The notes under the pieces: generated by a model
Database searches by the model: none
Seen by the model: only the letters and a program-made list of their open reading frames with translations
Told to the model about the DNA's origin: nothing
Made by a program: the position numbers and the translations under genes
Shown here: piece by piece, positions 1 through 64,000 of the stretch
Position numbering within the stretch: the stretch's first letter is position 1
Layout of the letters: every line of letters starts with the position of its first letter
IMG/VR virus record: IMGVR_UViG_3300049846_002429
Span: 3,160 to 67,159 of that record
DNA: 64,000 nt
DNA from: a virus
Reading direction: 5' to 3' (one strand)

Positions 1-1
1 C

Positions 2-607
2 TCTGCGGTTTCTTTACCTGATCTAGTTCTAGAAGTCAAAAGGGTAGTTTCACCCACCAAATTAATTGTAGGTCCAAAAGTTACGACTGGTAAGATGATT
101 GCCAGACAGAACCTCTCTGCCTATACTGTGGCACTTCTCGCTAATATAAGAGCTGAAGAACAACCTAAAGTTAGAATTCCTCCTGCCGATGTTATACAGG
201 CAGCATACGAACAAGAGCCTACCTTAGCCATAAGAACCCTTGGGGTTGATTGTTATGGGGATGCCTGGGGTAAAGACAATCCCATGCCTATATCCGGTAC
301 CTTTGTGGTTACTGGAGACGAGCCTACTGAACAAGATATTCAAAATATACCCTTTGCGGCTGCCAATACCGAATACACCATTACACTTCCAAATAATACA
401 AAAAGATACCAGATTAGGGTTAGGGACGATGCCTCTAAGGGAAGAATTGCATTTGTTCCTGGAGAGACAGCTACCAATTATTGGACGCTTACTAGGGGAA
501 CTATTGTCGATTCATATACTATGAATTTACCAATAAATCCGCTTATTTATATGAGTTTGGATAAGCCGTCCCAGGTGGTAGAGGTATTGGCATGGACAAA
601 ACCATAA
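2..607 (+). CDS. hypothetical structural protein, probably 5'-truncated by window edge (frame open from nt 2; first ATG at 95)
   Basis: No stop in frame between nt 2 and 94. ORF track ORF 95..607. Lies in a co-oriented block with fiber-like genes. Confidence 0.45.
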   Translation, partial: SAVSLPDLVLEVKRVVSPTKLIVGPKVTTGKMIARQNLSAYTVALLANIRAEEQPKVRIPPADVIQAAYEQEPTLAIRTLGVDCYGDAWGKDNPMPISGTFVVTGDEPTEQDIQNIPFAAANTEYTITLPNNTKRYQIRVRDDASKGRIAFVPGETATNYWTLTRGTIVDSYTMNLPINPLIYMSLDKPSQVVEVLAWTKP

Positions 608-677
608 ATCAATTAAAACAAGCCAAGAATGGCAATCTTTATGATAAAGAAATAGGATTCCTTGGAGGGAATAGAAT

Positions 678-1523
678 ATGATAGACCATTTAATTTTTGA
701 TACCACAGACGCTCAGACTATGGCAGATACCCATAGCGTTGGCGCGTATTTAAGAGACGCTGCTGGAAGTTTGATTACTTCTCAAGCAAACGGCTCCCAA
801 CAAGCCCTGGACGTTGGTATTAACGTAGCAGGCGTACAAATTGACCCACGACAAATTCGTGCGTTGACAAATGCCGATGTAGTCACTGTAGAACAAGGAA
901 CTAGCCCTTGGGTTGTTTCTGCTACCGATCTCGATATTCGCAATTTGTCTCATACACAAGATTCTATTAAAATCGGTGATGGAACAGATTTTCTAGCAAT
1001 CAATGCTGATGGCTCTATCAATGTTAACGCTGATATTAGTGTTACCAATGGTTCTGATAAAGCAGAAGATGCCGCTCATGCTAGTGGAGATATTGGTACT
1101 TATGTATTGGCAGTTCGCCAAGACACTCTCGCCAATAGCGTTAGCGCTGATGGTGACTATGCATCACTTAAAGTTGATGCTGTAGGCGCATTGTATGTAA
1201 ACGTAGCTGCTTTTTCTGGAACTGTTACGGTTACAGATGCAGCTCTTGCTAATACAGCTATTTTATCTGCAGCAAATCCTTTGGATATTGCCGATACTGC
1301 TGAAGCTGTAAAAGCTAGTGCATTGGCAAGTCGTAAATATCTTTGGATTTATAATAACGACAACACTAAAGTTTTTATCGGTGCTTCAGGCGTTACAGCG
1401 GCCAATGGCTTTCCTGTATCTCCTGGCTCTTACCTTGAGTTGCGAGCAGGCCCTGCAGTCTCTCCATTCTTTGTAGGTCAATCTGGTAAAACTCCAGAGA
1501 TCAGAACTCTCGAACTTAGCTAA
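678..1523 (+). CDS. virion structural protein, beta-rich with short D/T/A/V repeats (fiber- or decoration-like)
   Basis: 281-aa ORF, RBS GGAGGGAATAGAATATG, followed by strong intrinsic terminator. Repetitive Ala/Val/Thr/Asp-rich composition typical of fibre or decoration proteins. Confidence 0.6.
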   Translation: MIDHLIFDTTDAQTMADTHSVGAYLRDAAGSLITSQANGSQQALDVGINVAGVQIDPRQIRALTNADVVTVEQGTSPWVVSATDLDIRNLSHTQDSIKIGDGTDFLAINADGSINVNADISVTNGSDKAEDAAHASGDIGTYVLAVRQDTLANSVSADGDYASLKVDAVGALYVNVAAFSGTVTVTDAALANTAILSAANPLDIADTAEAVKASALASRKYLWIYNNDNTKVFIGASGVTAANGFPVSPGSYLELRAGPAVSPFFVGQSGKTPEIRTLELS

Positions 1524-1546
1524 TTATTAGCTTTGTTATTATTACA

Positions 1547-1578
1547 CATCATGGTGGGAGTGTATTATTGCACTCCCA
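1547..1578 (+). terminator. rho-independent terminator
   Basis: GGGAGTG-tattattg-CACTCCC stem followed by ATTTTTATTT. Confidence 0.6.
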
Positions 1579-1598
1579 TTTTTATTTAAGGAGAAGAT

Positions 1599-1835
1599 AT
1601 GACAGATATGCATTTTACAGAAGACGATAAAAAACAAGTTATCGAGTTCCTTAATATGACGGCTAAACATGCTAGGCTTGATCTTAGCACTGCCGAAATA
1701 ATCAATTACTTCAAACTTCTTTCCCATATGCAGGCTAAGATTCTTCCAAAAATAGATGCAAATATATTGGAAGTAAAACGTGTTATTGAAGCACAACAAC
1801 CTGAGCAAGAGGAACCTAAAAAAGGTAAGAAATAA
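1599..1835 (+). CDS. hypothetical protein
   Basis: RBS AAGGAGAAG 6 nt upstream of ATG; ATGA overlap with next gene. Confidence 0.55.
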   Translation: MTDMHFTEDDKKQVIEFLNMTAKHARLDLSTAEIINYFKLLSHMQAKILPKIDANILEVKRVIEAQQPEQEEPKKGKK

Positions 1836-2140
1836 TGTTTCAACCATTAGATGGGCCTTCGGCACAGATTAAACTAACTGGGGTTGGAACTGCTACCCCT
1901 GTTGAAGCTAAAGTTGGTGCAAACGCACTTACCGATAGGCAAGTTATTACCCTACAGCCTAGTGGAAATATGAAGGTTTATTTTAGTGACGGAACAGTGC
2001 CATCTGCAGCAACAATATTGGCCAATGGATTAGATCATTATAAAAATGCAAAGGAAACGTATGAGGCTGGCGAAAAACAAAAAGTTTATGTATTAGCTGC
2101 AACAGGAACAATAGACATTATCGTGGTTGAAAGGGCTTAA
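1835..2140 (+). CDS. hypothetical protein (structural block)
   Basis: ORF with translational coupling to its neighbours. Confidence 0.5.
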   Translation: MFQPLDGPSAQIKLTGVGTATPVEAKVGANALTDRQVITLQPSGNMKVYFSDGTVPSAATILANGLDHYKNAKETYEAGEKQKVYVLAATGTIDIIVVERA

Positions 2141-2143
2141 TTT

Positions 2144-2632
2144 ATGTCAAGAAGGGACGATTTTAGAGATATAGCCAAGTCTGTTCCTTTTGATAATTCA
2201 TCAAACGGATTTACTTCTACCGATGTTCAAGGTGCTATAGAAGAATTAAAAAGCAGTATTGCGACCTCAGCTTCTCCAGGCTTTTCTTTTGGTAGATCAG
2301 GAAACGTAACTTCTGGAGCCTATCTACAAAATGAAACGGTTCCGTCCAATATTTCTGGTAGATGGGTTTATATTAATAGCGCCTCTATTCAAAAAGTATT
2401 TATAGCTAATGAATTAACTACAACATATAAAATTGAAGTTTTGTATCATGATGGAAATGAAGTGGGGTTAACTTCTTTAGGAACTGTAACTGTTACTGCA
2501 GCAAAAGGTGGTGCGTTTTCAGTAAACTGGGCAGTTCCAACAAACAAACAAATTGCGGTTAGATTAGCTACAGACAGCCCTAACTCTGCAAAAAATTTAG
2601 TTGTTGGTTTACAATTAGCGGGAACTACATAA
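2144..2632 (+). CDS. hypothetical protein (structural block)
   Basis: 162-aa ORF, tightly packed, beta-rich composition. Confidence 0.5.
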   Translation: MSRRDDFRDIAKSVPFDNSSNGFTSTDVQGAIEELKSSIATSASPGFSFGRSGNVTSGAYLQNETVPSNISGRWVYINSASIQKVFIANELTTTYKIEVLYHDGNEVGLTSLGTVTVTAAKGGAFSVNWAVPTNKQIAVRLATDSPNSAKNLVVGLQLAGTT

Positions 2633-2633
2633 T

Positions 2634-3326
2634 ATGGCTAAAATTATTAAAAATACTACAGGTTCAAGCATTGCTATAGCAGATACAGGAATTACAGTTC
2701 CTGCTAATTCTCAATATACAATTCCACCACAAGATTATTGGCTTTGGGCTGCATCTGATAACATCATTACCAGAGTTGGCAATGGGTCAATCGTAGTTAA
2801 CGATGGTTCTTTTGATCTTGGAATATCAGATGGAATGGATTTAATTAAAGGATTATTTCCTGCTCAAGTAGAGGTTAAAAGTGTTCCTGGAGAAATAGTT
2901 GTCGTTAGAGACGATGACCTTAATGTTACCCTCGCTTCAATAGCTTCAAGTTTAGGAGCTACCTCTGGAAACGGTATAGTAAAATATGGTATGACTCCTG
3001 TAACTACAAAAACAGAAACAGATTTAACAGACACCATTTACACAGTACCTTCAGGCAAGAAATTTTCAATAAATAATTTTACAGGCTCTTATGATTTACA
3101 GTTTACAACAATAGTTAGATTCAAAAAACAGACTGGTGGTACAGGAGCATTTAATACGATGTTTGCTATGACATTGCAGGTTGGTGGTCAAGGACAAAGC
3201 ACCATTCCTATAAATTTTGGTAACGGAGTTATTGTAGGCTCTGCAGGAGATGTTTTTAAAATTACCTATGAAACAACCAACTCTAGAGGCAACATAAGAG
3301 CTTTTTTTACAGGAAATGAAATTTAA
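2634..3326 (+). CDS. hypothetical protein (structural block)
   Basis: 230-aa ORF; ATGG overlap with next gene. Confidence 0.5.
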   Translation: MAKIIKNTTGSSIAIADTGITVPANSQYTIPPQDYWLWAASDNIITRVGNGSIVVNDGSFDLGISDGMDLIKGLFPAQVEVKSVPGEIVVVRDDDLNVTLASIASSLGATSGNGIVKYGMTPVTTKTETDLTDTIYTVPSGKKFSINNFTGSYDLQFTTIVRFKKQTGGTGAFNTMFAMTLQVGGQGQSTIPINFGNGVIVGSAGDVFKITYETTNSRGNIRAFFTGNEI

Positions 3327-3703
3327 TGGCTACTGTAATATTTGATCAAGCTAAAACTGCATCTGGGTCAAATGGGTCGGATTTATGGATAGATCTGGGC
3401 CTAATTCCTACTGGGCTTAGAATGTGGATAGGTAGTTGGACTGTTTACGGAGCTAAGGCAGATTCTTTTTATTTATATACAAATAAAACAGGTAAGTCTA
3501 CAGCATTAGCGACAGACTGTACTCTTTTGGCTTCCGTTTCTATAAAGGCAGGTGCCACTGTCACTCAAGATTTATATAAAAAAGGCACATTACACACTAC
3601 AACTGTTTATGGTACTGGTGTAGAGCGATGGTGGATAAATATTAAAGCAAAATCATCCACTTCAGCATCCTATAACTATAAAGTTATTTTTACTACGGAG
3701 TAA
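3326..3703 (+). CDS. hypothetical protein, tandem paralogue A
   Basis: 125 aa. Shares the motif LW(I/V)DLG(L/V)IP(T/N)G...W(I/V)G with the next gene. Confidence 0.55.
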   Translation: MATVIFDQAKTASGSNGSDLWIDLGLIPTGLRMWIGSWTVYGAKADSFYLYTNKTGKSTALATDCTLLASVSIKAGATVTQDLYKKGTLHTTTVYGTGVERWWINIKAKSSTSASYNYKVIFTTE

Positions 3704-3707
3704 GAAA

Positions 3708-4094
3708 ATGGCAAGTATACAACCTGTATTTGATTTAACCATGAGTAATACCGGAACCGTAGGTACGGAAACCTGGGTAGATCTAGGAGTCATTCCTAAT
3801 GGAAAACAACTTTGGGTAGGATACGCTACTTTTGGTGCTGTGGATAAAAACTTACAATTTGAATTGAGATATAATAATGCTGGAGTTTCTACTGGAACTC
3901 TTGCTAATACAACCTTGATGGATTATTCAGGAACTACAGCAGGCTCTTCAATAGATCGAGATTTTTACTGGTATGGAGCCTTAGCTACAATGACTGGCGT
4001 GTCTACTGGGTCAGAAAAATTATGGCTCAGAGTAATAGGTCAAGGTCAATCTACGTCAGGCTTTGAATATATTATTAGGTATACCGTTTATTAA
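3708..4094 (+). CDS. hypothetical protein, tandem paralogue B
   Basis: 128 aa, paralogous to 3326..3703; RBS GGAGTAAGAAAATG. Confidence 0.55.
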   Translation: MASIQPVFDLTMSNTGTVGTETWVDLGVIPNGKQLWVGYATFGAVDKNLQFELRYNNAGVSTGTLANTTLMDYSGTTAGSSIDRDFYWYGALATMTGVSTGSEKLWLRVIGQGQSTSGFEYIIRYTVY

Positions 4095-4105
4095 TAGGAT
4101 TATAT

Positions 4106-4852
4106 ATGATAGTTGATTTATCTTGGGCAGATTTTAAAACAATAATTTCGTATAAAGAAAAAGTACGTTTTGTAGATAGAAGTGATTTTTATATTATCAC
4201 CTATGCAGATGAAGGTGGGATTTTCCAAACAAGCGTAACCAAAGATTCTGGCAATGATCATAATGATTTTGAAAATAACTATAAATCTTATGCGAATAAG
4301 AAATCGGATGAACAAAGAGACCCTGATGGAAGACTGTATAGCAGACCAACAGCGGCAAAGGCTGGTTGGGTATATTTTCTATATCCAATAGAGTTTGCCA
4401 CATCTAAATTAAATTCTGTTTATTGTAAAAAAGCAGATGATACGTCTAGAACAGGAATAACCTATAAAATCTATGATGCTAGTGGTACAGAGATAACAGA
4501 TTCTCAAAATGAAGGAAATGCTGTAAAAACAATAGTTGATTTTGAACCAACGCACGATTATGAAATCGTCGGTGGGCAGCTACAACAGCATACAAGGCCT
4601 ACCACTAATATTAGATTATGGGTTGTCGGTGTACCTGACATTGCAGAAAATTATGGTGGTTCAAAGGAAATGGTAGGAGGGGTAAATTTAAAATTTATCG
4701 ACCCTACAGACAAAGTTCATGCTGATGGTCGAGTTTCAAAATATATGTCTTATAACGCTACTTATCATACAAATAAGTTAAGATTGATATTAAAGCACGA
4801 TGCAGGAATTCAACACGAAGTAATGATGATACTTGAAATTTATAGAGCATAG
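4106..4852 (+). CDS. hypothetical protein
   Basis: 248-aa ORF. Confidence 0.5.
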   Translation: MIVDLSWADFKTIISYKEKVRFVDRSDFYIITYADEGGIFQTSVTKDSGNDHNDFENNYKSYANKKSDEQRDPDGRLYSRPTAAKAGWVYFLYPIEFATSKLNSVYCKKADDTSRTGITYKIYDASGTEITDSQNEGNAVKTIVDFEPTHDYEIVGGQLQQHTRPTTNIRLWVVGVPDIAENYGGSKEMVGGVNLKFIDPTDKVHADGRVSKYMSYNATYHTNKLRLILKHDAGIQHEVMMILEIYRA

Positions 4853-5333
4853 AATGAGAAAGATTGTAATAGGAGCGTCCAGAAGTCCTAAAATAGGTTC
4901 TAAGCTTATCCAGTGGTGGATAGGCGCTCCTTACTCACATGTTTATTCTAAATGGTACCTAAGCGATCAAGATAGGGAAATAGTATATCATGCAGCTCAT
5001 GGTATGGTACATTTCAAATCCTCTGAAAATTTTAAAAAAGAAAACGAAATAGTAAAAGAATTCACGATAGAACTAACTTGTGATCAGTTTGCAAACTTTA
5101 GCTCTACTTGCATCGATCTTGCTGGAGAGCCTTATTCAAAGCTTGAATTATTGCAAATTTTAATGTCTGATATTTCAAATGGCAATATTAGATTCAAAGA
5201 TCAGCCTGGATATATATGCTCAGAATTGATGGCTGATCTTTTAGAAGATCTCGGCTATAAGTTCAATAAGCCTAAATTTTTGATTAATCCTAGAGACATT
5301 GTAGAATGTCTTGAAAAGGGCAAATCAGCGTAA
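4833..5333 (+). CDS. hypothetical protein
   Basis: 166-aa ORF overlapping upstream gene; convergent with minus block. Confidence 0.45.
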   Translation: MKFIEHRMRKIVIGASRSPKIGSKLIQWWIGAPYSHVYSKWYLSDQDREIVYHAAHGMVHFKSSENFKKENEIVKEFTIELTCDQFANFSSTCIDLAGEPYSKLELLQILMSDISNGNIRFKDQPGYICSELMADLLEDLGYKFNKPKFLINPRDIVECLEKGKSA

Positions 5334-5711
5334 CTGTCCAGCTCCCCACACAGCAGCTCCAGTGACAACAATACCTAAAGCAAACCAGAGATATTGATTC
5401 CTATTAGCAAGCTCTGACTGCTTTTGCAAACGCTCAAATTGTTCATAGCTTTCATTGCGCCAAAGCATAACTCGCTCATCAGCTTTCACTAAAGCCAAAT
5501 CTTTAAGCTCAATGCTTTTACGAAGATTTGTAACCTCTACCTTCAGATCATCATTATCCTTTACCACTACACCAACGCGAGCATGGCACTCTGGACTGTA
5601 AAGATAGCCATCGGCTTCTTTCTTAATGCCCTCTGCCCACTTACATTCGGCCATAGCAGTGCCGCTCACAAACAAAGAAGCAGCTAAAACAATACTCATT
5701 AACTTTTTCAT
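5325..5711 (-). CDS. secreted/membrane-anchored protein (N-terminal signal peptide, C-terminal hydrophobic helix)
   Basis: N-terminus MKKLMSIVLAASLFVSGTAMA; C-terminal TM segment LWFALGIVVTGAAVWGAG. Confidence 0.5.
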   Translation of the reverse strand: MKKLMSIVLAASLFVSGTAMAECKWAEGIKKEADGYLYSPECHARVGVVVKDNDDLKVEVTNLRKSIELKDLALVKADERVMLWRNESYEQFERLQKQSELANRNQYLWFALGIVVTGAAVWGAGQLR

Positions 5712-6383
5712 CTAATCCTCCTTAGAATCATATTTTCTATAAACAGGTCCGTTTTTCTTTACTTCGGCAATCAAATTGCTAATCTCTTGTATATTTACAG
5801 GCTTGTATTTCCATGCATCAACGCCTACATGAATAGCTCTGCCATTAATCTTATGTGTGCTATGGGTATGACCATGAATCAGAAACTGTCCACGATCAAT
5901 AGGTCGTTTGCTGTGGTATTTCTCAAAGAAAATAGGCCTTACATCAAACCCCATCCACATAAGCATTCGCTTTACTTTAGATTTAAACTTTACCCATTGG
6001 AATAGTTTTTCGTCCATAGCGAATGGATAGTGGGAAAAATGAACTCTTTCGCCAGCAATAGTCATAACCATTTCATCAACAGAAAGCTCAAAGCCTACGT
6101 TCATCATAATACGATGTTCAAAGTCGTGATTTCCCTTAACCAATATCTTCCGGCCATTCATACGAGCAAGTGTTTCGCGCATCTGATCTTTGGTGTGATA
6201 GAAGAATATATCTCCTACAAAAATACAAAGATCTTCAGGCTTTACAACCTTATTCCAATTGGCAATGATCGTTTCTTTCATCTCATGAATGTCTTTAAAA
6301 GGACGATCACTATACTGAATCACATTGGCATGACCAAAATGAATATCTGAGGTGAACCAAGTGGTCCAATGTTTGTTAGTCAT
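5712..6383 (-). CDS. calcineurin-like metallophosphoesterase
   Basis: Motifs SDIHFGH, VGDIF, GNHD, HGHTHS. Confidence 0.7.
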   Translation of the reverse strand: MTNKHWTTWFTSDIHFGHANVIQYSDRPFKDIHEMKETIIANWNKVVKPEDLCIFVGDIFFYHTKDQMRETLARMNGRKILVKGNHDFEHRIMMNVGFELSVDEMVMTIAGERVHFSHYPFAMDEKLFQWVKFKSKVKRMLMWMGFDVRPIFFEKYHSKRPIDRGQFLIHGHTHSTHKINGRAIHVGVDAWKYKPVNIQEISNLIAEVKKNGPVYRKYDSKED

Positions 6384-6681
6384 TGCGCTTCTTGTTCCAA
6401 TCCAAATCTACAGCATCATCGGCATGGCGATCTTCGATACGCTGAGCAGCCTTATCAGCTTCTTTCAAAGCACCATCGGATGCTTTTTTAAGAGCGTCTT
6501 CTTCTGCTGCAAGCTTATCGTCTTTCTTTTGAGCGCCTTCAAGACTTTTCTTAGCCGCAAACTCATTGTACATCATATACAGCTTTGTTCCTATGATCAA
6601 CAGTGTGATCGGCAGTAAAATAATGCCTAGGATGATGCAAATTGTTTTTTGTGTTTGCCACAGTTTCTCTAGCTTTTCCAT
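6376..6681 (-). CDS. membrane protein with coiled-coil tail
   Basis: TM helix ICIILGIILLPITLLIIG followed by a charged helical region. Confidence 0.45.
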   Translation of the reverse strand: MEKLEKLWQTQKTICIILGIILLPITLLIIGTKLYMMYNEFAAKKSLEGAQKKDDKLAAEEDALKKASDGALKEADKAAQRIEDRHADDAVDLDWNKKRND

Positions 6682-7164
6682 TTATGCTTCCTTTTGTAGA
6701 TCGTTAAAATACATGTTATTTAATACATTTCCAATTTGATGAGCTTCTCTGATAACCTGAGCATTGACATCGCTGCCAAACTTTGTTTTCACCCACTCAA
6801 CTATCTCAACCTTTTGTTTGTAATCGGTTTTGACAGTTGTCTTGGCAACTGGGTCAGCAATGTAGTAGTCGGCCATAATAGCATCAAAGTCACGCTCTGT
6901 GTTCATAAGCCAATTACCATTCTTGTGCTTATTCTTTTTCTTCATGCCATCTTCGGTCATTAAAGCAGCGATAACTTGGCGCTTTAAAGCCTTTGCATCT
7001 TCAAAGCTAACACCATAATCAACGAGGTATTCGGCTAAGATCTTGAGTTGCGGCTCACGACTTGAGTATGAAAAGCGACTAAAGCCATCTTTCAATATAT
7101 GGGCTTGCCATTTATTGAAAACATCAGTGATTGAAAGAGTTTCGTTTTGCTTGTTCTCGCTCAT
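6682..7164 (-). CDS. hypothetical protein
   Basis: 160-aa ORF in minus-strand operon. Confidence 0.5.
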   Translation of the reverse strand: MSENKQNETLSITDVFNKWQAHILKDGFSRFSYSSREPQLKILAEYLVDYGVSFEDAKALKRQVIAALMTEDGMKKKNKHKNGNWLMNTERDFDAIMADYYIADPVAKTTVKTDYKQKVEIVEWVKTKFGSDVNAQVIREAHQIGNVLNNMYFNDLQKEA

Positions 7165-7747
7165 ATACCTTCCTTTCTATTCTAAGTTCTTCTTCTGTTT
7201 TTGGTTGTTTAACTTCTTCACCAGTCTCTTCTGCTTTGCTCTTGTCATACCATTCAAGAAACTTTTCTTTTTTAGCTCTTGCGACATCACGACCCATTAA
7301 ACTTATAAGCAGATTGTGGAACAGTGGGTTGGTTACTTCATACATCCCACCTCTACCCTTTACACCAGGCGCTCGTTTAACTGGCTTACGAAGCACAGTA
7401 AATATATTGCCTTCTGATATAGTTCTTCGTTTTAAATCGTCACAAGCATCGGTATCACAGGACTTTAGATCATGGTTGGGGTCGTTACGAACCAAATCGT
7501 TTAAAACCTCATTGGTCATCAAGAACACATTATTTTGCTGTGTAAATATAGAGTTAAACAAACTAGCCATGCGTTTATGAGCCGTATCCGTACTTGTATA
7601 AAACGGAGCAAGCATATTTTGAACATCTTCAGGGAAATCTGAAAGTAGACTAACCTCAGTCAGTTTTGCAACAGACGGCTTACTGAGGTGCTTTTCCATA
7701 AACTCTGCAAATTGCTGATAGGTGCTACTTTTCTTTCTATCGTCCAT
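7124..7747 (-). CDS. hypothetical protein
   Basis: 207-aa ORF; first gene downstream of minus-strand promoters at 7766 and 8026. Confidence 0.5.
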   Translation of the reverse strand: MDDRKKSSTYQQFAEFMEKHLSKPSVAKLTEVSLLSDFPEDVQNMLAPFYTSTDTAHKRMASLFNSIFTQQNNVFLMTNEVLNDLVRNDPNHDLKSCDTDACDDLKRRTISEGNIFTVLRKPVKRAPGVKGRGGMYEVTNPLFHNLLISLMGRDVARAKKEKFLEWYDKSKAEETGEEVKQPKTEEELRIERKVYEREQAKRNSFNH

Positions 7748-7765
7748 CCAAACCTCTTTAAATTG

Positions 7766-7774
7766 ATAATACCA
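7766..7774 (-). promoter_or_regulatory. extended -10 promoter (minus strand TGGTATTAT)
   Basis: Reverse complement of ATAATACCA; member of the recurring promoter family. Confidence 0.5.
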
Positions 7775-7788
7775 TAAAAAACATTGAA

Positions 7789-7877
7789 CTCTTAATAAAA
7801 CTCTTATTATCCTCTTAATATCCCTCTTATTAAGCCTCTTATCACTCCTCTTAATAAAACTCTTAATTTTCCTCTTG
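7789..7877. repeat. array of 8 CTCTTAWT direct repeats at 11-13 bp spacing
   Basis: CTCTTA at 7789, 7801, 7812, 7824, 7836, 7847, 7860 and 7872. Located between two tandem minus-strand promoters in the divergent control region. Confidence 0.7.
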
Positions 7878-7890
7878 GGTTAAGGGAGAA

Positions 7891-7907
7891 TGAAGTGAAG
7901 TGAAGTG
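7891..7907. repeat. GAAGT x3 pentamer repeat
   Basis: TGAAGTGAAGTGAAGTG. Confidence 0.5.
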
Positions 7908-8025
7908 GGAAATGAACCTAAGCCGATTCCTAGAAATAAGCGTTTTCCTATTCCTTTGAACCTTCCCTACTACTGTGTAATCATGACGGCGCAACGAAAA
8001 ATAATGCATAAAGTTCTCCATTTGT

Positions 8026-8034
8026 ATTATACCA
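8026..8034 (-). promoter_or_regulatory. extended -10 promoter (minus strand TGGTATAAT)
   Basis: Reverse complement of ATTATACCA. Confidence 0.5.
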
Positions 8035-8052
8035 TAAAAGCGTTATGATTTG

Positions 8053-8061
8053 TGGTATAAT
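8053..8061 (+). promoter_or_regulatory. extended -10 promoter TTGTGGTATAAT
   Basis: Exact 12-mer TTGTGGTATAAT, repeated at least 6 times in the window. Confidence 0.55.
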
Positions 8062-8090
8062 AGATTAAGAATCATACCAATGAGGTACCT

Positions 8091-8564
8091 ATGGAATTTC
8101 TAGAACAAACCGCTAAGTTTACAGTGAACATCACTGGCAGGCATAGCAAGAATAGCTATATGGGCACGTTTCGTGTTAAGTGTTTGCTCTCACCATTAGA
8201 AGAGATTGCTGCTGATAAAAGATATCGAGATTTGCTTGGTGCTAATTCACATTTGGCTCAAGAGCGTATTCGTCAACAAGCCTATGCCTTGTCGCAATTA
8301 GAACAGCGAGTTATTGAAATGCCTCCTTTCTGGGAAAACGATGTGATTCCAGGCGGTCACGTTCAAGATGACAATGTTATTTTAGATATTCTTGATCTGG
8401 CAATTGAAGCTCAAGAGAAATATATAAAAGATAAAGAAAAAGAATTGGAAGAGCGCCGTAAGCGTTTAACCAAGAATATCAAGAAGAAAAAGATCGAGAA
8501 GGAACCGGAGCTTGACGGACCAGAAGAGGTAGATGTTCCTGACGATGAGGTGAAAATTGATTAA
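8091..8564 (+). CDS. hypothetical protein with charged C-terminus
   Basis: 157-aa ORF downstream of promoter. Confidence 0.5.
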   Translation: MEFLEQTAKFTVNITGRHSKNSYMGTFRVKCLLSPLEEIAADKRYRDLLGANSHLAQERIRQQAYALSQLEQRVIEMPPFWENDVIPGGHVQDDNVILDILDLAIEAQEKYIKDKEKELEERRKRLTKNIKKKKIEKEPELDGPEEVDVPDDEVKID

Positions 8565-8772
8565 AGCAACTGTACTTTCCGTAGTATTATCAGCTAGTTG
8601 TCCACCTACCAAGCTTATTGGTTTTGATGCACCTTTGACTGAACAGGAAACACAATCACTCAACCATGCCAAGAAACGCTGTGCTGAAATCTATCCTGAT
8701 TCTCCATGCTTAAAGAGTTTTGAGAAGCGTGAAGAGCAAGTGTTCTGGGCTATTTGTGGAGCTGCTGAGTGA
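8557..8772 (+). CDS. small secreted/lipoprotein-like protein
   Basis: N-terminus MIKATVLSVVLSASC. Confidence 0.4.
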   Translation: MIKATVLSVVLSASCPPTKLIGFDAPLTEQETQSLNHAKKRCAEIYPDSPCLKSFEKREEQVFWAICGAAE

Positions 8773-9077
8773 GAAAAGGTCATTGGCGTTTAGTTTTAGA
8801 ACATCTACCTGAAGGAAAAACCAATCCTGCATCTAGGATGACTGTGATTGCCAACACCAAAGAAGAAACTGTGGAGGGCCTCAAAAAGATTTTCACAGGC
8901 GAGATTAAAATGTCAGAGATACCCAAAACAGGGTTAGATCTTAGAAACTCACACAAAACAGGGTTATCAAAAGCCAAGCAAAAAGAACAAGAAGCTTTGG
9001 ATATGATTCACTTAACACAGGAATTAAATAGAAATCTAGAGAAGATCGGTGTTTCTATTAAAACAAAAAAGAAATGA
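8769..9077 (+). CDS. hypothetical protein (GTG start)
   Basis: ORF starts at GTG, overlapping upstream stop. Confidence 0.35.
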   Translation: MRKGHWRLVLEHLPEGKTNPASRMTVIANTKEETVEGLKKIFTGEIKMSEIPKTGLDLRNSHKTGLSKAKQKEQEALDMIHLTQELNRNLEKIGVSIKTKKK

Positions 9078-9598
9078 AACGTAAACAAATACCAAACCCT
9101 ATGGTTGCAGTTCAGAATGCTCAGCTATTAGCTATTGAGGGCAGGCTGTCAAATACTATGGATGCCTTTGAACGTAGAGTCCGTAGGTGGTTTAGTAAAG
9201 AACACAGTACACCTTATCTAGATACTTTTAAGCTTCCTTGGGATGAACTGCTCCTACACTACTACGAATCAAACCTGGCCGACAAGAGCTATAATGAGGT
9301 TTTTGATCTAGCAGTGGAGCAGTATTTACCTGAGTTTATGGAAGCTGCAGAAGAGACGGATGCAGAGTTCGCAGCATCACTTGTAAAGCGTCAGGAAGCT
9401 GAATTAAAGGCTAAGAAGGCCAGGGATAAGCACCTTAAGGACCTAGAGGCTGCAAGCAAGCAGATGGCCGATAGCGCGGCTATAATCAAGGATAAAGCAC
9501 AATCTATAAGTAATAAGCTGGATGAAAAGAATGCTAATAAGCCTTCGCCTAAAGCGATGAGTTTAAAGTTTGACGACAATCCAGAAGATGACATTTAG
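9074..9598 (+). CDS. hypothetical protein
   Basis: 174-aa ORF with ATGA coupling. Confidence 0.5.
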   Translation: MKRKQIPNPMVAVQNAQLLAIEGRLSNTMDAFERRVRRWFSKEHSTPYLDTFKLPWDELLLHYYESNLADKSYNEVFDLAVEQYLPEFMEAAEETDAEFAASLVKRQEAELKAKKARDKHLKDLEAASKQMADSAAIIKDKAQSISNKLDEKNANKPSPKAMSLKFDDNPEDDI

Positions 9599-9633
9599 CC
9601 CTAAATAGCTCTAAAGGCGTGGGTTAGGTGCAT

Positions 9634-9689
9634 GGCTAATAATAACCATAAATTATGGCTAATAATAACCATAAATTATGGTTATTATT
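9634..9689. repeat. 23-bp tandem direct repeat (x2) ending in a perfect 14-bp-arm palindrome AATAATAACCATAA-a-TTATGGTTATTATT
   Basis: Read directly from sequence; palindrome at 9661..9689. Confidence 0.8.
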
Positions 9690-9703
9690 GGATATAAATA
9701 TGG

Positions 9704-9759
9704 ATAGTAGAGGATAGCACCGGATAGTAAGCAATAGTAGCCAATAGTAAGGCTAGATA
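9704..9759. repeat. five ATAG(T/C)A iterons at exact 10-bp phasing
   Basis: Iterons at 9704, 9714, 9724, 9734 and 9744, plus a degenerate sixth copy. Confidence 0.75.
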
Positions 9760-9894
9760 CGCAAAATTGACGGTTTTTGAGCCACGCATCATTTGCCCGA
9801 AACAGTAATAGATTCGCGCTTTTCGATGTTGTGGTATTTGTGCGCCCAAAAGGATAGAAAGCGACATTTGATATGAATGGTAAGGAGATTAAAA

Positions 9895-10245
9895 ATGGAT
9901 AAAGTAATTGCATGGTGGAAAGATCTGGTTAACAAAATGAACGAAAAGGGAATTCCACTCCCCATGGTTCGCGTGAACGGCAAGGCTTCTGTAACTGGCA
10001 GTCTTGTGGTTGTTTCTGCGTTTTTGATGGCACTGCCAATTGTTATCATGGTTGCCACTGTAATCACTAGGATTGCAGGTCTTTTCACCCTTAATGAGGC
10101 TAATCAACAACAACTAATGAACGCATTCAGCGCAGCAATTCAAATGCACATCGCAGCATTAGGTGCTTATCTTGGCCGTGGAATGCAGCGCGGAGCCGAT
10201 GGCAAGGTTATTATGGAAAAATCTTCGGAGCCTGAACAGAAATAG
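9895..10245 (+). CDS. small membrane protein
   Basis: RBS AAGGAG 7 nt upstream; TM segment VVVSAFLMALPIVIMVATVI. Confidence 0.5.
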   Translation: MDKVIAWWKDLVNKMNEKGIPLPMVRVNGKASVTGSLVVVSAFLMALPIVIMVATVITRIAGLFTLNEANQQQLMNAFSAAIQMHIAALGAYLGRGMQRGADGKVIMEKSSEPEQK

Positions 10246-10246
10246 T

Positions 10247-10255
10247 GGTATAATA
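10247..10255 (+). promoter_or_regulatory. extended -10 promoter TGGTATAAT
   Basis: AGTGGTATAAT. Confidence 0.45.
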
Positions 10256-10292
10256 CATCATGATTAACACGATAGAAACATACAGGAGCGGC

Positions 10293-10514
10293 ATGATACA
10301 GGACAAAGGCATCAGAGTTTACCAAACTCTAAAAGACGTTGAGATGGATATTTTAGGCGAAATTCGAGTTATATCAGAAGTTCGAGTTTCCTACACAGTA
10401 GATGGCAACGGCAAAGTCAGCCGTTGCATTTCGTTTGAAGAATACAATCGCATTGCCGATGAAATTCACCGAATGCTACGCGCAAAACGACGAGTATATC
10501 ACGAGCACGATTAG
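10293..10514 (+). CDS. hypothetical protein
   Basis: Internal ATG preceded by ACAGGAG; the ORF's first ATG at 10260 lies only 5 nt after the -10 element. Confidence 0.45.
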   Translation: MIQDKGIRVYQTLKDVEMDILGEIRVISEVRVSYTVDGNGKVSRCISFEEYNRIADEIHRMLRAKRRVYHEHD

Positions 10515-10726
10515 TGAAACATTGGAACTCGAATCAACACGATTGAGTTTCCATCGGCTCCAAAGTAAGAATTCATCATCGCATCATTAGCTGTAGCCTC
10601 TTCCCACAATACATTCCGTTGTTCTGCAAAACTAAGCTGAGCCATTAACAAATGCTTAGCATTGAAGTTGAAGATAGAGCCAGCCTTAAACTCAAAGCAG
10701 TCTTTTGCCAATCTGTAGTATTTCAT
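10511..10726 (-). CDS. hypothetical protein
   Basis: 71-aa ORF convergent with plus genes. Confidence 0.4.
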   Translation of the reverse strand: MKYYRLAKDCFEFKAGSIFNFNAKHLLMAQLSFAEQRNVLWEEATANDAMMNSYFGADGNSIVLIRVPMFH

Positions 10727-10862
10727 TTTCCCTCCAAGCTATTTACTTTCAATTGTGTGTAAATAACGAAATATAAAATAACTCCTTCTAGATTTTTAGC
10801 ATCATTGACATAAATTAGCAAAAGCGTAACAGCCAATGCTCCTAAGCTATAAATCAAGTTTT

Positions 10863-11108
10863 TCATTTTCCCTCCTGATTAGGTGATGTGAAATCAAGAA
10901 ACGGCAAGCACAAAACGATAAGCTGTGCGCGGCTTTTAACGTGCAATGTTGTATAAATGTTAGTCAAATGCATCTTCACGCCTTTTTCAGTAATGAAGAG
11001 CTGATTGCCAATTTCAGCGTTGCTCAAGCCACGAGATACTAGATCTGCGACCTCAGCCTGTCTGTTTGTAAGACCTTTTTGAATCAGGACGTTTTGTAAT
11101 TTGTTCAT
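10863..11108 (-). CDS. LuxR/GerE-type HTH transcriptional regulator
   Basis: Motif LTNRQAEVADLVSRGLSNAEIGNQLFITEKGVKMHLTNIY; RBS AGGGAG 8 nt upstream of ATG. Confidence 0.6.
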   Translation of the reverse strand: MNKLQNVLIQKGLTNRQAEVADLVSRGLSNAEIGNQLFITEKGVKMHLTNIYTTLHVKSRAQLIVLCLPFLDFTSPNQEGK

Positions 11109-11109
11109 T

Positions 11110-11487
11110 TTATGCTCCCTTCGCATATTTTTTAAATATAGCATACACTTCTTGCTTTGTGCAAGGAATACTTACTTTTGCGCTCATTAAAGGACACTTT
11201 TCGTCATGTCCAACACCAAAATAGGTGTGAACCAATTCATGAAATACAACGTGACGGAGGATATCGTCGTTATCAGCCACAACATTACGCATAATAGAGA
11301 TGTGCTTAACGCGCAGGTGAGCGGTGCCAAGAACATTGCCTTCGTTTTCAACAATACGAACTTCCACACGAGGAAGGCCAGGAACAAGCTTGTTAGCCTC
11401 ATAAACTAGCGCTATAACTTTACGGCGAAGAGCGAACACCTGATTGTTCATTTCCAAGTTCTTTCGACCTACTACGTTCTTTTTCAT
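11110..11487 (-). CDS. small zinc metallopeptidase-like protein (HExxH)
   Basis: Motif VVFHELVHTYFGVGHDE. Confidence 0.5.
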   Translation of the reverse strand: MKKNVVGRKNLEMNNQVFALRRKVIALVYEANKLVPGLPRVEVRIVENEGNVLGTAHLRVKHISIMRNVVADNDDILRHVVFHELVHTYFGVGHDEKCPLMSAKVSIPCTKQEVYAIFKKYAKGA

Positions 11488-11573
11488 ATTGCCTCCAAGG
11501 TTTAAGTTGCTGACATAAACAGATTATCAACAACTAAACCTATTTGCAAATTATTTTTACAAATGTCTCATCA

Positions 11574-12047
11574 TTATACACTAGCGTAAATAGCCTCATC
11601 TAGCTTATGAGCAAGCTCAAGGAACTTAATGAAATTCTTACGTTTTGTATCAAAATATTCCTGAACCTCTTCAACGCTATTTGTATCGCTGAATAGATCG
11701 GCTCGTATAGGCTTCACATAAGGAAGCTCTTTAACGAGCTGTGCCAATAGATAGGCATTGTCGGGGGAGATGTAGCCACGATCATCAATAACACCTTCCT
11801 CAGCTAATTGCCACCATGACAAACCAAGCATCCAGAATAAACTTGAATCGTTGTAGCTATCACGGAAATAGCCTTCGCTGTTAGACAAGTTGTAATATTT
11901 TTCAACCTCTTTTTGAGCTTTTTCAGCTTCAGCTTTCATGCCACGACTCATAAAGTCGTTACGCTTTTTAACAGCAGCATCAAAGAGAGGGTCGTACTTA
12001 GCTCGAACCTGTCTAGAAACGCTTTGAATATAAAGATCTGCACCCAT
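11574..12047 (-). CDS. hypothetical protein
   Basis: RBS AAGGAG 7 nt before the internal ATG; the longer N-terminal extension would overlap the next gene. Confidence 0.5.
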   Translation of the reverse strand: MGADLYIQSVSRQVRAKYDPLFDAAVKKRNDFMSRGMKAEAEKAQKEVEKYYNLSNSEGYFRDSYNDSSLFWMLGLSWWQLAEEGVIDDRGYISPDNAYLLAQLVKELPYVKPIRADLFSDTNSVEEVQEYFDTKRKNFIKFLELAHKLDEAIYASV

Positions 12048-12066
12048 TGTAAACTCCTTTGTTAAG

Positions 12067-12363
12067 TTATTCTTTTTCTTCTTTAAATGAACGCTCTTGC
12101 CACTCTGCTTCTTCTTTGTAGATTTCATCCCACATCTTGTTTTCAGCCTCCAGCTCTTCAACTGTCATGGCTGAGCCATCTGGGTCAATAGTGTTAACAG
12201 CCAAAGTTTTCATGTCTTTTAAGATAAGCTCCTGATCTTCCTTGTCGAAACCATCCCAGCATTCTTGAGGTAACTCGATGTTGAAAGGAATGGTTCCACC
12301 AAAGATTCCAACGCTAGGGTCAGAGAATGTTGAAACTAATAGTTCAATTCTTTTCATTTTCAT
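12067..12363 (-). CDS. hypothetical acidic protein
   Basis: 98-aa ORF. Confidence 0.5.
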   Translation of the reverse strand: MKMKRIELLVSTFSDPSVGIFGGTIPFNIELPQECWDGFDKEDQELILKDMKTLAVNTIDPDGSAMTVEELEAENKMWDEIYKEEAEWQERSFKEEKE

Positions 12364-12384
12364 GCAAAGCTCCTTGTTATCTAA

Positions 12385-12597
12385 TCATCCTATATGACTT
12401 TTAACGTATTTGCCAGGAATATCTGACTTTCGTACCTCTCTGGTACGTATCATTTTGTCTAGAGCATCCAAGATCTGTGTGTCGTCTAGTTTGATGTTGC
12501 GAAGTAATAGCTTTGCCTTTATCTCTGAAACGCTCATAGCGCCATACATTTGTAAAGCGCCTTTAATATCGTTTTTGTAAAATTCACCTGAAATCAT
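12385..12597 (-). CDS. hypothetical protein
   Basis: 70-aa ORF. Confidence 0.45.
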   Translation of the reverse strand: MISGEFYKNDIKGALQMYGAMSVSEIKAKLLLRNIKLDDTQILDALDKMIRTREVRKSDIPGKYVKSHIG

Positions 12598-12842
12598 AAT
12601 CCACCCTTAGCCTTTGAGATTAAAGTTCTAATTTCTTCCGCAAATACATGGCTTTCAGATTCAGAATAATCAAAAAAGTTGATCGCATCCTCAAGAGCAC
12701 TTAATAGCTCAGGCGCTAACACGAATAGTCGCAAACATTCTTTAGCGTTGGCCGGATGTACGTTAGCCAAATGAACGTCCTTTTCGTTGTATATAGAATA
12801 CTCATTCGTATGTTCAGATTCAAATTTATAGTGGAATTTCAT
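12594..12842 (-). CDS. hypothetical protein
   Basis: 82-aa ORF, coupled. Confidence 0.45.
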   Translation of the reverse strand: MKFHYKFESEHTNEYSIYNEKDVHLANVHPANAKECLRLFVLAPELLSALEDAINFFDYSESESHVFAEEIRTLISKAKGGL

Positions 12843-13222
12843 CGATTGCTCCTATTCTCAACTCGATCTTCCAAAAGAGGCATAAGATCTTCAACAAAGA
12901 CATCGTTCACTTCTTCGACCACTTCGTTTATGATATCGAATTTTTTAACGCCGAGCTGCTTAGCTACTTGATTTTGTACGCGAGTAGGCTTGATGAATTT
13001 AACGTCATAGAGATCGCCACCATTCAAGGTTATCTGCACAATGCCTTTGAAGGATAGTCCACTTACATTGAATTGTAGGCCATTTTGAATAGTGACAGGC
13101 TTATTGACGCCCATGCACCAGACAAGGTTGCGGTCGATAGCGTTCATTTGAGACCAAATTTCTTGTGCAATTGATCGACTGTTAATATTCATAAAAACCT
13201 CCCAATAAGATAATTCTACCAA
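12839..13222 (-). CDS. hypothetical protein
   Basis: 127-aa ORF. Confidence 0.5.
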   Translation of the reverse strand: MVELSYWEVFMNINSRSIAQEIWSQMNAIDRNLVWCMGVNKPVTIQNGLQFNVSGLSFKGIVQITLNGGDLYDVKFIKPTRVQNQVAKQLGVKKFDIINEVVEEVNDVFVEDLMPLLEDRVENRSNR

Positions 13223-13242
13223 AAACTAGACCAAAGTCAATA

Positions 13243-13497
13243 TTACGCAGCAATTTTCTCAATATCGATCACCGCAGTATCTTCCATGTTGCTTAAGTAT
13301 GCGGAATAACTAATAAAACCGTTATGATGAGTATTTAAAAGGAAATCGGTAGCGAAATCCAATACGTTTATATCAGAGCTAAGGCGAGTGTAGCGGCCAA
13401 ACAGGAAGAACAGCACAGCCTCGTTTTTATGTAAATTTACATAAACTTTTACCGGAAAGCCCTTAACCATGATCACATTTAACGTCCAGTTGTTCAT
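13243..13497 (-). CDS. hypothetical protein
   Basis: Internal ATG with GAGGTG RBS; the N-terminal part of the longer ORF looks non-coding. Confidence 0.4.
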   Translation of the reverse strand: MNNWTLNVIMVKGFPVKVYVNLHKNEAVLFFLFGRYTRLSSDINVLDFATDFLLNTHHNGFISYSAYLSNMEDTAVIDIEKIAA

Positions 13498-13592
13498 AAT
13501 CACCTCACTTGTATAGTATATCGTCATCTGACTAAAAAACTCAAGTAAATAATTGAAATAATTCAGGAATGTGTCATTTTGAGACGTTTTTG

Positions 13593-13601
13593 TGGTATGA
13601 T
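13593..13601 (+). promoter_or_regulatory. promoter variant TGGTATGAT
   Basis: TTGTGGTATGAT upstream of tail operon. Confidence 0.35.
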
Positions 13602-13654
13602 AGGGAAAAGGACAATCTTTAGAGGTATACCATCGATTTCTATAAGGTAAACTA

Positions 13655-16084
13655 ATGGCTGAAGACAAAGAGATAAGAATACGAGCTGTCCTTGATGCAT
13701 CGACCTTTGATAAGGGCATCAATGAGATTCAAGAGAAGCTCCGCAGAATCACCCAACAACAGGCTCAAGCTACAGGCGCTAGGCAAAACCTTGGCAAAGA
13801 CTCTGTTATGGGTAAGTATGCCCAACAAGCCTTTGGTGATTTTAGCAAAGAATCTCAACGTCAATTAGAGCAGATGTATCAGGTGCAGCGCCGTGAAGCT
13901 GTGAATCAATCGATCACCATGAAGGGTAAGCAACAAGAGCTTGAAAAGATGCTCAAGATTGATGGGGAGTTGACAAAACAACAACAACAGCGCCTTGAGT
14001 TCCTAAAGAAAGAAATTGACCTACTTAAAGAAAAACATAGACAGACATTAACCACTGCAGCAGAAACACAAAAAGCTCTCGATAAGATGGGCGGCGGTGC
14101 AGGTGGAGCAGGCGGTGGTGGAACCCCTCCTGGCGGTGGTCCTACTCCTCCAGGACCATCAGGCCCTGGAATGTTCAGTGCTTTGATTAAACAAATTGGT
14201 GTTGCTGCTATTATTAAAGGTGTTGTTAATGCTGCAGCAACAGGTGTCCAAGATTATATCTCTCGTGATCGTAAAATAGCCATGAATAACGCTGCAACCA
14301 TGAATATTGGTTCGCGTGAAATGCGCGAAGGCATGTCTGGTCAAGGCTCTCGTGGTATGTTTTGGAATGCTGAACGCGCAAGAGCAATGCAAGCTGCAGC
14401 AAATGAGCAGCAAAACCAACAAGGATGGAATACAGTTAAGGCTTGGGGTGGAACTGCACTTCAAGGTATTGGTATTGGAACAATGGCTCTTACTGGTTGG
14501 ACTGGTATTGGCCTAGGTATTGGAGCTGGTATAGCAGGTGCTGGAACGGCGCTTAAAGGCGGTATCATAGGAGACGAAACTTCTAGAGCTGCAATGTTTG
14601 ATCGTGAAAAGTTCCGTTCAATGATGACCAAAGAGGGTATGGAAAAGTATGAGCAGAATTTAGCTGCTGAAAAAGCCAAGAATCCTCGTAAAGCAATGGC
14701 TAGGGAATACTTTGAACAGAATCGTGATGATTTGCTTTCAATGCAGAAAATGGCTGGTCTTGGCACCGATGCTGAATTGATGGGTGAAGGCGGCGTTGGA
14801 ATTCTACAGCGCAATATGAAATATGGCGGTCAGTTTGGCGGTGTAAATTTTAGCCAACAAACCATACAAGATCAAATGGCAGCCCTTTCTCAGGGTGGAG
14901 CTATGACCGAAGGTATCAGAGATTTATCTGGTGCTGCAGCAACATACAACCGTCAATTTAATTTATCAAATGCTGGCGGCGTTATGGGTAAGATACAGGG
15001 CAATACAGGAATGAATTCCTCTTTGACTGATATGGCTTACCAAAGATTAATGACTGAAGCAGTGCGCCTAGGCGTTGATACATCAACAATGCCACGAGAG
15101 ATGGAAAAGATGACTCAAATGGCTGCTGAATTAAGCACCGCTGGGGGAGTGAACGCGACCGGAATGGCTGATTTATTTTCCGGTGCAATTGGTGGTTTTA
15201 ATCAAAAGGCATTGCAATCTGCAGCATCTGCTGCTGAAGACTACAAAGACACCAGTAAGGGCGCAGCAGGCTGGGAAGGCCAAATGGGTTTTGGCTTCTT
15301 GCAATCTAAGAAAGCTAAAGATCTATTAGGTGGAAAGCAACTCTCTGCTAAACAAATGAATACTCTCAATCAAACGTCTGCTGCAGAGCTTGATGAAGAG
15401 GGCTTTGCTCGCATGGCCGCAGTTTACACTGATGGCGATGTTGATAAGATGAAGCAATTGTTGCAAGAAAAAGATAAGTTCAAACAAGGTCGTACAGATA
15501 CAGAAGATAAGGCCTATCAAGATCTTCAGGCTTATTTTAAAGAGTCTGGCGCTGATACTGTTGAAAAACGTAGAGCTGCTCTTCAGACTGACAAGGGTCG
15601 TAAACTATACGAAGCTGCTCGTACAGAGCGTGGCGCTACTCATGGTGATTTTTTACAGAAATCACAAGTTCAGCAAGAATCTGAAATTCTATTGCAAGCC
15701 GCTCCTGTTGGCCCTTCGGCTACAGACTTGGAGTTGATGGATTCTGAGGCTGGCAAAAAAGTAGCTGCTCAAAAAGGCAAAAAAGAAACCAGAGCTGCCG
15801 CCGTTGAAGAAGGAGCTATTGCTACTGGTGATATGGCCAGAATCGAAGCTCTCAATGAAAACCTTGAGGGATTCAAAAAAGCTGCCGCAGGGTATACAAA
15901 ATACGCAGTTGAGTATAACACTCAGTTTGAATTGATGGTAGAGGCTACTAAAAAGGGCGCAACCTCAATGACAGATATCGCTAATCATTTAAGCGCTTTG
16001 GAAAAGAAAATGGCAGACGATGCTGCACAAAATGGCGCTGTTCCTGGCGCTAAACCTGCAAGTGGCGCTACTGGTGATTGGTAA
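13655..16084 (+). CDS. tape-measure-like protein (coiled-coil N-terminus, Gly/Pro-rich and glycine-zipper segments)
   Basis: 809 aa. Contains GGGAGGAGGGGTPPGGGPTPPGPSGPG and GIGIGTMALTGWTGIGLGIGAGIAGAG, and is alpha-helical and Q/K/E-rich. Lies immediately upstream of the hub and spike. Confidence 0.55.
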   Translation: MAEDKEIRIRAVLDASTFDKGINEIQEKLRRITQQQAQATGARQNLGKDSVMGKYAQQAFGDFSKESQRQLEQMYQVQRREAVNQSITMKGKQQELEKMLKIDGELTKQQQQRLEFLKKEIDLLKEKHRQTLTTAAETQKALDKMGGGAGGAGGGGTPPGGGPTPPGPSGPGMFSALIKQIGVAAIIKGVVNAAATGVQDYISRDRKIAMNNAATMNIGSREMREGMSGQGSRGMFWNAERARAMQAAANEQQNQQGWNTVKAWGGTALQGIGIGTMALTGWTGIGLGIGAGIAGAGTALKGGIIGDETSRAAMFDREKFRSMMTKEGMEKYEQNLAAEKAKNPRKAMAREYFEQNRDDLLSMQKMAGLGTDAELMGEGGVGILQRNMKYGGQFGGVNFSQQTIQDQMAALSQGGAMTEGIRDLSGAAATYNRQFNLSNAGGVMGKIQGNTGMNSSLTDMAYQRLMTEAVRLGVDTSTMPREMEKMTQMAAELSTAGGVNATGMADLFSGAIGGFNQKALQSAASAAEDYKDTSKGAAGWEGQMGFGFLQSKKAKDLLGGKQLSAKQMNTLNQTSAAELDEEGFARMAAVYTDGDVDKMKQLLQEKDKFKQGRTDTEDKAYQDLQAYFKESGADTVEKRRAALQTDKGRKLYEAARTERGATHGDFLQKSQVQQESEILLQAAPVGPSATDLELMDSEAGKKVAAQKGKKETRAAAVEEGAIATGDMARIEALNENLEGFKKAAAGYTKYAVEYNTQFELMVEATKKGATSMTDIANHLSALEKKMADDAAQNGAVPGAKPASGATGDW

Positions 16085-16090
16085 TAGTAA

Positions 16091-17917
16091 ATGGGATATA
16101 TACGAGAGATTAATCCAAATTCACGCGATTCTCATCAGGTAAGCCCAGCTTATGTGCTTACTTTTACGCGCTGGAGTAATCGAGATACGTTTAATTATAA
16201 AGATCAAAAACCTCTAGATGTTAGAAAACCATTGGTAGTTTACAATGATGCTATTTCTGTAGTAACAACCGATTCAAAAGGCTCGATGTCTGCAACTGCC
16301 ACTGTTGTTTTGAAGTGCGGAGATATTAACTATGCTACAGCGCTTCACCCAGGCGATTTTATGATCGTCAATCTAGTTGATTGGGATAGCGAAGCTCAGG
16401 CGATACACGATAAGGCATTATTGTTAAAGCCTATTAATGAAGTAGACGATGGTTTTAAGGGAGTTTACAAGATTCAAAGCGTTGTAAAAACCTTGAGAGT
16501 TGATAGGGCGAGCGGTAATAAACAGCTATACGTTACAGTTACAGCCGCTTCGCATACAGAATTCAATAATGTTATCTATTATAATCCAGCGATTGCCGCT
16601 TCTTTTAGTGAAAAGGGAGCTGCTCTGTGGGCCACTGCAATTGGTGACTACTATAGCGATAAGCTTAAATCTGAATCTTCATGTCAGGAAGTAGTGAAGG
16701 ATTTGTTCAAGATACTTGTTGGTCAATCGCATAAGAAGCCAGACCCTAAGATCAAAAACTATGGAAACACTCACTTCAGAATACCAGCAACCCTTGGTGC
16801 TTTGCTTGGCCGACCTGATATTAAGTTTGCAAACGAATTTTTCAACTATGTAGTTGGTATGTGGAAAGATTCTAAAGAATCTAAGGTAAACGATAAGAAT
16901 ATTGGACCAGGCTTTAATCCTGGTTTTGTTCAGGATAAGAATAGACCGAACTTTATTACAACTGGAAGACCGATTCAGGGTCGCAAAGAAGTAACTCTTG
17001 AAAACTGGAATAACCAAACCTCATGGTCTATTATTCAAGGTAATATCAACTCTGTTTTGAATGAAATGTATACAACACATAGAGTTGGACCAGATAATCG
17101 TATTTATCCAACAATTGTTGTAAGACAAAAGCCGTTTACCACTGATCACTTTAAGGATTCGCAGCTAGTTACAAGGTTTTCGCAGGTTCCTAGATGGAGA
17201 ATTTCATCTAATCTTCTGTATGATCTGCAAACAAGCAAGAATGATGCTGCACGTTTTAACTTTGTGCAAGTTTATACAAGACAGTTGGCTGATACTGCTG
17301 AAATGGATATGGCCCAACAAATCTCTTTAGGTAACTTTGTTTACGATCAAGGAGATATCCAGCGTCAAGGCTTGAGGCCATATGTCGTCACTTCTAACTT
17401 TGACTTTCCTGCAGGTAAGGGTACGAATAGCGACAAGCAATTACATGGATACATATGGTCTAGAATCGTTGGTGACTGGGTTATCGATGGTCACTTGAAA
17501 GAATCTGGCGTCCTTACTTTCCAAGGATTGAAAGACCCTGTTGCTGTTGGCGACAATTTGGAATTTGATAATGTTATTTATCATATTGAGGGCGTTTCTC
17601 ACACAATGACAATTAATGGAGATAAGAAGAGCTGGACAACCAAGCTCACTGTTACCTATGGTATTGATATGAGCAGCTCTAAGGCCGGACCAGTTTACGC
17701 CAACATGACGCACACAGATGCTCAGACGCAAAACGACGAGGATTGGGTAAACGAGCGTATCTTGCCAGGTATTTCGGATACTCAGGATATAACTGGAAGA
17801 GTAAATGGTGAAGAGATTAAACCTACTGAACAAATTAGCTTCACTCCAAAGAAACTTCAAAAGCCTCGCAAGAATGCAAAGCAAAGAAATTCGCGTAACG
17901 ATGGAGAGAATAACTAA
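16091..17917 (+). CDS. putative baseplate hub protein
   Basis: 608 aa, between tape-measure and spike genes. Assigned by position only. Confidence 0.4.
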   Translation: MGYIREINPNSRDSHQVSPAYVLTFTRWSNRDTFNYKDQKPLDVRKPLVVYNDAISVVTTDSKGSMSATATVVLKCGDINYATALHPGDFMIVNLVDWDSEAQAIHDKALLLKPINEVDDGFKGVYKIQSVVKTLRVDRASGNKQLYVTVTAASHTEFNNVIYYNPAIAASFSEKGAALWATAIGDYYSDKLKSESSCQEVVKDLFKILVGQSHKKPDPKIKNYGNTHFRIPATLGALLGRPDIKFANEFFNYVVGMWKDSKESKVNDKNIGPGFNPGFVQDKNRPNFITTGRPIQGRKEVTLENWNNQTSWSIIQGNINSVLNEMYTTHRVGPDNRIYPTIVVRQKPFTTDHFKDSQLVTRFSQVPRWRISSNLLYDLQTSKNDAARFNFVQVYTRQLADTAEMDMAQQISLGNFVYDQGDIQRQGLRPYVVTSNFDFPAGKGTNSDKQLHGYIWSRIVGDWVIDGHLKESGVLTFQGLKDPVAVGDNLEFDNVIYHIEGVSHTMTINGDKKSWTTKLTVTYGIDMSSSKAGPVYANMTHTDAQTQNDEDWVNERILPGISDTQDITGRVNGEEIKPTEQISFTPKKLQKPRKNAKQRNSRNDGENN

Positions 17918-18954
17918 TGTCTATAGGATATAAACCAGTTTTACCATCATCTATTCTAGCTGGCCGTGGGCCAATGGATATGAATTTCTCCAAAAGCCTT
18001 GGCAATAACACATCTTTGCGCCTTGGAGTTGTGGTTGATATTATTGAAATTGAAGACGAACGCAACCTTTCTAAGTTAATGCCTGAATATGATGTGATGG
18101 TGATCGAGAACGATAACACATCAATTTATAAACACTGCATGTCTTTTGACACTTTTGGGGGAGTTGGGGATTATTTCACAGCTAAGCTCCGAAAGCCTAA
18201 AGACCCAAAGAAAGTAAAGAAAAGCTCATCACTAAAGAAGCAGAATGGCTCAATCGTTCTACTGTTGTGTATTGATGGTTCTTCAGAGCAAGGTATTATT
18301 GTAGGAGCAATCGCTCACCCAGATCGTAAAAATGGCAAGCTTACTAAAGCTAAGGGCCATCATATGGAAGGGGAGTTTAACGGAATCAATTGGGCAATTG
18401 ATAAAGACGGCGCTCTCACTGTTACTTTTAAGTCTGCCACTGACAATGATGCAAAGCCACAAAATGCTAAGGCAGGCGGCTCGACCATCAAGATGGAAAA
18501 AGATGGCTCTATCCAGGCTTCTGATGGCAACAAAGAAACTATCAGGATTGATAAGACTAAGAAAACGATCAGCATGACGGCTGAATCCGACATCTCTGCA
18601 ACCACTGATGCAAATGCAAATATCACGGCTAAGAAGAATATCAACGCTAAGGCAACGGCTAATTTGCTTGCAGAAGCAGGTGGCTCTGCCACCATGAAAT
18701 CAGGCGGCGCATTTGATATTAACGCAGGCGGCGCATTTAGTGTAAAAGCTCCGAGCGTTAACATCAACTCTGACGGAGCTGCCATGGTTAAGGCCAGCTC
18801 TGTTAATTTGAATGCACCTTCCGTTATGGTAGGCCCTGGTGGAAGCCCAGCAGTTACTCTGAGCACTCAATTTATGGGTATTGGTAACTTAGGAATGCCA
18901 GTAATTTCAGTAGCAATTGGACCTTTTTCTGGGTCTGTTTTTGTAGGAGCATAG
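17917..18954 (+). CDS. baseplate central spike (gp5/gpV-like OB-fold plus C-terminal beta-helix)
   Basis: C-terminal pseudo-repeats (DINAGGAFSVKAPSVNINSDGAAMVKASSVNLNAPSVMV); N-terminus LRLGVVVDI OB-like. Confidence 0.55.
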   Translation: MSIGYKPVLPSSILAGRGPMDMNFSKSLGNNTSLRLGVVVDIIEIEDERNLSKLMPEYDVMVIENDNTSIYKHCMSFDTFGGVGDYFTAKLRKPKDPKKVKKSSSLKKQNGSIVLLLCIDGSSEQGIIVGAIAHPDRKNGKLTKAKGHHMEGEFNGINWAIDKDGALTVTFKSATDNDAKPQNAKAGGSTIKMEKDGSIQASDGNKETIRIDKTKKTISMTAESDISATTDANANITAKKNINAKATANLLAEAGGSATMKSGGAFDINAGGAFSVKAPSVNINSDGAAMVKASSVNLNAPSVMVGPGGSPAVTLSTQFMGIGNLGMPVISVAIGPFSGSVFVGA

Positions 18955-18963
18955 GAGAATAAT

Positions 18964-19494
18964 TTGGAATATATGATGATGTTAGGAATGGCAGTGGTTG
19001 GTATGATTGCACTGCAATTCACAAAAGAGAAGCATACAATGGACGTTAAATGGGATAAAATAGCTCAGTTTATTGCTTTTCTATTTGTTCTTAGCATCTT
19101 CCGTATCTCAGCGTTTAGTTTCTTGGTTGATATGGGCTTGATGAAGCAATTGCCCACAGTTCCACCGGAAATTGCAGGGTCCAGATGGACACTTTGTCTT
19201 GTCTTCTGGGAAGATATGTTCTTTGGACTCCCACTATATTTCATCCACAAATACATGCATGGGCCTGTTAGCAAACACCTCAAATGGCCGCTAACTATAC
19301 TGATTTCAATGCTTTTTGCTTCAGGTCACGCTTATCAGGGCTTATATGGCGTTTTGGTAACGTCAATCTATCCGTTCTTTATCTCAAAACGATACGGTGA
19401 GAAGCATGGCTTTGGAACCGTGATGCTTTGCCATATCCTTTACGATAACTTCACGTTCTATTCGATTTGGCTACTCCCATATTTGTTATTATAG
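18964..19494 (+). CDS. CPBP-family (CAAX/Abi) intramembrane metalloprotease-like protein
   Basis: Multiple TM helices with motifs WEDMFFGLP, FASGH and CHILYDN. Confidence 0.5.
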   Translation: MEYMMMLGMAVVGMIALQFTKEKHTMDVKWDKIAQFIAFLFVLSIFRISAFSFLVDMGLMKQLPTVPPEIAGSRWTLCLVFWEDMFFGLPLYFIHKYMHGPVSKHLKWPLTILISMLFASGHAYQGLYGVLVTSIYPFFISKRYGEKHGFGTVMLCHILYDNFTFYSIWLLPYLLL

Positions 19495-19631
19495 GGAAGA
19501 TTTTTATATTTAACAATCTTTTCACAATTAACATAACTAATTGAAATAATTAATAAAATTTAAAAAAATATTTTTAATATTTATCAAAAATAACAATCTC
19601 TGTAAGAGTGGTTACAATAAGAGGTTAGAAA

Positions 19632-19826
19632 ATGAGTATTTCAAAGAGATCAAAAGAATATCTAACAGTTGCATTTGCCGATCAAGAAGTAGCGAATGAA
19701 GTTATAGAACTTCTTAATACCGCAGATAGACTTGTTCGTAGAATGGAAGCTTTGCTCCAGAAAATGGATTCAGATACTGGTATATCTGATACAGACTATG
19801 AAGATACTGTAGAATCCGTAGATTAG
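19632..19826 (+). CDS. hypothetical acidic protein
   Basis: RBS AAGAGGT upstream. Confidence 0.5.
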   Translation: MSISKRSKEYLTVAFADQEVANEVIELLNTADRLVRRMEALLQKMDSDTGISDTDYEDTVESVD

Positions 19827-19834
19827 GAGAATAT

Positions 19835-20167
19835 ATGTCACAAAAACCATTGAGTGAAATTTACCATAAACCTGGCAATATGTCGGAAGAGGTAGATTAT
19901 ACTTTGACCGAGATGAAACAAGCCTTTGATATTATAGAGCAAAAGTTAGAAGAAGTTGTAAAGATTAACGATATACTGCAGATTCAAGAGATTAATGATG
20001 CAAATTATTCTAATAAGAATGAAACAGACAATGCCTTGTCGTTAATTAATGATAAGATTGAAAAGTTAACCTTGGCTATTCAGGCCTTGGCTGACAAGTT
20101 AGATTCAGAAGACGTTACCAATTTAGATAATAACTATCGTTCCACAGTGGACGATGAAATAAATTAA
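19835..20167 (+). CDS. hypothetical coiled-coil protein
   Basis: RBS AGGAGAATATATG. Confidence 0.5.
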   Translation: MSQKPLSEIYHKPGNMSEEVDYTLTEMKQAFDIIEQKLEEVVKINDILQIQEINDANYSNKNETDNALSLINDKIEKLTLAIQALADKLDSEDVTNLDNNYRSTVDDEIN

Positions 20168-20180
20168 AAGGAGAAAAAAA

Positions 20181-20810
20181 ATGAGTACACTACAATTAAA
20201 AGGACTTATAGTTGGGTCTGGAAATAAGGCTCCAGTTGCAATTGAAGCTGCTATTCCAAAAAGGGATAATAGTATATCTGCAACATTAGATTATAAAGGT
20301 GCTTGGAGTTTAGTTAGGTCTAGCGGCTCAGGATATGGTCACATCTCTGGTGAGGCAAAATCCTCATCTAAACCAACAATAACGTATGAGGTTCAAATTA
20401 ATGATACTCAGCTTTATGCCAAAGGTCAGGCAATTGACGGAGTTCTGTTGGTAACTCCAGGCATGTTTGGAAATACAAGTGAATATGAATCATGGGCACA
20501 GCCCATTGAGGCAGCATTGCCAACAATGCCAACAAAGGAAACTGTATTTAGTTTTTTAGATCGGTCAAATGTTAACACCACAGTATTGTTAGTTCCAGTT
20601 CCGGCTTCATCTATTACTGAAAACATCGGCGGTTCTAATTATACAGATTGTACAGAAGCCTCTTTAAAATTTTCTGGAAAGGCTGAAAATTTATCGATTG
20701 GGTCTGGCAATCAATATTTTGACTGGAGTTTTATAAATGCTAGTGACTATATTACAACTGGAAGCTTAAATATTAATGGTTCAGGAATGGCCAAAATCCA
20801 AAGTTCTTAA
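20181..20810 (+). CDS. hypothetical protein (possibly virion-associated)
   Basis: RBS AAAGGAG; terminator downstream. Confidence 0.5.
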   Translation: MSTLQLKGLIVGSGNKAPVAIEAAIPKRDNSISATLDYKGAWSLVRSSGSGYGHISGEAKSSSKPTITYEVQINDTQLYAKGQAIDGVLLVTPGMFGNTSEYESWAQPIEAALPTMPTKETVFSFLDRSNVNTTVLLVPVPASSITENIGGSNYTDCTEASLKFSGKAENLSIGSGNQYFDWSFINASDYITTGSLNINGSGMAKIQSS

Positions 20811-20887
20811 AAAATATCCAAACAATCTATTATTGTGATAGATTAATTATTCCTATAACTTAATAATCTCATTATGAGAATAATTTA

Positions 20888-20916
20888 AAGGCGCTTGACA
20901 AAGCGCCTTTTTTATT
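20888..20916 (+). terminator. rho-independent terminator
   Basis: AAGGCGCTT-gaca-AAGCGCCTT followed by TTTTTAT. Confidence 0.65.
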
Positions 20917-21054
20917 GTATTCTATTGTTGAACTGCAGTAATGGCCGCTGAGTCCGTGGCGGTAACGGAAAGAAGTTCATCTACTGGCAAGGTACTGCAA
21001 GCGGTAGAAGGCGTAGCTCACCTAGTAACGAGCCGTTTTTTTAAGGAGATTATT

Positions 21055-21276
21055 ATGAAAGTAAAAGATAAATCAGGTCGTCAAATCGAAATTAGCGTTT
21101 ATGGTCGTTATGAAGACGATATTCAGATTGATGAAGCTTATTACACTGATTCTGAAGAAGAAGTTTCCGATGAAACTCTGGACTATATTTACAGTCAATA
21201 TGCTGATGCTATGTATGAAGAATGGTATGATAACAAAGTAGGCGAAGCCGAATATTATTACGAAGGAGATCGGTAA
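21055..21276 (+). CDS. hypothetical acidic protein
   Basis: RBS AAGGAG 7 nt upstream of the internal ATG; the upstream ~115 nt are non-coding leader. Confidence 0.5.
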   Translation: MKVKDKSGRQIEISVYGRYEDDIQIDEAYYTDSEEEVSDETLDYIYSQYADAMYEEWYDNKVGEAEYYYEGDR

Positions 21277-21473
21277 TGGAAAGCTCTACATTTAAGGGTT
21301 TCTTTTTTCTTGTCGTGATTCTTATGGTTGTCATGTTCGCAGCCCAATTGTGGTTTGGTAAAACTATGTATGAGAGCTGCATTGAAGAGGGTAAGTCTAA
21401 AGCTCAATGTTTAAAAATGCTAAACCGTGAAATGGGCGGTCGTGGACACAATATTACAGTAGATGAGGAATAA
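21276..21473 (+). CDS. small membrane protein
   Basis: TM segment FFFLVVILMVVMFAAQLWF. Confidence 0.45.
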   Translation: MESSTFKGFFFLVVILMVVMFAAQLWFGKTMYESCIEEGKSKAQCLKMLNREMGGRGHNITVDEE

Positions 21474-21605
21474 TTATGAATTACGATGCGTTGTTATTGA
21501 GAATTCAAACTGTTGGCGCTGCCTATTTGTTAGGTGGTTCAGCACCTGCTGCCTATGTATTGATCGCATGGTCAGTAATGGGCTTTTTTAGCTTGTGGAG
21601 ATAAC

Positions 21606-21911
21606 ATGAAAAAAGTAGTAAGAGACGGAAAGGTCGCAGTTCTTTATTCGCCTGGCTATGGTGCTGGTTGGCACACTTGGGGAGCGCCAGTTGAAATGGT
21701 CTTTGACCCAGAAATCGTTAAGATGGTTGAGGAAGAGCGTTTTGACGATATCGAAGCCTATGTGGAATCGCTTGGCCTTGATTTCTATACAGGCGGCTCA
21801 CATGATCTTAAAATTAAATGGATTCCAGAGGGAACTCAATTTAAAATTAATGAGTATGATGGTAGTGAATCGATTGAAATTCTTGGACAAATTGATTTTT
21901 TAACTGCGTAG
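21606..21911 (+). CDS. hypothetical protein
   Basis: RBS GGAGATAACATG. Confidence 0.5.
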   Translation: MKKVVRDGKVAVLYSPGYGAGWHTWGAPVEMVFDPEIVKMVEEERFDDIEAYVESLGLDFYTGGSHDLKIKWIPEGTQFKINEYDGSESIEILGQIDFLTA

Positions 21912-21922
21912 GTTTTTTTAAA

Positions 21923-22204
21923 ATGAATGAATATAGATTTTATGATAATGAAGCTATAAAGAAAAATGACATCCTCCTAATACCCTTTGGTGGAAGGGTA
22001 CCATCGGTATATCGTGTATTACGAGCAAATAAAAGAAAGATGTTTTTAGAAGTGATTGTTTTGGCAGATAATTACGAAAAGACTTCACTGATATCTGGAA
22101 CAAGGCTTAATGTTGGCAAGGCTATTTATGAAGGGTATTGGTGTTTTTGCGTGGTAAAAGACAAAAAACCTACTTCTCCTAGAATAATAGAGGAAAAGCC
22201 ATGA
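21923..22204 (+). CDS. hypothetical protein
   Basis: 93-aa ORF. Confidence 0.45.
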   Translation: MNEYRFYDNEAIKKNDILLIPFGGRVPSVYRVLRANKRKMFLEVIVLADNYEKTSLISGTRLNVGKAIYEGYWCFCVVKDKKPTSPRIIEEKP

Positions 22205-22563
22205 AAATCGCATTTGACGTTAAGGGTACAATCGAAGGCTATAAAAAGAAGCAAGTGCTTCGTATGTTTGAGCTTTTCCAAAAGGCTGGGCATGAAGTGA
22301 TTGTATGGAGCAATTCATACAGCTTTGCCGTTGATGCGATTGAGGATAACGAGCTGACCAACACAAGGGCTGAATCCAAGGGCGATAAATGGAATACCTC
22401 TGAAGAAAACTACTATGATTTGGCCATTGAGGATGATCGTCAACAAGGTCAATGGCTTGCGGCTAAGAAATTCGTATTTGTTGATGACATTCCAGATGAG
22501 ATGGTTTTGGTGGATGTTTTGGTACAAAATATATTGGGGAGTTCTAATGAAACTAAAATTTAA
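22201..22563 (+). CDS. hypothetical protein
   Basis: ATGA coupling. Confidence 0.5.
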   Translation: MKIAFDVKGTIEGYKKKQVLRMFELFQKAGHEVIVWSNSYSFAVDAIEDNELTNTRAESKGDKWNTSEENYYDLAIEDDRQQGQWLAAKKFVFVDDIPDEMVLVDVLVQNILGSSNETKI

Positions 22564-22753
22564 GGGCGCAAGGGTTTATTATAAAAAACAACCAATAGGT
22601 GTTGTGCATGGTGCGATGCTAACGGCAACTCCATACGATGGACAACAAGTAACTTTTAGTGTTGAGATCAACAGGCTTCCCAAAGGCTTGAGCATGAAAG
22701 ACTTGCAAAAAGCCTTGTCATATAATTCTTTCTCAAACAAAAAGAGCAAATAA
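22547..22753 (+). CDS. hypothetical protein
   Basis: Internal start overlapping the upstream gene's end. Confidence 0.35.
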   Translation: MKLKFKGARVYYKKQPIGVVHGAMLTATPYDGQQVTFSVEINRLPKGLSMKDLQKALSYNSFSNKKSK

Positions 22754-23043
22754 TGGCAACGTGGGGTAAAAAAACTATCAAGGTCAACAAATACGAACCA
22801 GAAACCACGTTGTATTACGATTACAACACCACTGTTGACGCTTATTATTTTAGATATAAAGGCCAAGAAGATTACGGACTTGGCTATGAACAGTTCGATG
22901 TAGAAACTCGCATGAGCCAAGAGCAGGGCGAAGCTATGATGGAGGCCCTAATCAATCATATATTGTATTTTGAATGCTCAGGCGATGAAGAAAAGTTCAT
23001 GGAAGAATATGTGAAAAATAATAGATTTAGGAATCAAAAATGA
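22753..23043 (+). CDS. hypothetical protein
   Basis: 96-aa ORF. Confidence 0.5.
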   Translation: MATWGKKTIKVNKYEPETTLYYDYNTTVDAYYFRYKGQEDYGLGYEQFDVETRMSQEQGEAMMEALINHILYFECSGDEEKFMEEYVKNNRFRNQK

Positions 23044-23255
23044 AATGCGAATTTGAACAAAAGGGTATTGGCGAGCCAACGTGTTGTGAGGGCGAGGTAA
23101 AGCTGCGCCATGCTATGACCGCTTATCACTTTGAAGGTGTTAAAAATAGCCCAGAAGACCCGAATAGGGATTTCTATGCATGTGAGGGTTGTTATCAGGC
23201 CTATGTAGAATATTGGCAGTATATGTGGGATGAGTATTATTCATCCGTTAGGTAA
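23040..23255 (+). CDS. Cys-rich small protein (putative zinc-binding)
   Basis: CCEGE...CEGC pairs. Confidence 0.45.
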   Translation: MKCEFEQKGIGEPTCCEGEVKLRHAMTAYHFEGVKNSPEDPNRDFYACEGCYQAYVEYWQYMWDEYYSSVR

Positions 23256-23257
23256 TG

Positions 23258-23266
23258 TGGTATAAT
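23258..23266 (+). promoter_or_regulatory. extended -10 promoter TGGTATAAT
   Basis: ATGTGGTATAAT. Confidence 0.5.
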
Positions 23267-23359
23267 ATAGTAATGCCTAAAGCTTTGAGCGAAGCCCTGG
23301 TTTGTTACCAGGAAGAGGTCAGCGTAGCGTACTGATGGGCAGGTTTATTAGGAGAATGT

Positions 23360-24055
23360 ATGAAAAGGCGCAGTTTTTTACTTGGTTTGGGCGGTTTAGG
23401 CGCAGCTTCTTTAATACCAACCAGTTTACTTAAAAAAGTATCCATTAATTTACTTCCATACACAACCCCACAATGGGCACCAGCCACTACAATAGCAGCT
23501 ACCCCTTATATTCTCTATCAGTACAACAAGTGCGTTGCGATTTCCCCATGCCTTATGGAGAACACCTACATTAGATGTTTCGAGCTGGTTATGGCTGCAA
23601 ATAACATAACTGAGCGAGATATTATTAATGAATTTTATTCAAAATATGATGAAGATGAGGCCTTTTTGACAACTACAGCAGCAGAAGGTGATTTCGGCAT
23701 GGGTTTTGGAACATTTAGACGACACAACACCGTAGGATGGCTAAAGCAACACTTTGAGGGAATGAGAGAAAGACAGTTGTCTGAAGTAGGTCGCAGGATA
23801 GAAAAAGATATTCCAAAGCTTGGTAAATATATTTACACTGCTCATAGAGATGGAAACTACATCGTTCACACATCTAAGTACGAAAACGGAAAAGAAAAAG
23901 TTAGAAAAGAACGTCTATATGATATAGAAAGCTACGCGAAGGAAATGGTTTCTGGAAGGGTACGGTATAATTCACCACAAGAGATAGCCCGAAGAAGAGA
24001 TTATGAAGTTTATTATAAGAATAATCACTTTCCCACAGATAGCAGGTGGAGCTAA
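23360..24055 (+). CDS. Tat-signal-bearing exported protein
   Basis: N-terminus MKRRSFLLGLGGLGAASLIP (twin-arginine motif); RBS AGGAGA. Confidence 0.5.
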   Translation: MKRRSFLLGLGGLGAASLIPTSLLKKVSINLLPYTTPQWAPATTIAATPYILYQYNKCVAISPCLMENTYIRCFELVMAANNITERDIINEFYSKYDEDEAFLTTTAAEGDFGMGFGTFRRHNTVGWLKQHFEGMRERQLSEVGRRIEKDIPKLGKYIYTAHRDGNYIVHTSKYENGKEKVRKERLYDIESYAKEMVSGRVRYNSPQEIARRRDYEVYYKNNHFPTDSRWS

Positions 24056-24058
24056 TAT

Positions 24059-24292
24059 ATGAAAAAAGAATTCCACGCATTTGAAATTCCAATGCTTTCT
24101 TTAAAGAAGTTCTTAAATGAGGTTCAAAAGGGCGACGATATGCGTGGAAATACGGTTGAGCGCGTTGATTTGGTTGGCGATATTTATGTTGTATTGATTT
24201 CTTGTGAATACAGCTATCCGTTTATTATCAATAACTTAAGAGATCTGGAGAGAGAGTTTTATGAAGCGATCAGAAATGCTCCTAATTATTGA
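24059..24292 (+). CDS. hypothetical protein
   Basis: 77-aa ORF. Confidence 0.45.
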   Translation: MKKEFHAFEIPMLSLKKFLNEVQKGDDMRGNTVERVDLVGDIYVVLISCEYSYPFIINNLRDLEREFYEAIRNAPNY

Positions 24293-24593
24293 AAAAGAAA
24301 TGTATCGCAAGCGCGGTCGCACAGAGGATTTGGACCCAAGAGTTCAAGCTGCCCTTATGCTTGATGTTATTGAAAAAGCTGGCATGGCTCCTCCAACGCT
24401 TCCATCTGACTATTGCCAAGCAATCATGCAGGTTTATTATGCTGGATACACCTTTCATCAATGGGAAGAAAGTGTTAAACAAGATTATAAAGTAATGGAA
24501 GCAATGCGTAAGCGAGAAGAGATTAAGAAGCTTACTCCAGCAGAGCGATCTGCTAGACTTAGAGCTTCTGCTGCGAGAAGGACTGGGCGATGA
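24261..24593 (+). CDS. hypothetical protein, paralogue pair member 1
   Basis: Both begin MKRSEM and share the motif AGM(A/Q)PP with the next gene. Confidence 0.5.
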   Translation: MKRSEMLLIIEKEMYRKRGRTEDLDPRVQAALMLDVIEKAGMAPPTLPSDYCQAIMQVYYAGYTFHQWEESVKQDYKVMEAMRKREEIKKLTPAERSARLRASAARRTGR

Positions 24594-24835
24594 AAAGAAG
24601 TGAAATGGTTGAATTAATGGTTAAGGCCTATTGTGCTTATTCTGGACCTTTAATTGACCATCAATTTAAAATGAAGCGAGTTCTTGAGGCTATGGAAAAG
24701 GCAGGAATGCAGCCGCCACCTCATCAAGAGGAATACGGCACTGGATACCCTGATGAATATGGTCATGAAATCACCGATGTTCAGTGGGTTCAAGGCTGGG
24801 AACAAGAAGAGCCTGAGCGTTCAGGAGCGGTGTGA
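24590..24835 (+). CDS. hypothetical protein, paralogue pair member 2
   Basis: Both begin MKRSEM and share the motif AGM(A/Q)PP with the previous gene. Confidence 0.5.
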   Translation: MKRSEMVELMVKAYCAYSGPLIDHQFKMKRVLEAMEKAGMQPPPHQEEYGTGYPDEYGHEITDVQWVQGWEQEEPERSGAV

Positions 24836-25041
24836 AAAAGAAAATTAACGGCAAAGCTTTAAAACGTGCGTTCTGGTCGTCTTTGGCCAGACTTATTGGT
24901 GTTGGGCTAGGAGCCGGAGCTGGTAGTTTATTGCACCAACTTATTGGCGGTGGTTTTTCAGGATGGGGAGCGGCGGTTGGAATGGCTGTACTTAGCTTTT
25001 TGCTAATGACCTTCGCTGAATATGAAAGAGAGATTGAGTAA
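24832..25041 (+). CDS. small membrane protein (glycine-zipper)
   Basis: GVGLGAGAGSLL...GGGFSGWGAAVGMAVL. Confidence 0.45.
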   Translation: MKKKINGKALKRAFWSSLARLIGVGLGAGAGSLLHQLIGGGFSGWGAAVGMAVLSFLLMTFAEYEREIE

Positions 25042-25241
25042 TGTGTATCATATGTGTAGAATTAATTAAGCAACAGCTTACCATCACAGAGGCTGAAAAG
25101 AATCTCGGTGAAATGGTTAATGATAACAGAGAAACGCTCGAAAAACTTAACCATTATCGCAAGCTTAAGTATGCTGTTGAAGAACTAGATATTGATGAAT
25201 TAGACAAATTGTTGGATGAGGGAACAAATGACATCGAATGA
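25041..25241 (+). CDS. hypothetical protein
   Basis: 66-aa ORF. Confidence 0.4.
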   Translation: MCIICVELIKQQLTITEAEKNLGEMVNDNRETLEKLNHYRKLKYAVEELDIDELDKLLDEGTNDIE

Positions 25242-25398
25242 AGCAATTGTGTTTTTCGTAGTGGGTTTTTTCAGAGCAGCCGCAATGACATTTGCAATAA
25301 GCGTTGCTTGTTATTGGGGATATGATCTTGCAGCAATTCTATTGGTAGGCGCTGCTGGCGGTGTAATGACCATGAAACGTATGGAAGGCGAATCGTGA
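25216..25398 (+). CDS. small membrane protein
   Basis: Two hydrophobic helices. Confidence 0.4.
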   Translation: MREQMTSNEAIVFFVVGFFRAAAMTFAISVACYWGYDLAAILLVGAAGGVMTMKRMEGES

Positions 25399-25688
25399 AA
25401 GATCAACAAGTATTTGATAATTATGAGCATTTCTGGAAAGAAATTGTAGAGAATCCAGATGGTACACTCAACAAAGAACAAGTGATGAGAGAGCTGCATG
25501 ACTTTTCGACACTTATTGGCAATCTCAGTAAGCTTTATTGCTATATTTCTGGCAATGTTGTTAGCAAGCCGATGACAAGGCCAGAGGCTGTTTTGCAATT
25601 ATTCGAGGAACAATTAACAGAAGCGTATGAGCGTGGATATCAAGAGGCAATGGAAGACCATTTAGGTCCAGGAAGTAACGATGAATGA
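25395..25688 (+). CDS. hypothetical protein
   Basis: 97-aa ORF. Confidence 0.5.
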   Translation: MKDQQVFDNYEHFWKEIVENPDGTLNKEQVMRELHDFSTLIGNLSKLYCYISGNVVSKPMTRPEAVLQLFEEQLTEAYERGYQEAMEDHLGPGSNDE

Positions 25689-25980
25689 TGGGTTGACCAA
25701 GGAAGAACGGTGGATGGTTGAGCAAATCAAGGCCCAACTGCCACTCATTGAAAAAATACCTAATCCAGACAAATCTCGCTGTTTACTTGGCCTTGCATAT
25801 GAATATTTCCTTATGGATATGGAAGAAGAGGCCTACAAGCTTTTAGAGAAAGCAGACCCAGCCTATTTCAGTGAGCAACTGGGCAAAGATATGGAAGAAA
25901 TGTCTGAAATGACAGAGATTGTCATGAGAATTCTCGATAAATTGATGGATATCGGCGTTGTTGTGGTTAAGACTAAATGA
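25681..25980 (+). CDS. hypothetical protein
   Basis: 99-aa ORF. Confidence 0.5.
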   Translation: MNDGLTKEERWMVEQIKAQLPLIEKIPNPDKSRCLLGLAYEYFLMDMEEEAYKLLEKADPAYFSEQLGKDMEEMSEMTEIVMRILDKLMDIGVVVVKTK

Positions 25981-25986
25981 TTTAAT

Positions 25987-25995
25987 GGTATAATA
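25987..25995 (+). promoter_or_regulatory. extended -10 promoter TGGTATAAT driving a non-coding region
   Basis: ATGGTATAAT followed by ~1.1 kb without a credible ORF. Confidence 0.5.
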
Positions 25996-25999
25996 TAAT

Positions 26000-26190
26000 G
26001 TGCAGTTTCGCGCAGGCTGTGGAGAGGGAAAGCATCCTCTTAGATGCGCCACTGGAAGTGCGAGCTACCCTGAACTAGATGCATGTTCAGGATGTAGGGA
26101 GACTAGCGGTAGGCATCTACTGACGACAGTTTGAAACCACCTGAACCCCAGCCAGTACGCCACTGGCCTGCACGTTTTGTTTTGTTTTTG
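26000..26190 (+). ncRNA. candidate ~185-nt small RNA with paired 5'/3' ends and an intrinsic terminator (6S-like or leader/riboswitch-like)
   Basis: 5' GTGCAG pairs with 3' CTGCAC. Internal perfect hairpins include CCTGAAC-tagatgcat-GTTCAGG. Terminator GCCAGT-acgcc-ACTGGC followed by GTTTTGTTTTGTTTTTG. CGCCACTGG occurs twice. Confidence 0.4.
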
Positions 26191-26195
26191 ATTTG

Positions 26196-26304
26196 TGGCA
26201 TATAGCTCAGTTGGCCAGAGCGTCTGAGATGCTCGTCTACGGACGGCTTCGCTGCTTCTGTGATGGGAGCCAGAAGGTCATAGGTTCGATTCCTATTATG
26301 CTAC
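26196..26304 (+). tRNA. tRNA-like gene with canonical acceptor, D- and T-arms but a ~58-nt irregular middle (possible intron, aberrant anticodon arm or decoy)
   Basis: Acceptor TGGCATA/TATGCTA, D-arm GCTC-AGTTGGCCA-GAGC, T-arm ATAGG-TTCGATT-CCTAT. Candidate anticodon stem TTCTG/CAGAA with a GGG-containing loop. Needs tRNAscan or Infernal. Confidence 0.4.
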
Positions 26305-27149
26305 TTTATTTTTGTGTAGCGGCGTGGGAAGCTGTATAAGGGGTAGCGGTCATTCGTTACTTAAATCATTCGATAGCTGGCGGCCCTTATCTAGAGACAC
26401 GCAGATTCTATAGATTATTGACTATAGGATTAAAAGACGATGGAAAAGCAATTGCGGAGTAAAGGCCGCCTTTCTCTCCAGCAGATCGTTGTCTGGCGAA
26501 CTCGTCAATGCAGGTGGAATTCCTGAGTCGGAGTAGCGACCGACCTACACATTTAGTTTTTGTTTTATGGGTAAGGTGACTTAAAACGTCACTAGCGCAA
26601 GGTGTGACGCACGGAACATGGAATTGGTATAAATCCATGGCGTACAGCCCGATGACCCTGACGAGAGACCAAGACTCCACTAAAGACCTGAATTGTGGCC
26701 ACAATCAGGGGATAATGTAGGTCGATAACGGAGCGCGGCTTGCGACCGCTTACTTTTGAATTTGAAAAAGGAAAGAGTAGTAGGGTTGAACTTTCCTTGC
26801 GATAAGACTCTGGCAACACCAGAAGTAAACTCGCCTTGATAAATAAACAACTCATTGATAGCGTGGTGAGGCCCGAATAAAGAATGGATTGTACAGTCTA
26901 TTCTAGCCTCTAGCCTGCGATACACAGGTGATGGTGTTTCGGACGGAGCAGAAAACTGGTATTAAGTCTGCCTAGTGCCGATTGCGAATAAAAGTAAAGG
27001 CACACCCCACGCTTCTCTTTTTAATAGCTTTAAAAACAGCTATTAAGTCATTTTTCGCCTATAACGACTCTAAATGAGACGATTATAGCGAACATCTTGC
27101 AAATCACAGAAAATTAATGTACTATTATGAAAACGAGCAATAAAGCTTG
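26305..27149 (+). ncRNA. ~850-nt ORF-free, hairpin-rich region: candidate large structured ncRNA (GOLLD/ROOL-like), tRNA-adjacent
   Basis: No ORF has an RBS. Stems include CTATAG..CTATAG, GTGAC-ttaaaac-GTCAC, CCTGAATTGTGG/CCACAATCAGG, GGAAAG..CTTTCC, AATAGCT-ttaaaaac-AGCTATT, and long-range GGCGGCC/GGCCGCC. Bounded by promoters at 25987 and 27150. Confidence 0.3.
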
Positions 27150-27158
27150 TGGTATAAT
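27150..27158 (+). promoter_or_regulatory. extended -10 promoter TTGTGGTATAAT
   Basis: Exact 12-mer. Confidence 0.55.
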
Positions 27159-27207
27159 GTTTTAGAACAATAACAAACTCCCGAAAGGGAAAAAAGGAGA
27201 AATGTAC

Positions 27208-27921
27208 ATGAAAAAGTTAATGGTGATGCTTTGTCTGTTGGGTGCAGTTGGTTGCTCCCCAGATCGAGAGGTAGTAGAGATCGTAAATGGAACCCCAGGA
27301 ACAAACGGACATTCGCTTGTTTCTCAATATATGGCCGCCACAGAACTTGAGTGTGATAGTGCAGGCGGTAGTCGTCTAGACATCTATATCGATATGGACG
27401 ATTCTTTGACGCCTTCAGAAGGCGATAACTATCAGAATTCTTTGGTGGTTTGTAACGGCTTGAATGGATTAAACGGACAAGATGGTCAAGATGGTCAAGA
27501 TGGAACTGACGGCAGTAACGGCGAAAACGGACACGATGGAATCGCAGGTCCTCCTGGACAAGCAGGTCCTCCTGGATTAAACGGAAACCCTGGACAAGAC
27601 GGCGCACCTGGACCTCAAGGACCTCCTGGAACACCTGGCGCACCTGGACAAGACGGCGCACCTGGACAAGATGGTAAAGATGCACACGTAACTCCTCGTA
27701 ATGTTGGCGCAAATTGCACAAACATTCATCCTAATTACGATGCATTGATTAAGAACAATACTGTTGAAATTTACACAGCAAATGCAAGTCATTCTTGCCC
27801 TGCTCCTAACAAAGTATTTGTTTTGACCTCATCTTCTTCGACTTTCTGGCTGTCAGCTACTGAACTTGCTGTTTTTGTTGACCCTGCTGGTCTTCGTATC
27901 TTAAACTATGGTTCAAACTAA
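27208..27921 (+). CDS. collagen-like repeat lipoprotein
   Basis: Lipobox LLGAVGC after signal peptide. About 25 uninterrupted Gly-X-Y triplets ([13 protein letters not shown]...GAPGQDGKD). Confidence 0.65.
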
Positions 27922-27931
27922 GGAGATGACA

Positions 27932-28432
27932 ATGAAAACATTTATTGCAATTCTAATCATGGTCTCTCCGATGCTGGTGTTTGCTTCTGAAACTTGCTCG
28001 ACAAGCTCAGGTGCTGAAACGGTAGAAGAGACTAAGGAAATTACAACAGACGTTCCTGCTCATCTTAAAGGCGCAACAATCATTGTTCGCACTGCAGATG
28101 GTAAGGAAACTTCGGTGCCTGCAGAAAAGTTTAAGGTTGTTCCTCGTAAACAACAATTCCTTGTTACGAAGACAAAACAAACCGATAAAACTATGTGCAG
28201 TACAGACCCTGCTAAAAATCGCGTTTCTTTGTTGGCTGGTAACGGCCCTAAAGAAGGTCTTGATCGTTCAAAGACAGCAACAACTGTAACCGTGGAATCA
28301 CGAACAGGCGCTGTTGGTGGACTTCAGTATCAGCGATTGACCGATCTTAAAGTATTGGGTATGCCACTGTCAGTTGGCGGTCAGCTTCAAACAAATGAAT
28401 CAGCATTGGTTAATGTTGGTTTAGACTTCTAA
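27932..28432 (+). CDS. secreted protein
   Basis: Signal peptide MKTFIAILIMVSPMLVFASE; RBS AAGGAG 8 nt upstream. Confidence 0.55.
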   Translation: MKTFIAILIMVSPMLVFASETCSTSSGAETVEETKEITTDVPAHLKGATIIVRTADGKETSVPAEKFKVVPRKQQFLVTKTKQTDKTMCSTDPAKNRVSLLAGNGPKEGLDRSKTATTVTVESRTGAVGGLQYQRLTDLKVLGMPLSVGGQLQTNESALVNVGLDF

Positions 28433-28442
28433 GTTATTGTTC

Positions 28443-28474
28443 GGCGCTAGGGTTCGCTCTAGCGCCTTTTTTAT
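28443..28474 (+). terminator. rho-independent terminator
   Basis: GGCGCTAG-ggttcgct-CTAGCGCC followed by TTTTTT. Confidence 0.7.
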
Positions 28475-28488
28475 AGGGGGAAGTGTAA

Positions 28489-29010
28489 ATGAAAAAAATT
28501 AATCTAGCAATCTTGCTCTTCCTCGTTTCCGTTCTATTAGGCATGTTCCAAAGCTGTGGCCCACTAATGCCAGACAATAAGCCTACTTGCTGCATGAGAC
28601 CAACAGCACCTTCAGACCCTACATTTAAACCATATGTAGATGAATTTTTGTACTATCAACAGAAAAAATCAACTTCAATACCTGTTTATTTCGCAGATTT
28701 AGAGCCAGGAATAGCTGGCGTTTGCCATTATTTCCGAGTTGGCTCAGGCCCTATTCGATGGGGATATATTGAGATCGATAAGGAATATTGGGGATATATT
28801 TCAGAATTTCAAAAAATCAATTTAATATTTCACGAACTTGGCCATTGCGTTTTAGGCCGTGATCATGTGCCTTGGGGAAATTCAGTAATGATGTGCCCAC
28901 AGAGCATGATGTACGATACCGTATTGAGTACGCAATGTATGGAAGATAACTATCAGGCATACCTAGAGGAAATGTTTCCTAACTTTCCATGGAGTACAAA
29001 TGGACAGTAA
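28489..29010 (+). CDS. secreted zinc metalloprotease-like protein (HExxH)
   Basis: Signal peptide followed by FHELGHCVLGRDH; RBS GGGGGAAGTGTAAATG. Confidence 0.55.
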   Translation: MKKINLAILLFLVSVLLGMFQSCGPLMPDNKPTCCMRPTAPSDPTFKPYVDEFLYYQQKKSTSIPVYFADLEPGIAGVCHYFRVGSGPIRWGYIEIDKEYWGYISEFQKINLIFHELGHCVLGRDHVPWGNSVMMCPQSMMYDTVLSTQCMEDNYQAYLEEMFPNFPWSTNGQ

Positions 29011-29383
29011 ATTTAAAGTTGGAGATAAGATTAAAGCACCATCTAGTGACCGAATGGGATGGCATTTTGCTACCATTCAAAAGATAGAAGCTCTTGCTAA
29101 GAATAATTTTGATGTTGTTTATTGGGTTGAGTGGTATCATTATCCAGACAAGACATTTGACTATAGAGCCGCAGACGTTGAAGATTTGTGGGAGCTTGCA
29201 GACCCATGTCCAGTGGTTAACATGACCATTACATTACCGCGCTCCATAGACTTTGTACCTATCGAACTTACAATTGAAGATATCAAGGTTGCTGGCTGCG
29301 ATCATAAATGGATTGATTATCACGGCTTTTTAGAAAACTATCAGTTTTGTGCTAAATGTGACGAAAAGAGGAAGTATGAATAG
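29000..29383 (+). CDS. hypothetical protein
   Basis: 127-aa ORF. Confidence 0.5.
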   Translation: MDSKFKVGDKIKAPSSDRMGWHFATIQKIEALAKNNFDVVYWVEWYHYPDKTFDYRAADVEDLWELADPCPVVNMTITLPRSIDFVPIELTIEDIKVAGCDHKWIDYHGFLENYQFCAKCDEKRKYE

Positions 29384-29651
29384 TTTTGCAGAATATTTAA
29401 GAGGAGTTGTTCTAGGTGTGGTTCTAGGTATTTCTGGAACTAGAGCTTATCAGGCAACATTTACAACATTTAGCGAAGTTATGTATAAAGAATCAAAGGT
29501 CGCTCAAATTGTTGAGGATACAAATACACTGTCCTGTGTTCAGGGCGTGGTGGAAACGGTTCAGGTTTTTATGGGAGAGAAGACAAAGGGTCCAGATTGT
29601 GATGCCATTGCAAAGCGATGGGCCGACATTTACAGGGAGAAGAAAAAATGA
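29376..29651 (+). CDS. hypothetical protein
   Basis: Internal start with GAGGAAG RBS. Confidence 0.4.
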   Translation: MNSFAEYLRGVVLGVVLGISGTRAYQATFTTFSEVMYKESKVAQIVEDTNTLSCVQGVVETVQVFMGEKTKGPDCDAIAKRWADIYREKKK

Positions 29652-29804
29652 ACATTATGAACGCATATCACCTTATTCTTAGATATCCGACCCTAGGAAA
29701 CTATATTCAGGAATCGTATAATCGTGGCAATGATGAGGAATTAATTGACTTTTTGTTTGCTTTAGACACCGAACCTGTGTTATACTACAATTAAAGGAGA
29801 ATTT

Positions 29805-30065
29805 ATGACAACTTTAATTTTTGTATCTATTTCGGTGATGAGCTGCTATGGAAATGTTCTGACTACAAACTATGGCGCGTTGCAAAAATGCCAATATGGG
29901 CACGAATTAATCGTAAAGGCCGAAGCCCTTAGCATGTTGCAGGAAAAGAAATATTTCCTAGGACCTATTAGCAAAGAAGTTCAAACAGGCTGTCAAGTTA
30001 CCCTAACAAATGGCCAATCTGTTATGAGTGGCAAGCCATGCCGACGACTCATGGGTGAAAAATGA
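29805..30065 (+). CDS. hypothetical protein (hydrophobic N-terminus)
   Basis: RBS AAGGAGAATTTATG. Confidence 0.45.
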   Translation: MTTLIFVSISVMSCYGNVLTTNYGALQKCQYGHELIVKAEALSMLQEKKYFLGPISKEVQTGCQVTLTNGQSVMSGKPCRRLMGEK

Positions 30066-30241
30066 AATACGAACATAAAATCCAGATGCCTACGGTAACT
30101 ATCTACACCTCTAAAAAGGTTTCAAAAAGAAAACTAATCGGTGAGGCGCTGTATATCTTGTTCACTGAACTGGAAAACAACAGTCTTTATAAAGAATCTC
30201 AGAAAGAGTTTAAAGTTAAAACAACTACGGAGAAAAAATGA
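30062..30241 (+). CDS. small basic protein (59 aa; absent from the ORF track, which lists only ORFs of 60 aa or more)
   Basis: ATGA coupling at both ends. Confidence 0.35.
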   Translation: MKYEHKIQMPTVTIYTSKKVSKRKLIGEALYILFTELENNSLYKESQKEFKVKTTTEKK

Positions 30242-30426
30242 ATAACGTAATCTCCCTTGGAAAGAAAGCTCCAAAAACCTATAAATTGGTTGTAGAGTGG
30301 ACCATCCAGAAAGAGGTATTGGTAGAAGCCGAGTCATTTGAAGAGGCCGAGTTAAAGGCTTTGGAAGAAATCCCACCAGATGGATTTTTCAGCCGTCTAT
30401 TTACCATGGAGAGCGAAAATGAGTGA
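30238..30426 (+). CDS. hypothetical protein
   Basis: 62-aa ORF. Confidence 0.45.
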   Translation: MNNVISLGKKAPKTYKLVVEWTIQKEVLVEAESFEEAELKALEEIPPDGFFSRLFTMESENE

Positions 30427-30709
30427 TATTAAGGAAATGATTACAAGATGGGCCAAAGAGCCATATATTGAGCACGAGGATTACAATAAATGTGGTCTTT
30501 GTCTCAAAAATAAAATTCAATCTCAAGTTGCCAATGAATTTCTCGAAGCAGGCAAGCTAAGTGCTGAAAATCTCACAGAAATGTTTAATGAGATTGATCG
30601 CAGGTTTAAAGAAACAGAACTCTATAAACGAGTACAATCGATGCTAAAAAGCGGTAAAACGATAGAGCAGGTTGCAGCAGAACTTTTAAAAGAAGGTATT
30701 GACATCTAG
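30419..30709 (+). CDS. hypothetical protein
   Basis: RBS GGAGAG before internal ATG. Confidence 0.45.
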   Translation: MSDIKEMITRWAKEPYIEHEDYNKCGLCLKNKIQSQVANEFLEAGKLSAENLTEMFNEIDRRFKETELYKRVQSMLKSGKTIEQVAAELLKEGIDI

Positions 30710-30747
30710 ATGGTTTCGTGAGAGAATGTCTTATCTGGAGGTGATCT

Positions 30748-31035
30748 ATGGAAGTAAATGGTGTAGCAAATATTCACTTGATAGTCGATGCGGCAGTTGA
30801 AGTCGGAACTATGAATCAATACACGGCTTCTAAAATTAAAGAGCAGCTCAATTTGCTTGAGCGATATATGTTGGCATATGCTGATCATTGCGCTTCTAAA
30901 CAAGCTGGTTCATACGGAGCATTGATCGTTAAAGTTGAAGAACCTCTATGGCATGAAGTTCGTGAAAATCCCGAACAATATCCGAATGGTAGCGAAAGAA
31001 TAGCTGGTATTAAAAAACAAATGGGAGTAGAATAA
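30748..31035 (+). CDS. hypothetical protein
   Basis: RBS GGAGGTGATCTATG. Confidence 0.5.
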   Translation: MEVNGVANIHLIVDAAVEVGTMNQYTASKIKEQLNLLERYMLAYADHCASKQAGSYGALIVKVEEPLWHEVRENPEQYPNGSERIAGIKKQMGVE

Positions 31036-31256
31036 TGAAAAACATCAAATCAACCGACCCTCGCAAAAAAGCGATCACAAACGCCATCAAAGCTAAATCA
31101 GGCGGCACCAAGGTAACGCTTGTTAAAGAACTTAATGATGGTACTTTTCAGGGCCATGCGCTTAAAACAAACGGAAAGGGTCCACAAACTTCTTTGGGTT
31201 TTTTCACTGTAACAAGTGAAGAGGCAGGATTATCTAGTGGAACAAACAATCAGTAA
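31035..31256 (+). CDS. hypothetical basic protein
   Basis: 73-aa ORF. Confidence 0.45.
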   Translation: MKNIKSTDPRKKAITNAIKAKSGGTKVTLVKELNDGTFQGHALKTNGKGPQTSLGFFTVTSEEAGLSSGTNNQ

Positions 31257-31629
31257 CTTTTGGTATAGTTACGCAACCATAGCAATAACGGTGCTATTAA
31301 CGCTGCCGTTATTGATCGTTTTGTTTGAATGGCTGTGTAGACCTATCAATCCAAGACAACTGGTTAATCGAGAGATTGTAAAGATGATTTCTCAGTATGT
31401 CGAAGACAATCCAGACCAAAGGTTTGGACAGGTTCTTAGGAATTTAGGTGTTGTTGTGGACGTTGGAGTCAAAGACTCTGCAGATGAAGAGTGGGAAACT
31501 CCAGACTATTATTGGTTTCGTGGAATTCACGAAGAGCCAATAAATACCCTTATTAGAATGAAAAAAGCCCTTAATGGGGAGTTCGTTAATACTAAAATAG
31601 TAACAAAAAACAAAGGAGAAAAGTTATGA
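31216..31629 (+). CDS. membrane protein (start uncertain, possibly GTG near 31237)
   Basis: TM segment YATIAITVLLTLPLLIVLF. Confidence 0.4.
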   Translation: MKRQDYLVEQTISNFWYSYATIAITVLLTLPLLIVLFEWLCRPINPRQLVNREIVKMISQYVEDNPDQRFGQVLRNLGVVVDVGVKDSADEEWETPDYYWFRGIHEEPINTLIRMKKALNGEFVNTKIVTKNKGEKL

Positions 31630-32408
31630 GTCCGGTAAAATTAGGTGTGTTGGCAGCTACAGGGTTGTTGGCACTGACATTGGTGTTTGGTTCTTTCTAT
31701 GTTATTGACCCAGGCCAAAGAGGTATCGTTGTAACCTTGGGCAAAGTGTCTACTGTTAGCGCTGAAGGTTTAGGTCTTAAGACACCTCTTCTTTCAGATG
31801 TGGTTAGAGTTAGTGTTCGTCAGCAAACACAAGGATTGGAAGCTCAGGCGTTTTCTAGCGATCTTCAACAGGTTAACATGAGTCTTAAGGTTCTCTATCG
31901 CATTCCTGAGAGCAGTGTTGTTGAGATTTTCCAAAAATACTCTGGAAACCCTTTCGATAGTTTAATTGCTCCTCGTATTCAGGAAGCTCTTAAAGAGGTT
32001 ACGGCTCTGGAAAGCGCAGAGGGTATCGCCAAGAAACGTGAAAGCGTTAAGGCTCGAACCCTTGAGCTTGCTCGTACAAAGATCGGGCAAATTCTCGTAA
32101 TTGAAGACGTTGTAATCGAAAACGTAGCATTGAGTAATGAGCTAGAACATGCCATTGAACAAAAGATGGTGCAAGAACAAGAAGCGGCTAAGGCTAAGTT
32201 TATTAAAGATAAGGCCACTATTGAAGCACAAACCGCCGTGATTAAAGCAGAGGGAGAGGCTAAGGCCATTAAAGTGCGCGGAGATGCTATCCGTCAAAAC
32301 CCTGGAGTTGTACAGTTAATGGTTGCTGAAAAGTGGAATGGAGTAAGTCCACTTGTTGTTGGAGGTTCAAACTCTAACATTATGCTTCCTATCAATACAA
32401 AAGAGTGA
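31626..32408 (+). CDS. SPFH/band-7 (prohibitin/HflKC-like) membrane protein
   Basis: N-terminal TM followed by YVIDPGQRGIVVTLGKV; long coiled helical C-terminus. Confidence 0.6.
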   Translation: MSPVKLGVLAATGLLALTLVFGSFYVIDPGQRGIVVTLGKVSTVSAEGLGLKTPLLSDVVRVSVRQQTQGLEAQAFSSDLQQVNMSLKVLYRIPESSVVEIFQKYSGNPFDSLIAPRIQEALKEVTALESAEGIAKKRESVKARTLELARTKIGQILVIEDVVIENVALSNELEHAIEQKMVQEQEAAKAKFIKDKATIEAQTAVIKAEGEAKAIKVRGDAIRQNPGVVQLMVAEKWNGVSPLVVGGSNSNIMLPINTKE

Positions 32409-32409
32409 T

Positions 32410-32550
32410 ATGGACAAAAAGAAAGTAGCAATCGTATTAGCAGCAACAATATTGCCTGGAGGGTTAATCGCTCTGGGCTTGTGGAAAGCTTATGAACTCT
32501 TGAAAAAGAAAAAGGAAGTGAAAGATGATAAAGCCGATAATCCTAAATGA
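32410..32550 (+). CDS. small membrane protein (46 aa)
   Basis: TGATATG coupling. Confidence 0.3.
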   Translation: MDKKKVAIVLAATILPGGLIALGLWKAYELLKKKKEVKDDKADNPK

Positions 32551-32752
32551 TAATCATGTTGATATTGAAAAAGTTAGCTTTATCGGCAAGATAGACACAA
32601 AAGTGTTCGCTCACATTGGACGCAGAATTTATTTCTTTACAATTATAGTGGATGGACTGGACGTTGACATAGAGGCTGATCAGAAAAAAGAAATAAAAGA
32701 GTTGCGAAACACCCTGATTTTTAAATGTAATCCAGACTATAGCGAACCCTAA
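32525..32752 (+). CDS. hypothetical protein
   Basis: 75-aa ORF. Confidence 0.4.
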   Translation: MIKPIILNDNHVDIEKVSFIGKIDTKVFAHIGRRIYFFTIIVDGLDVDIEADQKKEIKELRNTLIFKCNPDYSEP

Positions 32753-32755
32753 TTG

Positions 32756-32764
32756 TGGTATAAT
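32756..32764 (+). promoter_or_regulatory. extended -10 promoter TTGTGGTATAAT (5 nt from ATG)
   Basis: Exact 12-mer; ATG at 32770. Confidence 0.55.
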
Positions 32765-32769
32765 ATTAC

Positions 32770-33033
32770 ATGGATAATACGTTGAAAGAAAAAATCAGAG
32801 CCTCGATGAAAGATCTTCTTGTTGCGCGTGGATGGCCGGATAAGTTGAGTAATGATCAAATCATTCATATGTTGCCTGATCTTTATAAAAAGTTGGAGAC
32901 CGAAGGTCTATTGAAAGATTTACAGGCTCGTGGTTTCAACTATCAACAGTTTGTAAACATTGCATTGCAATCCAGAGCCAAGGCCGATGCAATGGAACAC
33001 ATGGCTCAGTTTTTTAGAGGTAGAGGTTTTTAA
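32770..33033 (+). CDS. hypothetical protein (probably leaderless mRNA)
   Basis: The -10 element ends 5 nt before the ATG. Confidence 0.45.
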   Translation: MDNTLKEKIRASMKDLLVARGWPDKLSNDQIIHMLPDLYKKLETEGLLKDLQARGFNYQQFVNIALQSRAKADAMEHMAQFFRGRGF

Positions 33034-33308
33034 TGACGGTAGGACAGTTAATCCAAAGACTTAAAAAATTAAACCCAGACATGCCTGTAGTTATTAAGCC
33101 TCGAAGACTTAAGGGCCTGCATGATGATTTTGTTGAGCTTCTTGTTTCGGATATTGTTGAGCTTAAAACTAAAGAGCTGTTCACTAAGCCATACTGGGGT
33201 GAGCAGGTTTACGATGCATCTGAAACAACTCATGAGAGAAATACTAAGGTTTTGAGCCTTTCTGGTGGAACTTGGTTTCAACGAGGAAGTGATGAAAAAG
33301 CAGATTGA
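33033..33308 (+). CDS. hypothetical protein
   Basis: 91-aa ORF. Confidence 0.5.
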   Translation: MTVGQLIQRLKKLNPDMPVVIKPRRLKGLHDDFVELLVSDIVELKTKELFTKPYWGEQVYDASETTHERNTKVLSLSGGTWFQRGSDEKAD

Positions 33309-33492
33309 TACTGTAACGCTTGTTTATAAGCAAACAGATCTTAATTCTTTTGAGGTTATTAAGGCGTTTAGAGATGAAAAAGAGGCAGAGCGCTTCTGTA
33401 CAAATCAAAACGATCTAAACCTGCCTGAATTTGATGATTATGGATATTGTGAAGGAGTTTATCATAATTTCTTCACTATGAAAGTGGAGTGA
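33292..33492 (+). CDS. hypothetical protein
   Basis: RBS GAGGAAG before internal ATG. Confidence 0.4.
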   Translation: MKKQIDTVTLVYKQTDLNSFEVIKAFRDEKEAERFCTNQNDLNLPEFDDYGYCEGVYHNFFTMKVE

Positions 33493-33692
33493 TGGATTTA
33501 CAGACTCAAGAAAAAGTATCTAAACTTATCAGAGAGCAGGCAGACAAGCTTGGTATTGCTCTTAAAGCATTGAGAGAGATCAGACGCCTCAGTGATGGTA
33601 TGGGTTTTGGAGATTTAGAAGCTGCAGTGGACATTGCCAGCGCAGCTCTTACGGAGATTTCAGACTATGGCAAAAATCCTGAAGATTTATAG
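33489..33692 (+). CDS. hypothetical protein
   Basis: 67-aa ORF. Confidence 0.45.
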   Translation: MMDLQTQEKVSKLIREQADKLGIALKALREIRRLSDGMGFGDLEAAVDIASAALTEISDYGKNPEDL

Positions 33693-34137
33693 CTATCAAG
33701 ACCCTATTCTCCGCACAAAATGCCGAGATATTCTCCGCATGGAACCGTGGGTTCTGCAGCTTGCCGATGATATGTGGATGACTATGCTTATGTCTAAAGC
33801 CGTTGGTCTTGCCGCCAATCAGGTCGGTTTTGATTATAATGTTATCACCATAAAAGGACCGGAATTCCAAGGACCTATGATTAATCCTGTTATTGAAGAG
33901 GCTTCTAAGGAGATTTTTCACTATCAGGAAGGCTGCCTGTCTATGGTTGGCTATCAGATGGACACCGGAAAGCGTAGCAAGACAATAAAAGTGTCCTATC
34001 ATGATTTAGAGGGTAAAAAACAAACAGTTACTCTGTCTGACATGACAGCCGTGATTGTACAGCACGAAATAGACCACCTTCATGGTCATTTAATGACCGA
34101 TTATCTAGACAAAAGCCTATACAGCAGCAGTAAATAG
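33667..34137 (+). CDS. def: peptide deformylase
   Basis: All three PDF motifs are present: GLAANQVG, EGCLS and HEIDHLHG. Confidence 0.8.
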   Translation: MAKILKIYSYQDPILRTKCRDILRMEPWVLQLADDMWMTMLMSKAVGLAANQVGFDYNVITIKGPEFQGPMINPVIEEASKEIFHYQEGCLSMVGYQMDTGKRSKTIKVSYHDLEGKKQTVTLSDMTAVIVQHEIDHLHGHLMTDYLDKSLYSSSK

Positions 34138-34170
34138 TCACTTTTCCCCTTTACACAGGTCGTACCTTTA

Positions 34171-34179
34171 TGGTATTAT
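34171..34179 (+). promoter_or_regulatory. extended -10 promoter TGGTATTAT
   Basis: TTATGGTATTAT. Confidence 0.45.
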
Positions 34180-34200
34180 ACTAAATATGGGAGGTGAACT

Positions 34201-34419
34201 ATGACCTACGAAGAAATGCATGAAAAATTGATCAAAAAGGTGTACGATAACAACCAAGGTCAGGGATTCTTTGACGATTTGGTTGAGCTTCACAATTTAA
34301 ACCCCACAGACCCTGTAACCTCTAGAATGTACTCTTTGGCATGGGAAAACGGCCACGCCTATGGATATTATGAGGTTTTTCTTCATTTTAACGACTTGGT
34401 ACAGGTTTTTAAGGGATGA
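34201..34419 (+). CDS. hypothetical protein
   Basis: RBS GGGAGGTG. Confidence 0.5.
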   Translation: MTYEEMHEKLIKKVYDNNQGQGFFDDLVELHNLNPTDPVTSRMYSLAWENGHAYGYYEVFLHFNDLVQVFKG

Positions 34420-34712
34420 GCGCTTTAAAGGGTAAATATCCAATTAAGTATCGTCTCAAAGACCAAACTGGTATCTTTGAGGACACTTGGTTTTCTGAGT
34501 TTAATCCAGAAAACATGGATATAAATGCTATTTGTCAGGTTATTGAGAGAATAGCAAAAAAACATTTTGCCGACAGTACAGATCAGGACGTTAAAAAATT
34601 CTACTGTGAAGTAGGGCTGTATATTAATCCAAAAGAAATAGTTTGGCAAACTGTTAAAACTAAGTGGCAAGTGGTCTTTGATCTTACTTATAAGAATTGG
34701 GAGTTTTTGTGA
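34416..34712 (+). CDS. hypothetical protein
   Basis: 98-aa ORF. Confidence 0.5.
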   Translation: MSALKGKYPIKYRLKDQTGIFEDTWFSEFNPENMDINAICQVIERIAKKHFADSTDQDVKKFYCEVGLYINPKEIVWQTVKTKWQVVFDLTYKNWEFL

Positions 34713-35335
34713 GCGAAGATTCTTTGATAAATCCCAAATTAAAACTCCATAAATATGTAGGCTTGCTCGAATTCTATTTTGAGACAGGCATGGAGCAAAT
34801 GGGCGTGATTTTTCATGATGATCGTGGCAATCACGAAGGTCCTAAGTGGGACAATCCTAATGAAACCATGATTTATCGGTCACTTTCTTGGGCTATTTGG
34901 CTTGGAGATCGAGCTGGACTATATAAAATTCGCATCTTTGATAAAGAAAACAATGTAGTTTACGAAGGCCCATTGACGCAAGATAAGAGAAAGATTAAAG
35001 AATCTAAATATTCGATTAGCTTTCTTCCCAAAGAAATCGACAAACGCACCTGGATAAAATATTGTCAGGAAGAGTATAGAGCAGAGCTTTATACAAATAT
35101 GCTAACGGACGCTCTTCAGCAAGAATATAAGCTTGATTTTAAAATAGGCGAGCAAGTTCACGACGACCTAACGTCCAAAGATGTGGTAGTATTAAACGTA
35201 ACCCTTGGGAATAATAAAACAGTCGGCTATTGGGTTAATAGCGATTATCTTGAGGGCGGCAGACATCCTTGGGAGCTTTCTAAGATTGACTGGAGAAAGC
35301 GATGGGAAGAGGAGAAAAAGAAACATGAAGATTGA
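34709..35335 (+). CDS. hypothetical protein (GTG start)
   Basis: GGGAG 6 nt upstream of GTG, which overlaps the upstream stop. Confidence 0.45.
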   Translation: MSEDSLINPKLKLHKYVGLLEFYFETGMEQMGVIFHDDRGNHEGPKWDNPNETMIYRSLSWAIWLGDRAGLYKIRIFDKENNVVYEGPLTQDKRKIKESKYSISFLPKEIDKRTWIKYCQEEYRAELYTNMLTDALQQEYKLDFKIGEQVHDDLTSKDVVVLNVTLGNNKTVGYWVNSDYLEGGRHPWELSKIDWRKRWEEEKKKHED

Positions 35336-36155
35336 AACCGTTGACCTAAATCCCAGTTCTATTGGCGAGAGCCTGGTGCGCTCATTGCGTGAGACCGGAT
35401 TCGCTGTAATCACCAACCATGGCATTCCTAAAGAAATGTTTGACCTAACCTATGAAACATGGGCAAAATATTTTGCATCAGAAGAAAAATTCAAAGATCT
35501 TTTTAGCGCTGAAAAACAGCGCGGCTATTATCCAATGAAATCTGAAAATGCCAAAGGATATGATAAGAAGGACCTGAAAGAGTTTTTCCATATTTATCCT
35601 GATATGGTGCTTGAGCCACAACATGGCGGCTCAAATACATGGGCATTATACACATTGATGTCTAGACTTGGCGACAGGCTGTTGAGATTGATTAACGATC
35701 ACTCTCCGGTTGAATTTCCGGTTCCTTTGCACAAAATGGCCCAGAACAGCCCTCAAACATTGCTTCGCGTTCTACACTATCCTCCTATTGGAGATGATTC
35801 TGATGGCGCAGTAAGAGCTGCGGCACATGAAGATATTAATCTAATCACACTGCTTCCTGCCGCAACCTATCCAGGCTTGCAAGTAAAAACAGCTACTGGC
35901 GATTGGATTTTTGCAGATCAACATGTTCCGGCAGACGCTATCATTATAAATGCAGGCGACATGCTGCAAGAAGCATCTGGCGGTTATTTCAAATCAACTA
36001 CACATCGGGTTGTAAATCCTACTGGCCACGGAGCAACCGTTTCTCGCTATTCTATGCCGATGTTTATACATCCTCATTCTGAAGTGCGCTTGTCTGACAG
36101 GTACACCGCAGGAGAATATCTTGATGAAAGATTGAGGGAATTGGGGTTAAAATAA
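35325..36155 (+). CDS. 2OG-Fe(II) oxygenase family protein
   Basis: HEDIN (HxD), distal H in TTHRVVNP, RYSMP; RBS GAGGAG. Confidence 0.6.
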   Translation: MKIETVDLNPSSIGESLVRSLRETGFAVITNHGIPKEMFDLTYETWAKYFASEEKFKDLFSAEKQRGYYPMKSENAKGYDKKDLKEFFHIYPDMVLEPQHGGSNTWALYTLMSRLGDRLLRLINDHSPVEFPVPLHKMAQNSPQTLLRVLHYPPIGDDSDGAVRAAAHEDINLITLLPAATYPGLQVKTATGDWIFADQHVPADAIIINAGDMLQEASGGYFKSTTHRVVNPTGHGATVSRYSMPMFIHPHSEVRLSDRYTAGEYLDERLRELGLK

Positions 36156-36415
36156 TGGACCGAATACAACACTTTTATTTGCAGAGAAACATAGATGAAT
36201 CTGGAGTTTCCGGCACCGGAATTGTAGCTCGTGGAGTTATCCTTCCTTCTGGAACTTGCGTTCTTGAGTGGCAGACATTCCACAGCTCTATTGCTCACTA
36301 CAAGAATATAGCAGATGTAGAGGCAATCCATGGACACGAGGGCAAAACTCAAGTAGTTATGGGAGACCCACCGCTTAAAAAGGGTCGAAAGAAAAAGGCG
36401 GTTGAGAATGAGTAA
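36155..36415 (+). CDS. hypothetical protein
   Basis: 86-aa ORF. Confidence 0.5.
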   Translation: MDRIQHFYLQRNIDESGVSGTGIVARGVILPSGTCVLEWQTFHSSIAHYKNIADVEAIHGHEGKTQVVMGDPPLKKGRKKKAVENE

Positions 36416-36653
36416 TTTTAAACACGTAAGAATTAAAAAAGATAAATTGCCGAATATTCTAGAACATATGGTAGTATTTAGAGGCAAAGACGTTGCAAAT
36501 ATCAGCGATGAATATTTGAAGCGAGCGTTCGGAGTTCAAAAAACCGATAAATGCCCAGCTACCGGACGCACAAGAGTTCACTTACTTGATAGTTCCAATA
36601 TGGAAATTTTTGCATGGGTATTTGAGGATTTTGTGGAGGATATTCGTGGGTAA
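36402..36653 (+). CDS. hypothetical protein
   Basis: 83-aa ORF. Confidence 0.5.
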   Translation: MRMSNFKHVRIKKDKLPNILEHMVVFRGKDVANISDEYLKRAFGVQKTDKCPATGRTRVHLLDSSNMEIFAWVFEDFVEDIRG

Positions 36654-36654
36654 A

Positions 36655-36978
36655 ATGAAAGAACTTTCTATGGAAGAAGAAAAACTCGCTGTCGAATACG
36701 ATAAATTCGCACAGTCCATGCTTGAATTTGAAGACCTTCAGCGTGAGCTGTTGAAACACAAGTATTTGTATTATGTAAAGACAAAGCCCATCATAAGCGA
36801 TTATGATTATGATATGCTGGAAGTTAAAAGCCGAAAACTGGCTAAGCAATTAGGCTTTCGAGCAGATGAGTGGGAAGGCCCAGAAGAGAATGAAAAAGAT
36901 CATGTTCATTGGATGGTTGATTTTGATGAAAATCATCCATTGGCTGCTTCCGTAATAAAAGAGGTGGACGGTGAGTAA
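36655..36978 (+). CDS. hypothetical protein
   Basis: TAAAATG junction with internal ATG. Confidence 0.45.
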   Translation: MKELSMEEEKLAVEYDKFAQSMLEFEDLQRELLKHKYLYYVKTKPIISDYDYDMLEVKSRKLAKQLGFRADEWEGPEENEKDHVHWMVDFDENHPLAASVIKEVDGE

Positions 36979-37204
36979 GGTAAGAGTTCAACTAGACGAG
37001 CTTAAGGCTGCCTTGGCTGAAATCGAAGGTCGAACAAACGATTTAAAAGTCACGATTGAATTTGATGATCGTAAACTGCGTATTTCTGCTGCTGATCGCG
37101 GTGAGAATATCGTTGAAGCCGTTCTTTATGAAGATGGCAATCTCGGCGCTCAATTTCGCTGCACAGAGCGATTAATGTTCATGAAAGATAAAAAACGTAT
37201 TTAA
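36971..37204 (+). CDS. hypothetical protein
   Basis: 77-aa ORF. Confidence 0.5.
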   Translation: MSKVRVQLDELKAALAEIEGRTNDLKVTIEFDDRKLRISAADRGENIVEAVLYEDGNLGAQFRCTERLMFMKDKKRI

Positions 37205-37207
37205 ACG

Positions 37208-37216
37208 TGGTATAAT
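37208..37216 (+). promoter_or_regulatory. extended -10 promoter TGGTATAAT
   Basis: ACGTGGTATAAT. Confidence 0.5.
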
Positions 37217-37253
37217 AAATAGAACAATAACGAACTAACAATAAGGAGAAAAC

Positions 37254-37439
37254 ATGTCTAGTTCAAATGTCACTGGTAATGCACGTAATGGTGGAAAATT
37301 GTTTAGCGACCGCGCTGTCAATTTTCTGATTGTAAACGCTGGCGTTCTTAGCGCCAAATCAATCGCCGGACGCCTTGGTCGCACGACTAAAGCTGTTCGT
37401 CGCAAAGCTGAAAAACTTGGTCTAAGTCTTTCGTTGTAA
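37254..37439 (+). CDS. 61-aa HTH protein resembling sigma-70 region 4 (own promoter and terminator)
   Basis: SAKSIAGRLGRTTKAVRRKAEKLGL; RBS AAGGAGAAAACATG. Confidence 0.5.
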   Translation: MSSSNVTGNARNGGKLFSDRAVNFLIVNAGVLSAKSIAGRLGRTTKAVRRKAEKLGLSLSL

Positions 37440-37473
37440 TTCCCTCCCAAAATAAACGAAAAGACGTAAAGAA

Positions 37474-37498
37474 GGCAGGCTCCCCCCTGCCTTTTTTA
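37474..37498 (+). terminator. rho-independent terminator
   Basis: GGCAGG-ctcccc-CCTGCC followed by TTTTTTATTTT. Confidence 0.7.
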
Positions 37499-37503
37499 TT
37501 TTG

Positions 37504-37512
37504 TGGTATAAT
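37504..37512 (+). promoter_or_regulatory. extended -10 promoter TTGTGGTATAAT
   Basis: Exact 12-mer. Confidence 0.55.
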
Positions 37513-37528
37513 ATAATGAGGAGCCTAT

Positions 37529-37795
37529 ATGTATAAAGTGGGAGACAAGGTTTCGTATTCTCCTAAAAACCACAAAGCTACGATTATTAGGGTCCTGCCT
37601 GGGGACGAATATACTATTGAGTTTGAAGATACTCAGCTTATTCCTCCACAAATGAAGGTTCCTGGCGAATATTTAAGCCGACCTTCCAGCGAGACCAACT
37701 GTCCTAGATGTGGCAAGGAATGGACAGAGACTGTTATAGGAAGAAATACGTTTTACGACTGCATACCATGCAAACTTAAAAAGGAGGATGCATAA
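37529..37795 (+). CDS. zinc-ribbon small protein
   Basis: CPRCG...CIPC; RBS GAGGAG. Confidence 0.5.
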   Translation: MYKVGDKVSYSPKNHKATIIRVLPGDEYTIEFEDTQLIPPQMKVPGEYLSRPSSETNCPRCGKEWTETVIGRNTFYDCIPCKLKKEDA

Positions 37796-38385
37796 TGGAT
37801 GAACATCAGAAGAAACCCAAAGTTCTCGTCACTAGTTTTAGTGAAAAGGCTATTGCAGATGTCATTAAAGATCTGGAAATTATTGAACATACATATCAGC
37901 CTAATCAGCCGATTTTGGTTCAAATTGACAGCTATGGTGGAGCGGTAGATGGCCTATCAATGTTGTATGATAAGCTGAAAAGCATGGACAATCCGATCAT
38001 GACCTACACTTCCAGCAAAGCTATGAGCGCAGGAGCCATTCTTTTGTCTACGGCGGCCTCTAAAAATATGCGTATGGCAAGTCCAGAGGCGGTGATTATG
38101 ATTCACGAGATTCAGTCTGGTGCTGGCGGTGACATTAAAGACATCGAAGACCAAATGGTTTATAATAAAATGGTCAACGACCGCTGGATGAAGATCTTGG
38201 CTAAGTCTATGGGCTTGAAAAGTGCCTCTGATATCAGGGCTTTAATCAAGAAAAAGGCCATTGGACACGATATCTATCTTACAGCTCAGCAAGCCTACCA
38301 GTTAAAACTGATCGATGCTGTGGGAAGTGTCAAAATGATGCCTTTTTATGGCTGGAATTTCCTTGCAATGAAGTCCGAAAGGTAG
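37795..38385 (+). CDS. ClpP-like serine protease family protein
   Basis: TYTSSKAMSAGAILLS resembles the ClpP GxASMGxxLL motif; MIHEIQSG region. Confidence 0.45.
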   Translation: MDEHQKKPKVLVTSFSEKAIADVIKDLEIIEHTYQPNQPILVQIDSYGGAVDGLSMLYDKLKSMDNPIMTYTSSKAMSAGAILLSTAASKNMRMASPEAVIMIHEIQSGAGGDIKDIEDQMVYNKMVNDRWMKILAKSMGLKSASDIRALIKKKAIGHDIYLTAQQAYQLKLIDAVGSVKMMPFYGWNFLAMKSER

Positions 38386-38392
38386 TATAATA
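38384..38392 (+). promoter_or_regulatory. promoter variant TAGTATAAT (5 nt from ATG)
   Basis: GGTAGTATAAT. Confidence 0.35.
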
Positions 38393-38397
38393 AGGCC

Positions 38398-38703
38398 ATG
38401 AGACCTGTAGGAGATATCTATTTAGATCTGGAAAAGCTCTACGATGAGCTGGTAGACGATCATGGTATGCAGATGGGCGATATGATTTATTGGCTTCATG
38501 GCCATTTAAAGATTCATCGTCCTGACTGTATCGAAGAATATGTGGCCGATGGGTCTAATCCTGAGCTTAGATATGGTCCGAAACCTAATCGTAAGAAACT
38601 TAGAAAGCAAATAGTCAAGTATCTGCGAACTTGGGAAGGCTGCAGGATGGAAACTAAAGATGCTGAAAATATATTAAAAATGATCGATAAGGAGAATAAA
38701 TGA
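38398..38703 (+). CDS. hypothetical protein
   Basis: 101-aa ORF. Confidence 0.5.
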   Translation: MRPVGDIYLDLEKLYDELVDDHGMQMGDMIYWLHGHLKIHRPDCIEEYVADGSNPELRYGPKPNRKKLRKQIVKYLRTWEGCRMETKDAENILKMIDKENK

Positions 38704-38915
38704 AAGCTTTAAATTTGATCTTACTTGCTCTTGCTGGCGCGATGCTGCTTAGCATGACTACTGGAGTGGTTTTGTCTTTAATCCTTCCGCAGGAGATTGC
38801 CTCACCTCTTCATCTTGTTTTGTCTTTTCTTATTGGATGGAATGCAAGGCAGGTAACGGAGAAGATTTTAGGATATACCCTGAAAGAAGCTCTAGAGGAA
38901 AAAAAGAGTGAATAA
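38700..38915 (+). CDS. small membrane protein
   Basis: Two TM helices. Confidence 0.45.
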   Translation: MKALNLILLALAGAMLLSMTTGVVLSLILPQEIASPLHLVLSFLIGWNARQVTEKILGYTLKEALEEKKSE

Positions 38916-39225
38916 TTTTGTAATTGGCATTGCCATTCTTATTCTTTTGAACTTATTGATTCCATACTCTCGTATGTTCGATAATTCTGGCGATGTTACT
39001 TATACTAAAGACGTTCAACCAATCATCCAAAATCGTTGCTCGCAGTGCCATAATCAAAATTGGCCAGATAAGAATTGGATGGATTACGACACTGCTTTTA
39101 AAAATAAAGATAAGATTAAGATGCGCCTTCAAAATCAATCTATGCCTCCTGGAAACACCACAAATATGACAAAAGAAGAGCGCCAAACAGTAATTGATTG
39201 GGTTGATGGTGGAGGTAAAAAATGA
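38908..39225 (+). CDS. membrane-anchored/secreted protein with a CxxCH haem-binding motif (candidate mono-haem c-type cytochrome)
   Basis: N-terminal hydrophobic segment followed by NRCSQCHNQNW. Confidence 0.4.
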   Translation: MNNFVIGIAILILLNLLIPYSRMFDNSGDVTYTKDVQPIIQNRCSQCHNQNWPDKNWMDYDTAFKNKDKIKMRLQNQSMPPGNTTNMTKEERQTVIDWVDGGGKK

Positions 39226-39404
39226 GCTTAGAAACTGAATTCTACCTTAAAATGTTAGGTGTTTTTGTAGCATCTGGCATTTTTATGAAGATCATGATGA
39301 TCATGCAAAAACGCAAAGAAGAAGAAGCAGAGCGTAAGTTTCAACAAACTATTAGAATGATTGAGCTTAGAGATCGTAAATACAAACCAAAGGACAAACA
39401 ATGA
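39222..39404 (+). CDS. small membrane protein
   Basis: 60-aa ORF with a TM helix. Confidence 0.4.
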   Translation: MSLETEFYLKMLGVFVASGIFMKIMMIMQKRKEEEAERKFQQTIRMIELRDRKYKPKDKQ

Positions 39405-39814
39405 ATTTGAAAAAACGACTCCTTCATATTGCTCAGAAGTTGGACGAATCTCGTCAGTATGGAAAAACAACTCTACTTGCCAAGATTACCAAAGAGTTGG
39501 GTGGGATTTTGCTTGTTCATAATTTTGACGAAGCAAGGCTGCTTGAGAGAAAACATGACATTGTTGTTAAATCCATCGATGTTGGTCTGGACGGACTTAC
39601 TGGTCCTTTTTTCTTAGACAATCACGGCGCATCTGTTCTTTTGACCAGAGCTGCCAATAAAATTGAAGCTTTGGAAAAAGAGATTGAAGAGCTTAAAACT
39701 GGCAAAAAGACAGTAAAATCTAATCTTGATTTTTTTAAATCTGATCTTGATTTTTCAGAAGAGTTGCTTGGCAAAGATATTGGTTTTGAATTTGACTATG
39801 GAGATGAGCGATGA
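39401..39814 (+). CDS. hypothetical protein
   Basis: 137-aa ORF; coiled-coil C-terminus. Confidence 0.5.
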   Translation: MNLKKRLLHIAQKLDESRQYGKTTLLAKITKELGGILLVHNFDEARLLERKHDIVVKSIDVGLDGLTGPFFLDNHGASVLLTRAANKIEALEKEIEELKTGKKTVKSNLDFFKSDLDFSEELLGKDIGFEFDYGDER

Positions 39815-40095
39815 AAACACTATATGGCGTTAAATTAACTAAAATTGAGAGCAATCACAAAAATCTTAGAACGGATACTGTTGAGGGCGTTACGGAGATG
39901 TTGCCTACAGTTGGCGAATCATTTATTTTGATCGGCAAGCCTTTGACAGAGGGCGCTATCTTTAGAACTGTTTTTACAACAGAAATCCAATTCGTAGAGC
40001 GCATGGGCAATGAAATTATGTTTAAAACTCGCAACAGCACTTATAAGGTTGAGATTATAACAGAAGATAATTTCGCTGAAGAATCAGGCCTATAG
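39811..40095 (+). CDS. hypothetical protein
   Basis: 94-aa ORF. Confidence 0.5.
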   Translation: MKTLYGVKLTKIESNHKNLRTDTVEGVTEMLPTVGESFILIGKPLTEGAIFRTVFTTEIQFVERMGNEIMFKTRNSTYKVEIITEDNFAEESGL

Positions 40096-40113
40096 GCCTT
40101 TTAAGGAAATAAT

Positions 40114-40386
40114 GTGGAAGAACTTCTGGTCATCTTTGCATGTTTAAATAGCACAGGATGCACCGAGACTTCCGGTCATTATTACAATACCCATCCACAA
40201 GTTCAAGAAATAGTAAAAAAAAGCGAAAAGATGGTCAAGCATTATGTTGGGCCAAGAGTTATTGAATCGGTAGGACCAGTTCTTATGGTTGCTGCTGGCG
40301 GCAGCGGAACAATTCGTTTAAATAGAAATTTTAGCTTGCAAGGCAACAAAAATAATGTTACACTTGGATTCACATGGGAGTTTTAG
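40114..40386 (+). CDS. hypothetical protein
   Basis: 90-aa ORF. Confidence 0.45.
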   Translation: MEELLVIFACLNSTGCTETSGHYYNTHPQVQEIVKKSEKMVKHYVGPRVIESVGPVLMVAAGGSGTIRLNRNFSLQGNKNNVTLGFTWEF

Positions 40387-41271
40387 GTGAATTTAATTGA
40401 AAGATTACACAGCAAAAATTTAATCAAACCACCAAGCTTTGTTGTCGGTGGAACCCAATATATGACCCTTATGGGTTCGATTGCATATGGAGTATCGTCA
40501 GACGCATCTGACTGCGATATCTATGGATTTTGCATTCCTCCAAAAGATTATATCTTCCCTCATTTAGCAGGCCATATTCCAGGGTTTTCAACCCAGGTTC
40601 AGGGGTTTGATCAATATCAAGAACATCATATCAAAGAAAAAGACCATAACAAGTCTTACGACTTGAATATTTATTCGATCATTAAGTATTTCAGACTGGT
40701 TATGGATAACAATCCTAACATGATTGACTCTCTGTTTACAGCACAAAATATGGTCTTAACCTCTACAAAAATTTCAGATATGGTTCGAGACCAGCGTAAA
40801 ATGTTCCTTCATAAAGGCTCGTGGCACAAGTTTAAGGGCTATGCCTATAGTCAGATGCATAAAATGAAAATCAAAGAGCCAGACCCAGATTCTGTGCGCT
40901 TTGAGATGGTCCAAAAATATGGATATGATGTAAAGTTTGCCTATCATGTTGTTCGTCTTCTAGATGAGGTCGAGCAGATTCTCATGGAAGGTGATATTGA
41001 CCTTATGAGAAATAGAGAGCAGTTAAAATCTATTCGTCGTGGGGAGTGGAAGATGGAAGATATCGAAGCTCATTTTACTCGAAAAGAAAAAGATCTAGAA
41101 ACTGCTTACGTTAACAGTAAACTTCAGCATAAGCCAGATGAGAAGAAAATCAGACAGCTTCTTATAGACTGTCTGGAAGAGCATTTTGGCGACCTTTCAA
41201 CAGCAGTAAACAAAGAAAACGATTCAACAATAATTTTAAAACAAATTAAGGAGCTAGTGAAAAACGTATGA
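40387..41271 (+). CDS. Pol-beta-superfamily nucleotidyltransferase
   Basis: GSIAYGVSSDASDCDIYGF (GS...D.D); GTG start with GGGAG RBS. Confidence 0.55.
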   Translation: MNLIERLHSKNLIKPPSFVVGGTQYMTLMGSIAYGVSSDASDCDIYGFCIPPKDYIFPHLAGHIPGFSTQVQGFDQYQEHHIKEKDHNKSYDLNIYSIIKYFRLVMDNNPNMIDSLFTAQNMVLTSTKISDMVRDQRKMFLHKGSWHKFKGYAYSQMHKMKIKEPDPDSVRFEMVQKYGYDVKFAYHVVRLLDEVEQILMEGDIDLMRNREQLKSIRRGEWKMEDIEAHFTRKEKDLETAYVNSKLQHKPDEKKIRQLLIDCLEEHFGDLSTAVNKENDSTIILKQIKELVKNV

Positions 41272-41391
41272 GAACGATAGACATTTATGTTGCTGTTATA
41301 GACACATTAATCCTTCTTTTGCTGATCGGATGGTCTTACATGGATAGGCACAATTTATATATTGAAAAGAAAAAAAAGAGGAGAAAATAAG

Positions 41392-41787
41392 ATGATTCTG
41401 TTCGTAGCATCAAACCCATCAAAACTTAATACAGACCCAACAATTGCAATGGTAGGCTCTAAATCAGAGAAAACCTTCAATAGCTGGGCAGAATACCTAT
41501 CCAACCACACTAGAGATTTTGTTGTTATCAACGCTTCCAATAAAGTTTTAAAAGACGGAGAAGTTCTTAAGGTTGAGGATATTGATTTTGAAAAGCTTAT
41601 TCGATGGACACATGATAAGTATATCACTAAGATCGTGGCGTTAGGAAATGTGGCTTCAAAAGCTCTTTCTTATGTTGGAGCTGAGCACTATAAGTTACCA
41701 CACCCAAGCCCTCGAAATCGTTTCTTAAATAACACTGAGCAGGTTGAGGCGGTTTTAGAAAATTGCAAACAGTGGCTGGAGACATAG
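41392..41787 (+). CDS. uracil-DNA-glycosylase-superfamily-like protein (atypical motifs)
   Basis: LFVASNPS (motif-A-like) and KLPHPSPRN (motif-B-like HPSP); RBS AGAGGAG. Confidence 0.35.
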   Translation: MILFVASNPSKLNTDPTIAMVGSKSEKTFNSWAEYLSNHTRDFVVINASNKVLKDGEVLKVEDIDFEKLIRWTHDKYITKIVALGNVASKALSYVGAEHYKLPHPSPRNRFLNNTEQVEAVLENCKQWLET

Positions 41788-42372
41788 ATGCTTACGGCAA
41801 TGGGAGATGTTCTTAGAGAGGCACATAAGCGTGGGTGGATTACCACTCGTGACGGCAATATTTCTTTAAGGCGTAATGGTAAGTTTTACATCACACCTTC
41901 TGCTGGTAGAAAAACCATTATTCATCCAGAACACATTATCAAATTTTCAATTGAAAATAATTTGCTACAAATTCCACCTGATTTTGTGGCAAAGCCTAGT
42001 ATTGAGCTTGATATGCATTGGGGATTGCAAAGGTTACACAAAGGTACGAGGGCTGTTGTTCATCTTCACCCTACTTATACAATTGCAGCCATGTATGCTG
42101 GATTAGATCTTTATCAAATTACCAAAGAATTTCCAGAGCTTAAAAGATATACGAAAATAGGGAATACGGCTTCTTATTCTGAACCTGGAAGTCAAGATCT
42201 TGCAGAAAATGTTGTAAAAGGGTTGACGAGGCAGGGTAAATTAGCGTATGATATTATAGGAATGGACAGACATGGTGTTTGTGCTATTGGTAAGAGTCCT
42301 TGGGATGCGTTTGAGCATATTGAGCGACTCGAACATATTTGTCAAATTGTATTAGCTTCGGGGAGAAAATAA
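41788..42372 (+). CDS. class II aldolase/adducin-domain protein
   Basis: DGNISLR, YITPSAG, VVHLHPTY. Confidence 0.5.
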   Translation: MLTAMGDVLREAHKRGWITTRDGNISLRRNGKFYITPSAGRKTIIHPEHIIKFSIENNLLQIPPDFVAKPSIELDMHWGLQRLHKGTRAVVHLHPTYTIAAMYAGLDLYQITKEFPELKRYTKIGNTASYSEPGSQDLAENVVKGLTRQGKLAYDIIGMDRHGVCAIGKSPWDAFEHIERLEHICQIVLASGRK

Positions 42373-43310
42373 TGCCAACAATTACTGTATTGGTAGGGCC
42401 GCCTGGGTCTGGTAAGAGTACATTTGCTAACGATTATTGCAGAAATCATCCACTGCCTCCAAATTGCACCAGAATTAGCCAAGACGATCAGGGTAAAGAT
42501 GGCCATATGAGCCTTTTCAATAGCGCTTTGTCGGCTCGCTCAGATCTTGTTATTGATCGCATGAATTTTGATAAAAATCAGCGTGAGCGATATCTTAAGC
42601 CTGCTCGTGATGCTGGATATGCAACTAGAATCATTGTTTTTCACGTTTCTTTGAAAACGTGTCTTGAGCGTTGTGCTGCAAGAGAAAATCACCCAACTAT
42701 TCAAGATGCGAAAACGGCCAGTCAAGCTGTTAACTTCTTCTTTAGTAAATATGAGCGAGTTCAGGATGATGAGGCTGATGAGGTTATGCGAATGGGATGG
42801 GTAGATATTAGAGCACCAAAGTGTATTTGGTCAGACCTTGACGGAACTGTTGCTGATGTTGAGCATCGCCGCAGACACGTTCGTCCATCCGTTGTAGCCA
42901 CGACCCATCGTTTGGAAGACTTGCCTGCTGAGCCAGTTAAGTTTAAGCCAAACTGGAAAGCTTTTTTCGATGAAATGGAACTTGACCCAGTTGATGAGAC
43001 TGTTAGGTCGATTCTTGATGATAAATCACACACATATCCTATTGTCTATGCTACAGGTAGGCCGGATAATTACAAGCAACAGACAGAAAGATGGCTCATT
43101 GAAAATGGCCTGAGATATCCAGGCTCTTCGCTGTTTATGCGTATGCGTAACGATATGCGTAGAGACGATATTGTTAAAGAGATCATTTTGGAATTTGAAG
43201 TAAAAACAAAATATAACGTATTCTTTGCCCTTGATGATAGAGATCAAGTTGTAAAAATGCTTAGAAAACATGGCGTAAAAGTTTTACAATGCGCCGAAGG
43301 AGATTTTTAA
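42372..43310 (+). CDS. polynucleotide 5'-kinase/3'-phosphatase (T4 Pnk-like)
   Basis: N-terminal P-loop VLVGPPGSGKST; C-terminal HAD motif IWSDLDGTVAD. Confidence 0.65.
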   Translation: MPTITVLVGPPGSGKSTFANDYCRNHPLPPNCTRISQDDQGKDGHMSLFNSALSARSDLVIDRMNFDKNQRERYLKPARDAGYATRIIVFHVSLKTCLERCAARENHPTIQDAKTASQAVNFFFSKYERVQDDEADEVMRMGWVDIRAPKCIWSDLDGTVADVEHRRRHVRPSVVATTHRLEDLPAEPVKFKPNWKAFFDEMELDPVDETVRSILDDKSHTYPIVYATGRPDNYKQQTERWLIENGLRYPGSSLFMRMRNDMRRDDIVKEIILEFEVKTKYNVFFALDDRDQVVKMLRKHGVKVLQCAEGDF

Positions 43311-43591
43311 TGGAAAGTTTTAAATTTGATGGCTCAGATTATGTGCCCAAAAGAGACGATGTAAGATTGTCGGTCCAATATCTTCGTATTTTTGAATTGA
43401 TGAAAGACGGAGTTTATCGCACGTTGCTAGAAATTGAGCAGAAAACAGGAGACCCACAGGCTTCTATTTCTGCCCAACTTAGACACATGAGAAAAGAGCG
43501 TTTTGGCTCACACGTTATTAATAAAATTTATTTAGGAAAAGGATTGTATCAATACCAACTTATTGTAAATGCAGGAGGCTCTAATGTTTGA
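43310..43591 (+). CDS. small winged-helix-like DNA-binding protein
   Basis: RBS GAAGGAG; TAATG coupling. Confidence 0.4.
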   Translation: MESFKFDGSDYVPKRDDVRLSVQYLRIFELMKDGVYRTLLEIEQKTGDPQASISAQLRHMRKERFGSHVINKIYLGKGLYQYQLIVNAGGSNV

Positions 43592-44822
43592 AAACGTAAA
43601 ACTTAGCTGGTTTAAAAAAGCTGCAAAATTGGAAGAGGGCGTTGCCGATATCAGCGCCGGACCATCTGGCGAGCAAGAAGAGCAAACAGATTCTGGCTCA
43701 ACCTACAAAGTTCCTCTGACTAAGATCTTGGCCATTGAGCCGCATCCTAATGCAGATCGTCTTGAGTTGGCCACTGTTTATGGGTTTCAGGTTATTGTAA
43801 AGAAAGATTCGTATAAGGTCGGCGACTCCATGATTTACATTCCTATTGACTCTATCTTGCCTAAGAATTTGGAAGACTCTCTATTTCCTGAAGACTCCAA
43901 GGTTAAATTAAATAAGAGTCGAGTTAGACAGATTCGCCTTCGTAAGATCGCTTCTCAAGGCATGTTGATTTCTCCAGAAGAGATTAAGGCTGTATTTGGA
44001 TTTCTACCCAATGAAGATGAGCGTGATTATTCAAAAGAATTGCAAGTTAAGAAATATCAGCCGCCTGCTCCAAAGTTTCAATCAGCGATGACCGGAGCGC
44101 GAAAGGTAAAGCCATTAGAAAATCCTTTATTTCACAAGTATAATGGTCTAGATAATATAAAATGGTTTCCCACACTGTTTAAAGATGGTGAAATCGTCGT
44201 AATGCAAGAGAAGATTCATGGTACGAATGCGCGAGCAGGAAAGCTTCCTTTTGTCGCAAACAATCTTTGGAAAAAGATTAAAAAAGCGCTTAAACTAGTT
44301 CCGGCCTTTGAATTCTGCTATGGTTCTAACAACGTACAACTTCAGGAGCGTCAGGGCTATACAGGTTTTTATGGAGAGGATATCTATGGTAGGGTTTTTA
44401 AAGCGATGGATGTTGAGTCTAGGCTTAAAGATGGCGAGACCATTTTCGGAGAAATCTATGGAGAGGGTATTCAGAAGGGATACAATTACGGTCTCAAAAA
44501 CGAACAACGATTCATCTTATTTGACGTTAAAGTCCTCGACTATGAAGGAAAACAGCGCTGGCTAGGCCCAGACGAGGTTAAGGCGTTTGCAAAAGAGCGC
44601 GGCTTTGATTTGGTGCCAGAAGTCTACAGAGGCCCATTTTCACTGCCACTGGCTAAAGAATTGACAAAAGGCGACTCTATACTGGCTCCTTCTCAGAAGG
44701 TTAGAGAAGGCGTGGTAGTTAAGGCTCTACATGGTTATAGCGATGAACGTGGTAACAATAAGGCTTTAAAGGTGATTTCAGAGGCTTATCTAGATAATGC
44801 CGATAACACGGATTTCCATTAA
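43584..44822 (+). CDS. RNA ligase, Rnl2 family (nucleotidyltransferase motif I KIHGTN)
   Basis: EKIHGTNARAG matches T4 Rnl2 motif I; EGVVVK resembles motif IV; AGGAGG RBS 5 nt before internal ATG. Confidence 0.6.
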   Translation: MFENVKLSWFKKAAKLEEGVADISAGPSGEQEEQTDSGSTYKVPLTKILAIEPHPNADRLELATVYGFQVIVKKDSYKVGDSMIYIPIDSILPKNLEDSLFPEDSKVKLNKSRVRQIRLRKIASQGMLISPEEIKAVFGFLPNEDERDYSKELQVKKYQPPAPKFQSAMTGARKVKPLENPLFHKYNGLDNIKWFPTLFKDGEIVVMQEKIHGTNARAGKLPFVANNLWKKIKKALKLVPAFEFCYGSNNVQLQERQGYTGFYGEDIYGRVFKAMDVESRLKDGETIFGEIYGEGIQKGYNYGLKNEQRFILFDVKVLDYEGKQRWLGPDEVKAFAKERGFDLVPEVYRGPFSLPLAKELTKGDSILAPSQKVREGVVVKALHGYSDERGNNKALKVISEAYLDNADNTDFH

Positions 44823-44843
44823 TTTGACACTGCAGGGGAATTG

Positions 44844-44852
44844 TGGTATTAT
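44844..44852 (+). promoter_or_regulatory. extended -10 promoter TTGTGGTATTAT (6 nt from ATG 44859)
   Basis: Motif overlaps the TTG-initiated upstream extension of the ORF. Confidence 0.4.
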
Positions 44853-44858
44853 AGAAGT

Positions 44859-45659
44859 ATGAAAGTAAACCTAGTTGGAGACATTACAGGATTTTTTGAA
44901 AGCTTTAAGGCTTTGATGGGCCAAATGCCCACCGGAGAGCTTTGGGCTTTGGGAGACCTTGTTGATCGAGGTCCTGGCTCTAAACAGGTACTAGATTACT
45001 TTATTGATGGCAAGCACAATTCTGTTATGGGCAACCATGATCACATGATGCTTTTTGAAAGCATTCGTAATAATTCTGACGTTAACTCTAGACTTTATCC
45101 GTATGGATGCTGGATTGCAAATGGTGGAGATGAGACCACAAAGAGTTTTGGCTTTAAAGAGTGGTATGAGTTTGATTCTGCAAAGATTGATAGTAAATAT
45201 TTTGAGTTTCTAAAAAATATGCCTCTACAAGTAGACATAGGCGCTCTTAAGTTGACACATGCTCCTATTAACGATAAAAATAATAAAAGAGCTTTTGATT
45301 TGAAGGAGATAAACAAAGACCCCTATTTGATTGATAAGAGTATTTTGTGGAACCGTCTTCCTCCTAAAAAGATGGAAGGAAAATTTCAGGTTTATGGACA
45401 CAATTCTTCCAAGGGGATATTGTGGCATACAAATAAATTTCCTCAAGGAGTTTACATGGCAGACCCTTTTGAGGTTCCAGAAGGAGCTTGGGGAGTTTGT
45501 ATAGATACTTGGGGTAGAGGATATTTAACTGGACTGCACATCGACACCGTTTTGTTGGCAGACCCGAAACAGGCAATAACCGTATTTAAACAACCTTTTG
45601 TGAATTCTGATGTTGCTGCTATAGAGGAAATGATATGGAAACAAAAACAGAGGAAGTAA
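44859..45659 (+). CDS. Ser/Thr-phosphatase-type metallophosphoesterase (lambda PPase/ApaH-like)
   Basis: VGDITG, LGDLVDRGP, GNHDHMM; start ambiguous (TTG 44841 versus ATG 44859). Confidence 0.6.
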   Translation: MKVNLVGDITGFFESFKALMGQMPTGELWALGDLVDRGPGSKQVLDYFIDGKHNSVMGNHDHMMLFESIRNNSDVNSRLYPYGCWIANGGDETTKSFGFKEWYEFDSAKIDSKYFEFLKNMPLQVDIGALKLTHAPINDKNNKRAFDLKEINKDPYLIDKSILWNRLPPKKMEGKFQVYGHNSSKGILWHTNKFPQGVYMADPFEVPEGAWGVCIDTWGRGYLTGLHIDTVLLADPKQAITVFKQPFVNSDVAAIEEMIWKQKQRK

Positions 45660-46252
45660 AAGAAAAACTTCCACAATATACAGAATTCGAGTCTAAATAT
45701 AGAGTCGAAGGCGACCAGATTTATGCTTTCAAGCAGATCGTAGAAGGCCTTAACGAACCATACGATTTCCTATATGTTCAAGGACCTGATTATTATTTTG
45801 TCCGAGATGATGAGCGCTTTGCTAGATATCGCAAGGCCGAAAATGACAAGTCTGGCAGAGCTGAGGTAACTTTTAAGCTCAAGCCTATTGGTGCTAAAAA
45901 CAACATTCAGCGCAGAGAGTATAATTGGCGAGTAGATAAAACTCCATATACCGAGATTGCCGAAGGACTTGAAGATCAGGGATATAAATTTAACTTTAAG
46001 ATATGGAAAATGTGCCACATCTATAAGTTTAAAGAGGCAACGCTGGTATTTTATACAGTTCAAGATGAAAAAAACAAACTAGATCACTTTGTCGAGATCG
46101 AGCTAGATGAAGCAAGTATTCACGATTTAACTCAAGACGAAGCTATGGAAAAGATTAGGAAATACGAAACGGTACTAGCGCCTCTTGGGATTAGCCATAG
46201 AAGTCGATTGACCAAAAGCTTGTTTGAAATGTATGTGAGGGTAAAAGCATGA
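45635..46252 (+). CDS. CYTH-like triphosphate tunnel metalloenzyme
   Basis: N-terminal EFESKY (ExExK) and VEIELDE acidic strand. Confidence 0.45.
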   Translation: METKTEEVKEKLPQYTEFESKYRVEGDQIYAFKQIVEGLNEPYDFLYVQGPDYYFVRDDERFARYRKAENDKSGRAEVTFKLKPIGAKNNIQRREYNWRVDKTPYTEIAEGLEDQGYKFNFKIWKMCHIYKFKEATLVFYTVQDEKNKLDHFVEIELDEASIHDLTQDEAMEKIRKYETVLAPLGISHRSRLTKSLFEMYVRVKA

Positions 46253-46803
46253 GCCAAACTTTAATCGGCATTATTTTGTTGGTACTTTTGTCTTTTTCTT
46301 TTTTTGTACTTTTTGTAAAGGTGCAAGGTCTTTTTATTCGTAAGCGTCCATTTAAAGTTAAAGATGGCGGCGTTTATGCTTCAGACGTTGATGATACACT
46401 GATTATGTGGCGCATTCCAGAGGGCTATACAGGTCCGTTGGTAGAAACAAATTATAATGGCTTTAAAGATAAGGGAATTCCCAACCAACACGCGATTGAT
46501 CATTTGAAGAAAATGAAGGCTCGCGCCTACTCCGTAGTTGTTTGGTCTGCCGGAGGCTCTGATTGGGCTGAGGTTGTTGTTGAGGCTTTGGGTCTAGAAG
46601 AATATGTGGATGTTACTATGCCAAAGATCGATTTTCATCTTGATGACGTTCCAGATGCAACAGATAAAATTGGCAAGTGGCAATATATTAATTTAGATGG
46701 CACTGTTTATAGTAAAGATAAAGAAGGTAATGTTCACGCTAGAAAACATGGTATTATACAACCATACGGAGGATTAAATGGACAAAAAAAATCTGATAGG
46801 TAA
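46249..46803 (+). CDS. HAD-superfamily phosphatase with N-terminal TM anchor
   Basis: DVDDTL, VVWSAGG, HLDD. Confidence 0.5.
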   Translation: MSQTLIGIILLVLLSFSFFVLFVKVQGLFIRKRPFKVKDGGVYASDVDDTLIMWRIPEGYTGPLVETNYNGFKDKGIPNQHAIDHLKKMKARAYSVVVWSAGGSDWAEVVVEALGLEEYVDVTMPKIDFHLDDVPDATDKIGKWQYINLDGTVYSKDKEGNVHARKHGIIQPYGGLNGQKKSDR

Positions 46804-47062
46804 AATAGCGGTTCAGGTTGGTCCTAATAATTCTCTAAGTATTGGGAATTTATACGTTGTTAGACCATATGTTTACGAAGAACTTGACATTGAAAATGGA
46901 ATAGATCGTCCAGTGGTAGATCTACTTAATATCGAAGAAAATTTAATTGAAACGGCTTACTTATCTCAATTCAATCACAATGGAAATGACTGGAGATATA
47001 GAGTTCTTTCAGAAACAGAAATTAATAATTTAAAATTATATCTAAAAGGAGAGTATAAATGA
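46778..47062 (+). CDS. hypothetical protein
   Basis: RBS GGAGG. Confidence 0.45.
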   Translation: MDKKNLIGKIAVQVGPNNSLSIGNLYVVRPYVYEELDIENGIDRPVVDLLNIEENLIETAYLSQFNHNGNDWRYRVLSETEINNLKLYLKGEYK

Positions 47063-47724
47063 AAAAAAGTCTAAAAATTGAAGTCGAAGGTACAGACGGT
47101 GCTGGTAAGACTACGGCCCTTAAATACATGATTGAAGAACTGCAAAAACGCGGTTCTAAAGTTTTGGAAACTCGTGAGGTTGGCTCACCACTTATTCCTA
47201 TTAATGTGAAGTTGCGAGAGATGGTTTTGTCTCCAGAGTCTAATTTGAGCGGAGAAGCCATGGAACTTATTTTTTCAGCCATGCGTTTTGAAAATGATCG
47301 TTTCTATAAGTCTGTAGAAAATGAATATGACTTTATTGTTTCTGATCGCGGTTGGTTTTCACATCTTGCCTATACAGATCACAATGTTAGCGTAGGCTTT
47401 ACAGAAGATCTTTATTTGAACTTTTTACAGCGTTATACAAACTTGCCAGATGTGGTGGTTTATTTCTCAGTCAACACAGAAACTGCACTAAAGCGACGAG
47501 TTAAGCGCGGTGGAGCTGTGGATGTTATTGAAGCTAAGGGCGTTGGATATCAAGAGCTAGTTCGTGAATCATTTGAAAAACGTCTAGATATAAACAAGCC
47601 TGTTAAAACCAAGATCTTCCGAGTGGACGCAAATGACACAGTAGAGGGAGTTCGGTCTCAAATTGATACAATCGTCAATTTATTGACCTTAGATAGCGAT
47701 GTCAAAATCCAAAAAAGTTTATAA
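47059..47724 (+). CDS. tmk: thymidylate kinase
   Basis: EGTDGAGKTT P-loop and DRGWFSHLAY. Confidence 0.8.
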   Translation: MKKSLKIEVEGTDGAGKTTALKYMIEELQKRGSKVLETREVGSPLIPINVKLREMVLSPESNLSGEAMELIFSAMRFENDRFYKSVENEYDFIVSDRGWFSHLAYTDHNVSVGFTEDLYLNFLQRYTNLPDVVVYFSVNTETALKRRVKRGGAVDVIEAKGVGYQELVRESFEKRLDINKPVKTKIFRVDANDTVEGVRSQIDTIVNLLTLDSDVKIQKSL

Positions 47725-47732
47725 AAAATACT

Positions 47733-47760
47733 TGTCAGGAGATGACATTTACGCTATAAT
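47733..47760 (+). promoter_or_regulatory. canonical sigma-70-type promoter TTGTCA-16-TATAAT
   Basis: Read from sequence. Confidence 0.4.
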
Positions 47761-47779
47761 GAATCAAATGGAGGTTTTT

Positions 47780-48073
47780 ATGGCAAAAAGTGCGGAAGAG
47801 TTAGCAGATTTGATTGCGGAGAAAAAGGCTAGAACTGAATTGAGAGCCTACGATGCTCTTAAGGCGAAGGTTGTGGCTGCAACATCTAAGATGTTGACTG
47901 AAATGAGTTATAGCGAAGAGATCGAATTGGAAGACGATGACCTTTTGGCATTGGCTCCGGTTACAGAGGCGCTTAGAGATCTTGGGTATAAGTTTCGCTT
48001 TATTGAGATTCAAAACAATTCCGGCGAAACTTTACAACACAAGCTTCTGGTATCTGTTGAACATTTGAAATGA
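47780..48073 (+). CDS. hypothetical protein
   Basis: GGAGG 6 nt before internal ATG. Confidence 0.45.
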   Translation: MAKSAEELADLIAEKKARTELRAYDALKAKVVAATSKMLTEMSYSEEIELEDDDLLALAPVTEALRDLGYKFRFIEIQNNSGETLQHKLLVSVEHLK

Positions 48074-48222
48074 TTAAGAAGAATGGCAAAGTCTATTGTG
48101 ATGTCTGCAATAAGAGCATTCGTAATTGCATTTATTATCGCATTATTGCTAGTGCATTTTACCATTTTTGTGATGCAGGATGCTCTACGAAGTGGCATGA
48201 GAAAAATAAGGAAAAGGTATGA
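48070..48222 (+). CDS. small zinc-finger protein (~50 aa, not in ORF track)
   Basis: CDVC...CDAGC; ATGA coupling at both ends. Confidence 0.3.
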   Translation: MIKKNGKVYCDVCNKSIRNCIYYRIIASAFYHFCDAGCSTKWHEKNKEKV

Positions 48223-48488
48223 AAAAATGTAAGTGCGGTGAGCCAGTAGAGGCAGATAGATATGATTTCTGCTACGATTGCTGGTGGGCACAAGATCCTC
48301 GCAATAAAAACCAAAATCAATACAGGTGTGGTAATTGCGGAGAGACAAAGCACGAGCTTTTTAGTAACAAAGACAAGATCATCGTTTCTTGCATTGGTTG
48401 TGAGAACAAATCGGCTATTTCTGTTACACAGCCAAGATTGTCGATAGACTGGGTAGGAAGAAATAAAGGTATTTTAGCTATTTTTTAA
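48219..48488 (+). CDS. zinc-ribbon protein
   Basis: CKCG...CYDC...CGNCG...CIGC. Confidence 0.45.
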   Translation: MKKCKCGEPVEADRYDFCYDCWWAQDPRNKNQNQYRCGNCGETKHELFSNKDKIIVSCIGCENKSAISVTQPRLSIDWVGRNKGILAIF

Positions 48489-48497
48489 GGAGCTTTT

Positions 48498-48881
48498 ATG
48501 AAGCCAAGTGATTTTGTTAAAGCATGTGTGATGCGCGAGGCAAAAGATATTCAACCAATTAAGGACCGACTTCAGTCCACTGAAAATGTCCGTCTTCTTC
48601 ATGCCATGATTGGTATGGTTACGGAAGCTGGCGAGATTCAAGATCAGATGAAAAAGGCTATTTTCTACGGAAAACAGATTGATAAAGTCAATTTGGTCGA
48701 AGAATTGGGCGATGTAATGTGGTATGTGGCTATTGCTGCCGACACTCTAGGGGTGTCCTTAGAAGAGATTATGGAGCGCAATAACGCCAAGCTAGAGGCT
48801 CGATATGGCAAGGTTTTTACTGAAACAGCAGCCCTAAATCGTGATCTAGACAAAGAGCGTGAGATCTTAGAGAAAAAATAG
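48498..48881 (+). CDS. mazG: MazG-like nucleoside triphosphate pyrophosphohydrolase
   Basis: EAGEIQD and EELGDVMWY. Confidence 0.7.
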   Translation: MKPSDFVKACVMREAKDIQPIKDRLQSTENVRLLHAMIGMVTEAGEIQDQMKKAIFYGKQIDKVNLVEELGDVMWYVAIAADTLGVSLEEIMERNNAKLEARYGKVFTETAALNRDLDKEREILEKK

Positions 48882-48951
48882 CAATCTTTAAGATATCAAT
48901 GTGTAATATTTCATATTGTAATATGGAATAAATCAGTAAAAACAAGGGTTT

Positions 48952-50325
48952 ATGGCACTAAGTCAAGAAGATCGCTTAGCTATTTCAAAGAAAATCGTTG
49001 CAATCCCATTGCAAAATGCGGCTTCGGATACTATTACAGCTCAGATAGAAACTGAAAAGCAAAAAGCCCAAAAAGAAGACGATGCCAACAAGAAGCTTTT
49101 GGACGATGTTAATGTCTATGTTCATGGCTATCAGTACGAGCTTGAGCGATATGATGGTAATGGTCGAAATCAGCTTTTAGAGCAAGATTTGGTAGACGCT
49201 GCCAATCGCAAGCTAAGAAATTTCTTTTTTCCTAACGACCCACAAACACCACTCCCATCGCTGCCCGATGGCGTGTGGAAAAACTTCATTCCTTTTAGTG
49301 GAAGCAAGGCGCTTGGAAAGCTTTACGCAGAAACATATACACCAATCACTAAAGAACAAGATCTAATTAACGATATCAATGCAAAGATAGCAGTTGTAGA
49401 ATCTTTTTCTAACATAACCAGAAGCACAGGACAGTCTTGTAATGCTACTGGCACATGCTCCCTTCCTTCCTATACAACTCAGCCTACGTGCGTTGGCAAT
49501 GGCGGTATGTGGACTGCAGGACCTGATTTTATCGGCAACGATGCTGCAATGCAAACTGCTGCGACAAATCTTATAAATGCTATTCAAACATGGGAAAATT
49601 TCATAAATGGAACTTTTTCTGTGGTTGTAACCACGGATACAGAACCTACTAGATCAGCTCAAAATATAGCTTCTAAAGCCGATATTACAAATTCTATTTC
49701 TATTATTAATACTTGGCAAGCTCTTCCGAGCTTTGACACAACCCACGGCCAAACTACGTGCGCTGGATTTAACTCTTATAACGTAGCTTTGCTAGACCCT
49801 ACTAAATTTAGAGCCGCAGAACTTTTGCCTGTTAAGAATGAGATAACGGCAAGACAGGCTTTTATTACGACTAGAATGTCAGAATTAAATACCAATTTAG
49901 GCTCTATCGTTCAAGACATGTCAAATGGAGATCTTACAACTGCGACTGGATTTTATGGTCAGAGAATAAGGATTATAGACACCAGACTTAATGCTATGGG
50001 AGGCTCTCTTACCAAGCTTAAGGGATTAGAGCGTGGGCAGGCAGCACAAGAACAGGCTAAAAAAGCAAATGATAATGCGGCTCTTGTTTATACTTCTGTT
50101 ATTCGTGCAACGGCATTTAGGGCACCTGCAACAGGAAGTCCTGTTGTTCATGTGCTAGATAGCACTGGGTTTTCTCCTGGAAATGCGGTGTATATAGCCG
50201 CTGAAAATCAAGAAGAGATTTCAACCACGATTGTTAGTATATCTGGCAATTCGATTACATTGGCAGACGCCATTCCGCAAAAGTATAGGCAGAACGAATT
50301 TGCTAGGCTTTATAAGGTTCTTTAA
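48952..50325 (+). CDS. hypothetical protein (possibly virion or tail associated)
   Basis: 457 aa, T/S/N-rich. Confidence 0.45.
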   Translation: MALSQEDRLAISKKIVAIPLQNAASDTITAQIETEKQKAQKEDDANKKLLDDVNVYVHGYQYELERYDGNGRNQLLEQDLVDAANRKLRNFFFPNDPQTPLPSLPDGVWKNFIPFSGSKALGKLYAETYTPITKEQDLINDINAKIAVVESFSNITRSTGQSCNATGTCSLPSYTTQPTCVGNGGMWTAGPDFIGNDAAMQTAATNLINAIQTWENFINGTFSVVVTTDTEPTRSAQNIASKADITNSISIINTWQALPSFDTTHGQTTCAGFNSYNVALLDPTKFRAAELLPVKNEITARQAFITTRMSELNTNLGSIVQDMSNGDLTTATGFYGQRIRIIDTRLNAMGGSLTKLKGLERGQAAQEQAKKANDNAALVYTSVIRATAFRAPATGSPVVHVLDSTGFSPGNAVYIAAENQEEISTTIVSISGNSITLADAIPQKYRQNEFARLYKVL

Positions 50326-50600
50326 ACTTCGCTTTTAGATACCGCAGCAATTTTGTTTGCGTAGATCATTACAAGATCTTCAACTAAATCGTATTCTTTT
50401 TTGTAATCTGCTGAATTAGGAAACAATCCGGCGCGTTCTTTTTCTGCTATTTTTTTCTGAGCAACTGCAAAGTATTTTCTATAGATCGAATCAAGATAGA
50501 GATGTACTGACTTGTGTAACTGCTCATCGCTCAGCTCACTATATCCATTAGCATCTTTGAATTTTTCCACAACTAGTGCAGCTAGAGCATTCAGGTCCAC
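50322..50600 (-). CDS. hypothetical protein
   Basis: 92-aa ORF, convergent. Confidence 0.45.
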   Translation of the reverse strand: MDLNALAALVVEKFKDANGYSELSDEQLHKSVHLYLDSIYRKYFAVAQKKIAEKERAGLFPNSADYKKEYDLVEDLVMIYANKIAAVSKSEV

Positions 50601-50751
50601 AAATTACTCTATTTAAACTTTTTAAGCATGGTTAGGCCGCATTTACGGCACGTTACGTATTTTCCTTCATCTACAAAATAATGACCGGATATGCAAGTTT
50701 CACTTATCAATACCAGTCCAATTAATAAAAACATAAAAACCATCCAAATCA

Positions 50752-51984
50752 TTATAGCAATTCTGACGCAAGTTCTGCAAGTTCAGATCTTTCACACTTA
50801 CTAAAGTGAATGTGGGCCGCAATTTCCTTGTCTTTAAATTTATCAATAACGTAAGACAGGCCATTACTCATCGAGTCAACCTTTGGATTGTCGATCTGAT
50901 AAATATCTCCTGTGAGGATAATTTTAGTTCCTTCGCCAGCTCTTGAAATAATAGTCTTTACTTCGTGTCTTGTTAGATTCTGTGCCTCGTCGATAATAAT
51001 GAATTCATTTGGAATACTTCTTCCTCTGATGTAGGCAAGCGCTTCCATTTTAAGCAATCCTTCATTAACCAGTTCTTCCCATGCGTTTCTTGATTTTTTA
51101 CCCTGATTGTCAAAAAGGAATTCAATATTATCCATGATCGGCTGCATCCATGGTGCAAGTTTTTCATTTAGATCGCCTGGAAGATATCCAAGATCTTGAC
51201 CCATAGGAATGACAGGTCTTGCCACGATCATTTTTTTATGACTTCCCTTATTGATTATTGCCTCTAGTCCAGCAACAATTGACAGTAAGGTTTTACCTGT
51301 ACCTGCCTTACCAGTGAGGGTTACTAGTTTAATATTGTCATCGAGAAGAGCATCGAGAGCACATCTTTGCTCCACGTTTTTATGAGAAATACCCCAAAGA
51401 GTAAAATCTCTCCCCAGTTTGTGAAGGCCGCTCTTGGTGCTTTTGTAAATACCATCGTGGCAAACCAGATATTGGTTTAAATTCTTGTTTTTATATTTAC
51501 CAAAGATCTCTTTTGCGGCTTCGGCGGCTTGGCCTGTTAGAACGCCCTTGTAAAGAACGTCTGCGCTGGCCTCGGTCATTTCATACCGCTCAACTTTGAT
51601 GTTTCTGGCCCTTGCTAAGACTCCCATGAGGATGTCGTTGGTTACCATGGTAACATCATACATTTCAGATAGGTGTTGGGCCGATGCGATGATTTTTTCA
51701 TCTGCAGTGCCTTCGTAGCGTTCACTGCTATGAAACCAGATCTTATCTTGATTTCGTTCTATATATCTAGCGAATTCTCTTACACTTCTGGCCTTTTCTG
51801 AATGACCATGCTTGTGTTTGTCGAGTTCTGAAAGAACTGTAGTGGGTACGTAAATACGACCATTTAGCTTTTTAACGATATTCGGGTCATTTATAATGAC
51901 GTTTGTATCGACTACGTAAACCCTTTCTTTTCTAGGAGATTTTGGAACCCTTGACGACCTTGAATGTTTTTCGCCTTTTTGCAT
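50752..51984 (-). CDS. phoH: PhoH-like ATPase with N-terminal PIN domain
   Basis: YVVDTNVIINDP (PIN) and LTGKAGTGKTLLS Walker A. Confidence 0.8.
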   Translation of the reverse strand: MQKGEKHSRSSRVPKSPRKERVYVVDTNVIINDPNIVKKLNGRIYVPTTVLSELDKHKHGHSEKARSVREFARYIERNQDKIWFHSSERYEGTADEKIIASAQHLSEMYDVTMVTNDILMGVLARARNIKVERYEMTEASADVLYKGVLTGQAAEAAKEIFGKYKNKNLNQYLVCHDGIYKSTKSGLHKLGRDFTLWGISHKNVEQRCALDALLDDNIKLVTLTGKAGTGKTLLSIVAGLEAIINKGSHKKMIVARPVIPMGQDLGYLPGDLNEKLAPWMQPIMDNIEFLFDNQGKKSRNAWEELVNEGLLKMEALAYIRGRSIPNEFIIIDEAQNLTRHEVKTIISRAGEGTKIILTGDIYQIDNPKVDSMSNGLSYVIDKFKDKEIAAHIHFSKCERSELAELASELL

Positions 51985-52038
51985 CTATTCTGTTATTCCT
52001 TACTTGTCGATATGTTGACTTGATTGGGTGTATGAACA

Positions 52039-52047
52039 ATAATACCA
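52039..52047 (-). promoter_or_regulatory. extended -10 promoter (minus strand TGGTATTAT) upstream of phoH
   Basis: Reverse complement of ATAATACCA. Confidence 0.45.
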
Positions 52048-52079
52048 CAGGAAGCATTACAAAGAACATAAATAGGGCA

Positions 52080-52268
52080 CTATTCACTTAGTCCCTCATC
52101 TACTGCCTTTTTGTTATTCTTCCTATTATAATCTTTTATGGACTTAAAAGCACTGCCAACAGGCGGTAATTTGACTCGAATTTTGATATTCTTCAACGAT
52201 TCCATAAGCTTAGCTATGGTTTTACGGTTTTTCTTCGCTTTTCTTCGTCTTTTCGCCATCTTCGACAT
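52080..52268 (-). CDS. small highly basic protein
   Basis: MSKMAKRRRKAKKNRK... Confidence 0.4.
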   Translation of the reverse strand: MSKMAKRRRKAKKNRKTIAKLMESLKNIKIRVKLPPVGSAFKSIKDYNRKNNKKAVDEGLSE

Positions 52269-52270
52269 GT

Positions 52271-52298
52271 TTTGCCTCTCAATTAAAGATTGCTATAA
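52271..52298 (+). promoter_or_regulatory. sigma-70-like promoter TTGCCT-16-TATAAT
   Basis: Upstream of structural operon. Confidence 0.35.
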
Positions 52299-52370
52299 TT
52301 ACAATCTTATGGGATATACCATCATTAAATTGTATATGAATTTGTTCAAAAATCAAGGATTTATCGACTA

Positions 52371-55070
52371 ATGGCCAGTTTATTTTCAGATATTAGCAAT
52401 TTTGTCAATAACCAGCTAGGTTTAAGCACCTCAACTGGTTTTGGTCAAACTACTGTTGATCAGCCTGGACTGGTACCTTGGCGCGGTGATGAAAGTATCT
52501 ATAACGAGGAGGCTTTTTGGAAGCCCATGAGTATAGATGGGAAGAGATGGAATAAGCTCTACCCATATAGACTGCTTGTTGTGGACGTTTCTAAGCCTGG
52601 AAAACCACGAATTGTTTCTTCATCTAGTGATTTTTCTGCAAGAAGTACAACGACCATATTGACGCCTGAAAGAGGCAGTACAGGTCTTGAATATGTCATT
52701 AGTCAGCAGGTTTTGACAGGTTCTTGGGAAATCACCCTTCCAATTACTCCACAACAATTAAAAATCACAGATCAATTTGCCATTAATACCTCGGCTACTA
52801 TGAGAGGTATTGTTGAAGAGCACAATGGTGTAAAATTTAAAACCATTACAGCATCTGGAACGACTGGTATTTGGCCTCTAAAGCCTACTCAGGGTGGAAA
52901 AATTGCAAGTCCAACCTCTCTTGGTTCTATAGCCGGAGGAACACTTGAGGCTTTTTCTGGACTTGCACAGAGCGTGGGTAATGTGGCGAGCATGGCTACT
53001 TCTGGACATCCAAATAGAACGTCTAGTGCAACCAAGCCTGAAGATTCTGCTCAAGGCGAATTTGCAACTGGATATTATCAAGCTTTATATTTAGGTCAGT
53101 TTTTTGAGCGATACGCACAAGCAAAAAAGAATCCTAAAAACAAAGGTTGGCGCTTGGTATTTGACATGCCAAAGCAAAACCAATCTTTTATTGTTACTCC
53201 TGTAGCTTTTGAGTCTGCTCAATCTGAGCAAAAACCAAATCAGTATATGTTTTCTTTTCAGCTTAAAGCTTGGAAAAGAATCAACTTACAAGACGATTCA
53301 AAGGCTATTGGCGGTGAAATTCCTTCGCTTGATGCAAACTTATTTCAGCGCATTGTAAGAACTATTGCAGCTACAAGAAAAGCTCTTGGCAATGCAAAGA
53401 ACTTGGTTAAAGCCGTAAGAAGTGATGCTCAGCAAGTTTTTAACGTCCTAAGACAAACGTCTTTGGCTGTTAAGGATACTGCAGGACTTGCCGTTGCTGT
53501 TGGAGATTTGCCTAAACAAGTGGTTCAAGATCTTCAAAGTACGGTTCAAGAAGCTTTTATTAATATTAAAGACGTATTCCCAGTTTCTGGTTTTTCTGCC
53601 GCAGGCTCATCCAACACTGCTTTGGCTAATCCTAATTCTAATAAAGTTTCTACTTCTTCTGGAGATGCTGGAAGTATCGTTGATTATGCAAACAAGTCTC
53701 AAAAAATAAACGAGGGCTTGTCTAGCGATCAAATTGCTGCTGGAGCTTTAGGTTCTGAGGCGGCAGCTCGCCAAGATACAGACCCAATGAAAGAGGTGTT
53801 TGCAAATCCAGAAACAAACTTCGATCTTTTTGATTCTATTAATTTAGACGATGTGACGCTTACACTTCCACAGCAACTTGCAATCGAAGAAGAGCTTTTA
53901 AATGTCAGATCTTTAACGATTGATGATTTTAGAGCATTTAAACAAGCTCTTGTAAATCTTTCTCACGATATTGCGGATAATTTTGGAGCTGGCAACGAAA
54001 CCTACTCTAAAATATATGGATTTCCAGACCCTAAAACCAGAGCTATCCCAATGACCGTAGAAGAAAATGAGCTTCTGCAGTCTATTTTTGAATCTGTTCA
54101 AGCGTATGATTTACTTACATCAACAAAACAATACGACGATCTTACAATTGAAAGCGCAATGGATTTCGTTGGCGGTTTAGCAAATGAGTCTGGAATAGAC
54201 TTTGAAGATTTTTCATCTAAGCTTTTAGCTCCAGTGCCGTTTGGTGCAACTATAGAAGAGATTGCTGCAAGGTATATGGGCGATTCTTCTAAGTGGCTTG
54301 AGATTGTAACCTTAAATAAATTGCGCTCGCCATACATAGATGAAACTGGATTTACATATCCACTTCTTTCAAATGCCGAAGGTCGTCAGTTTAACGTGGA
54401 CGATACAGAAGATAATTTGTTTGTTGGACAGAAGATAACTATCGTGTCTGACACTCAACCTCCAATCATTAGGAAGATTATCAATGTTGAAAAAATCGGT
54501 GATGGAAACTATCTAGTCACTGTAGATGGCTTGGATAATCTAAGTTTGTTTGAGACCTCGGATAATGCAAGGATGCAAGGGTATTTACCTGGAACCGTAA
54601 ACAGTCAAAATCAGATATATATACCGATCAATGCGCCTTCTGACCCAGACGACCGCACTTTTAGTGTAGTAAATGTGCCGGACACTGCCCTTAACAAGCT
54701 TGCAAAGATAGACTTTCTATTGACAGACAACTTTGACGTTGCTATCAACTCTACAGGTGACTTTAGACTTGCCAGCGGTTTGACCAATCTGATTCAAGCA
54801 TTAAAGCTTAAGATCAGGACTCAAAAAGGCTCTATCTTAAGGCATTTGGACTATGGTATTGGATTGCAACATGGTATTTCTGTGGCAGATATCGAAAACG
54901 GAGCAATTATTAAGTCTTTGAACGCAATGATAGCCAGCGACAGTCGTTTTGAATCTATTGATTCTATAACCATTAGGCTGAACGGTGCTACCATGTTAAT
55001 TGATATGAGTGTAAGAATTGCTAATGGAAGCGGTATCTTACCGATTTCATTTGACATTAGGGCAGCATAA
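52371..55070 (+). CDS. large virion/baseplate protein with LysM-like segment
   Basis: 899 aa; ATIEEIAARYMGDSSKWLEIVTLNKL. Confidence 0.55.
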   Translation: MASLFSDISNFVNNQLGLSTSTGFGQTTVDQPGLVPWRGDESIYNEEAFWKPMSIDGKRWNKLYPYRLLVVDVSKPGKPRIVSSSSDFSARSTTTILTPERGSTGLEYVISQQVLTGSWEITLPITPQQLKITDQFAINTSATMRGIVEEHNGVKFKTITASGTTGIWPLKPTQGGKIASPTSLGSIAGGTLEAFSGLAQSVGNVASMATSGHPNRTSSATKPEDSAQGEFATGYYQALYLGQFFERYAQAKKNPKNKGWRLVFDMPKQNQSFIVTPVAFESAQSEQKPNQYMFSFQLKAWKRINLQDDSKAIGGEIPSLDANLFQRIVRTIAATRKALGNAKNLVKAVRSDAQQVFNVLRQTSLAVKDTAGLAVAVGDLPKQVVQDLQSTVQEAFINIKDVFPVSGFSAAGSSNTALANPNSNKVSTSSGDAGSIVDYANKSQKINEGLSSDQIAAGALGSEAAARQDTDPMKEVFANPETNFDLFDSINLDDVTLTLPQQLAIEEELLNVRSLTIDDFRAFKQALVNLSHDIADNFGAGNETYSKIYGFPDPKTRAIPMTVEENELLQSIFESVQAYDLLTSTKQYDDLTIESAMDFVGGLANESGIDFEDFSSKLLAPVPFGATIEEIAARYMGDSSKWLEIVTLNKLRSPYIDETGFTYPLLSNAEGRQFNVDDTEDNLFVGQKITIVSDTQPPIIRKIINVEKIGDGNYLVTVDGLDNLSLFETSDNARMQGYLPGTVNSQNQIYIPINAPSDPDDRTFSVVNVPDTALNKLAKIDFLLTDNFDVAINSTGDFRLASGLTNLIQALKLKIRTQKGSILRHLDYGIGLQHGISVADIENGAIIKSLNAMIASDSRFESIDSITIRLNGATMLIDMSVRIANGSGILPISFDIRAA

Positions 55071-55074
55071 TTTA

Positions 55075-55083
55075 TGGTATTAT
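55075..55083 (+). promoter_or_regulatory. extended -10 promoter TGGTATTAT
   Basis: TTATGGTATTAT. Confidence 0.4.
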
Positions 55084-55128
55084 ATGTCATTAGCAGCAAT
55101 CTTTATAGGGAAGCATTAGGAGATAAAA

Positions 55129-58100
55129 ATGGCAAGTAGACTGCCGAATCCAAGAAGTTACGATTCAATTCTAGGTGATATGTTAGCAACATATATGTCT
55201 AAAATTGGCGTTAATGACCTTAACGTAGGTAACGCCGTTACATCGTTCTTTGAAGCTATGGCTCAGGCCGTTTATAGGGCTTCTGGCGATACTTTTGCTA
55301 TTTTGAGAGATTTTTCAGTAGATCGAGCTGAAGGCGAAGCTTTGCAGCGTTTGCGAGAAGAAGAGGGCTTGGCTCCTATTACAGCTCGCGTGGCTACTGG
55401 CAAAGTTACCATTACAGATAGTTCTTTTACCAAAAAAACCACTAAAATTTACGCAGGTTCTCAGCCGCCAAATATCGGCTCCACTGTTATTTCTGTATCG
55501 GACGCATCGGAATTTGATGCATCTGGCTCTATCTATATCGGTCGAGGCACTGTAAACGTAGAAGGCCCTATTGCCTACGGAAGCATCACACCAATCGGTG
55601 GGTATTATAATATCAACCTTTCAACGCCTACCACTAAATATCACAATTTATCGGAAAACGTAATTTTAGCTCAAGGTGGAACAAGAAACATCCCTGCTGG
55701 CACTTTGGTTAAAACCGCAGCGGCTGGTTCGTCTCCAGAAATTAATTTTAGTGTTACTCGTAACGTGACTATGCTTGATGGTGAAGACACTATCACAGAC
55801 GTTCCTGTTGCAGCTCAAGAGCCTGGAACTGACGGCAACATTCCAAGAAATGCAATTAAAGATTTCGCAAGCGCTCCTTTTACCGGAGCAACTGTTTACA
55901 ATCCAAATCCATTCACAACTGGTCGAAACGAAGAAACTGATCAGGAGATTAGAAACAGGATTAAAAAGGCTAGGATTTCTAGAGGCCTTGGAACTGCAAT
56001 TGCGGTTAAAAATGCCGTATTGGGCGCTCAAGCTTCTGATGAAAATGCCATTGTTATTTCGGATGAGATTTTTTCTGATGGTGAAGAAACTGTTCTTTTT
56101 ATTGACAACGGAAATGGTTACGAAGAAAAAACCAAAGGTGTTGGACTAGAATTTCTTGTTGATTCGGCACTTGGAGGCGAAGATCATTTCCAGCTTGCTA
56201 CCAGCGGTACTCAAACATCTCTTGCAAAAGCAACTCTCACTTCCACTGAAACAGCTCCTTTTGATATCAGCCCTAACGACAGACTTTCTATTTTGGTTGG
56301 CGGTATATTGAGCGAGCATGTATTTAATTCTGGTGATTTCCGAGCCGATGGGTTTGCCACTGCTTACGAAATCGTATCGTCTATCAATGCTAATTCTGAT
56401 CTAAAGTTTTCTGCAACCACGGTTGATAATGGAACTAAAGTAGCGCTTCAGGCAAAAACAGAAACTTCTGAATATCTACAAAAAACAAATCCAACGTCTG
56501 GAACAGATGCTGGAGCTGCTCTTGGATTGACCACAAGCGAAGTTGAAACTTTGCGTCTTTACAAGAACAATAAGCCTCTCAGTCGTAACGGTAGAACTGC
56601 CCTTATTGAGTCTGAAAATCAGACTGATTGGTCAAATACAATTACGAGCGGAGAAACTTTAAAAATCTCTGTTGACGGCACTGCTCAAATTACATATACA
56701 ATTACCAATTCGGATTTTCTATCCGAGGGCACTCACCCTACTGTTTCTAAGACAAATACTCTGCAGTCTTGGGTTAATGTTCTAAATACAAAAGTTACAG
56801 GCATCACTGCTTCTATTAATGGAAACCGAATCGTTCTAACTTCCAATCTTGGAACTAAGGCTAGAGCGCAGATCGTTATTGACCCAACATCAACTTTGGT
56901 TGCCAAGGGTATGTTTACGGCGAATGTCGGTCTTTCTGCTACTGGTGCTGAGGCTGATTTTAAACTTTCTCGAAACACAGCCCAAATCAGACTTACAAGT
57001 CCTTTGGCTGCAGGCGATAGTTTAACGGCTGGAAGTGAATTTACTCAAGCATATGTTTTAAGTGACGCTCTTTTGGGCGGCTCAGTAACCTTCCCTGATG
57101 ATGCTCAAATGTGGGTGGTCGTTGACAACAAAGATGCTCAGATCATCAATCACGGTGTTTTAAGCGATAGTCTCGTTTATATCACAAAACCAGGCGGCAA
57201 TCGCTTACGATTCAGAGCCTCTTTCGCAAATGCTTTTTCTGAAGTTCAGGTTGGTGACTATGTTGTAATCTGGTCTCAAGAGCTTGTTACAGGAAATAGA
57301 CTTGAGGGTCGCGTATATGCGCGTGGCACAGATTCATTAACAAATGATTATTTTGAAATCAGAGTAACTTCTGCAGAATATCTTGGTGTTGCAGTTGAAG
57401 GCCCAGTGCCTTTCTTTGAAGGCCTCGCTTTTATCAGAAGTGAAATCCCTCCTCAAAAAGTACAAATTGCAGCCGGAAGCTACAATATCAATACCATTGC
57501 AGGTTACCTAACAGAGCAAATTGCTGGTGTTGTTGCTACTACTGAAAACGATGAATTTATTGCAATTACATCTAACAATAAAGATTTAGATGGAAGTGTG
57601 CTCATTTTTACGTTTAATGATTCTGCTAAAAATTTAAACTTTACTTTAGGCGATTACGCTGAATCAAGCTTCTCTCATTTTGGTTTTTTCAGAAACGACG
57701 AGAATTCTACCAAATTCCCACTGTTTGTTCACTCTGCTATGGCTCAAGACCGATATGCAGATACTCCAAATGCATATATTCCAGATTTTGAGTCTGCTAT
57801 AAACTTAGCAACGCTTGGTATTGACCCTAACGTCATTATGGCGATGAAGAATCCGTATTTGTCTTCTGGTAATTATATCAAAGATTCTCAAGGTCTTGAC
57901 CAGTCAGTTCAGATCGATGCTATTTCTGGAACAACTATTGATATCGATCAAACGAACACTATTCGCCGAGTAAGAATTGACGATAGATATGTATTGTTAA
58001 ATCCTTTGGACTTTGATTATGCAGACACATTGATTGCTGTTTTGGATGGGAATCCTGCAGAAAAAACTTTTCCAATTAACTTATATCGAAGAGCGACTAC

Positions 58101-61092
58101 AAACACCACAATGACCATCAACTCTAATCAATTTAGAGCTTATGATACAGACGCTGGCGCTACTACTCAGTTTGCTGAATTTTTCGGCTCATCTTATAAT
58201 TTTAAGAATTATAAAGTTATGATGATGGCTAAAAACGTATTAGACCCTCAATCGGCCACAAATGAAGATGCTATCCTTTATAGATCTGCTCTGTGGGGAG
58301 TGGGTGGAGAAAAATATCGAGTTGGATATGTCTATCCTACTGCAGCCAACCAAGACGTTACAAGCGCTGTTATCGTAGATTCAAATGTCAACATTAGAAT
58401 CGGACTTAAGTCAGGTGCTGCGATTGTAAATTCAATTGATGGCACTACAGAGTGGGATGTAACTATTACTCCGAACACTCCGGTTGCAGGCGTAGACGAG
58501 GTAACGTATACTTGGAATGGCACTGGAACTAATCCAAATATGGCGACTCTTGCTCCTGGACATTATGTTAATATCAATGGAAGTGGCGAGTTTAGCGCAG
58601 CAAATACTGGTGTATTCAGAGTTTCTTTTGCAACTTCAACTTCTTTTACTGTTAGACGACCAAATGGAGAGGCTGTAGCAGAAAACAACATTGCTTCTTT
58701 AACTTCTACTACTATTTCTTTATATCAAAACAGCGCCACAACAGCAGCAGATATCCAATCATACGTTGTAGCTAATTTGGGCGACTGGATTACAGCAACT
58801 CTTATTGACGATGCTGGTCTTACAGGCGCTGGTGTTATTGATTTAAGCACCTATGAAGACAATGATTTTGCCGCAAATAGCGAAGCAATTAGTCTACTTG
58901 ATGGTGTGAATTGGATTTCATCTAGCGCGTTGGGAGCGTCTGCTCCTTTGGCACAGTTTTTCTTAAAGAAAACACTTTCATTGCCAAGTTTTAGTACAAA
59001 TACTCCTAATGCATATGCATTTAACAATGCAGAAGAATTAAGAATTATTCCAACGACCATCGAACAGGTCGCAGAATTTATGTCTGTTCTTGCCGTTACT
59101 GGATTCACAACTCTCGGAGCGATTTCTGTTGTTCAGAGAGACCAAATGTTGCAGCTTGCAACTCAAATTCTTGGCTCTTCTGGCTCTGTTAAGCTTTCCG
59201 GTGGAACTGGAAATACGTCTAAAGCATTGGTTTTAGGAACGTCTAGCTTAATTAATGGAACCTCTCTTATGCAATCAAGCGTAAGTAAGGCATCTGCTTC
59301 TGGTATTTCTGTTGGACAATTTGTTAAGCTTGTTGCTTCTAACAACCAAAAGAAAAATACAGGAATTAGCTTTACAACAAACGCTACCATCGTACCAGTA
59401 TCTCCAACGCCTACAACATCAACGATTACTCTGGGCAATAGAGATGCTCACGATAGATTTTTTGGTCAGCCAAGAAATATCTTTAGAGATAGAACGCGAG
59501 CTTTTCATGTTGAAAAACATGGCTCTTTAGTTAATATTTCGTGGGATGGAGTTACAGGTGGAAACCCTGTTTTCTCTAAAACAGTTGAATTTAATGATGC
59601 TGGCGGCGGCAACATGTCTGTGGTTTTTGACTCAGACAATAATTTTACCGAATACACTAGAACAAGCGGCTCACGTAACTTTTCAGAGGTTCAACCAGGC
59701 GATTCTATCACTATTCAAAACTTTGCAGATGCCGGAAATAACGGCACCTTTGTTGTTGTTGGAACTTCTGATAACGGATTGACTATTGTTGTTGATAACG
59801 CCGATGGTGTAACTGCTGGCTCTGCTGCGGTTGCGCCTGGAGATATGGTTATTACCACTGATATTAGAGAGGGAGATTTAGTTGAAATTAGCTCTCCTTT
59901 CAGCACATTAAACCAAGGTCAATTCAGAGTTGTCAGACGCTATGCTAACAGCATATATATTGACAACCCTTCTGCCGTTGAAGAACGAGTTGTTGTGTCA
60001 TCTAACTTAAGAAGCTTGGGCTTTGATGCCACAACCACTTTCAATATCACTGTAAGCGGTGATATGAAGCTTGAATATGGCGGCTCTGGAACGGTTCCTA
60101 CTCTTGCAAACGCTAAAATGGGAGATATCGTAACAATCGGTACTGCTTTTGCTGCGGCAAACCAGGGTACTTTCATGGTAACTGAATCTGGCTCAAACTA
60201 TATTAAGCTTGCAAACTCTAAAGCAGTTGCCCAGTCTGGCATATTGGTTTCTGGAGTTGGAGGCGATGTAATCCAAGCCCATATTCCTGCTATGATCTTT
60301 AGTCCATACGACAATACAAGAGCTGGCGATAGCTTTGTTATCTCAGGAGATGTTTTGACATCTTCTAACCAGGGTATCTGGAATGTAGTTGACGTTTTGT
60401 CTAAATCGCAGATTGTTGTTCAGGGCACCATGACTGCACAATCGTTGGTTCAGTTTAACAATTTGTTCACGCAAGTTTATGTTGAAGAAGCTTCTCCATA
60501 TGTTGGATACAAAAGAGTCTATAGTAAAGCTATCGACCCTGCAAATCTTCAGCGCTACTTGTTGTTATTTGACACTAATGAGCAATACTCTAAGATTAAT
60601 GAAGCTGCTGATGTGCTTATGAGCGCTATGAGCAAGTTGAATTATTCAAGTTCAACTATCGCTGGATATGACTCTTACAAACACCATATTGGATTGATTG
60701 CTGAAGCAAACAAGATTGTTTATGGAGACCCAAGAGACAGTGTTACATATCCTGGAGTTGCTGCAGCAGGCGCTGAAATTTTTATTAAGCCGCCTCTTGT
60801 TAGACGCATCACCGTTTCTATTAACGTAAGGGTTCAAACTGGTATTCCTTTCAGTCGAATTACAGAGCAAGTTAGAAATAACATTGCGGCGCTAATTAAC
60901 TCTACGGCTATCGGCGAATCCATTGCAATCTCTGATATTATTTCTACAGTGAACAGTATTCCTGGAACAAGAGCTATCTCTATCAGCTCTCCAACATACG
61001 ACCCATTGAACGATATTATTGTGGTAAATCCGGCTGAGAAGCCTTTTGTGTTGGATATCGTAAATGATATTCAGGTTTCAAAGGTTGACTAA
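55129..61092 (+). CDS. giant virion protein (1987 aa, beta-rich repetitive; putative fibre/baseplate/host-recognition)
   Basis: Single uninterrupted ORF; RBS AGGAGA; T/S/N/G/V-rich. Confidence 0.6.
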   Translation: MASRLPNPRSYDSILGDMLATYMSKIGVNDLNVGNAVTSFFEAMAQAVYRASGDTFAILRDFSVDRAEGEALQRLREEEGLAPITARVATGKVTITDSSFTKKTTKIYAGSQPPNIGSTVISVSDASEFDASGSIYIGRGTVNVEGPIAYGSITPIGGYYNINLSTPTTKYHNLSENVILAQGGTRNIPAGTLVKTAAAGSSPEINFSVTRNVTMLDGEDTITDVPVAAQEPGTDGNIPRNAIKDFASAPFTGATVYNPNPFTTGRNEETDQEIRNRIKKARISRGLGTAIAVKNAVLGAQASDENAIVISDEIFSDGEETVLFIDNGNGYEEKTKGVGLEFLVDSALGGEDHFQLATSGTQTSLAKATLTSTETAPFDISPNDRLSILVGGILSEHVFNSGDFRADGFATAYEIVSSINANSDLKFSATTVDNGTKVALQAKTETSEYLQKTNPTSGTDAGAALGLTTSEVETLRLYKNNKPLSRNGRTALIESENQTDWSNTITSGETLKISVDGTAQITYTITNSDFLSEGTHPTVSKTNTLQSWVNVLNTKVTGITASINGNRIVLTSNLGTKARAQIVIDPTSTLVAKGMFTANVGLSATGAEADFKLSRNTAQIRLTSPLAAGDSLTAGSEFTQAYVLSDALLGGSVTFPDDAQMWVVVDNKDAQIINHGVLSDSLVYITKPGGNRLRFRASFANAFSEVQVGDYVVIWSQELVTGNRLEGRVYARGTDSLTNDYFEIRVTSAEYLGVAVEGPVPFFEGLAFIRSEIPPQKVQIAAGSYNINTIAGYLTEQIAGVVATTENDEFIAITSNNKDLDGSVLIFTFNDSAKNLNFTLGDYAESSFSHFGFFRNDENSTKFPLFVHSAMAQDRYADTPNAYIPDFESAINLATLGIDPNVIMAMKNPYLSSGNYIKDSQGLDQSVQIDAISGTTIDIDQTNTIRRVRIDDRYVLLNPLDFDYADTLIAVLDGNPAEKTFPINLYRRATTNTTMTINSNQFRAYDTDAGATTQFAEFFGSSYNFKNYKVMMMAKNVLDPQSATNEDAILYRSALWGVGGEKYRVGYVYPTAANQDVTSAVIVDSNVNIRIGLKSGAAIVNSIDGTTEWDVTITPNTPVAGVDEVTYTWNGTGTNPNMATLAPGHYVNINGSGEFSAANTGVFRVSFATSTSFTVRRPNGEAVAENNIASLTSTTISLYQNSATTAADIQSYVVANLGDWITATLIDDAGLTGAGVIDLSTYEDNDFAANSEAISLLDGVNWISSSALGASAPLAQFFLKKTLSLPSFSTNTPNAYAFNNAEELRIIPTTIEQVAEFMSVLAVTGFTTLGAISVVQRDQMLQLATQILGSSGSVKLSGGTGNTSKALVLGTSSLINGTSLMQSSVSKASASGISVGQFVKLVASNNQKKNTGISFTTNATIVPVSPTPTTSTITLGNRDAHDRFFGQPRNIFRDRTRAFHVEKHGSLVNISWDGVTGGNPVFSKTVEFNDAGGGNMSVVFDSDNNFTEYTRTSGSRNFSEVQPGDSITIQNFADAGNNGTFVVVGTSDNGLTIVVDNADGVTAGSAAVAPGDMVITTDIREGDLVEISSPFSTLNQGQFRVVRRYANSIYIDNPSAVEERVVVSSNLRSLGFDATTTFNITVSGDMKLEYGGSGTVPTLANAKMGDIVTIGTAFAAANQGTFMVTESGSNYIKLANSKAVAQSGILVSGVGGDVIQAHIPAMIFSPYDNTRAGDSFVISGDVLTSSNQGIWNVVDVLSKSQIVVQGTMTAQSLVQFNNLFTQVYVEEASPYVGYKRVYSKAIDPANLQRYLLLFDTNEQYSKINEAADVLMSAMSKLNYSSSTIAGYDSYKHHIGLIAEANKIVYGDPRDSVTYPGVAAAGAEIFIKPPLVRRITVSINVRVQTGIPFSRITEQVRNNIAALINSTAIGESIAISDIISTVNSIPGTRAISISSPTYDPLNDIIVVNPAEKPFVLDIVNDIQVSKVD

Positions 61093-62708
61093 TGAGTGAT
61101 GCAGAAGATAAAGCAGCAGCAAAGGCTAGGTTGAGAGCATATCTAAATCCTAGCATTCGTGGTAAAAATACCGATGCTATCATCGAGTCTTTGGCCACTG
61201 GCGCTGCTCATATGATCAACAATGTGGAGGCTGTAAACGATCAGCTTTATATTGTTAAAGCTCAGGGTCGATATCTAGACTCTAGACTTGCCGATCATGA
61301 TATTACAAGACCAGACGAGGTTGGTTTATCTGACGAAGTTTTTCGTGAAATAGGCATCGATGTAGCACATAGAAAACAAGTTAGAGATCTTCTTTCCAAT
61401 ATTCTTCGTATCATGTATGGTGAGGAGTTTACTAGAGCGCGACTTCTTTCTACAGAGTTTGAGCCTTATGCTTTGCAAGATGGCGATACTCTCATAATTC
61501 AATATGACGATACTGAGCCTTTAGAGGTTACCTTTAAAGCATCTCAATTTGCAAGTATTGCTGCGGCTACGGCTCAAGAAGTAGCCGATGCTATCACCAA
61601 AGAAATCAGAAAGCTTGGTCGTAGCGGCGCTGCGGTTGCTAAGGACGATGGTATTGGTGGGTACGTTCAGATCATTTCTGAAACAGATGGCCCTTCTTCC
61701 AGTACGAAGGTTTTGGGTGGAAGAGCACAGAATGAATTGAAATTTGAACAAATTAGGCCTACTTCAGGCCAACCAGCCACACAATGGACCTTCACTGTTG
61801 TTGCAGGCGGTGGAATTAGAGCTACTTGGACTGGCGGTCCAGACCCTTCAATTGGTAAAATTAAAAAAGGTGATTACACCACTATTTACGGCACTGCCTT
61901 TAACGTAAACAACAGAGGTACTTTTACAATTACAAAAGTACAAGGTGGCTTGGTTAACAATGCATATGTGGAATTTCTAAATCCTAATGGAGTGAGCGAA
62001 ACAGTTCTTCAAGGCTCTGTTGAGGGAATGCTGTTCTTCAATCCAATTAGAACTACAATTATCAGCCGACCTAACTATGCAACGCTTTATCAAACTGAAT
62101 CTAGACTTCTAGAGATTTTTATTCCTGCAACAACAAGAGTCGTTCGTCGTGATCGCATGGGAGCTGCCCATTTGTTGGATTCGGGTCCTTGTGGCGATGG
62201 CAACGAAGGCCCATATTGTTTCGACACTACAAAGGGCTATATCATTGGTGGAGAAGAGTGCAATACGACTCAAGAAGTGAACTCAAGCACATCGATGATC
62301 ATTAATGTTGATAATTCTGCCGATATTCCAGACGCTCCAGGTGAGCTTATTTTTGGTTTTGGTACAAATAACGAAGAAGGTCCAGTTCCTTATATCGCTC
62401 GACCTTCGTCTAGCACTTTAATTATCGACCCATCTTATATATTTCAAAATGTTCATCCTGCTGGTACAAATATTTCTTTAGTGGCGCAAGGCTATGCTTA
62501 TGAGCCAACCAAAGATGGAACAGATTTTCCATTTTATGCAACAGACATTGTTTCTGGTCGTATCTATGCTGAGGAGCTTATCGCCCTTGTTTCTGCAACA
62601 GGTATCAACGTAGTCATCACGGTGTTGTATCCAGAAGATATTGGACTTGGCAAGTTCCATACTCCTAATTCAGAGAAGTACCAAATTTGGGGAGACGACC
62701 CTGTATGA
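61092..62708 (+). CDS. structural protein (size and position compatible with tail sheath; unverified)
   Basis: 538 aa; ATGA-coupled to the 142-aa gene. Confidence 0.45.
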   Translation: MSDAEDKAAAKARLRAYLNPSIRGKNTDAIIESLATGAAHMINNVEAVNDQLYIVKAQGRYLDSRLADHDITRPDEVGLSDEVFREIGIDVAHRKQVRDLLSNILRIMYGEEFTRARLLSTEFEPYALQDGDTLIIQYDDTEPLEVTFKASQFASIAAATAQEVADAITKEIRKLGRSGAAVAKDDGIGGYVQIISETDGPSSSTKVLGGRAQNELKFEQIRPTSGQPATQWTFTVVAGGGIRATWTGGPDPSIGKIKKGDYTTIYGTAFNVNNRGTFTITKVQGGLVNNAYVEFLNPNGVSETVLQGSVEGMLFFNPIRTTIISRPNYATLYQTESRLLEIFIPATTRVVRRDRMGAAHLLDSGPCGDGNEGPYCFDTTKGYIIGGEECNTTQEVNSSTSMIINVDNSADIPDAPGELIFGFGTNNEEGPVPYIARPSSSTLIIDPSYIFQNVHPAGTNISLVAQGYAYEPTKDGTDFPFYATDIVSGRIYAEELIALVSATGINVVITVLYPEDIGLGKFHTPNSEKYQIWGDDPV

Positions 62709-63133
62709 GTCAATCAGTTGTTTTAAAAGGTGCAGAGGTAAAAGTTTATGTTGCTGGTAAATTGTACTCAGAAGTACAGGGTATACAGTATACTATAGAC
62801 TATGCCGAACAAGAGATTTATGGAATTGATAGTGCTTTCCCTCAAGAGATAGCGCCTGGGCGCGTGTCCGTTCAAGGAAGCGTTCAAGGACTGGTTATTA
62901 AAATGGTTGGAGGTCTACAGGCCTATGATCTTAGAACCAAGATCAATGAGATTCTTCACGGTCCATACGTTTCTTTACGTATCAAAGACCGCCATTCAGA
63001 TAGTGATTTGTTTTGGTTGCCTCAAATGAAGGTAACAAACGAGCAGGTAAGCATTCAGGCTAAGGGTGTTGTTCGTATTTCGTTCCAATTTAAGGGCATT
63101 ATCCCTTACAATCCTCTTGATTTAAACGGCTAA
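62705..63133 (+). CDS. structural protein (tube-sized; unverified)
   Basis: Internal ATG overlapping upstream stop. Confidence 0.4.
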   Translation: MSQSVVLKGAEVKVYVAGKLYSEVQGIQYTIDYAEQEIYGIDSAFPQEIAPGRVSVQGSVQGLVIKMVGGLQAYDLRTKINEILHGPYVSLRIKDRHSDSDLFWLPQMKVTNEQVSIQAKGVVRISFQFKGIIPYNPLDLNG

Positions 63134-63143
63134 CTACCTGATA

Positions 63144-63368
63144 TTATTCAATAATAAGAGCTAATTCAGCTTCTTCGTCTCTATGAGGTCTGGATTGAAC
63201 TGCTTTAATATCTCCAATTTTCTTAACAAGTTTAGTCTTGGCCTTGCGAATTGGTCGGACTTGATAGTTATAGCCTTCATATCCAAGTCTATCATGACTA
63301 TCGTATAGCACTACGTCCATATCGTCTGGCAAATCTTTGATCTTATCCCTTAAATCTTTAATTTTCAT
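63144..63368 (-). CDS. hypothetical basic protein
   Basis: 74-aa ORF driven by minus promoter 63446. Confidence 0.45.
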   Translation of the reverse strand: MKIKDLRDKIKDLPDDMDVVLYDSHDRLGYEGYNYQVRPIRKAKTKLVKKIGDIKAVQSRPHRDEEAELALIIE

Positions 63369-63403
63369 AAGTGCTCCAAATCATTAAGCTTTTTTACTTT
63401 AAC

Positions 63404-63442
63404 AATGCAAGATATGGAAGAATTCAATACATATCTTGCATT
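63404..63442. promoter_or_regulatory. operator-like perfect 13-bp inverted repeat AATGCAAGATATG-N13-CATATCTTGCATT
   Basis: Lies between divergent promoters. Confidence 0.6.
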
Positions 63443-63445
63443 ATC

Positions 63446-63454
63446 ATAATACCA
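63446..63454 (-). promoter_or_regulatory. extended -10 promoter (minus strand TGGTATTAT)
   Basis: Reverse complement of ATAATACCA. Confidence 0.45.
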
Positions 63455-63532
63455 TAAAACAAATCACAATCTTATAGGATATAAAGCTATAACCAATGGC
63501 AATCTTTAAGGTAAAGCTCCTATTTTTGGTTG

Positions 63533-63541
63533 TGGTATAAT
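63533..63541 (+). promoter_or_regulatory. extended -10 promoter TTGTGGTATAAT
   Basis: Exact 12-mer. Confidence 0.55.
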
Positions 63542-63566
63542 AGGATAGAAATCTGAAGGAAATCAA

Positions 63567-64000
63567 ATGAGTGTTAGAAGATCACAAAATTGGCTAAATC
63601 AACAGCGAGTTGACGTTCCTCATCTGCGCTCCATTGAATCTGCAGTTCGTAACGATTTTGATGAGCTTTTAAGTTCTTTTGCTATCGGCGAAAACGCATC
63701 TTACATTATCCGTGGTTTTGAAATTAATATGATAGGTGCCATTGGTTCTTCGGCCAGCAGCCTTCAGATGATAGTTGAAAACAGCTCTCTTTTCCATGGC
63801 GCTTCAAACGAAGCAGGTACCTTTTTTCAAATTCCCTCTGGCTCTGCCAATCAAACAATTAGCTCTACAACCAACACTCGCGTACAAGGCTCCTTTACTC
63901 CCAGCGCATTGAACTATGTTGGTATTGAATTTAGCAGGGCTGTTGATAATTCAACGTCTGCTCAGGTATTTCTTTGGAATCCGACGAATAAGAATGAGAT
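63567..64000 (+). CDS. structural protein, 3'-truncated by window edge
   Basis: RBS GAAGGAAA; open to end of window. Confidence 0.5.
   Translation, partial: MSVRRSQNWLNQQRVDVPHLRSIESAVRNDFDELLSSFAIGENASYIIRGFEINMIGAIGSSASSLQMIVENSSLFHGASNEAGTFFQIPSGSANQTISSTTNTRVQGSFTPSALNYVGIEFSRAVDNSTSAQVFLWNPTNKNE

Follow-up and report, generated by a model that had tools for sequence, protein, structure and literature searches.

A repeat-bearing intergenic gap in an uncultivated phage as a candidate landing pad for DNA-binding proteins, framed by two conserved hairpin elements

Which purpose might a gene-free interval of a phage genome serve when a tandem 23-mer, a perfect palindrome and a row of hexamers spaced by one helical turn lie in it side by side? 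This question is posed by a 296-bp gap (positions 9599-9894) in a 64-kb stretch of viral DNA, referred to here as the window, that separates a conserved gene for a 174-amino-acid (174-aa) protein from a block of variable small genes. An earlier note on this DNA had offered a replication origin, a partition site, a packaging signal or a landing pad for regulatory proteins as possible functions. The evidence assembled here fits the landing pad. It lends no support to origin, partition or packaging functions, as judged by the cognate families not being recognized in the window, the 10-bp length of the repeat units, the invariant N-terminal domain of the adjacent 174-aa protein and the course of the GC skew.

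The gap and its genomic setting

The DNA stems from an uncultivated, myovirus-like phage whose genome probably measures about 165 kb. The protein families recognized in the window include baseplate proteins, RNA ligase, PNKP and PhoH, as well as peptide deformylase, ClpP, thymidylate kinase, MazG and UDG; Rep, DnaA-like, ParA/B/R, TubZ, integrase and terminase families were not recognized in its 64 kb. Among the 50,697 phage records of INPHARED, neither the 4-kb stretch around the gap (searched as DNA) nor three flanking or large proteins of the window (searched with tblastn) found a match. A separately assembled copy of this genome, L001, has the identical gap (0 mismatches in 10.5 kb). The earlier note had placed no ORF in the gap; in L001 no gene is called there, and the only ORFs present are mechanical ones on the minus strand. 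In addition, the gap alignment displays no 3-nt conservation pattern, and stop codons repeatedly close all three frames. No tRNA or tmRNA was found, and a literature search for the motifs yielded no relevant match.

The 174-aa protein encoded upstream of the gap has 32 homologues in metagenomes with identities of 41-100%, and its AlphaFold model is all-helical (pLDDT 72). We found no fold or sequence match in the PDB, no profile match and no Pfam or PHROG family for it, and the JGI label 'primosomal protein N'' attached to its homologues is without support. On the other side of the gap, the first gene differs from phage to phage among the relatives. The only DNA-binding gene recognized near the gap encodes a LuxR/GerE-type helix-turn-helix (HTH) protein (10863-11144, minus strand); it is located 1.2 kb from the palindromic sites, is also present in the relative L037, and nothing ties it to these sites. 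Small winged-HTH, ribbon-helix-helix or Cro-like families were not recognized with Pfam and PHROGs among the neighboring ORFs.

The phage possesses its own promoter motif, TGTGGTATAAT, of the extended -10 type, with six exact and seven one-mismatch copies that are nearly all positioned 5' of genes. One of these promoters, at 8051, precedes four closely spaced genes on the plus strand, the last of which is the 174-aa gene; the gap is followed by the gene for a 116-aa membrane protein and then by a further promoter at 10244. The gap itself holds no copy of the motif. A plus-strand scan of 9599-9894 for intrinsic terminators (G+C-rich stem followed by a U-tract) detected none, the stem of the palindrome being A/U-rich. 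With neither a canonical promoter nor an intrinsic terminator in the gap, transcriptional read-through is likely, and we read the gap as a conserved non-coding spacer inside, or bounding, an early plus-strand operon (Table 1).

Other promoter classes were considered for the gap and set aside. A T4-type late promoter, TATAAATA at 9693, is not enriched in the window (4 copies versus 4.7 expected) and consequently does not represent a promoter class of this phage. No convincing sigma-70 -35/-10 site was found, TTGACG at 9768 not being kept as TTGAC in the relatives, and, inspected by eye, the conserved block does not fit a sigma-54, ECF or Bacteroidetes -7/-33 signal. A Bacteroidetes-type host signal is likewise argued against by the strong use of Shine-Dalgarno sequences and by the TGTGGTATAAT promoters. 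As a separate observation, a second, lineage-specific array composed of 11-12-bp units is located between back-to-back promoters 1.5 kb upstream of the gap.

Table 1. Features in and around the gap; positions are those of the window.
Feature	Position	Strand	Remarks
Gene for 174-aa protein	9074..9598	+	Directly 5' of gap; helical N-domain, K/A/E-rich long helix, conserved C-terminal PKxMSLKFDD
Hairpin A	9588..9633	+	Predicted fold; spans stop codon of 174-aa gene
23-mer tandem, two perfect copies + ATGG	9632..9677	.	Found with repeat tools; absent from all relatives
Two 17-bp dyad sites, AACCATAAATTATGG(C/T)T	9644-9660 and 9667-9683	.	Centers 23 bp apart
Perfect 29-bp palindrome	9661..9689	.	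Inside 82% A+T stretch 9641-9700
Motif GGATATAAATATGGATA	9690..9706	+	Exact in L028, L004; partial in L027, L031, L035
Phased array GGATAGTAGA, GGATAGCACC, GGATAGTAAG, CAATAGTAGC, CAATAGTAAG + degenerate GCTAGATACG	9702..9761	+	One-turn direct repeats
Element B	9771..9853	+	~83 nt hairpin-plus-tail, conserved, single copy
Gene for 116-aa predicted membrane protein	9895..10245	+	First gene 3' of gap; Shine-Dalgarno AAGGAG 9882-9887

Repeats in the hypervariable middle

The repeats that had drawn attention to this locus are all present. The 23-mer ATGGCTAATAATAACCATAAATT occurs as two tandem copies that are 100% identical (9632-9654 and 9655-9677), so that the start formerly assigned to the direct repeat, 9634, falls 2 nt inside the first copy. 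A third copy is partial (ATGG at 9678-9681), and shuffled sequences lead one to expect no such repeat at all. The inverted repeat that had been described as centered at 9675 is a perfect palindrome, AATAATAACCATAA-A-TTATGGTTATTATT, with arms of 14 nt. With up to three mismatches allowed, its 17-bp core gives seven matches versus 0.47 expected, a number reached in 0 of 100 shuffles; the seven are made up of both dyad sites counted on each strand and three weak matches elsewhere. The hexamers ATAG(T/C)A do follow each other at 9704, 9714, 9724, 9734 and 9744 in exact 10-bp steps, and the paired pattern ATAGYAN4ATAGYA has four matches versus 0.04 expected. Degenerate units extend the array beyond these five, namely GGATAT at 9690 and GCTAGATACG at 9752-9761. 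Across the whole window, the array stands out as the top lag-10 self-similarity (14 versus 6 for the runner-up); genome-wide, ATAGTA is not enriched (28 versus 32.8 expected). Each of the three elements, the 23-mer, the palindrome and the hexamer array, is far beyond chance and unique within 64 kb. We also considered the palindrome as a mobile mini-element, since its 19-bp core is found in three viral and 16 genome contigs; these matches lie in unrelated contexts, show no similarity in their flanks and are attributed to chance.

The A+T content of the stretch around the palindrome places it in the top 0.2% of 60-bp windows, and it is the fifth least stable duplex. If transcribed, the palindrome is predicted to form a long A/U hairpin (about 9636-9691), and for the 10-bp array no structure is predicted. 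At 19.5 kb, the window holds a repeat region that is still richer in A+T.

Related loci were compared at the DNA level in 14 distinct metagenomic phage contigs; single-protein scans of IMG/VR with either flanking protein gave no match, and an alignment-based scan was needed. In all of the closer ones among these 14 loci, a non-coding gap of ~140 to 440 bp or more is situated 3' of the gene for the 174-aa homologue. The gap alignment falls into three zones: a conserved hairpin A, a conserved element B, and a middle that is hypervariable in both length and sequence. The 23-mer, the palindrome and the hexamer array are all contained in this hypervariable middle.

Conservation in relatives, on which the earlier note had made its proposal depend, was found in part. 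In L032 (about 8 units), L031 and L026, homologous arrays of 10-bp units with a TAGT core occupy the corresponding place. Paired 22-23-bp repeats with palindromic cores, whose copies are 73-88% identical, are found in L005 (CACTAGAT..CTAGTG, 22 bp), L007 and L037 (ACTTTAAAGT, 23 bp) and L034 (23 bp); they are analogous to the pair of the window, and their sequences are non-homologous to it. The sequence of the 23-mer and the palindrome, in contrast, is absent from all relatives, even from the closest one, L026, whose flanking protein is 80% identical. As dyad pairs recur in the relatives, the two 17-bp dyads of the window represent one instance of a recurring two-site layout. The preference for these periods is also evident in counts over the relatives. 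Lag-10 self-matches of 4-mers in 13 of them amount to 35 versus 12.6 +/- 4.7 in Markov controls when the conserved flanks are left out (78 versus 14.6, an inflated figure, when the hairpin A repeat is included), and self-matches at lag 23 amount to 41 versus 11 +/- 4.5. L007 and L037 carry CTGACTGACTTAATTAATTA-type strings with stops in all frames. A reading of the array as CsrA-type GGA repeats was dropped, as the units of the relatives are without GGA.

The perfect identity of the two 23-mers in the window indicates a recent duplication. This would also be expected if the middle of the gap tolerated any sequence, if tandem duplications arose in it by slippage at hairpins, and if only hairpin A and element B were functional. 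Such a neutral middle is in line with the recent event to which the identical 23-mers point, with the hypervariable length and sequence among the relatives, and with an unrelated 12-bp repeat, GATCCGCCAAAA, that is found in three copies at the same place in L028. Slippage, however, has no reason to favor 10 bp and 22-23 bp in separate lineages, and it accounts neither for the retention of the older, diverged repeat pairs in L005, L007, L034 and L037 nor for the dyad symmetry within each repeat. We therefore regard a purely neutral origin of the repeats as decidedly unlikely.

A replication origin deserves consideration as well. An initiator might occupy the phased repeats, the A+T-rich palindrome might melt, and element B or a read-through transcript might activate or prime replication. 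Short octamer-type iterons at helical spacing do exist in some phage origins, for instance in that of P4. The placement of the repeats beside one of the most A+T-rich and least stable stretches of the window, the single-copy nature of the locus with one element B per genome, and its conserved position in the relatives are all consistent with such a function. Yet no initiator, helicase-loader, primase or polymerase family was recognized in the 64 kb, and the units measure 10 bp as opposed to the 17-22 bp of classical iterons; beside the 10-bp units with their 5-6-bp core, the only longer unit is the 23-mer, which is present in two copies and unique to this genome. Across homologues whose gap repeats differ, the 174-aa protein next to the gap keeps an invariant N-domain, although the binding specificity of an initiator would be expected to co-vary with its repeats. 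The A+T-rich palindrome was found in none of the relatives, so that a conserved unwinding element appears to be lacking, and a richer A+T repeat region exists elsewhere. DnaA boxes were rejected, for by eye the GGATA units agree with no more than 5-7 of the 9 positions of TGTGGATAA, and the core conserved in the relatives is TAGT and not GGATA. The cumulative GC skew, which the earlier note had proposed to follow over the full genome, turns in the 64-kb window only where the gene strand turns, near 8 kb and 14 kb. Taken as a whole, an origin at this site appears quite unlikely to us.

Our preferred, albeit tentative, reading, to which we would grant somewhat less than an even chance, is that the middle of the gap acts, at the level of DNA, as a landing pad for proteins through which expression across the gap is controlled. 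The 10-bp period corresponds to the helical repeat of DNA, and no RNA-binding protein with a 10-nt reading period is known to us. The helical period, the dyad symmetry and the layout that is kept while its sequence turns over collectively point to protein-DNA sites rather than to RNA signals or junk. As the layouts recur and the sequences differ between lineages, the architecture appears to be selected while the sequence drifts, as is the case for sites that co-evolve with their binding proteins. Moreover, the second array of 11-12-bp units in the same genomes makes such series of short binding sites look habitual in this phage group, and the LuxR/GerE-type HTH gene of the module is in keeping with a landing pad as well.

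Protein binding, the identity of the binder and the transcriptional output are what we infer in the following scheme. The six to seven direct (G/C)(G/A)ATAGTA units, each one turn apart, would provide a track on which a protein polymerizes, keeping to a single face of the helix, as P2 Cox, 186 Apl and R1 ParR do on repeats of 10-11 bp. The two 17-bp dyads with their 23-bp spacing would serve as an operator-type pair for a dimeric regulator, and would have come about when a recent 23-bp tandem duplication, whose copies are still 100% identical, doubled a single palindrome. Binding would then modulate transcription entering, or starting at, element B and the block of variable genes that follows. 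Several observations weigh against a landing pad. There is no TGTGGTATAAT promoter in the gap and hence no evident target on which operators could act; TGTGGTATTTG, which alone is promoter-like, is located 75-130 bp 3' of the array and lacks the T at -7. No cognate family of binding proteins was recognized among the neighboring ORFs. The 10-bp array is found in three relatives only, which are phylogenetically close, so that its recurrence may partly reflect shared ancestry. Finally, the 100% identical 23-mers fit recent neutral slippage equally well.

Two conserved hairpin elements at the borders of the gap

The earlier note had listed the repeats correctly and had overlooked two conserved hairpin elements that bracket them. 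Hairpin A has a predicted outer stem, AUG.CAUUUAGCCC / GGGUUAGGUGCAU, within which lie the stop codon of the 174-aa gene and a small inner hairpin, GCU-CUAAA-GGC; a 10-bp direct repeat, TAGCCCTAAA/TAGCTCTAAA, lies within it (9596-9615). This fold is predicted in nine lineages (the window, L026, L032, L005, L028, L031, L004, L027 and L033). Compensatory changes are seen in the outer stem (GUCC/GGAC in L033, UUUACACC/GGUGUAAA in L004) and in the inner stem (ACC/GGU, ACU/AGU). In several relatives, GGATATAAATATGGATA follows directly 3' of hairpin A. As this motif comes straight after hairpin A there, the 23-mer/palindrome block of the window, which is placed between ATGG and ATATAAAT, looks like a lineage-specific insertion.

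Element B has a mean column identity of 76% over its ~83 nt in the alignment, and the same fold is predicted in 15 of 15 sequences. Its stem P1 is predicted to consist of 10 bp with one bulge (9781-9790 pairing with 9825-9835), followed by an internal loop and an inner hairpin (about 9795-9801 / 9813-9819) around an invariant AAACAGUAA; the tail, AUUUGUGCGCCCAAAA (9836-9851), reads AUUUGUGCGUC(Y)AAAA across the relatives. P1 cells are paired in 86.7% of cases, as compared to at most 50% when the partner strand is slid. Three P1 pairs have changed on both sides, the covariation score exceeds those of all 500 shuffles, and a model-fitted alignment gives a similar outcome. The strand test for P1 is weak, with 86.7% paired on the plus strand versus 81.3% on the minus strand. 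A covariance model finds element B exactly once in the window and once in each relative, and it further retrieved a distant copy in L016, in which the P1 sequence is entirely different and still complementary. Rfam 15 gave no match at the gathering threshold over the whole window, and at E-values of up to 10 (positions 9400-10100) it produced spurious miRNA/sRNA matches on the palindrome only and none on element B. The exact-pattern scan of IMG/VR for element B returned nine matches, eight of them due to chance and one on a contig already in the set; when the 157-aa neighbor was used as a bait for further copies, a single contig was found, and it ends before the gap.

The position of element B relative to transcription and translation signals varies among these phages. 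In the window, it lies shortly ahead of the ribosome-binding site of the 116-aa gene. In eight relatives, it ends 15-25 nt ahead of the Shine-Dalgarno sequence or start codon of the next gene. A canonical promoter is found 3' of it in L004 and L028, and a promoter-like sequence is similarly placed in group B. Only UAUUUGUG follows element B directly. The 3' part of element B, TGTGGTATTTG, itself resembles the phage promoter, but its -10 region reads TATTTG, with a G at -7; the corresponding site in L005 and L035 is TATTTT.

These features raise the possibility that the gap acts at the RNA level. It might be read through from the 8051 promoter, with hairpin A, the A/U hairpin and element B as signals for processing, stability or attenuation, and with the UAG-rich repeats keeping ribosomes off the spacer or binding an RNA-binding protein. 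The likely read-through, compensatory changes in both hairpin A and element B, the complementarity retained in P1 of L016 despite its different sequence, and the placement of element B shortly ahead of translation starts in eight relatives speak for this possibility, as do the fold of the whole gap (z = -1.9), the repeated stops in all frames and the stop-containing CTGACTGACTTAATTAATTA-type strings of L007 and L037. A 10-nt period, on the other hand, has no obvious RNA meaning and fits the helical repeat of DNA, the array is predicted to lack structure, the strand test for P1 is weak, and the A/U hairpin of the window is lineage-specific. Furthermore, the promoter-like sequence is located 3' and not 5' of element B in L004, L028 and group B. 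Hence, a function of the gap predominantly in RNA strikes us as unlikely, though by no means far-fetched.

Irrespective of how the middle is read, constraint within the gap is strongest in hairpin A and element B, which are probably also its most interesting parts. Taking a bolder view, to which we attach only low confidence, the two would form a previously undescribed pair of structured cis-elements bracketing a programmable protein-docking spacer. The entire unit would then be either a replication origin or a new type of leader (attenuator/antiterminator) that gates expression of the hyperplastic set of small, variable genes in a new family of ~165-kb phages from freshwater/groundwater.

Comparison with known systems and implications

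A landing pad for DNA-binding proteins can be set against several well-studied arrangements. The lambdoid operators OR1-OR3 and OL1-OL3 are 17-bp dyad sites with a center spacing of ~23 bp, and their sequences vary between related phages. The dyads of the window match these in length (17 bp) and spacing (23 bp). Unlike the lambdoid operators, they overlap no -35/-10 region, have no CI/Cro-type gene next to them, and number two sites only, which derive from a perfect recent duplication. The origin of lambda contains four iterons of 18-19 bp inside the initiator gene O that co-vary with the DNA-binding domain of O. Lambda and the window have in common that direct repeats are combined with an A/T-rich segment and a ~28-29-bp palindrome within ~150 bp; the units of the window, however, are 10 bp long and intergenic, no initiator was recognized, and the palindrome is unconserved.

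T7 RNase III sites are intercistronic hairpins of early polycistronic mRNAs. Hairpin A and element B, as opposed to the repeats, resemble them as imperfect hairpins of ~45-60 nt with an internal loop that are positioned between early cistrons and conserved in structure. They differ in that the window elements exist in one copy per genome instead of one per cistron junction, and in that the loop AAACAGUAA and the tail AUUUGUGCGUC of element B are strongly conserved in sequence.

Phased repeats are also known from packaging and partition systems. The small terminase of SPP1 acts on phased one-turn repeats at pacL/pacR. On the plasmid R1, ParR uses one-turn phased repeats on parC, whose 11-bp iterons form two sets of five and also function as operators (PMC2241845). 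With its five tandem short iterons the window comes close to this arrangement (10 bp versus 11 bp in parC; PMC2241845). A small terminase subunit or a centromere-binding protein might accordingly be thought to wrap the phased repeats of the gap. We judge this to be very improbable, given that no terminase, ParM/ParA or TubZ family was recognized in the window, that its gene content is that of a large phage of the lytic type devoid of plasmid-maintenance genes, and that a pac site is usually found in or beside terS. Furthermore, the two sets of parC flank the par promoter and are followed by parM and parR, whereas the gap has a single set and lacks a promoter motif, and neither an actin-like nor a ParR family was recognized in the window.

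The sites of Apl and of other recombination directionality factors (RDFs) are direct repeats spaced one helix turn apart (PMC7498355), and the cox-boxes of P2 Cox are found in a regulatory intergenic region of the phage (PMC3936717). The array of the window is similar to those of P2 Cox and 186 Apl, two filament-forming winged-helix proteins of the RDF type, in having 5-7 direct repeats with a core of 6-9 bp and one-turn spacing over 50-70 bp (PMC3936717; PMC7498355). Where RDF/Cox/Apl arrays comprise at least 4-6 direct repeats at 10-11 bp, the window offers five in exact phase plus one to two degenerate units. It differs from them in that no Cox/Apl/Xis-like protein, integrase or attP was found in the window, in that the array overlaps no recognizable promoter, and in that its core, ATAGTA, bears no relation to TTAAAG/CNCA. 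As neither cognate genes nor promoter overlaps were found, the gap cannot be assigned to the Cox/Apl, parC or lambdoid systems, and our proposal is consequently that it may work like one of these, not that it is one of them.

The gap can be viewed as a compact unit: between two constrained hairpin elements lies a spacer that keeps its repeat layout of one-turn arrays and paired dyads while its sequence is rewritten between relatives. A layout kept with its sequence rewritten is the signature of a co-evolving protein-DNA recognition. Should element B prove to be a structured RNA, it would be a new cis-regulatory motif of phages; should the spacer prove to be an origin, it would be the first for this phage group; and if neither holds, the gap would be an ordinary operator-type spacer. 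As the lineage is without a cultured or annotated relative among the 50,697 phage records, any control region mapped in it provides a foothold for the study of its early programme.

Conserved flanks of the repeat-bearing gap and the adjacent 174-aa protein

The repeat-bearing non-coding gap is bordered on its left by a conserved structure, hairpin A, which encloses the stop codon of the upstream 174-aa gene. A 10-bp direct repeat (TAGCCCTAAA/TAGCTCTAAA) lies within this hairpin. Nine lineages keep hairpin A, and both its outer and its inner stems show compensatory changes. The protein family encoded by the upstream gene (window 9074-9598 and homologues P0001-P0032) is characterized by an invariant N-domain motif, FERxVRRWFS...LLHYYE, followed by a long K/A/E helix and, at the C-terminus, by the conserved peptide PKxMSLKFDD, which resembles a partner- or clamp-binding tail. 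The labels 'primosomal protein N'' and 'nuclease with TOPRIM domain', attached by JGI to some of these homologues, found no support in our present analysis.

On the right, the gap is flanked by element B, built from a 10-bp stem, an inner hairpin enclosing the invariant AAACAGUAA, and a tail of the form AUUUGUGCGUC(Y)AAAA. Each of 14 relatives carries a single copy, and a further copy, with a fully compensated stem, is present in the distant L016 (5969-6050); no match to element B was obtained in Rfam. A canonical promoter (AATGTGGTATAAT or TGTGGTAATAT) lies immediately 3' of the element in the related phage contigs L004 (4770-4790) and L028 (3785-3800). In L005 a canonical promoter precedes the element by 41 nt, and the placement of element B relative to promoters is therefore not fixed.

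A phage-wide promoter motif

The promoter motif TGTGGTATAAT is found phage-wide and corresponds to an extended -10 element preceded by T-rich DNA and lacking a -35 consensus. Six exact copies are present in the window, and 44 matches are reached when up to two mismatches are allowed, against 21 expected.

Coordinates of features in the window; the TGTGGTATAAT positions are examples, both exact and one-mismatch
Feature	Position	Strand	Remarks
Divergent gap	7748-8090		back-to-back TGTGGTATAAT-type promoters
12-bp tandem array CTCTTAATAA	7789-7876		about 7 copies, within the divergent gap
Hairpin A	9588-9633
Element B	9771-9853		about 83 nt, conserved, single-copy
21-bp and 9-10-bp tandem repeats (AAATAATTAATAAAATTTATAAA)	19500-19600		intergenic gap
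Collagen-like Gly-X-Y repeat protein	27202-27921		Pfam Collagen, E = 1e-15
21-bp near-perfect tandem repeat AAATCTAATCTTGATTTTTTT	39716-39755		1.9 copies, 94% match
TGTGGTATAAT promoter sites	8051, 23256, 27148, 32754, 37502, 63531	+
TGTGGTATAAT, one mismatch	10244, 13591, 37206, 44842	+
TGTGGTATAAT, one mismatch	8026, 52039	-

Other repeats and the array of the divergent gap

The collagen-like protein encoded at 27202-27921 explains the tandem repeats of 9, 18 and 54 bp located at 27464-27671. No other part of the window is as rich in A+T as the repeat region at 19500-19600, which reaches 95% over 60 bp and may be an unwinding element or a regulatory site. Among the relatives, gaps of L007 (4620-4700) and L037 (3700-3770) contain CCTGACTGACTTAATTAATTACTAG, runs in which TGA and TAA recur with a period of 4 and leave no reading frame open, in the manner of an engineered three-frame stop cassette.

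An 11-12-bp array occupies the place equivalent to that in the divergent gap in every relative, and its 7-bp core differs between them (CTCTCGC in L026, ATCCTAG in L028, GAGTAAC in L031, GACCTGT in L034 and ATCCCGT in L037). It looks like a co-evolving set of iterons or operators, and as a candidate for an origin or a regulator site it is at least as good as the repeat-bearing gap at 9599-9894.

Follow-up and report, generated by a model that had tools for sequence, protein, structure and literature searches.

A pseudoknotted RNA element, probably one module of a stable-RNA operon, in an uncultured large tailed phage

Immediately downstream of a gene for a 99-aa protein, the analysed stretch of viral DNA (64,000 nucleotides, positions 3,160 to 67,159 of IMG/VR record IMGVR_UViG_3300049846_002429; hereafter the window) carries an element of about 175 nt (26000–26173; element A), which is probably a structured RNA without coding function from a family not described before, and a module of a polycistronic "stable-RNA operon" of an uncultured large tailed phage. 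Judged from its sequence, A is under strong selection in a compact pseudoknot core, and this applies to at least this one RNA of the array. The family is represented by three distinct sequences, of which those of the window and of contig L008 are nearly identical outside one arm. The call of a structured RNA at this site, made in an initial annotation of the window, is borne out by a conserved, covarying core in the homologues of L008 and L018, closed by paired ends. Phage-encoded small RNAs are little explored, and two stable RNAs of the T4 tRNA cluster are still without a role decades after their discovery. Here, in one uncultured phage lineage, a hot spot behind a conserved promoter appears to swap tRNAs, aberrant tRNA-like RNAs and unrelated structured RNAs.

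Element A is the first module of an ORF-free stretch of about 1.2 kb, the only long one in the window, and the G+C content of this stretch is 0.475, as compared with about 0.39 in the surrounding sequence (Table 1). A consensus promoter had been annotated directly before A, and it withstood closer inspection: TTAAGA-16-TATAAT scored 10/12 in a promoter scan, with an upstream TG, and the extended -10 lies 6 nt upstream of A. The same promoter follows the homologous 99-aa gene, at the same place, in five further contigs (L008, L013, L015, L016 and L018). Its extended -10 sequence, TGGTATAAT, occurs in 10 exact copies in the window against 0.49 expected; most of them have TG or TT just before, and the aligned copies have a common context. 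This excess and the shared context indicate that the promoter of A belongs to a promoter class of the phage, and from its sequence this class looks like one that relies on the extended -10 and not on a -35 box. Two of the copies, at 8026 and 8053, face one another. As the promoter at 25986 is followed by the next one at 27150 with no ORF between them, the region from 26000 to about 27030 looks like a single transcription unit.

Table 1. Features of element A, of the RNA array and of the RNA-repair cluster; coordinates are those of the window unless a contig is named.
Feature	Coordinates	Strand	Description
TGGTATAAT copies	8026, 8053, 10246, 23258, 25986, 27150, 32756, 37208, 37504, 63533		exact matches
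Promoter	25967–25994	+	TTAAGA, 16-nt spacer, extended -10 TGGTATAAT (25986–25994)
P1 5' strand GUGCAG	26000–26005	+	closing helix; extendable to 25998–26005 via U-G and A-U pairs
Variable 5' arm	26008–26063	+	holds the body copy of CGCCACTGG; pairing candidate only
Hairpin P4	26070–26090	+	CUGAAC (26070–26075), loop UAGAUGCAU (26076–26084), GUUCAG (26085–26090)
Core strands	26102–26126	+	ACUAGCGGU (26102–26110), GCAUCUA (26113–26119), ACUGACGA (26119–26126)
3' joining region CAGUUUGAAACCACCUGAACCCCA	26127–26150	+	conserved; no assigned partner
P5 hairpin and P1 3' strand	26151–26173	+	P5 GCCAGU-ACGCC-ACUGGC (26151–26167); P1 3' strand CUGCAC (26168–26173)
U-rich spacer GUUUUGUUUUGUUUUUGAUUUG	26174–26195	+	between A and tRNA-like gene T1
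T1 tRNA-like gene	26196–26304	+	48.6 bits against Rfam tRNA, in sensitive scans only
Module C	26313–26551	+	closed by UGUGUAG/CUACACA, abutting 5-bp hairpin
Module B	26571–26757	+	76% identical to L008 5651–5836
~50-nt element	L016 about 640–695, about 785–840; L018 about 3085–3135
RlaP nucleotidyltransferase	40387–41271		RNA-repair cluster
Polynucleotide kinase-phosphatase (PNKP)	42339–43310		RNA-repair cluster
RNA ligase	43569–44822		RNA-repair cluster; OB domain
Metallophosphoesterase (calcineurin-like)	44841–45659		RNA-repair cluster

Thirteen relatives of the 99-aa protein (56–72% identity) were present among public metagenome proteins, and contigs were fetched for 11 of them. In L008 and L009, in which the protein is 68% identical, A is 78% identical, with all length differences in one arm; in L008 it is followed by a different tRNA-like RNA and then by a homologue of module B. 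In L018 and L020 (protein 57% identical) A is far more diverged, and in L018 it stands second in the array, after module D and before module C, without a TGGTATAAT promoter of its own. Other relatives carry other RNAs behind the same promoter: an ordinary-looking tRNA in L013 and L014, another RNA, some 150 nt long and with a closing helix of 11 bp, in L015, and two tRNA-like genes, each with a 50-nt element before it, in L016. The arrays of L017 and L018 lie further downstream. These differing module sets behind the same promoter suggest that the site is a hot spot at which small-RNA modules are exchanged. At seven of the 11 homologue loci (P0014, P0008, P0011, P0010, P0012, P0007 and P0013) there was no non-coding gap after the homologous gene or nearby, and the RNA array was missing beside the IMG/VR relatives (L001–L006) of the downstream 174-aa gene.

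Wider searches added few sequences. A covariance model of the A core, run over 155 kb of related sequence, found the three known copies and no paralogues, and exact and degenerate DNA probes for A had no matches in IMG/VR, JGI metagenome contigs or GTDB genomes. Such probes were likewise run for modules B, C and T1, and the module C probe added one contig, L024. A looser A probe gave 16 genome matches, which were counted as chance because they lie in unrelated, apparently coding contexts and are devoid of GUGCAG and P4. By blastn, neither the region 25900–27250, searched with a word size of 11, nor the arrays matched any of 50,697 phage records, which we take to include T4-type genomes.

Common to all three versions of A are the 5' sequence GUGCAGUU, the 6-bp hairpin P4, and the string ACUAGCGGU-N8-ACUGACGA, in which N8 plus the next A is complementary to the P4 loop. 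Thus, GCAUCUA, lying between the two invariant strands, provides the 3' strand of a predicted H-type pseudoknot: from 30 nt downstream it pairs with 26076–26082 of the loop. The core pattern was found once in the window, with 0.00 occurrences expected, and again in L008 and L018. Four of the six P4 pairs have compensatory double changes (CUGAAC/GUUCAG in the window, CCAAAC/GUUUGG and CCAAGG/CCUUGG in the L008 and L018 versions), and so do three of the seven pseudoknot pairs, among which one cell is broken. In L018 the two sides of the pseudoknot have changed together and in the same register, UAGUCGU with ACGACCA, the window having UAGAUGC with GCAUCUA. In the hand-made alignment of the three sequences, which takes the invariant strands and the TAG of the loop as its anchors and whose pair counts therefore lean toward structure, 97% of the cells of the 13 pairs of P4 and pseudoknot are paired, and 7/13 pairs have double changes. 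None of 500 shuffles attained the observed values, and slid registers gave no double change. For three sequences, with a loop alignment of our own choosing, the support for P4 and the pseudoknot appears strong.

The core is enclosed by less uniform parts. The complementarity of GTGCAG (26000–26005) to CTGCAC (26168–26173), on which the initial annotation had based a closed architecture, is seen on direct reading, and the resulting helix P1 is predicted both in the minimum free energy (MFE) fold and in the RNAalifold consensus. P1 is invariant in L008, in which its flanking pairs change compatibly (U-G to U-A, A-U to G-U); in L018 it is only imperfectly kept. Hairpin P5, predicted by the same two methods, adjoins the 3' strand of P1 without an intervening nucleotide and has a 5-nt loop without T-loop sequence. 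As P5 and P1 are identical in L008 and the window, there is no covariation between those two; L018 has a differing 3' domain and no P5. The candidate pairings of the 5' arm are UCGCGC/GUGCGA (26008–26013 with 26058–26063), a hairpin AGAGG/CCUCU, and GCGC/GUGC, and RNAalifold proposes a competing long-range helix of 26013–26022 with 26124–26133. The L008 arm has insertions of 15 nt and 10 nt, and its MFE fold pairs UCGCAU/GUGCGA, while the entire arm is missing from L018. The motif CGCCACTGG was reported as duplicated, and in the window it is (26047–26055 and 26158–26166); this duplication did not hold among the relatives, the body copy being shrunk to CACTGG in L008 and lost from L018 along with its whole arm. 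The region CAGUUUGAAACCACCUGAACCCCA differs from that of L008 at a single position, and L018 has other sequence in its place; a search of the window for antisense targets of this conserved, presumably unpaired 3' region gave 9–10-mers only, at about chance level. Element A is followed by the T-rich tract GTTTTGTTTTGTTTTTG (26174–26190), and comparable U-rich spacers stand after T1, module C and module B in the window and after A in L008 and L018.

The neighbours of A in the array appear to be RNA modules as well. T1, which starts 22 nt after P1 of A, has normal acceptor, D and T arms and encodes no CCA, but its anticodon arm is enlarged by 35 nt. The replacement is branched: its outer stem is UCUG/CAGA in the window and UGUG/CACA in L016, one of its hairpins is variable and has a tetraloop, and the other, GCUUC-UGUGAUG-GRAGC, is conserved. 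The T1 homologue of L016 (838–944) has compensatory changes in acceptor pair 7, in the T stem and in the outer stem. T1 escaped both ARAGORN, which reported no tRNA in the window, and the default Rfam filters. Module C, a structured RNA of 165–250 nt with homologues in L018 (about 2809–3060) and, on the reverse strand, in L024 (about 380–545), had no Rfam match. It is closed by a 7-bp helix and a 5-bp hairpin that covaries; two of the three contigs have AGUAGCGA as the hairpin loop. Of the 12 pairs of this end structure, 3 have double changes, and slid controls have none. Its conserved sequences are the 5' GUGUAGCGGCGUGGRAAGCUGU and an internal CUAGAGACACGCA. A starts in a similar way (GUGCAG ... 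GCUGUGG), which makes a paralogous relation of A and C possible. In L024 module C has different phage surroundings, following a lysozyme-like gene and with a tRNA close by.

Module B contains two hairpins with compensatory changes between the window and L008, and it has in common with A the sequence ACUAGCG ... CUGACGA, the two parts being about 60 nt apart in B. A conserved hairpin loop of module B, UGGUAUAAA, is almost the extended -10 box of the phage. Module D, of about 145 nt, is nearly identical in L017 (about 2725–2875) and L018 (about 2445–2590); its closing helix is AUCAAC/GUUGAU, a 5-bp hairpin stands beside the 3' strand of this helix, and in L018 the module comes first behind the promoter.

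Several smaller elements were noticed in and around the arrays. A 58-nt element (window 26969–27026, L008 6707–6763) is 86% identical between the two contigs, and in both the next TGGTATAAT promoter follows it at a short distance. In L008 there is a 226-aa gene between the RNA array and this element, which may be an end signal of the preceding unit. By eye, the window (~26862–26910) and L016 (~969–1008) share GCGUGGUG.GCCCGAAUAA.GA ... AGUCU..CUAG, which may represent a further module of the array. Directly before tRNA-like genes there is a conserved element of about 50 nt, GUGGACGUGYGRACUUAAUKACGCU...GCGGUYCUGCCAYGC, whose ends can pair mutually or with an extended acceptor stem of the adjacent tRNA-like gene. 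The tRNA-Gly(UCC)-like genes of L013 (2423–2496) and L015 (336–409) have a T loop that reads UGAAACU where UUCRANY would be canonical, their D loop lacks GG, and they may not be ordinary elongator tRNAs.

Element A could not be assigned to any described RNA family. Rfam gave no match to it at the gathering threshold, none with permissive filters at E<=10 (25800–27200), and none at E<=0.1 over the whole window. The families that did not fit at E<=10 include 6S, tRNA, the bacterial Y RNA YrlA, GOLLD, ROOL, RNase P, tmRNA, riboswitches and small ribozymes. Likenesses to RNase P, tmRNA and SRP RNA that had been seen by eye were not borne out by the Rfam models. Sensitive scans of the window and six related loci returned tRNA matches and a sub-threshold YrlA match only; the latter, in L016, reached 27.5 bits against a cutoff of 69 bits and was caused by two tandem tRNA-like genes. 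A itself scores against neither the tRNA nor the YrlA model; it lacks D-loop and T-loop sequences, and a CCA is not encoded.

Among phage systems, the closest comparison is with RNAC and RNAD of T4 (species 1 and 2), small stable RNAs that lie within the phage tRNA cluster and are co-transcribed with it, and whose roles are unknown (PMC3014915). The likeness is one of layout, in which a promoter precedes a series of small RNAs, some of tRNA type and some not: the promoters at 25986 and 27150 enclose A, T1, C and B with no ORF among them, and these four are presumably co-transcribed. In contrast, the region 25900–27250 has no blastn similarity to any deposited phage, T4 included, and the companions of A are aberrant tRNA-like RNAs, whereas the T4 cluster is a set of decoding tRNAs. 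To our knowledge, no T4 counterpart of the pseudoknot core of A has been described. The large ornate RNAs GOLLD and ROOL are often found beside tRNA genes, and the whole 1-kb array could be compared with them. They are described as non-coding RNAs with a defined structure, frequent in phages and without an assigned function (PMC12286853). However, the array region has no covariance-model match to them at E<=10, and the U-rich spacers, together with modules that occur independently and in other orders in relatives, point to several small RNAs rather than one large RNA of the GOLLD/ROOL type.

The order of promoter, conserved pseudoknotted domain, hairpin and U tract is that of a transcriptional riboswitch, and A could be read as a cis-acting leader (riboswitch or attenuator) in which the core is a sensor, and P5/P1 with the U tract a conditional terminator gating the downstream modules. 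We consider this unlikely. In the window and L008, CCAGU could pair with CACUGG of the 5' arm in place of the 3' arm of P5, as in the alternative pairing proposed at first. The duplicated motif is not conserved as such; the sequences that keep it are nearly identical there, which leaves no contrast by which to judge the pairing, and both partners are missing from L018, whose A is internal to the array and devoid of 5' arm and P5. The hairpin and T tract that had been taken for a terminator are both present, but their placement is not canonical: the hairpin does not touch the tract because six bases (CTGCAC), the 3' strand of P1, lie between them. An intrinsic terminator would have a GC-rich hairpin and a U run within 0–2 nt of it; here the long-range helix P1 alone abuts the U run, and a terminator scan made no call at this place. 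The leader reading is further weakened by the U-rich tracts behind other modules, T1 included, by the lack of a consistent downstream gene (A is followed by T1 in the window, by another tRNA-like RNA in L008 and by module C in L018), and by the absence of any Rfam riboswitch match at E<=10. The shared spacers, the varying neighbours and the internal position of A in L018 argue against a cis-acting leader and favour release by processing. They also argue against a dedicated unit with its own promoter and terminator, as which A had originally been annotated.

A multi-RNA precursor needs cuts, and the core of about 60 nt (P4, pseudoknot and invariant strands) might be a small ribozyme of a new type, self-cleaving or with another catalytic activity, that takes part in processing the array. 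Small ribozymes typically present a compact pseudoknot with invariant unpaired nucleotides on its flanks, and a strand of A holds CUGACGA, which fits the hammerhead box, CUGANGA. Such a function nevertheless seems improbable: no hammerhead, pistol, twister, hatchet or HDV-like match was obtained at E<=10, and in L008 the box of module B reads CUGACGG. The hammerhead reading of CUGACGA was rejected, as a helix II followed by GAAA is missing after it in all three sequences.

The idea of A as what is left of a decayed tRNA gene, or as a chance structure without a function of its own, has similarly little to recommend it and is, if anything, a shade less probable. It draws on the plain tRNA that L013 carries in the same slot and behind the same promoter, and which begins GCAGUUG as compared with GUGCAGUU in A, and on the cloverleaf-like order of the helices of A (closing stem, 2-nt joint, arm, arm, abutting 3' hairpin). 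However, P4 and the pseudoknot are maintained by compensatory changes, two strands of 8–9 nt are invariant among contigs whose neighbouring protein is just 57–68% identical, and the 3' half of A is almost unchanged between the window and L008, in which the adjacent protein gene is 68% identical.

A 6S-like role, with sequestration of RNA polymerase as put forward in the initial annotation and open-promoter mimicry as its means, is scarcely credible. A does share with 6S RNA a similar length (~180 nt), paired 5' and 3' ends and, behind its strong promoter, a predicted abundant transcription. Yet neither gathering-threshold nor sensitive Rfam scans (E<=10) yielded a 6S match, and the rod-like fold is not unusually stable: the MFE fold is a rod of sorts, with z = -1.09, and 35 of 200 shuffles were equally stable. 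What evolution has kept is a pseudoknot, and not a long interrupted rod with a conserved central bubble, and the 5' arm, half of the would-be rod, is dispensable in L018. A small protein of 44 aa encoded by A from the GTG at 26000 has next to no chance of being real, as the coding reading (26000–26134) is ruled out by comparison of the window with L008, in which the ORF is also open (53 aa) with similar ends but in which, between 10-nt and 2-nt indels, the frames differ over conserved nucleotides (TGSAS...ELDACSG vs HWKCD...TRCMFG), and as the ORF has no Shine-Dalgarno sequence and its frame in L018 is open for 6 codons, with a stop at codon 7.

For A as a module of a stable-RNA operon, we infer processing, stability and action in trans along the following lines. 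A host sigma-70-type polymerase would transcribe the full array, from about 26000 to about 27030, from the TGGTATAAT promoter. Host enzymes of tRNA processing (RNase P, RNase E and 3' exonucleases) would then separate the modules, for example with RNase P acting at the 5' end of T1 and with cleavage or trimming in the U-rich spacers. The P1/P5 stack of 12–13 bp, which has the dimensions of a tRNA acceptor/T-arm stack, would shield the ends, so that a species of about 175–190 nt would accumulate. The invariant pseudoknot core would be the working surface that binds a partner in trans; as this partner we would guess at a protein or RNA with a place in tRNA or RNA-repair metabolism, or at a tRNA-targeting nuclease of the host, with A as its decoy. 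The array would in any case be a clean test case for the processing of a multi-RNA precursor in phage infection.

The likeness of A to tRNA is one of design. A has a closing helix, an abutting 3' hairpin, 12–13 stacked pairs (12 in tRNA) and a 2-nt joint after the 5' strand, and it occupies the slot that holds a tRNA in L013; the analogy with a tRNA minihelix is one of geometry only. The P1/P5 geometry, the same design in module C, the tRNA slot of L013 and the RNA-repair genes of the phage suggest, by analogy, a link of A to tRNA metabolism or to host tRNA-targeting defence, although the tRNA model does not recognise A. In other systems, RNA-repair genes are accompanied by tRNA-like partners (PMC7824862). 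It is conceivable, if rather doubtful, that A, T1 and C, and D in relatives, make up a toolkit of tRNA-shaped mimics that are matured by the tRNA machinery and act as decoys or as partners of RlaP, PNKP and ligase in an RNA-based counter-defence. Each mimic would, on the same long-shot reading, combine an acceptor-like helix and an abutting T-arm-like hairpin, with about 12 stacked pairs, with a non-tRNA body, which in A is the pseudoknot. As mimics or decoys, these RNAs would represent RNA-based counter-defence of a new kind; if they are neither, they would still add several families to covariance-model libraries.

The window also encodes baseplate and tail proteins and PhoH, and these, along with the RNA-repair cluster, indicate that it comes from a large tailed phage. 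Its RNA ligase is less than 31% identical to the closest one from a deposited phage, which suggests a lineage without a cultured relative. A class II aldolase-like protein is also encoded in the RNA-repair cassette (40387–45659). The RNA array is directly followed by a gene (27202–27921), with the TGGTATAAT promoter at 27150 in front of it, for a collagen triple-helix repeat protein with a lipoprotein-like signal.

Follow-up and report, generated by a model that had tools for sequence, protein, structure and literature searches.

RlaP, Pnk and an Rnl5-type ligase form a probable phage RNA-repair set that adjoins a probable block of nucleotide or polyphosphate metabolism

The window analysed here is a stretch of 64,000 nucleotides (positions 3,160 to 67,159 of IMG/VR record IMGVR_UViG_3300049846_002429) from a large, uncultured phage with related contigs of ~100-170 kb. 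Between 40387 and 46803 it carries a tightly packed array of genes, all on one strand (Table 1). The majority of starts abut or overlap the preceding stop, and the majority have a Shine-Dalgarno sequence; the starts tabulated for the UDG-fold protein, Pnk, the 93-aa protein, the ligase and the metallophosphoesterase are likely revisions. The array had been read from its sequence as one dense cassette of nucleic-acid end healing and repair. Its open reading frames do exist as described and all fold calls are right at the superfamily level; the observation as a whole is partly confirmed.

Table 1. Genes and signals of the array and its surroundings in the window.
Feature	Position	Strand	Evidence
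Terminator-like hairpin and promoter-like motif TGTGGTATAAT	37466..37512	+	hairpin 37466-37499, motif 37502-37512
RlaP, Pol-beta nucleotidyltransferase that associates with RNA ligases	40387..41271	+	PF10127, phrog_388, GS...DxD motif
40-aa hydrophobic ORF, uncertain gene	41268..41390	+	ORF, AAGGAG upstream
Mini-UDG-fold protein, 131 aa	41392..41787	+	PF03167 in homologues, AF2/Foldseek
Class II aldolase/adducin-fold enzyme (FucA/MtnB-like), 194 aa	41788..42372	+	PF00596 2.3e-29
Pnk, bifunctional polynucleotide 5'-kinase/3'-phosphatase	42372..43310	+	Pfam, phrog and PDB matches
93-aa protein, very large family	43310..43591	+	possible winged-helix HTH
RNA ligase, Rnl5 type (DraRnl/NgrRnl)	43584..44822	+	TIGR02306, PF21189, PF09414, phrog_968
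Promoter-like extended -10 motif TGTGGTATTAT	44842..44852	+	between ligase stop and MPE start
PPP-family binuclear metallophosphoesterase (MPE), ApaH/lambda-PPase-like	44859..45659	+	PF00149, phrog_246, ApaH
CYTH / triphosphate-tunnel metalloenzyme	45635..46252	+	PF01928 in homologues, Foldseek
Stand-alone HAD phosphatase (NIF/SCP-like)	46249..46803	+	invariant motifs, PF03031/PF12710 in some homologues
Thymidylate kinase	47059..47724	+	PF02223 1.5e-22; inferred unit of MPE-CYTH-HAD
MazG-type nucleotide pyrophosphohydrolase	48498..48881	+	PF03819 1.6e-9; inferred unit of MPE-CYTH-HAD

RlaP, Pnk and the Rnl5 ligase are assigned, at the level of sequence, above curated cutoffs. The protein noted earlier as a Pol-beta nucleotidyltransferase is RlaP, whose family owes its name to an association with RNA ligases. 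It matches PF10127 at 8e-20 (72 bits, cutoff 23) and phrog_388 at 6e-47, and the GS...DxD motif is present in its sequence. Addition of one or two NMPs to RNA 3'-OH ends by RlaP has been demonstrated (PMC12776372; PMC7824862); the reaction takes place on RNA only, with a mimic of cleaved tRNA preferred (PMC12776372). By analogy, the window protein is predicted to add one or two nucleotides at RNA 3'-OH ends. Pnk, recognised from the outset as a kinase-phosphatase, has the architecture of T4 Pnkp, an N-terminal P-loop kinase followed by a C-terminal DxDxT HAD phosphatase. Matches to PF13671 (AAA_33; 6.7e-20), PF25109 (HAD_PNKP; 1e-29) and phrog_505 (8e-49) are accompanied by best PDB matches to Pnkp1 (4xrp, 8e-18) and T4 Pnk (1ltq, 9e-13), and GGGGAG stands ahead of its ATG. 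The ligase had been taken for an Rnl2-type enzyme. It is a ligase, but of the Rnl5 type: it reaches 170 bits against TIGR02306 (cutoff 151) and only 26.6 against the Rnl2 model TIGR02307 (cutoff 197), and Rnl2 was rejected. Further matches are to PF21189 (N-terminal OB domain; 3.7e-18), PF09414 (1.5e-21) and phrog_968 (7e-58), the best PDB match is NgrRnl (5cou), and the motifs read KIHGTN, GEIYGE and EGVVVK.

The pairing of Pnk with an adjacent RNA ligase is a part of the original prediction that comparison with relatives bears out. The ligase comes after Pnk in every relative with either gene (the window, L001, L103, L104, L098, L078 and L099, and further L018, L019, L039, L080, L142 and L148). 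Some relatives have Rnl5 in the ligase slot; others (L018, L019, L039 and L080) have T4-Rnl1-type ligases (PF09511), an exchange that is a non-orthologous displacement with function retained. It might be argued that the cassette is an artefact of gene packing in a dense early region of nucleic-acid-metabolism genes, with no functional linkage at all. The whole of 37.5-50.3 kb is indeed co-directional and densely packed, ClpP, a cytochrome-c-like protein, Tmk and MazG are intermixed with the repair genes, and many components prefer other partners. However, Pnk and the ligase remain adjacent or nearly adjacent despite multiple rearrangements and the swap of ligase family, RlaP directly abuts the ligase in L004 and L104, and the three enzymes are an established functional trio, which leaves this the least probable of the explanations considered. 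The core of RlaP, T4-type Pnk and RNA ligase is a phage repair set of documented type. Phage RNA-repair sets have been described as consisting of an ATP-dependent ligase, PNK-HAD and RlaP, now and then with a calcineurin-like phosphatase (PMC7824862, section 3.4.9), and T4 itself also encodes RlaP (PMC12776372); the composition, noted earlier as differing from the classical T4 set, is thus not unprecedented.

A mechanism for the repair set can be proposed from characterised homologues. Cleavage of a tRNA or other structured RNA by a ribonuclease of the host, for example an anticodon nuclease or toxin RNase, would leave 2',3'-cyclic-phosphate and 5'-OH ends. Pnk would act on both: the 3' phosphate would be taken off by its HAD domain and the 5' end phosphorylated by the P-loop domain. 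Where a nucleotide had also been excised, RlaP would supply one or two NMPs at the 3'-OH, and the Rnl5 ligase would seal the 3'-OH(RNA)/5'-PO4 nick. Analogy with these homologues supports Pnk and the adjoining ligase as a healing-and-sealing pair.

The same enzymes could instead serve DNA or RNA:DNA hybrid repair in a base-excision or "ribo-patch" pathway of the sort put forward for Deinococcus DraRnl, in which the UDG-like protein would remove a base, Pnk would heal the break, ribonucleotides would be added and Rnl5 would seal the 3'-ribo nick. Rnl5 enzymes prefer duplex nicks and seal those with RNA as the 3'-OH strand, and the sole physiological study favours DNA ribo-patch repair: a nick must carry at least two 3' ribonucleotides for DraRnl, and cells that lose the enzyme become sensitised to ionising radiation (PMC5397189). 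A UDG-like gene lies 0-4 kb from Pnk in several arrangements, and in phage MW202637 an Rnl5-type ligase sits between a family-4 UDG-like gene and DNA polymerase. However, the RlaP enzymes that have been characterised show no extension whatsoever of DNA 3' ends (PMC12776372). PolyA_pol/CCA-adding-like enzymes lie within the repair locus in L098 and L104, and UDG is absent from the repair loci of L104, L018 and L019. Moreover, the T4 prototype of the Rnl1-type ligases that fill the slot in four relatives repairs tRNA. The mini-UDG itself points elsewhere. In a sample of 80 viral loci, described as unbiased, dCMP deaminase is directly upstream of it in 50, while just four (~5%) carry Pnk, RlaP or ligase and three carry Pnk. 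A ribo-patch function is therefore very unlikely, and repair of cleaved RNA is the reading retained for the core.

The UDG-like assignment as such holds. The AF2 model (pLDDT 94.9) matches family-4 UDG in Foldseek with TM 0.76-0.78, and also UdgX; the window protein scores 23.6 bits against PF03167, slightly below cutoff, and its homologues carry this domain. Its place is probably in deoxyuridine/thymidylate or DNA metabolism, and its presence next to the repair genes is facultative. The class II aldolase matches NCBIfam FucA and MtnB, every time under the equivalog cutoff; 33 of the 39 loci that have it contain none of the other tracked families, and it is missing from the close relative L103 (81%-identical) and looks like an accessory insertion. 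This gene had been overlooked in the original prediction. The 40-aa ORF, an uncertain gene outside the mechanism, is missing in the closest relative, L077, where RlaP abuts the UDG-like gene. The 93-aa protein, first described as a winged-helix protein, is possibly a winged-helix HTH on the sequence matches of its family (3006 representative clusters at E<=1e-3), in which 9 of 25 members match HTH_5/ArsR (best 2.5e-4); the call thus stands weakly for the family and not for the window protein, which has no ArsR-type HTH match. A search of the Pnk-ligase interval of relatives found no homologue of it. These four genes are probably facultative insertions rather than pathway steps.

Downstream of the ligase the fold calls again hold. 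The lambda-PPase-type phosphatase is an MPE with matches to PF00149 (2e-8), phrog_246 (1e-24) and NF001204 ApaH (2e-11), and in the PDB to ApaH (2dfj, 3e-6) and lambda PPase (1g5b, 4e-3). In its motif I, GDxHG has become GDITG, with Thr in place of the metal-binding His in the window, L001 and L103. Candidate roles of the MPE are the healing of 2',3'-cyclic-phosphate/3'-phosphate ends or the hydrolysis of NpnN. The CYTH protein has no direct Pfam match in the window, and its homologues carry PF01928; the ExExK, RxR and ExE motifs are invariant. Its profile matches 1yem at 0.0025, and its model (pLDDT 89.7) matches 2dc4, 1yem, 7nsd and 3n0z (archaeal TTM, class IV cyclase) at ~1e-9 in Foldseek. 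The nearest relations of the modelled fold are class IV cyclases and triphosphate-tunnel enzymes that act on small molecules, and it is distant from the Cet1/Pct1 RNA triphosphatases (TM 0.45). The capping-like pathway once suggested is accordingly weak, and neither a guanylyl- nor a methyltransferase was found among the ORFs scanned. The membrane-anchored HAD of the original prediction is a HAD phosphatase, with motifs I-IV invariant (DxDxT, S100, K126, DD132-133), PF03031 or PF12710 in some homologues, and profile matches to baculovirus 38K (7e-4) and PSP (1f5s). Its N-terminal hydrophobic/transmembrane segment is not a conserved feature and is missing in most homologues. A search for HAD_SAK gave no match, which places the protein outside the RNA-repair "SAK" type.

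Two promoter-like signals frame these genes. An intrinsic-terminator-like hairpin (14-pair stem, then a T-run) is followed by TGTGGTATAAT, an exact copy of an over-represented motif, and then by an RBS and ATG. The motif, TGTGGTATnAT, occurs 21 times window-wide against 4.05 expected, with as many in none of 100 shuffles, and other copies likewise precede RBS-ATG. TGTGGTATTAT has TTGACA 17 nt upstream and, with TG, matches the sigma-70 consensus at 11 of 12 positions; it is kept at the same position in L001, L103 and L104. Between 37502 and 44842 the + strand has no further copy, save for one in ClpP (37961) that differs by 1 mismatch. These signals suggest one transcription unit from ClpP through the RNA ligase and a second, starting at 44842, that would comprise MPE-CYTH-HAD, thymidylate kinase and, further on, MazG. 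The second putative promoter, recognised by its motif, lies merely 6 nt from the MPE ATG.

A conserved promoter motif between ligase and MPE speaks against one expanded counter-defence pathway of all nine enzymes. In such a pathway MPE, CYTH and HAD would process unusual RNA ends (5'-triphosphate, NpnN-capped, 2'-phosphate or cyclic), and Pnk, RlaP and Rnl5 could then repair a wider range of RNA damage inflicted by the host. Every sampled locus of the phage clade has CYTH, since it was through this gene that the loci were collected. Among its 34 distinct loci in this uncultured clade, 26 lack Pnk, ligase and RlaP in flanks of up to 10 kb, and such "CYTH-only" genomes could carry repair genes elsewhere. 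Within the same flanks L005 retains MPE-CYTH-HAD-dNMP kinase but lacks repair genes, and L078, L080, L099 and L093/L096 have repair sets without CYTH in those examined. The fold of CYTH, the type of HAD and the other conserved partners of the mini-UDG and aldolase also weigh against the expanded pathway. On the other hand, repair genes within 10 kb of CYTH are always directly upstream of (MPE-)CYTH, in eight distinct loci from two CYTH clades. MPE is present in 7/8 repair-bearing CYTH loci versus 1/26 without repair genes (Fisher 1e-5) and HAD in 6/8 versus 2/26 (Fisher 5e-4). With just two to three independent gains or losses on the CYTH tree, the statistics make no strong case for either association or dissociation. 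MPE-type phosphoesterases are also paired with RlaP or kinase genes in L090, L093, L096 and Rhizobium phage RHph_I1_18, in line with the occasional calcineurin-like phosphatase of phage RNA-repair sets (PMC7824862). Because MPE and HAD co-vary with the repair genes, 44842 may mark a boundary of transcription rather than of function; the MPE may also be an auxiliary 3'-end-healing enzyme for the repair set, as may, less surely, the HAD. The single nine-gene module nonetheless fails the synteny comparison, and the expanded pathway is unlikely.

The region is probably composite, with an RNA-repair set (40387-44822) and an adjoining downstream block of nucleotide or polyphosphate metabolism. The remaining grouped enzymes are mostly adjacent nucleotide-metabolism genes, and therefore do not make up a novel nine-enzyme pathway; the original reading is, as a whole, partly supported. 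Thymidylate kinase also follows MPE-CYTH-HAD in L001, L103, L098 and L039, and MazG lies downstream of CYTH in L019 and L039.

The ten ORFs that lie back to back from 40387 to 46803 present a further phage RNA-repair module of the known RlaP/Pnkp/RNA-ligase class, here adjoining a nucleotide-metabolism block built round a CYTH gene. The module is notable mainly for its Rnl5 ligase, which is interchangeable with Rnl1 in relatives, and represents no new kind of system. All ten ORFs are read from the plus strand in the long co-directional array usual in large phages, in a window of about 40% G+C. Most of their starts overlap the stop codon of the gene before or lie right next to it, and most carry a Shine-Dalgarno sequence once the starts are re-read. 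For comparison, 185 related loci (L001-L185) were collected with the ligase, CYTH, aldolase, RlaP and UDG-like proteins as anchors, and their ORFs were scored by iterated profile searches. The metagenomic relatives lie on contigs about 100-170 kb long. No match among 50,697 phage records was returned by blastn with the whole region or by tblastn with the CYTH protein and an 809-aa ORF; PADLOC defence-system models gave no meaningful match, and the window contains no tRNA genes.

Features of the region and its surroundings (window positions; RlaP, Pol-beta nucleotidyltransferase that associates with RNA ligases; Pnk, polynucleotide kinase-phosphatase; MPE, metallophosphoesterase)
Feature	Position	Strand	Remark
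2OG-Fe(II) oxygenase	35205-36155		flanking gene
ClpP protease	37795-38385		flanking gene
CxxCH protein, 105 aa	38908-39225	+	
RlaP	40387-41271	+	
Mini-UDG (UDG-like)	41392-41787	+	start re-read
Class II aldolase	41788-42372	+	
Pnk	42372-43310	+	start re-read
Small HTH-like protein	43310-43591	+	start re-read
RNA ligase	43584-44822	+	start re-read
MPE	44859-45659	+	start re-read
CYTH	45635-46252	+	
HAD	46249-46803	+	
MazG pyrophosphohydrolase	48498-48881		flanking gene
PIN-PhoH fusion	50752-51984	-	own promoter-motif copy at 52039-52049
TGTGGTATnAT, example sites	8051, 13591, 23256, 27148, 32754, 37502, 44842, 52049(-), 63531		

Pnk joins an N-terminal P-loop 5'-kinase to a C-terminal DxDxT HAD 3'-phosphatase in a single polypeptide, with GPPGSGKST and SQDD followed by DLDGT, TGRP and DDRDQVV. 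It matches PF13671 and PF25109, and its solved relatives include Capnocytophaga gingivalis Pnkp1 (PDB 4xrp, 8e-18, the best match) and T4 Pnk (1ltq, 9e-13); on the motifs of both domains and these matches, the kinase-phosphatase call of the original prediction is upheld. RlaP scores 72 bits with PF10127 (cutoff 23), matches phrog_388 and carries the catalytic motif GS...DxD as MGSIAYGVSSDASDCDIYG. RlaP enzymes add one or two NMPs to 3'-OH ends of RNA, never DNA, and prefer a cleaved-tRNA mimic (PMC12776372).

The ligase had been taken for an Rnl2-type enzyme, an assignment that must be replaced. It reaches 170.1 bits with TIGR02306, the curated DraRnl model (cutoff 151.15), and only 26.6 bits with the Rnl2 model TIGR02307 (cutoff 197.15). 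An N-terminal OB domain (PF21189, PHA02142 OB-fold, residues 50-134, 3.7e-18) precedes an adenylyltransferase domain (PF09414, 1.5e-21), and the motifs KIHGTN, FGEIYGE, REGVVVK and KALKVI are seen in the sequence. Residues 56-167 align with the N-domain of NgrRnl, whose entries are the best solved-structure matches, at only 33 bits; identity to the best tblastn matches among phage records is only about 25-30%. Rnl2 ligases have a signature C-terminal domain, whereas this protein ends 14 residues past its nucleotidyltransferase domain and bears its OB domain at the N-terminus instead. The passed DraRnl model, the OB domain, the NgrRnl match and the failed Rnl2 model thus place the ligase in Rnl5, with which family (Deinococcus radiodurans DraRnl, DR_B0094; Naegleria gruberi NgrRnl) it shares the N-terminal OB and C-terminal adenylyltransferase domains and the lack of an Rnl2-type C-domain. 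Rnl5 enzymes seal 3'-OH/5'-PO4 nicks only if the 3'-OH strand is RNA (PMC5397189, PMC4408790). Their nick joining requires the N-terminal OB domain. The partners differ: DraRnl, implicated in DNA repair, shares its operon with a DEDDh-like exonuclease (PMC5397189), whereas the window ligase stands with Pnk and RlaP.

Across the relatives, the constant core is Pnk with a ligase just downstream. The partner of Pnk is an Rnl5 ligase in the window's own locus and in L001, L103, L104, L098, L078, L099, L142 and L148, and a T4-Rnl1-type ligase (PF09511) in L018, L019, L039 and L080, a case of non-orthologous displacement in one fixed slot. In most cases the pair is joined by RlaP, which precedes the ligase by 2.3 kb in the window, within the same putative transcription unit, and directly adjoins it in L004 and L104. 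The flanks of 12 RlaP-anchored loci (21 were fetched) held neither the ligase nor any other tracked family. In L098 and L104 the same locus also encodes a PolyA_pol-family, CCA-adding-like enzyme. Chance packing alone is contradicted as an explanation of the gene set by the persistence of Pnk and ligase, with or without RlaP, through rearrangements. The synteny of the core fits, by analogy, the documented phage RNA-repair set (PMC7824862) and the biochemistry of RlaP. A DNA ribo-patch or base-excision reading of the gene set, for which the physiology of DraRnl (PMC5397189) and the UDG neighbour would speak, is weakened by the strict RNA specificity of RlaP (PMC12776372), the replacement of the ligase by Rnl1 in relatives, the CCA-like enzymes at repair loci and the partnership of the UDG with dCMP deaminase. 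RNA repair, originally proposed for the whole region, stands for the Pnk-ligase-nucleotidyltransferase core and was over-extended to the remaining genes.

The closest known counterparts are phage RlaP systems, which according to the main text of PMC7824862 (summarising Burroughs & Aravind 2016) combine an ATP-dependent RNA ligase, PNK-HAD and RlaP, sometimes with a calcineurin-like phosphatase. The window has the same three core families in one co-directional cluster with a calcineurin-like phosphoesterase alongside, and by analogy would follow the same predicted logic of healing ends, restoring lost nucleotides and sealing. Its Rnl5 (DraRnl) type ligase sets it apart, as that main text names RtcB, Rnl1 and Rnl2, and the terms 'Rnl5' and 'DraRnl' are absent from it. 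Unlike those systems, the window cluster is also broken up by the mini-UDG, the class II aldolase and the HTH-like protein, and it abuts a CYTH gene that occurs in every sampled clade locus, these loci having been gathered through CYTH. With T4 tRNA repair (Pnkp and Rnl1 against PrrC) it shares the Pnk architecture, the 1ltq match and, in the window phage's relatives, an Rnl1-type ligase in the same slot. The T4 repair genes are dispersed, not clustered. The sealing enzyme of the window, in contrast to that of T4, is of the duplex-nick-sealing Rnl5 type with an N-terminal OB domain, so it may favour a substrate other than an anticodon-loop break. T4 too encodes an RlaP, NrdC.11 (PMC12776372).

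Another point of comparison is the bacterial Pnkp/Hen1 family of systems (Pnkp1-Rnl-Hen1; Clostridium thermocellum, C. gingivalis), whose Pnkp1 4xrp is the best PDB match of the window Pnk. In C. thermocellum Pnkp, a lambda-phosphatase-like metallophosphoesterase reportedly heals 2',3'-cyclic-phosphate ends, a precedent for the neighbouring MPE. The window differs in having no Hen1 methyltransferase, a ligase of another family and an MPE that stands as a protein of its own and has an altered motif I. With the window, an Rnl5-type nick-sealing ligase is clearly seen alongside Pnk and RlaP in an RNA-repair setting, and one phage clade shows Rnl5 and Rnl1 ligases substituting for each other at the same genomic position. 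This exchange bears on the in vivo role of Rnl5 and Rnl2 ligases and provides a natural test system.

The original prediction was largely right at the level of folds. Its grouping of nine genes into a single co-conserved cassette does not hold, as the components drop out independently elsewhere. The full set occurs only in one relative, 71-83% identical, of which L002 and L077 are the two ends (IMGVR_UViG_3300005681_000033). CYTH is found in 34 distinct loci, only eight of which have Pnk and ligase within their flanks (up to 10 kb), and L005 keeps the order MPE-CYTH-HAD-dNMP kinase without repair genes. Repair genes near CYTH are always directly upstream of MPE-CYTH. MPE is present in seven of the eight repair-bearing CYTH loci versus 1 of 26 others, and HAD in six of the eight versus 2 of 26; the repair-bearing loci form two clades of the CYTH tree with one nested loss, and Fisher values overstate the co-variation because so few independent events underlie it.

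The predicted transcriptional layout also divides the array. Its only real intergenic gap, between the ligase stop and the MPE start, holds TTGACA-17-TGgTATTAT. The core of this element, TGTGGTATnAT, is extended -10-like and has 21 copies in the window versus 4.05 expected, a five-fold excess (0/100 shuffles reach 21). Most copies inspected stand shortly before an RBS and ATG. L001, L103 and L104 keep the motif behind the stop of the ligase, with a different surrounding spacer, and the preceding exact plus-strand copy, at 37502, directly follows a strong terminator-like hairpin. Judged from sequence, TGTGGTATnAT probably serves the phage as an early or host-type promoter, and two units are predicted, one from ClpP to the ligase and the other from MPE to about 50.3 kb, including thymidylate kinase (Tmk) and MazG.

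MPE, the first gene of the second putative unit, probably encodes a PPP-family enzyme, closest to ApaH and lambda phosphatase. It retains motifs II-V (GDxxDRG, GNH[DE], H and GH); in motif I, GDITG stands for the usual GDxHG, Thr taking the place of the metal-binding His. The GD(I/V)TG form recurs in the two closest relatives, L001 (2405-3205) and L103 (6747-7547), whereas other, more distant relatives have D(I/V)HG, and the metal site may be altered. Unrelated loci and a cultured Rhizobium phage likewise have MPE-type enzymes together with RlaP or kinase genes, and work on C. thermocellum Pnkp is said to show that lambda-type phosphoesterases can open 2',3'-cyclic phosphates. Together with the co-variation of MPE, these precedents make an auxiliary end-healing role plausible for it. 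The cultured phage, Rhizobium phage RHph_I1_18 (L105; MN988519.1, 70454-76929), encodes in order a peptidyl-tRNA hydrolase, a Seg homing endonuclease, RlaP, a small ORF and MPE, with a tRNA gene cluster a few kb off. L003 (2592-10360) carries an Rnl5-type ligase and an MPE immediately preceded by genes for NAD+ salvage (NMNAT-Nudix, PRPP synthetase, Macro domain, NAMPT) and followed by ClpS, a ClpA/B-like ATPase and ThyX. This MPE is not orthologous to that of the window, and the 193-aa protein after the ligase-MPE pair was rejected as a CYTH protein (hhalign probability 0.1%).

The CYTH protein itself has no direct Pfam, PHROG or NCBIfam match, and homologues about 60% identical carry PF01928. 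The ExExK motif (E17, E19, K21) and R64, R66, K81, K83, E154 and E156, paired basic and acidic residues expected to line an eight-strand tunnel, are invariant, and a profile search matches PDB 1yem. Its structure model (pLDDT 89.7) retrieves 2dc4, 1yem, 7nsd and 3n0z in Foldseek at about 1e-9, matches to archaeal TTMs and to class IV adenylate cyclases; SaTTM, PF0863/PH1012 and the class IV cyclase CyaB share its tunnel fold and its acidic and basic signature residues. For the CYTH, HAD and UDG-like proteins, PDB searches from a single sequence returned only noise, and profiles and structure models were required. The CYTH family comprises at least 385 clusters, largely without Pfam annotation, and is confined to an uncultured phage clade; deposited phage genomes gave no match. 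A capping-like 5'-end pathway, entertained in the original prediction, is rejected: the CYTH protein is of the wrong subtype, far from Cet1-type RNA triphosphatases (Pct1, 4pn1, ranks 44th for the model at TMq 0.45 versus 0.65-0.69 for archaeal TTMs), and the ORFs scanned contain no capping partner, that is, no guanylyl- or methyltransferase domain.

In the HAD protein, D46, D48, T50, S100, K126, D132 and D133, which constitute motifs I-IV, are invariant among 24 sequences. Some homologues carry NIF or HAD domains, a profile matches baculovirus 38K, and only a few homologues have the N-terminal hydrophobic segment. HAD_SAK models ('Swiss-army-knife' RNA-repair) gave no match at E<=10, the only signals being faint ones to NIF, HAD_2, HAD and CBM27. 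It is quite improbable that MPE, CYTH and the stand-alone HAD form a new end-processing arm of phage RNA repair. Such an arm would take RNA ends with a 5'-triphosphate, NpnN cap, polyphosphate or cyclic phosphate and make them ligatable, ready for Pnk, RlaP and the ligase, and would account for the fixed place of the repair genes upstream of MPE-CYTH and for the co-variation of MPE and HAD. The data are neutral on whether CYTH takes part in RNA repair.

The genes inserted into the repair core have other affiliations. The mini-UDG scores just below the cutoff of PF03167, a domain carried by most of its 114 homologues. Its model (pLDDT 94.9) superposes on family-4 UDGs and on UdgX, with Foldseek TM 0.76-0.78 to 1vk2, 1l9g and 4zby, and the conserved P9, S10 and LPHPSPRNR correspond to UDG motif A (GxxPx) and motif B (HPS). 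Family 4 UDGs have a four-cysteine Fe-S cluster, whereas the mini-UDG has a single, nearly invariant Cys, measures 131 aa against about 190 aa, and varies at the motif A residue before Pro (N, H, C, E, R) where family 4 has GE(A/G)PG. The mini-UDG family (115-140 aa) occurs in 258 viral stretches. In an unbiased sample of 80 of these loci (L106-L185), a dCMP deaminase lies immediately upstream in 50, a peptide deformylase nearby in 22 and repair genes in four, which points to pyrimidine deoxynucleotide or DNA metabolism as its natural context. The deaminase and the UDG-fold gene look like a conserved, uncharacterised pair in uncultured phages. Two large uncharacterised phage families with testable functions are flagged: the CYTH enzyme present in all sampled loci of an uncultured clade, and the mini-UDG usually paired with dCMP deaminase.

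The class II aldolase (PF00596, 2e-29), overlooked in the first gene list, is FucA-/MtnB-like and reaches no equivalog cutoff. In 33 of 39 loci it occurs without other tracked families, next to cytidylyltransferase-like, PLP-enzyme, glycosyltransferase and PhoH genes, and it is absent from L103, though the CYTH protein there is 81% identical. The mini-UDG, alone or paired with the aldolase, was rejected as a dedicated RNA or base-excision repair step, given the dominant partnership of the UDG with dCMP deaminase, the mostly sugar or PLP-type contexts of the aldolase and the lack of action of RlaP on DNA. For the small protein between Pnk and ligase, a member of a very large family (3006 representative clusters), only weak ArsR-type HTH signals stand behind the winged-helix call. 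Position is conserved neither for this protein nor for a 40-aa ORF.

Mini-UDG-like and aldolase genes also meet in L044 (778-4979) and L045 (5686-10255), together with a 351-392-aa unknown, a PLP-dependent enzyme (weak match) and a 349-aa unknown; in L045 a P-loop protein (AAA_28) comes next. This cluster, possibly a small-molecule or DNA-modification pathway, contains no genes for RNA repair. HNH (and AP2) homing-endonuclease-like insertions lie between MPE and CYTH in L103 (7541-8023) and between UDG and Pnk in L098 (7378-7878), and the locus is an insertion hotspot. Upstream, ClpP precedes CYTH in many relatives. The 105-aa protein combines an N-terminal hydrophobic segment with a CxxCH haem-binding motif and has sub-threshold cytochrome c matches (PccH, 23.2 bits versus a cutoff of 24.4; Cytochrome_CBB3); L098 has a PccH-like gene ahead of UDG, and L005 a cupredoxin/plastocyanin-like gene. 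Downstream, the PIN-PhoH fusion is kept beyond the same block in L103 and L104.
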